Assembly: GCA_963677895.2 (NCBI GenBank)
Contig: CAXXGJ010000032.1
Coordinates: 1 to 12,091 of the forward strand
Reading direction: 5' to 3'
Length of the DNA stretch: 12,091 nucleotides
Source of the DNA: Treponemataceae bacterium
GTDB taxonomy: Bacteria > Spirochaetota > Spirochaetia > Treponematales > Rectinemataceae
The notes under the pieces were generated by a model. It worked only from the letters and a program-made list of their open reading frames with translations, did no database searches and had not been told where the DNA came from. Shown in pieces: positions 1 through 12,091 of this stretch; the first letter of the stretch is position 1, and the number at the start of each line of letters is the position of its first letter. The position numbers were made by a program, and so were the translations under genes.

Positions 1-700
1 CGACCGGGACAGGGCCTCTGAAGCAATGCGTGCTGAAATCGCCAGGCCTCAGTTTTTTTCCAACGAGATCCCAGTAGGGCCGTTCCTTCCTGAAATAGCC
101 GAAATCCACCATTATGGGCAATCCCGATTTTTCTCCAGCCTGGAGAGCGGAATCCACAGACAGCCAATCGGGTTTCCAGTAATGGGCGCTTTTAATGCCC
201 ACAACGATATCGCTATGTTCTTTAGCCATCGCAGAAGTCCTCGATGGATCGAACACCGATGATTCCTGCTCCATCGCATCGCTTACCATGCCATGGCCGG
301 CGATGTTGATGAAAGAAAACACCCTGGTCTTTGCCCGATCAATCACGGTAGTCCTGAATTGTCCGAAATTCTTCGCGCCCGCCGATCCCGCATCGACCAT
401 GGTCGTTACGCCGGTTCTGAAGCTGAAACAATCGGGATAGATGCTGTTGTCGCCTGCCCATGCGTCGGGCACATTAGCCGACGCGAAAAGATGAGTGTGT
501 ATATCTATGAGACCCGGAGTCACTATACAGCCATGGACATCGATTACCTCCGCATTCTTCGATGCGTGGATATTCGGGGCGACGCCGACAATCCTGGTTC
601 CGTCGAGCGCCAGATCCATCATGGCATCAATCTTGTTTGCTGGGTCCAGTACTCTTCCGCCCTTAAGCAATAAGGAACAGGCAATCTCATTTGTATCCAT
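1..700 (-). CDS. Amidohydrolase/deacetylase-family metallohydrolase (COG3964, Atu3266/EF0837-like; often mis-annotated dihydroorotase), 5' part; runs off the left edge
   Basis: Manual translation from ATG at 700 (minus): MDTNEIACSLLLKGGRVLDPANKID...VTPGLIDIHTHLF...FRTGVTTMVDAGSAG...VVGIKSAH...PIMVDFGYF...LRPGDFSTHCFRGPVPV, open to the edge. Shows PGLIDxHxH (H68/H70), GVTTxVDAGSAG, a candidate carboxylated Lys (K170) and PGDxxTH (H225). AGGAG RBS at 712-708. Not in the ORF track because its stop is outside the window. Confidence 0.9.
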   Translation of the reverse strand, partial: MDTNEIACSLLLKGGRVLDPANKIDAMMDLALDGTRIVGVAPNIHASKNAEVIDVHGCIVTPGLIDIHTHLFASANVPDAWAGDNSIYPDCFSFRTGVTTMVDAGSAGAKNFGQFRTTVIDRAKTRVFSFINIAGHGMVSDAMEQESSVFDPSRTSAMAKEHSDIVVGIKSAHYWKPDWLSVDSALQAGEKSGLPIMVDFGYFRKERPYWDLVGKKLRPGDFSTHCFRGPVPV

Positions 701-718
701 ATTGACGCTCCTAGATAC

Positions 719-747
719 AGTGTAGGGCTTCCTTGGCTATTCGTCAA
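719..747 (-). promoter_or_regulatory. Putative sigma70 promoter for the amidohydrolase gene (TTGACG-17-TACACT)
   Basis: On the minus strand -35 TTGACG = 747..742, 17-nt spacer, -10 TACACT = 724..719, just upstream of the AGGAG RBS. Confidence 0.65.
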
Positions 748-771
748 TTATGAAATTGTGTTCCATTTTTG
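748..771. promoter_or_regulatory. Putative KdgR/IclR operator (box 1)
   Basis: TTATGAAATTGTGTTCCATTTTTG: imperfect palindrome resembling the KdgR box (approximately AAATGAAACAnTGTTTCATTT, from memory). 751-771 is 17/21 identical to 7402-7422. Lies between two divergent -35 elements. Confidence 0.7.
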
Positions 772-773
772 AA

Positions 774-801
774 TTGACAGCGGGCTACAATCGATTATAC
801 T
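774..801 (+). promoter_or_regulatory. Putative sigma70 promoter of the ABC operon (TTGACA-16-TATACT)
   Basis: Perfect -35 TTGACA at 774-779, 16-nt spacer, -10 TATACT at 796-801; AGGAGG RBS at 841-846 before ATG 852. Confidence 0.7.
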
Positions 802-851
802 TATGCTCATGTTAATCGTGTGAGCCAAATCGTAAAAGCCAGGAGGCAGAA

Positions 852-2389
852 ATGAAAATTAGGTTTAGGATCCTTGTTGTTGTTGCGCTAGTGATGGCGA
901 CAATGGCAGTTAATGCCACTACAACCTTCAGATACGCCACCATCGCGGAGCCGCCAAGTCTGGATCAGCAGGTATTGACCTCGGATCAAGCGACGACCAT
1001 AGCTCAGCATGTGTTTGAAGGACTCTACACTTTCGATAAGAGCTACGACCCTGTTCCCATGCTTGTGGATAAGGAGAGTATTTCCGCCGACGGTAAAACC
1101 ATAACGCTTACCTTGCGACAGGGCGTGAAATTCCATAACGGCAAAGAGATGACTTCGGCCGATGTGGTTGCGTCACTAAACAGGTGGGGAGTGTATGGCG
1201 TTCGGGGGCCTGTTCTCTTCGCTCATATTGAAAAGGTAGATGCTCCGTCCAAATACTCCGTACGCCTTTTATTTAAGGATGTGTTTGCCCCTTGGAAAAC
1301 CCTTCTCGCCTTCATCAATGGCGGACCGGTTATCTATCCCAAGGAAATCGCCGAGACGGCAACCAAGCAGCCAATCCCAGAAAGCCAGTATATTGGAACA
1401 GGTCCTTACCGCTTCGTGGAGAGGAATCCTGGCCGCTATATCCTGCTGGAAAAATTCGTTGATTATGTCTCAAGAACCGATGCTCCCAATGGATACGGCG
1501 GCAAGAGAGTGGCGCAGTTCGATAGGATTCAGTTCATTCCCGTCAGCGATGTCGGTACGCGCGTCAATGGCGTCAAAGCTGGTGACTATGACTACGCCGA
1601 GCAGATTTCTGGCGATCTCTATGACATGCTGAGCCAAGATTCTTCAGTCGTCACGCTGGTCAACGAAGGCGTGGTAATGCCGTTCATGTTCTTCGACTCA
1701 ACGGAAGGTCCGTTCAAGAACAACTACAAGCTGCGTGTGGCGGTATTGGCCGCTCTCGATACCACGGCGGCATTGCAGGCTGCCGTCGGCCCCAAGAACC
1801 TCTGGTCGGCCAATGGATCCTTCATGCCCAAAGGCACGTCCTGGTATACTACTCTGCCGGCACCGAAGCCTACAGCCGCAAGAATGCCGCCTTGGCCAAA
1901 TCGCTCGCCGCTGAAGCCGGTTACAAGGGAGAGAAGATCACCTTCATGGTCTCTTCCGCCTATAAGATCCATAACGACATCGGCCTGGTCTTCACAAAAC
2001 AGCTGAAAGACGCGGGCTTCAATATCGACCTGCAGATCTACGACTGGGCGACGCTTGTTTCCAAACGCGGCGACGGCAAGCAATGGGATATGTTCTTCAC
2101 GCACCATGGTTTTGTCCCCGATCCTATTCTTTTCAGCTTCATGAGCGATACCTATCCGGGCTGGTGGGCAACCTCCGAGAAGCAGGCTCTGGCGCAGGTG
2201 TTCACCTCGACGCTGGACGAAAAGAAACGACTCGAAGCCTGGACGCAATTCCAGAAACTTATCTATCAACAAGTGCCTGTCATGAAGATTGGCGATGTAT
2301 ACACCTATGATATTTATTCCCCGCGCGTTCAGAATCTCGGAGAATCCCAACTGATTTGGCCGAAGTTCTGGAATGTGAGTTTTAAATAA
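852..2389 (+). pseudogene. ABC transporter substrate-binding protein, family 5 (DppA/OppA/NikA-like), split by a frameshift near 1845-1856 (true pseudogene or sequence error)
   Basis: ORF 852..2006 has a signal peptide and family-5 motifs (EPPSLD, VFEGLYTFD, TLTLRQGVKFHNG, IGTGPYRF) but turns into non-homologous Pro/Arg-rich sequence after ...KGTSWYTT. The frame of ORF 1892..2389 supplies the natural continuation AGTEAYSRKNAALAKSLAAEAGYKGEKI...FWNVSFK. Joined length is about 511-512 aa, typical of the family. Confidence 0.85.
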
Positions 2390-2407
2390 TATCGATTTTT
2401 CCGTGAA

Positions 2408-2446
2408 CTTTACCCTCCGGCTTGCCAAGCGGAGGGTAAAGCTTTT
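2408..2446 (+). terminator. Stem-loop after the SBP gene (partial terminator or mRNA-stabilising hairpin)
   Basis: Perfect 12-bp inverted repeat CTTTACCCTCCG (2408-2419) / CGGAGGGTAAAG (2430-2441), followed by CTTTT, between SBP and the first permease. Confidence 0.7.
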
Positions 2447-2461
2447 AGTGGGGTCCACGCA

Positions 2462-3409
2462 ATGATTAAGTTTATAGCTCGCCGGATAGTAGGGATGATA
2501 CCCTCGCTGATTCTGGTTTCCATCATCGTATTCGGCTTCGTCCATCTCATCCCTGGGGATCCCATACAGATCCTTCTTGGAGATCTTGCCACTCCCGAGC
2601 AGGTGACCGCGATACGGGAGGAAATGGGGCTCGACCGACCTATATGGATTCAGTATGTGAAGTGGGTTGGTGGCGTTGTCACGGGCAATATGGGCGATTC
2701 CATTTTTTTCAGCCAGCCAGTGTTGTCGGTCATTGGAAACAGAGCAGAAACCAGCGTGCTTCTCGCGCTGCTCACCCTTGGCCTTATCCTTGTCATCGGC
2801 ATTCCCGTCGGATATCTATCGGCAACCCGCTACGGAACGAAACTCGATCAGACAATCTCAGGTGTGTCGATGGGATTTGCGTCCATTCCTACCTTTTGGC
2901 TTGGCTTAAGTCTCATGACGCTCTTCGCGGTCAAGCTGAAGTGGTTTCCCAGCTCGGGATTTCCTTCCATACTGAAGACGGGAGATTGGGCGAACATAAG
3001 GTACCTAATTCTTCCCGCCATAACCCTTTCAGCCCCGAATTCGGCCCTCATTATCCGCCTTACCCGCGCTTCAATGCTGGACGTATTCAAAGAGGATTAT
3101 GTCAGGACTGCCCGCGCAAAGGGTCTGCGTGACTCTGCGGTGAACATCCTTCATGTATTCAGGAATTCCATGAATTCCCTGGTTTCCGCGCTGGGCTTTA
3201 CCTTCGCGGGGCTGGTCTCGGGCACTGTGGTGACCGAAACAGTATTTTCGCTGCCGGGAATAGGAAAGCTCGTCGTCGATTCCGTGCTTCGCCGCGATTA
3301 TCCAGTGATACAAGGAGTTATTCTCTGCATCGCGCTGCTGTATATGGCTATCAACCTGCTCGTCGACATCGCGTATGGCTGGCTTGATCCGCGCATCAGG
3401 TACAGTTAA
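2462..3409 (+). CDS. Peptide/nickel ABC transporter permease (DppB/OppB family)
   Basis: 315 aa; LIPGDP, GLDRP, GNMGDS, SIPTFWLGL, EAA-like DYVRTARAKGL, VTETVFSLPGIG, RDYPVIQG, DPRIRY. Confidence 0.95.
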   Translation: MIKFIARRIVGMIPSLILVSIIVFGFVHLIPGDPIQILLGDLATPEQVTAIREEMGLDRPIWIQYVKWVGGVVTGNMGDSIFFSQPVLSVIGNRAETSVLLALLTLGLILVIGIPVGYLSATRYGTKLDQTISGVSMGFASIPTFWLGLSLMTLFAVKLKWFPSSGFPSILKTGDWANIRYLILPAITLSAPNSALIIRLTRASMLDVFKEDYVRTARAKGLRDSAVNILHVFRNSMNSLVSALGFTFAGLVSGTVVTETVFSLPGIGKLVVDSVLRRDYPVIQGVILCIALLYMAINLLVDIAYGWLDPRIRYS

Positions 3410-3419
3410 GGAGGACCGT

Positions 3420-4262
3420 ATGTCTGGTTTTATGAAAATGCTGCGGTCCAGGAAGATAGCGATTGCAGGCATATGCTTTTTATTGCTTCTCGTCTTCATG
3501 GCGCTTTTCGCGTCCTTTATCGCGCCGATCGATCCTATGGAGATCGATCCGGCTAATCGATTGTTGCCGCCGGGGAAAGGGCATATTTTCGGCACGGACA
3601 ATTTTGGACGCGACATCTGGAGCCGCGTGGTATTCGGATCGCGCACGAGCATCGTCAGTTCGCTCGGCGTCGTGCTGTTTTCCGTCACGCTGGGCATCGT
3701 GATAGGGTTGGTCGCGGGATACTTCAAGGCGCTCAACGCGCCTTTTATGCGTATCATCGATGTCATGATGGCATTCCCGTCGCTTCTGCTCGCTCTCGTT
3801 CTGATGACGATTTTCGGGCGGGGATTGGTCAATGTCATTCTGGCGGTCGGTATCACCTATCTCACGAGAACCACGAGGATCGTCTATGGAATGACGCTCA
3901 AGCTCAAGGAGGAAGTGTACATCGAAGCCTTCAGGGCTGCCGGGGCATCCAATATGCGGCTTCTCCTTCATCATATATTCCCGAATTTGACTTCTCCGGT
4001 CATCGTGCAGGCTACCTTCACCTTCGCGTTTTCCCTGCTGGATATGGCATCCCTTGATTTCCTCGGGCTTGGCCTGCCGCCGGAAATACCGAGCTGGGGC
4101 AACATGCTTTCAGAAGGAAGCATCTATCTGGTGAGGGCTCCCTGGATGCTTCTCATTCCGGGGATCTTCATCGTCCTCACCGTGCTTTCTTTCAATCTCG
4201 TCGGCGACGTATTGCGGGACCAAGTGGATCCGCGTTTCCGGCACGATATCAAAGGAGTGTGA
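3420..4262 (+). CDS. Peptide/nickel ABC transporter permease (DppC/OppC family)
   Basis: 280 aa from ATG 3420 (AAGGAGG RBS just upstream; the ORF-track start at 3375 overlaps the previous gene); HIFGTDNFGRDIWSRVVFG, YIEAFRAAGAS, FLGLG, PSWGNML, GDVLRDQVDPR. Confidence 0.95.
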   Translation: MSGFMKMLRSRKIAIAGICFLLLLVFMALFASFIAPIDPMEIDPANRLLPPGKGHIFGTDNFGRDIWSRVVFGSRTSIVSSLGVVLFSVTLGIVIGLVAGYFKALNAPFMRIIDVMMAFPSLLLALVLMTIFGRGLVNVILAVGITYLTRTTRIVYGMTLKLKEEVYIEAFRAAGASNMRLLLHHIFPNLTSPVIVQATFTFAFSLLDMASLDFLGLGLPPEIPSWGNMLSEGSIYLVRAPWMLLIPGIFIVLTVLSFNLVGDVLRDQVDPRFRHDIKGV

Positions 4263-4265
4263 TTC

Positions 4266-5264
4266 ATGCCGGGCGATGTGCTTCTATCGATTCGTGGACT
4301 GAAAACTCATTTTTCCACGCCCGCGGGAATCGTGACCGCCGTGGACGGAGTAAGCTTCGACCTAAAGCGGGGCGAGACGCTGGGATTGGTGGGGGAATCC
4401 GGAAGCGGCAAGACCGTTACGGCTCTTTCCGTGATGCAGCTCTATGCCAAACCGCAGGGAAGAATTGCGGCGGGCGAGATATTGTTCGAGGGCCAGGATA
4501 TTTCGAAGATGAGTGACCGCGAGATGCATAAGATCCGCGGCAATTCCATCTCGATGATATTCCAGGAGCCGATGACCTCGCTCAATCCCGTGTATACTAT
4601 CGGCAAACAAATTGTGGAAGCGATAAGGGCGCACAGAAAAATCAGCAAAAAGGAAGCTTGGGCTATCGCCCTTGAGTCCCTGAAAAAGGTCGGCATCCCC
4701 GATCCGGAAAGGCGCCTCAAGTCCTTTCCTCACGAGATGTCGGGAGGCATGCGCCAGAGGGCGATGATCGCCATGGCCATATCCTGCAATCCAACCTTGC
4801 TTATCGCCGATGAGCCCACGACGGCTCTGGATGTCACGATACAGGCGCAGATACTCCAGCTGATAAGAGAACTGAGGGAAAAGCTTGGAATGTCGGTGCT
4901 CATGATCACGCACGACCTGGGTGTCATCGCGGAGATTACCGATAGAGTCGCGGTGATGTATGCCGGTCGAATCGCGGAATATTCGGATACTGTCTCGCTT
5001 TTCTCCGATCCGATGCATCCCTATACGCGGGGCCTTATGGATTCGATCCCGGATATCGAAAAGGAAACCAAGCAGTTGTATTCGATACCTGGAACGGTAC
5101 CCAGTCTCCTGGGCGAAACCATAGGCTGCCGGTTCGCGAATCGATGCGATTACGCCTCATCGATATGCTCGGAAAAAGCCCCGGACATGGAAGAAGCCGC
5201 TCCAGGGCATTGGGTTGCCTGCTGGAATAGACTAGGAAGGATACATGGAGGAGTACTACGATGA
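4266..5264 (+). CDS. Peptide/nickel ABC transporter ATP-binding protein (DppD/OppD family)
   Basis: 332 aa; Walker A GESGSGKT, Q-loop FQEPMTSLNP, signature MSGGMRQR, Walker B LLIADEPTTALD, H-loop ITHDL, C-terminal Cys cluster GCRFANRC...C...ACW; AAAGGAG RBS. Confidence 0.95.
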   Translation: MPGDVLLSIRGLKTHFSTPAGIVTAVDGVSFDLKRGETLGLVGESGSGKTVTALSVMQLYAKPQGRIAAGEILFEGQDISKMSDREMHKIRGNSISMIFQEPMTSLNPVYTIGKQIVEAIRAHRKISKKEAWAIALESLKKVGIPDPERRLKSFPHEMSGGMRQRAMIAMAISCNPTLLIADEPTTALDVTIQAQILQLIRELREKLGMSVLMITHDLGVIAEITDRVAVMYAGRIAEYSDTVSLFSDPMHPYTRGLMDSIPDIEKETKQLYSIPGTVPSLLGETIGCRFANRCDYASSICSEKAPDMEEAAPGHWVACWNRLGRIHGGVLR

Positions 5265-6223
5265 GCGATTATATCCTCCGCATCGATCAATTGACGAAGG
5301 ACTTCAAGGTACATGGCGGCAACACCAAGCATGGCGTCGTGAAGGCTGTGAGCGATGTCACGTTTTCCGTTTCTCGAGGAGAGACGTTCGGAATCGTGGG
5401 CGAATCGGGATGCGGCAAGTCTACCACCGGTCGCCTTATCATGCGGTTGATAGACCCGACCTCAGGGCGAATCGAGTTCCGCGGCAGCGATATCACGACG
5501 CTCAAGGGCGAAGCCCTGAGGGGAATCCGACGGAAAATACAAATGGTATTCCAGGATCCTTATGCTTCCCTGAATCCACGGCTGAACATAGCCGGCAACA
5601 TCGGAGAGCCTCTGATGATCCATCGGATAGCGTCCTCTACCGCGCAGAGAGACGAAATCGTCAAGGAGCTACTTTCGACCGTAGGGCTCAATCCCGATTA
5701 TTACTCCCGGTATCCCTTCGAATTTTCCGGCGGACAACGGCAGCGCATAGGCATCGCGAGAGCTCTTTCTCTTTCGCCAGAGCTGGTCATAGCCGATGAG
5801 CCTGTCTCGGCGCTGGATGTGTCGCTCCAGGCCCAGATCATCAATCTCCTGCAGGATCTCAAGGCAAAGAAAGACCTAACGTACATTTTCATCGCCCATG
5901 ACCTGGGCGTCGTCAAGCATATTTCCGATCGCGTCGCCGTGATGTATCTGGGCAAGATAGCCGAGATAGCCGATAAACGCGAAATTTTTCTCTCTCCCCT
6001 ACACCCTTATACGAAGGCGCTTTTTTCTTCCATTCCCATACCCAATCCCGCGAAGAAAAAGCTGAGGGCTCCCTTGATGGGCGATATCCCAAGCCCGCTC
6101 GCGCCTCCTCCCGGATGCCTATTCAACACGCGCTGCGCGTACGCGACCGAACGGTGCAGAACCGAGGTTCCCGTCCTCAAGGAGGCTGGTCCCGGCCATA
6201 TGGTGGCCTGTCACCTCTACTGA
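5261..6223 (+). CDS. Peptide/nickel ABC transporter ATP-binding protein (DppF/OppF family)
   Basis: 320 aa; GESGCGKST, FQDPYASLNPR, FSGGQRQR, VIADEPVSALD, IAHDL, PPPGCLFNTRC...C...ACH; GGAGGAG RBS and ATGA overlap with the previous gene. Confidence 0.95.
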   Translation: MSDYILRIDQLTKDFKVHGGNTKHGVVKAVSDVTFSVSRGETFGIVGESGCGKSTTGRLIMRLIDPTSGRIEFRGSDITTLKGEALRGIRRKIQMVFQDPYASLNPRLNIAGNIGEPLMIHRIASSTAQRDEIVKELLSTVGLNPDYYSRYPFEFSGGQRQRIGIARALSLSPELVIADEPVSALDVSLQAQIINLLQDLKAKKDLTYIFIAHDLGVVKHISDRVAVMYLGKIAEIADKREIFLSPLHPYTKALFSSIPIPNPAKKKLRAPLMGDIPSPLAPPPGCLFNTRCAYATERCRTEVPVLKEAGPGHMVACHLY

Positions 6224-7338
6224 ACTGTCTTTAAAAGAGCGCTCACGGCCGCGAACACTTCTTCTTCCTCTCCCTCCAGCAGGGTTTGAGGACTCAGGAC
6301 AAAACCGTCCCTCCAGCTGTCCACTATGACGCTGGGGGTACCGTTTCTCAGCCGCAGCACTTCGGCCGCCACATGGACGCCGGTTTTCCTGACGAATACT
6401 TTAGGTATACAGATCGGATTCATTCCCGGCTGGGTGGCGGTATAGGGGGTAATCTCGACGCCTTCGAGTTCGCCGAATTTCCTGAGCCAGAAGGCGCACT
6501 TTTCTTTCATTCTGTCCATTCTGAGCTTTTCGTCCTCGGCGAGGTAGGCTTCGAGCGCCGCCAAAAATCCCAGGACATTTTCTTTTCCAGCCTTGGCCGG
6601 CCTGCCTACGCCATAGTTGGGAGCGCCATTGTATCGTGCGGCATTCACTAAATCGCGGGATCCAACGACGAGGCCCGAACTCTGCGGTCCACCTATTTCC
6701 TTTCCGCCGGAAAAAATTACCAGATCGGCTCCTCTCTGGCGGAGCGTCCAGAGATTGGACTTGGGCGGCAGCTCGGCGGCGGCGTCGACGACAACGGGAA
6801 CGCCTTTGGCATGCGCTATCCTGACAGTCTCATCGAGCGACAATGACGCGTTCAGCATTTCCGCCTGTAGGGCGAAAAACACCGCGGCCGTTCTTTCCGT
6901 GATGGCCGATTCCAGCTCCCATGGGTGCGTCTTGATGCAATCGCCAATCTCGACGAAAGTAGCGCCGGCGGTGGGCACGGCATTATCGTAGGGATTGCGG
7001 TGGGAACGATGTATGATGACTTCAGACCTGGCGGGAGGGGCGGAAGGGAGCAAGTTCCTTAGATATGGATCTGCGCCGGCGATACATGCGGCAATGGACT
7101 GGATGATGCCGGGAGAAGCTCCGGCCGTTATCAGCGCGGCATCGACACCTAGTAGCTTGGCTATCCTTTCGCCGCTTTTTTTCAACAGCAGCTCCATGTC
7201 GACAAAATTGCCTGAGGCCTCGGCCATCGCCGCCGCCGCTTCGGGGCGGACTCTGCTGCCTCCGAACGACGTCAGTGTCCCTGACGCGTTGATAATCCTC
7301 GGCAAGCCTAACTCGCTGCCGTAATTTATTTCTCTCAT
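6217..7338 (-). CDS. SelA-like PLP-dependent enzyme (DgaE / D-glucosaminate-6-phosphate ammonia-lyase related family); not true selenocysteine synthase
   Basis: 373 aa from ATG 7338 (AAAGGGGG RBS; the ORF-track start at 7377 lacks one). Motifs IINASGTLTSFGGS, VVVDAAAELPP, GADLVIFSGGK (PLP Lys), GGPQSSG, GVGRPAKAGKE. Lacks the N-terminal extension of bona fide SelA. Confidence 0.85.
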   Translation of the reverse strand: MREINYGSELGLPRIINASGTLTSFGGSRVRPEAAAAMAEASGNFVDMELLLKKSGERIAKLLGVDAALITAGASPGIIQSIAACIAGADPYLRNLLPSAPPARSEVIIHRSHRNPYDNAVPTAGATFVEIGDCIKTHPWELESAITERTAAVFFALQAEMLNASLSLDETVRIAHAKGVPVVVDAAAELPPKSNLWTLRQRGADLVIFSGGKEIGGPQSSGLVVGSRDLVNAARYNGAPNYGVGRPAKAGKENVLGFLAALEAYLAEDEKLRMDRMKEKCAFWLRKFGELEGVEITPYTATQPGMNPICIPKVFVRKTGVHVAAEVLRLRNGTPSVIVDSWRDGFVLSPQTLLEGEEEEVFAAVSALLKTVQ

Positions 7339-7355
7339 GATTCCCCCTTTGTGCA

Positions 7356-7384
7356 AGTATCGGATCTTGATCGGCAAAGATCAA
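7356..7384 (-). promoter_or_regulatory. Putative sigma70 promoter for the SelA-like gene (TTGATC-17-GATACT)
   Basis: Minus strand -35 TTGATC = 7384..7379, 17-nt spacer, -10 GATACT = 7361..7356, directly upstream of the RBS and ATG 7338. Confidence 0.5.
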
Positions 7385-7398
7385 TGGCAGTTTGCTAA

Positions 7399-7422
7399 AA
7401 TTGGAATCATGTTTCATTTTTG
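7399..7422. promoter_or_regulatory. Putative KdgR/IclR operator (box 2)
   Basis: AATTGGAATCATGTTTCATTTTTG: has a consensus-like right half-site TGTTTCATTT, is near-identical to box 1, and is centred between divergent -35 elements upstream of the KdgR-like gene. Confidence 0.7.
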
Positions 7423-7432
7423 CATATTATTC

Positions 7433-7466
7433 TTGACATATCGTCGTATTGCGGTGAAACTATAAT
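7433..7466 (+). promoter_or_regulatory. Putative promoter of the iclR-eda-kdgK operon
   Basis: TTGACA at 7433-7438; candidate -10 is GAAACT (7456-7461, 17-nt spacer) or a perfect TATAAT (7461-7466, 22-nt spacer). Confidence 0.5.
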
Positions 7467-7512
7467 CAGAGTGCAATGAAATAGAGAGGAGTATCGTAAA
7501 TCGAAATCAGCC

Positions 7513-8301
7513 ATGACCGCTAAAAAACTATCTGAAAAAGAAAAACCTACCGACAAATCCACCTCCGCCGTAGTGCGCACGATGGCCGTGCTTGAAGCCT
7601 TATCGGAAGGCGGATTCTTTTCATTTGAAACGCTGTCTGAGCGTGTTGGCTTGGCAAAACCCACGCTTTTCAGGTTTCTGAAGACTTTGAAGACGCTCGG
7701 TTATGTATCGCAAAGCGAGGATTCCAAATATTCTCTTAGCTTAAAAATGCTCAATGTGGGCTCGAAAGCCTTGGAATCGATGGATCTCTACGAGGTGTCG
7801 AGAAACGTCATCAAGCGACTGGCGGCTCATTTCAAGGAGACCGTCCATCTCGCGATAATGGTGGACGAAAAAGTCGCCTATATCCAGAAAGTGGAATCCA
7901 AGTATACGATCCGGATGTATTCCACGATAGGAAAACAGGCCCCGCTTTACTGTACTTCACTGGGGAAATCGCTTCTCGCATGGGAACCGAACCAGCAGGA
8001 GATATTAGAACGGATCAACCTTGTGCCCTATACGAAGAACACGATAATCACCAGACAAAATCTTGAGCTTGAACTTGCGAAAACTCGGGAACGAGGATAC
8101 TCGATAGACGATGAGGAACACGAGGCGGACATCCACTGCCTAGGAGCCCCCATTTTCGATTACTCCGGCTCTCCAATCGCCGCCATCAGCGTCGCATGGC
8201 CGATCTTTCGCTACGATGCCGCCAAGGAAGCGCAAAACGCTCTCATCATTATCAAGGCCGCAAACGAGATATCTCACCTTATGGGGAATGAACACCGATG
8301 A
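7513..8301 (+). CDS. kdgR: IclR-family transcriptional regulator, KdgR-like
   Basis: 262 aa; N-terminal wHTH (KPTLFRFLKTLKTLGYVSQ..KYSLSLK), KETVHLA, YIQKVESKYTIRMYSTIG, PLYCTSLGKSLLAW, RGYSIDDEE, CLGAPIFD. By recollection these segments closely parallel E. coli KdgR (FLQTMKTLGYVAQ, KYSLTLK, LRMYSRIG). Context includes kdgK and eda. The symbol is tentative. Confidence 0.85.
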   Translation: MTAKKLSEKEKPTDKSTSAVVRTMAVLEALSEGGFFSFETLSERVGLAKPTLFRFLKTLKTLGYVSQSEDSKYSLSLKMLNVGSKALESMDLYEVSRNVIKRLAAHFKETVHLAIMVDEKVAYIQKVESKYTIRMYSTIGKQAPLYCTSLGKSLLAWEPNQQEILERINLVPYTKNTIITRQNLELELAKTRERGYSIDDEEHEADIHCLGAPIFDYSGSPIAAISVAWPIFRYDAAKEAQNALIIIKAANEISHLMGNEHR

Positions 8302-9401
8302 TGCAATTGAAAAATTCAAAGACCCTGCCTTCGCCGGCTCTGTTGTTCTATGAAGACGCGATTCGGGAGAATTTCGCCGAAGCCGTCAGGATAGCCGGTT
8401 CGCCAAAACGCCTGCGCCCTCATATCAAGACTCACAAGACCGCGGAAATCGTGCGCATCGCCATGGCGTACGGCATAACGAAATTCAAGTGCGCAACCAT
8501 CGCGGAAGCCGAGATGCTCGCCAAAACCGGAGCCCTCGATATTTTCGTCGCCTATACCCTTGTCGGAAGGAATGCTGAACGCCTCATCGAGTTGGCGATA
8601 AAGTATCCCAAGGCTAAATTTTCCGTACTTGTCGATAATATTGAGACGGCAGGGAACCTTGAGAGGCTCGTTTACTCGGCCGGCATCAAAATAGGAGCAT
8701 TTCTCGATCTGGACGTTGGACAGCACCGTACCGGGATCAGCCCCGGACCTGAGGCGCTGGAGCTTTACAGGTTCTTCGCCGCATGTCGTGGATTATATCC
8801 TTCAGGGCTTCACTGCTATGATGGCCACAACCATCAGCATGATTACGGCGAGCGCATGACTGCCGCGAAATACTGCTATAGGCTCATGGAATCGTTTCGT
8901 GTTCAGCTCGTTGGAGCAGGCATGTCCATCCCTGAAGTCGTCATAGGGGGTACGCCCACATTCCCCTGCTACGCGACGATGGAAGGCGTCACGCTTTCGC
9001 CTGGCACCTGTTTCCTCCAAGACTACAACTACGCCTCGAGCTTTCCAGACCTTCGCTTCAAGAATGCCGCCATACTTTTTACGCGGGTCATCAGCAGGAA
9101 TGAAAAGCTCAGGACGTTTACGATCGATCTTGGCTACAAAGGCATTTCTTCCGATCCCCAGGGACTCCGTGGGCTGATCCTCGACCATGAAGGATCTGAG
9201 CCGGTGCTGCAGAACGAAGAGCATTGGGTCTTTACGGCTCCCGGGAAAGGATTACCCGTAATCGGCGAGGAAGTCTATGTCATTCCTACGCACATCTGCC
9301 CGACGGTCGCGCTGTACGAGCGAGCCCATATCATCAATGCCGATGGCGTATGTTACACCGAATGGAAAATCGCCGCGCGGGACAGAAGCATAGGCATCTA
9401 G
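8298..9401 (+). CDS. Fold-type III (alanine-racemase-like) PLP enzyme, D-threonine aldolase / D-serine dehydratase (DSD1) family
   Basis: 367 aa; SPALL, RLRPHIKTHK (PLP Lys), KCATIAEAEML, DLDVGQHRTG, GLHCYDGH, GGTPTF, SPGT, DLGYKGIS, NEEH, PTHICPTV (metal-binding His/Cys). ATGA overlap with the regulator; alternative start at 8301. Confidence 0.9.
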   Translation: MMQLKNSKTLPSPALLFYEDAIRENFAEAVRIAGSPKRLRPHIKTHKTAEIVRIAMAYGITKFKCATIAEAEMLAKTGALDIFVAYTLVGRNAERLIELAIKYPKAKFSVLVDNIETAGNLERLVYSAGIKIGAFLDLDVGQHRTGISPGPEALELYRFFAACRGLYPSGLHCYDGHNHQHDYGERMTAAKYCYRLMESFRVQLVGAGMSIPEVVIGGTPTFPCYATMEGVTLSPGTCFLQDYNYASSFPDLRFKNAAILFTRVISRNEKLRTFTIDLGYKGISSDPQGLRGLILDHEGSEPVLQNEEHWVFTAPGKGLPVIGEEVYVIPTHICPTVALYERAHIINADGVCYTEWKIAARDRSIGI

Positions 9402-9452
9402 CAGATCCAGCCAGTTTTATCGGCATGAATACTTTTCGAAGAGGAGATGTAT

Positions 9453-9911
9453 ATGAGTGCGATTGAAAATCTCAAGAAATTAGGGTATGCGATTCCGGAA
9501 CTGCCGCCGCTGGGCGGTCTTTACATGAGAATGAAGCGAGTCGGCAATTTAGCCTATGTATCCGGTCAAGGCTGCACTGTGAAGGGCGAGCCGGTATTCA
9601 AGGGGAAGCTGGGCGCGAATATCACCCTTGAGCAGGGGCAGGAGGCGGCCAGAATCTGCGTACTCAACGCCTTGGCGGTGCTACAGGATTCGCTCGGATC
9701 GCTCAATAAAGTGAAAAATGTCGTAAAAGTGCTTGGCTTCGTAGCCAGCGTTCCAGGGTTCAATAGCCAGCCGGCGGTCATCAACGGCTGCTCCCAGTTG
9801 CTTATCGATGTATTCGGCGATGCCGGCAGGCATGCTCGCTCCGCTATCGGCACCAACGAGTTGCCGGGCGACATTCCCGTCGAGATCGAATTCATATTTG
9901 AGGTCGAGTGA
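9453..9911 (+). CDS. Rid (RidA/YjgF/UK114) family protein, Rid1-like; probable imine/enamine deaminase
   Basis: 152 aa from ATG 9453 (GAGGAG RBS at 9441-9446); GNLAYVSGQG, GKLG, VKVLGFVAS, QPAVINGCSQLL, GRHARSAIG (catalytic Arg retained), LPGDIPVEIE. Confidence 0.9.
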   Translation: MSAIENLKKLGYAIPELPPLGGLYMRMKRVGNLAYVSGQGCTVKGEPVFKGKLGANITLEQGQEAARICVLNALAVLQDSLGSLNKVKNVVKVLGFVASVPGFNSQPAVINGCSQLLIDVFGDAGRHARSAIGTNELPGDIPVEIEFIFEVE

Positions 9912-9951
9912 GATACAAACGCTTTTTCGCCAACGTTACAGGGGGATTTGA

Positions 9952-10611
9952 ATGGATACCGTATTTGGGGACGATCGGGTTAATGAGTTGAAGGCCAAAG
10001 GCCTCATCGCGGTTATGGTGATCGAAGATGCCGCTGACGCCGTACCTGTGGCGCGAGCCCTGGTCGAGGGAGGCGTCACGGCCATGGAACTGACGCTCCG
10101 CACCCCCTCGGCTATGGATGCGCTGGACCGGATAGTTCGCGAGGTGCCCGAAATGATGGCGGGAGTGGGGACAATCCTTTCGCCGGCGCAAGTGCGAACG
10201 GTGGCGTCATTGAAAGCCGACTTCGGCGTATCGCCTGGACTGAACAGGAGTGTGGTAGAGGAAGCCATAAAAATCGGCTTGCCCTTCGCGCCTGGAGTAT
10301 CCACCGCTTCGGAAATTGAGGCCGGCATTGAGATGGGCTGCCGCGTGCTGAAGTTTTTCCCCGCCGAGAACATGGGCGGGCTGAAGTATCTTGATGCGGT
10401 GAACAATCCCTATGGCTTTCTCGGATTGCAGTATATCCCCTTGGGCGGCCTGAATATGCAGAACCTCGCAAGCTGGCTGGAAAAAGACTATATCCTGGCC
10501 GTCGGAGGTTCATGGATCGCGCCGAAAAACCTCATCAAGCAAAAGGCATGGGGAACCATACGTGAAAATGCCATTCAGGCAATGAAGGTTTTCCACGACG
10601 TGAGAGGATGA
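9952..10611 (+). CDS. eda: 2-keto-3-deoxy-6-phosphogluconate / 4-hydroxy-2-oxoglutarate aldolase (Eda family)
   Basis: 219 aa; ELTLRT (catalytic Glu/Arg), GVGTIL, VSPG, PGVSTASE, LKFFPAE (Schiff-base Lys), PLGG, AVGGSWI. Confidence 0.92.
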   Translation: MDTVFGDDRVNELKAKGLIAVMVIEDAADAVPVARALVEGGVTAMELTLRTPSAMDALDRIVREVPEMMAGVGTILSPAQVRTVASLKADFGVSPGLNRSVVEEAIKIGLPFAPGVSTASEIEAGIEMGCRVLKFFPAENMGGLKYLDAVNNPYGFLGLQYIPLGGLNMQNLASWLEKDYILAVGGSWIAPKNLIKQKAWGTIRENAIQAMKVFHDVRG

Positions 10612-10617
10612 GTGAAG

Positions 10618-11709
10618 ATGAGCGAGTTTGTTACTTTCGGGGAAATAATGGCCAGGATCGATATGCCTGGCAAGAAACGATTCAGGCAAGCTCTGCCCGG
10701 CAACGTCGAGATAAGCTTCGCGGGAGCCGAAGCCAACGTCGCGGCTTTTCTGTCCTATGTAGGCAGAAGCGCCGCTTTCGTCACCGCTCTGCCCAAAAAT
10801 GATATTGCCGAAGCATGCATCGGGATCCTGCGGAATGTCGGAATCGAGACAGGACATATAGTCAGGATGGAAGAGGGACGCCTCGGCACCTATTATGTAG
10901 AGGAAGGGGCGAATCAACGTCCAAGCAAGGTGATCTATGATAGAGGCTGGTCATCCGTGAGCATGGCCTCTTCTGATGCCTACGCGTGGGAGGAAATTTT
11001 TAGCGGCGTGCGCTGGTATCATTTTACGGGCATTACTCCGGCGCTTTCCCGGACTGCCGCGGACACTATGCTCTTTGCGGCGAAAGCGGCGAAGAAAAAA
11101 GGCATCACCGTTTCCTGCGACTTGAATTTCCGGAAGAATCTATGGAAATGGGAAAAGGGAATGGCTTCCAACGAATTGGCTAGCAAGGTTATGAGGGAAG
11201 TCCTGCCCTACGTAGATGTTCTCATCGGCAACGAAGAGGACGCCAGCGACGTGCTTGGCATTAAAGCGGGCGACACGGATGTCACATCGGGTAGGCTGCG
11301 CATACAGAGCTACCCCGAAGTGGCCTCGAAGATAGCGTCCATGTTCCCGAATATAAAAAAGATCGCCTTTACGTTGCGCGAAAGCATCTCGGCGAGTCAT
11401 AACCGATGGGGAGCCATGCTCTATGACACCGTTATGGGGAAGGCGTTTTTCGCTCCGGAATCAGGCGGGAAATATAGTCCCTACGAGATAACCGACATCG
11501 TAGACAGGATTGGCGGCGGCGACTCATTTTCGGCGGCGCTTGTCTATGCGCTATGCACGCCTGAACTGGCGCAGGATGCAGTCGCGGTCCGCTTTGCGGC
11601 AGCCGCAAGCTGTCTGAATCATTCGATCAGGGGCGACTTTAATTACTCCAGCAAGGATGAAATACTCGCCTTGATGAGGGGCGATGCCTCCGGACGCGTC
11701 AAGAGATAA
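10618..11709 (+). CDS. kdgK: PfkB-family sugar kinase, 2-keto-3-deoxygluconate kinase type
   Basis: About 363 aa (ATG 10618; GTG 10612 is an alternative); VTFGEIMAR, FAGAEANVA, RLGTYYVEEGA..RPSKVIYDR, HFTGITPALS, DLNFRKNLW, GNEEDA, PfkB signature IVDRIGGGDSF; adjacent to eda. Confidence 0.9.
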   Translation: MSEFVTFGEIMARIDMPGKKRFRQALPGNVEISFAGAEANVAAFLSYVGRSAAFVTALPKNDIAEACIGILRNVGIETGHIVRMEEGRLGTYYVEEGANQRPSKVIYDRGWSSVSMASSDAYAWEEIFSGVRWYHFTGITPALSRTAADTMLFAAKAAKKKGITVSCDLNFRKNLWKWEKGMASNELASKVMREVLPYVDVLIGNEEDASDVLGIKAGDTDVTSGRLRIQSYPEVASKIASMFPNIKKIAFTLRESISASHNRWGAMLYDTVMGKAFFAPESGGKYSPYEITDIVDRIGGGDSFSAALVYALCTPELAQDAVAVRFAAAASCLNHSIRGDFNYSSKDEILALMRGDASGRVKR

Positions 11710-11743
11710 AGACTAATTGACCATAAAAAGGTTGATTTAGTCT
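11710..11743. terminator. Imperfect hairpin between convergent kdgK and C45 genes; possible bidirectional terminator
   Basis: AGACTAATTGACC (11710-11722) pairs with GGTTGATTTAGTCT (11730-11743) on the plus strand using two G-U pairs and one bulge; it fills the whole intergenic gap. Weak and AT-rich. Confidence 0.35.
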
Positions 11744-12091
11744 GAAATTACAATTTTTTCAAATGTCGAATGGCATGGATTACCTACGGTAAACCAAAGG
11801 CTTTTCGAATCAAGATCTACATAGAAGGAAATTAGCGTTTCCCAGCGAGCCTCAATGGGAGAAGACTCGTCTTGATGTCTGCAAATTGAATTAGGAAATC
11901 CTGCATGGTCTCGCAGCCCTATTTCAATCGCTTCATTCGTCGTTTCTGCTTTACATTGAAGCAGATGTTTTTTAAGTCGTTCCGTCCGGCTGAAGGTATC
12001 AGGTAGGAGAATACATCCGATATCTTTATCATTGTCGCGGAGGAACAGAAAATGATTAGAATGTACTAAGACACCATTTGTAGGGCTAATG
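11737..12091 (-). CDS. C45-family autoproteolytic acyltransferase/hydrolase (Ntn-hydrolase, AAT-like), C-terminal 117 aa; 5' part outside the window
   Basis: Manual minus-strand translation (frame from 12090): ISPTNGVLVHSNHFL...LLPDTFSRTERL...GLRDHAGFPNSICRHQDE...WETLISFYVDLDSKSLWFTVGNPCHSTFEKIVISD*, stop TAA at 11739-11737. HxNHF, DxxxRxxR, L.DH...P.SICRH, T..S...DL and G.PC are characteristic of C45 C-termini. Not in the ORF track. Confidence 0.8.
   Translation of the reverse strand, partial: ISPTNGVLVHSNHFLFLRDNDKDIGCILLPDTFSRTERLKKHLLQCKAETTNEAIEIGLRDHAGFPNSICRHQDESSPIEARWETLISFYVDLDSKSLWFTVGNPCHSTFEKIVISD

Follow-up and report, generated by a model that had tools for sequence, protein, structure and literature searches.

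The Ong pathway of Pseudoalteromonas prydzensis, for N-acetyl-D-glucosaminate (GlcNAc1A), comprises OngIT, OngB, OngC, OngD/RidA and KdgK (PMC9537276, PMC12017989). The route was shown genetically and biochemically to run through a deacylase, a fold-III deaminase, RidA and KdgK, with KdgA in some genera (PMC9537276), and OngB has a D-aminoacylase-like fold with a Cys/His/His subtype V site (PMC12017989). The Salmonella dga operon encodes a phosphotransferase system (PTS; DgaABCD) with DgaE and DgaF; the His162–His163 pair of DgaE is described as strictly conserved, and the enzyme acts on a D-configured beta-hydroxy amino acid (PMC9529869). Cap15 also acts on such a compound, 6'R-glycyluridine (PMC6384614).

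Here we analysed a window of 12,091 nucleotides of spirochaete DNA, which is the whole of one contig (C32 of genome G000) and carries a conserved, co-regulated bacterial cluster of twelve genes, the first of which is cut by the contig start. The genes would form four transcription units under two divergent spacers, and all those named in a preliminary description of this DNA were recovered by profile matches in the window. We propose, with a probability of roughly 58%, that the whole cluster encodes an Ong-like, phosphorylation-free route that would take an N-acyl-D-amino-aldonate into the Entner–Doudoroff pathway, with reactions, substrate and inducer read from sequence. The features are:

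2–700, minus strand: N-terminal 233 amino acids of a COG3964/PRK09237 metallo-amidohydrolase, putative N-deacylase (NF006689, E = 1e-62; rest lost at the contig end)
719–747, minus strand: predicted sigma70-type promoter for the amidohydrolase, TTGACG-17-TACACT (both hexamers in columns conserved across 7 aligned spacers)
748–768, no strand: predicted KdgR-type operator 1, with a −35 element on either side, the two placed back to back (15/20 versus the published consensus)
774–801, plus strand: predicted sigma70-type promoter for the ABC operon, TTGACA-16-TATACT, 11/12 (spacer alignment)
852–2389, plus strand: family-5 (peptide/opine) solute-binding protein (SBP), split in two open reading frames (PF00496 on both pieces)
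2462–3409, plus strand: ABC permease, OppB/DppB type (profile matches)
3420–4262, plus strand: ABC permease, OppC/DppC type (profile matches; the ORF finder start is 3375, the ribosome-binding site favours 3420)
4266–5264, plus strand: ABC ATPase, OppD type (profile matches)
5261–6223, plus strand: ABC ATPase, OppF type (profile matches)
6217–7377, minus strand: SelA/DgaE/Cap15-family fold-I PLP enzyme, putative phosphate-independent ammonia-lyase or epimerase (likely start 7338; TIGR01437 and NF047797 below cut-off)
7399–7419, no strand: predicted KdgR-type operator 2, in the spacer that separates iclR from the SelA-like gene (16/20 versus consensus)
7513–8301, plus strand: IclR-family repressor, closest model KdgR (NF011671, 222 bits; cut-off 275)
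8298–9401, plus strand: fold-III PLP enzyme of the D-TA family (D-threonine aldolase/D-serine dehydratase-like), putative OngC-like deaminase (PF01168 and PF14031)
9447–9911, plus strand: Rid (YjgF/L-PSP) imine/enamine deaminase (PF14588, PF01042; likely start 9453)
9952–10611, plus strand: KDPG/KHG aldolase Eda (TIGR01182, 204 bits, above 156)
10612–11709, plus strand: PfkB kinase, KdgK-like (NF041332, and NF041633 over the kinase part of that model, each scoring under its cut-off; likely start 10618)

The two palindromes match the KdgR consensus at a level reached by just 22 sites in 3.51 Mb, and a matrix trained on the relatives ranks operator 2 first and operator 1 second genome-wide. Within the window alone the pattern carries little weight: when one mismatch was tolerated, 16 of 200 shuffled sequences yielded at least 2 matches. 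The palindromes recur in both divergent spacers of all five related loci, with 16/20 at each site, and the shared operator of the preliminary description is real. Its KdgR-like regulator is also present in that KdgR is the best model for the IclR protein, yet the score is under the cut-off. These patterns support the cluster being one regulon, in which a single IclR/KdgR-type repressor would control the four units from both spacers, with 2-keto-3-deoxy-aldonate (KDG) or a similar intermediate as the likely inducer.

The importer genes (SBP_bac_5 and OppBCDF-type) span 852–6223, and the binding protein matches 8VDX and AgaA (6HLX) in the PDB. Its gene appears as two open reading frames, 852–2006 and 1892–2389, owing to two extra bases near 1852. 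Because contigs of runs X1 and X2 are without these bases and the protein is intact (509 amino acids) in 5/5 relatives, the frameshift is probably an assembly error. The split had been overlooked previously.

The amidohydrolase is present over 233 of about 412 residues, with no other copy in the genome. The fragment alone scores 212 bits against NF006689; a full-length relative, 77% identical, scores 384 bits, above the cut-off of 371. The best PDB match is 2OGJ, whose binuclear site we take to be formed by the HxH, Lys, His, His and Asp. The HxH (residues 68 and 70 in the window protein), Lys (Lys170), THCF His (His225) and STD Asp are kept, and in the window's subgroup MVDFG replaces MVHxG, so that an Asp stands where the Agrobacterium COG3964 enzyme has a conserved His. 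Another COG3964 relative, PDB 8JE0, is labelled an amidase. Identity with OngB was rejected: the top matches are COG3964 structures, D-aminoacylases align over the N-terminal 60 residues only, and PpOngB is not among the 44 matches of the window protein or, at E = 1e-15, among those of the full-length relative.

The SelA-like enzyme belongs to the SelA/DgaE/Cap15 fold-I PLP family, with an invariant PLP lysine (Lys226, SGxK; 100/100 rows), Asp198 (DAA) in 98/100 rows and a structure model (pLDDT 96) at TM 0.84 to Cap15 and 0.79 to DgaE. The preliminary description had read it as DgaE/SelA-like, leaving out Cap15, an oxygenase-decarboxylase of the same family. An identity with DgaE is not borne out, as the defining residues of DgaE failed: the enzyme has LQA-EML at the DgaE KSHHCV, without His162/His163, and the HH pair occurs in 1/100 rows of its subfamily. 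In an alignment made through a Klebsiella homologue (locus L111) and the profile rather than by structural superposition, the DgaE phosphate cluster Arg301/332/346 becomes Lys326, Asp353 and Gln364; the loss of two of the three arginines (332 and 346) would fit an unphosphorylated substrate. Lys262 and Lys265 align with the family's conserved GRPxKxxKE motif. With both cut-offs failed as well (TIGR01437, 211 against 385 bits; NF047797 DgaE equivalog, 171 against 600) and the fold at least as near Cap15, we rejected an identification as DgaE.

The best PDB matches of the fold-III enzyme (7DIB, 4V15 and 3ANU) place D-threonine aldolases (118 and 111 bits) above a D-serine dehydratase (77 bits); Lys44, His332 and Cys334 are invariant in 9/9 aligned homologues, and the nearest named homologues (38–42% identity) are labelled 'D-TA family'. 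Such homologues pair with Rid and an M19 or M20 deacylase-type hydrolase in 3/3 Bacteroidota loci, one with a gluconate symporter; 14 spirochaete D-TA loci include a hydrolase in 5, Rid in 6 and kdgK/eda in 0. In the window, Rid has the RSA motif, whose arginine we presume to be functional, and the fold-III gene (dsd), rid, eda and kdgK form one tight operon with gaps of −4 to 51 nt.

Related spirochaete loci preserve both the order of the genes and the two operators. The linkage of the left unit (amidohydrolase and importer) to kdgK–eda, on which the preliminary description had staked its reading, is conserved in 4/5 close loci; contig ends truncate the fifth. Less durable was its view of the combination as unusual: importer, COG3964, SelA, Rid and IclR genes are a common alphaproteobacterial arrangement. 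With no kdgK/eda next to it, the importer/deacylase/SelA/Rid module occurs widely in alphaproteobacteria (none beside it in the loci viewed) and in other spirochaetes. In several of the more distant spirochaetes the module, fold-III enzyme included, has a YheO-type regulator, and kdgK/eda are absent from the fetched DNA (the module is alone under YheO-PAS in L029–L031, L127 and L129). Metagenome loci with SBP identity of at least 50% had kdgK/eda in 0/10 (5 are at least 8 kb; two stop at or before selA), and the 70 loci below 50% had the amidohydrolase in only 2 and the SelA-like gene in 1.

The deacylase–SelA pair itself recurs in rhizobia, enterobacteria, acidobacteria and spirochaetes. Three settings link it to KDG(P) genes: the window cluster; a separate spirochaete clade (100/100 support), with kdgK, eda and Rid in 3/3 fetched loci; and L111, with a 'KDGP aldolase'. 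It also accompanies an IlvD/EDD dehydratase and a D-lactate dehydrogenase (3/3 of L140–L142; galactonate dehydratase in 1/3), and in Martelella and Paracoccus the module adjoins four-carbon acid sugar kinases. An Azospirillum locus (L157) combines the same SBP subfamily (37–40% identity; paralogues 22–30%) with a D-aminoacylase, fold-III enzyme, RidA and IclR, and L083 combines it with a D-aminoacylase and a D-serine-dehydratase-domain protein. The enzyme pair is swapped in these loci, which points to N-acyl-D-amino acid chemistry; the Azospirillum acylase scores 288 bits as an N-acyl-D-glutamate deacylase, above 224 bits to OngB, and has a non-OngB Thr.

In the proposed route, the peptide-type ABC system would take up an unphosphorylated N-acyl-D-2-amino-2-deoxy-aldonate and the COG3964 metalloenzyme would strip its acyl group. 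Beta-elimination of water would fall to the fold-III enzyme and/or the SelA-like enzyme, the latter most likely serving a second stereoisomer or C2 epimerisation. Rid would hydrolyse the released enamine/imine to KDG, which KdgK would phosphorylate before Eda splits it into pyruvate and glyceraldehyde-3-phosphate. By analogy, the lead substrate candidate is GlcNAc1A, with C2, C3 or C4 epimers or other acyl groups possible. The Ong-like logic gains support because GlcNAc1A use requires each of OngB, OngC, RidA (OngD) and KdgK (PMC9537276). The route is further favoured by the KdgR-type operators that flank both halves, the three settings tying the deacylase–SelA pair to KDG(P) genes, the enzyme-pair swap, the pairing of D-TA homologues with Rid and hydrolases, the lost arginines and the D-configured substrates of DgaE and Cap15. 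The earlier pathway reading thus stands in its single regulon, conserved left unit and Ong-like logic, and falls in its DgaE identity and unusual combination, with the substrate a prediction. Two lyases exceed what one substrate needs, which we counted against the pathway, as we did the many modules lacking kdgK/eda, the iclR–kdgK–eda genes of G512 and G572 on other contigs, the rarity of the amidohydrolase and SelA-like gene among loci below 50% SBP identity, and the Azospirillum acylase being nearer to N-acyl-D-glutamate deacylase than to OngB. Carrier genomes, all incomplete metagenome-assembled genomes, had LPMO in 0/5, GH20 in 1/5 and GH18 in 0/1 (G000 only), which suggests no in-house source of GlcNAc1A.

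The cluster could instead be two neighbours under one regulator, with the importer/deacylase/PLP/Rid module scavenging short N-acyl-D-amino acids or D-residue peptides (N-acyl-D-Ser, D-Thr or 4-hydroxythreonine) to pyruvate or glycine and iclR–eda–kdgK inserted alongside as a separate KDG unit. The YheO-PAS loci with the module alone, stand-alone iclR–kdgK–eda blocks on other contigs in G512 and G572, the non-OngB-like D-aminoacylase partner, the neighbouring four-carbon acid sugar kinases and the activity of OngC on D-Ser and D-Thr all speak for this. We nevertheless consider it unlikely, given the tight dsd–rid–eda–kdgK operon, a KdgR box gained before the importer and deacylase but missing in YheO-type loci, and a second clade that ties the same pair to kdgK/eda. 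An aldolase role for the fold-III enzyme, splitting the deacylated amino-aldonate into glycine and an aldose so that only the SelA-like enzyme feeds KdgK/Eda, would account for two PLP enzymes and agrees with the D-threonine aldolase matches; it is very unlikely in view of the Rid genes that follow D-TA genes in Bacteroidota and spirochaetes, as the Rid family serves eliminations, not aldol cleavage.

Two further routes would reach KDG or KDPG differently. The hydrolase may be an amidase, as 8JE0 is labelled, acting on an aldonamide or N-aldonoyl amino acid to give an aldonate that a dehydratase converts to KDG, while the SelA-like enzyme degrades the amino-acid part or makes the amide by Cap15-style oxidative decarboxylation. 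Cap15, the top fold match, forms an amide from a beta-hydroxy-D-amino acid, and the dehydratases of L140–L142 are in keeping with such a route. It is distinctly unlikely, however: an aldonate dehydratase is absent from the window cluster and its 5 close relatives, the single IlvD/EDD match of G000 lies elsewhere, and Cap15 needs O2 and phosphate, whereas the SelA-like enzyme is without the phosphate-site arginines and the hosts, judged by lineage, are probably anaerobes. Least probable of all is a Salmonella-like order, in which the kinase acts on the amino-aldonate and KDPG arises through deamination of the resulting 6-phosphate by the SelA-like enzyme, in the manner of DgaE. Homology to DgaE (146 bits) and the weak phosphorylation of GlcNAc1A by Ong KdgK favour it, against the missing His162/His163, the loss of R332 and R346 and the equivalog score far below cut-off.

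A reading that goes beyond the phosphorylation-free route itself, and that we consider less likely than not, is that COG3964 is a second, independently evolved family of N-acyl-amino-aldonate deacylases, and that the His-His-less, arginine-less SelA subfamily, which spans hundreds of 50%-identity clusters, represents a novel type of amino-aldonate lyase or C2-epimerase, independent of phosphate, through which gluco- and manno-type acids converge on KDG. If true, the locus would reveal which class of substrate the orphan alphaproteobacterial and EF_0837-type loci handle, and anaerobes would scavenge oxidised amino sugars made by other organisms. Should the proposed route hold, amino-sugar-acid catabolism would not be confined to LPMO-bearing Gammaproteobacteria, and new annotations could be given to hundreds of genes now mislabelled 'dihydroorotase' and 'selenocysteine synthase'. 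The linkage to KdgK, Eda and a KdgR box limits the likely product to a 2-keto-3-deoxy sugar acid and the assays to a short panel of substrates, making orphan COG3964 and SelA-related PLP families testable.

Compared with known systems, the locus is closest in logic to Ong, sharing a fold-III PLP enzyme, Rid, a local repressor and the proposed order of deacylation, deamination without prior phosphorylation, KdgK and aldolase. Unlike Ong, it has a COG3964 hydrolase instead of the D-aminoacylase-like subtype V OngB, a fold-III enzyme of the D-TA subfamily, an extra SelA-like enzyme, a family-5 ABC rather than an SSS transporter and IclR/KdgR rather than RpiR, and it is without OngA, a TonB receptor and LPMO. 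With Salmonella dga it shares a SelA-family fold-I PLP enzyme ahead of KDPG aldol cleavage; unlike dga, it lacks the PTS, His162/163 and the arginine triad and carries a deacylase, KdgK, Rid and an Eda-type aldolase. Cap15 (PDB 8T7J), an O2/PLP monooxygenase-decarboxylase of capuramycin biosynthesis and the closest solved fold to the SelA-like enzyme, is biosynthetic and O2- and phosphate-dependent, and keeps arginines at the three DgaE positions (PMC6384614, PMC6411801).

Alphaproteobacterial loci with the 2OGJ-type enzyme (gene label Atu3266; Aminobacter L024, Martelella L155 and Paracoccus L156; hydrolase elsewhere in Rhizobium L023, L026 and L154) share the SBP subfamily, OppBC, COG3964 hydrolase, Rid, IclR and SelA-like enzyme; unlike in the window, neither kdgK, eda nor a D-TA gene lies next to them, MVHxG is intact in their hydrolase, and the aligned Aminobacter and Rhizobium SelA-like proteins keep the His-His pair. 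The enterobacterial/enterococcal EF_0837-type cluster, as in Klebsiella L111, likewise places a COG3964 hydrolase, DgaE-family enzyme and KDPG-type aldolase side by side, but differs in its DUF4310/4311/4312 and PRD transport and regulation and its lactonase, and is without KdgK and Rid. The Ong and Dga pathways already provide precedents for the overall chemistry; what is new is the parts list, not the principle.

ORF and family scans of the window confirmed twelve genes in four units, so that all of the genes named in the preliminary description are indeed clustered; intergenic spacing in the plus-strand units is −4 to 72 nt.

Gene units of the window.
Unit 1, minus strand: amidohydrolase, cut by the contig start
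Unit 2, plus strand: SBP (binding protein)-oppB-oppC-oppD-oppF
Unit 3, minus strand: SelA-like (fold-I PLP enzyme)
Unit 4, plus strand: iclR-D-TA (fold-III PLP enzyme)-rid-eda-kdgK

The window is the entire contig C32 of a genome (G000) that is 93% complete, and no second amidohydrolase copy was found in this assembly. Calling the cluster PTS-independent does not make the organism PTS-free, as enzyme I is present in G000. The C-terminal fragment of a C45 autoproteolytic acyltransferase/hydrolase (window 11737–12090, minus strand), transcribed towards kdgK and truncated where the contig stops, was rejected as a cluster member because related loci have no C45 match. The GC content of window 1–12091 is about 0.527, compared with 0.54–0.59 in most large G000 contigs; with this value, and with the cluster not found in two further genomes of that genus, the contig may have been acquired recently or mis-binned. 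A second SelA-like gene (31% identity), accompanied by a GntR regulator, a Rid gene and an ABC system for polar amino acids but by no COG3964 gene, lies at L011:8819–12909 (G000:C18, around 378.8–382.9 kb).

The binding-protein gene is split into two overlapping ORFs, both matching PF00496, which the preliminary description had overlooked. A true pseudogene was judged unlikely: the protein is a single chain of 509 amino acids in all five relatives, and two bases at 1852 are absent from the contigs of two of the four sequencing runs compared with the window (X1 and X2, depth of around 3; zero depth at 1852 in X3 and X4). X1 is possibly the source of the window itself and depth is low; X2 comes from another study, and an assembly error is therefore the likeliest cause.

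A palindrome lies in each divergent spacer, at 751 and 7402. Within the window alone the pair is modest (at least two matches at one mismatch in 16 of 200 shuffles), a generic repeat search of the window returned no operator family, just ABC ATPase paralogy and chance pairs, and promoter and terminator scans were overall at chance (10 versus 9.5 and 11 versus 11.9, respectively). Against the published KdgR consensus (PMC5559549), the palindromes score 15/20 and 16/20; G000 has only 22 sites of at least 15/20 per 3.51 Mb, which corresponds to around 0.08 expected sites in 12 kb. In all five related loci both sites are present at 16/20, as conserved blocks adjoining conserved −35 elements, which upholds the shared operator proposed earlier, as predicted sites. 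They also rank first and second genome-wide with a matrix trained on ten sites of relatives, a ranking that is partly circular because these sites were chosen by a window-derived pattern. The same palindrome was matched at C25:126364 in a separate kduI/kdgK/gluconokinase/IclR locus (L012; G000:C25, around 120–130 kb), probably a uronate/gluconate KDG regulon. In locus L028, an M81/MlrC metallopeptidase gene (L028:30–1556) occupies the place of the COG3964 gene upstream of the binding protein, with an operator-like box kept at 1649.

The closest loci are labelled Spirochaetaceae/Treponema. A species-genome scan returned five related loci, which are kin and not independent cases; four keep the window’s gene order all the way from kdgK to the amidohydrolase, contig ends truncating the fifth, and the left unit is thus conserved alongside kdgK–eda. 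The cluster is patchy: at E 1e-60 the hydrolase occurs in 4 of 301 genomes of the order, namely G000 and 3 of the 8 genomes of one other genus (0 of 2 in G000’s own). A record titled Anaerolinea (L017), with compared proteins 85–95% identical to those of the spirochaete locus L007, which has a full-length amidohydrolase orthologue, is likely a mis-binned contig or a transfer. Five other spirochaete loci (L029–L031, L127 and L129) carry hydrolase, Rid, D-TA and importer genes, and the SelA-like gene where the contig extends, under a YheO-PAS regulator; the KdgR-type box is absent from loci with this regulator type, and no kdgK or eda occurs in their visible DNA. In two genomes (G512 and G572), iclR, kdgK and eda are on other contigs.

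SelA-like matches at E 1e-40 occur in 5 of 400 genomes of the phylum, each adjoined by a COG3964 gene (5/5). Of these five, the three for which a wider region was covered all carry kdgK, eda and Rid next to the COG3964 and SelA-like genes, together with an SSS transporter, an IlvD/EDD dehydratase and a D-lactate dehydrogenase; L141 also has galactonate dehydratase. Their SelA-like proteins form a clade apart from that of the window (a tree of 16 rows with weak deep branches). The D-lactate dehydrogenase, found in 3 of 3, might point to a substrate that bears a lactyl group and derives from muramate, or to no more than the disposal of pyruvate.

Loci of the separate spirochaete clade with COG3964, SelA-like, Rid and kdgK/eda genes.
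L140:4980–15500
L141:83–10015
L142:1971–12068

Outside the phylum, where plasmid records and metagenome loci were covered, the importer, COG3964 hydrolase, Rid, IclR and SelA-like genes make up a single operon in Aminobacter, Martelella and Paracoccus and are divided in Rhizobium; none of these loci has an adjacent kdgK, eda or D-TA gene. Carriers of the core that can be cultured and are non-pathogenic include Rhizobium etli, Aminobacter and Paracoccus alcaliphilus. The importer, deacylase and PLP-enzyme set that had been thought distinctive is present as described, but its core recurs in alphaproteobacteria without adjacent kdgK/eda. In Martelella (L155:20597–23446) and Paracoccus (L156:7986–10479) the module adjoins genes for four-carbon acid sugar kinases, accompanied by PdxA or a RuBisCO-like protein, neighbours that may point to amino-sugar acids of four carbons. 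Of 80 metagenome loci centred on the binding protein, the 10 with at least 50% identity include the hydrolase in 4 cases, SelA-like in 3, D-TA in 5 and Rid in 3, and none has kdgK/eda; the 70 below 50% have almost none of the cluster’s genes. Many of the 80 loci are short. In an unannotated Brevibacillus record, 2.6 kb separates an amidohydrolase gene from a SelA-like gene, and kdgK/eda gave no match. Loci from Skermanella, Pantoea, Haladaptatus and Natronosalvus, where COG3964 or SelA-like genes have different surroundings, and an unannotated Niallia record were uninformative, and an ESM Atlas search gave generic names only. As the module is seen without kdgK/eda, and iclR/kdgK/eda are seen apart, the window cluster resembles the product of joining a deacylase/lyase/import module to a KdgR–eda–kdgK block.

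We propose that the ABC system would import an N-acyl-D-amino-aldonate, which the hydrolase would deacylate; PLP-dependent beta-elimination, with Rid assisting ammonia release, would be followed by KdgK and then Eda, all under KdgR-type repression. We give this whole route a probability of about 0.58. N-acetylglucosaminate as the specific substrate is a tentative choice, at somewhat less than even odds. The C2 and C3 epimers of glucosaminate would, from their chemistry, all yield KDG, and another stereoisomer is the most plausible substrate of the second lyase. LPMO genes were found in none of the five carrier genomes, GH18 was not found in G000 and GH20 occurs in one of the five; the substrate would therefore be scavenged.

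The cluster could instead consist of a general N-acyl-D-amino acid module beside a KDG block unrelated to it. Three same-family loci whose SelA-like and hydrolase genes are more distant, and in which kdgK/eda were not seen, count against a functional fusion, as does the Azospirillum acylase, which is closer to N-acyl-D-glutamate deacylase than to OngB and has Thr at the OngB Ser292 position. Four lines of evidence argue that the fusion is functional: a KdgR box precedes the importer and deacylase, with rid and D-TA sharing an operon with eda and kdgK; the separate clade also has the COG3964 pair beside kdgK/eda; a Klebsiella EF_0837-type locus joins the COG3964 and SelA-like pair to KDGP aldolase and a lactonase; and the window’s binding-protein subfamily (37–40% identity, versus 22–30% for G000 paralogues) accompanies D-aminoacylase both in Azospirillum (L157), where a fold-III enzyme, RidA and IclR are also present, and in L083, where the other partner is a D-serine-dehydratase-domain protein. 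We consider the unrelated-block reading unlikely. In Azospirillum the annotation gives the fold-III gene in two parts, both matching the D-TA query (L157:16608–17665). Also in favour of a functional fusion, D-TA homologues lie beside Rid and an M19 dipeptidase in all three Bacteroidota loci, one of which has a gluconate symporter too; of 14 spirochaete loci, 5 have a COG3964, M19 or M20 hydrolase beside the D-TA homologue.

Three other readings are less probable still, a DgaE-like phosphorylated route being the least probable. The SelA-like protein has the PLP lysine and family fold (model pLDDT 96), the part of its earlier DgaE/SelA-like assignment that stands; it scores far under DgaE cut-offs, aligns without His162/His163, strictly conserved according to the DgaE study (PMC9529869), and has Lys/Asp/Gln at the Arg301/332/346 phosphate site. 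The same study suggests that His163 prevents release of a toxic intermediate, and its absence would fit a need for Rid. At E 1e-30 this large subfamily numbers 781 clusters, and His-His occurs in 1 of 100 aligned rows (94 of 150 listed representatives plus 6 locus proteins); representatives P0145, P0148 and P0252 are long (1468, 762 and 671 amino acids) and may be fusions with partner enzymes. Nearest among structures is Cap15 of capuramycin biosynthesis (TM 0.84; DgaE, 0.79), described (PMC6384614, PMC6411801) as a monooxygenase-decarboxylase that depends on O2, PLP and phosphate and is specific for the 6′R isomer; D-configured beta-hydroxy amino acids are substrates of both enzymes. An amide/Cap15-like route is improbable, though less so than retro-aldol cleavage, which we regard as quite improbable. 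Both the lysine and the metal ligands are retained in the fold-III enzyme, which most closely matches D-threonine aldolases.

COG3964 membership of the amidohydrolase was borne out, with deacylase function putative; it has Asp for His (MVDFG), as in the separate clade and Granulicella. The Agrobacterium enzyme 2OGJ reportedly hydrolyses acetyl-(R)-mandelate best and N-acetyl-D-Ser/Thr weakly. Its assignment as a dihydroorotase is doubted in one literature passage.

An ABC-fed D-glucosaminate route may exist in Pseudomonas; glucosaminate is not mentioned in the GapMind paper. A literature search spanning few subscription journals found no description of the window gene combination or the alphaproteobacterial locus tags; the ong clusters listed in the supplements of PMC9537276 could affect this result. 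The cluster is of interest mainly because the substrate of two orphan enzyme families, COG3964 hydrolases and SelA-like proteins, becomes directly testable.

In the Ong pathway of Pseudoalteromonas prydzensis (PMC9537276), OngB, OngC, a RidA protein and KdgK are each essential and catabolism begins without phosphorylation, an order of chemistry that the proposed route mirrors. Gene content, operators and this parallel favour the chemistry first put forward, but the hydrolase and the SelA-like protein lack the defining features of their Ong and Dga counterparts; the hydrolase does not have OngB’s subtype V fold (PMC12017989). Judged from its sequences, the window system would work like Ong, while by its defining enzymes it would be a member of neither Ong nor Dga.
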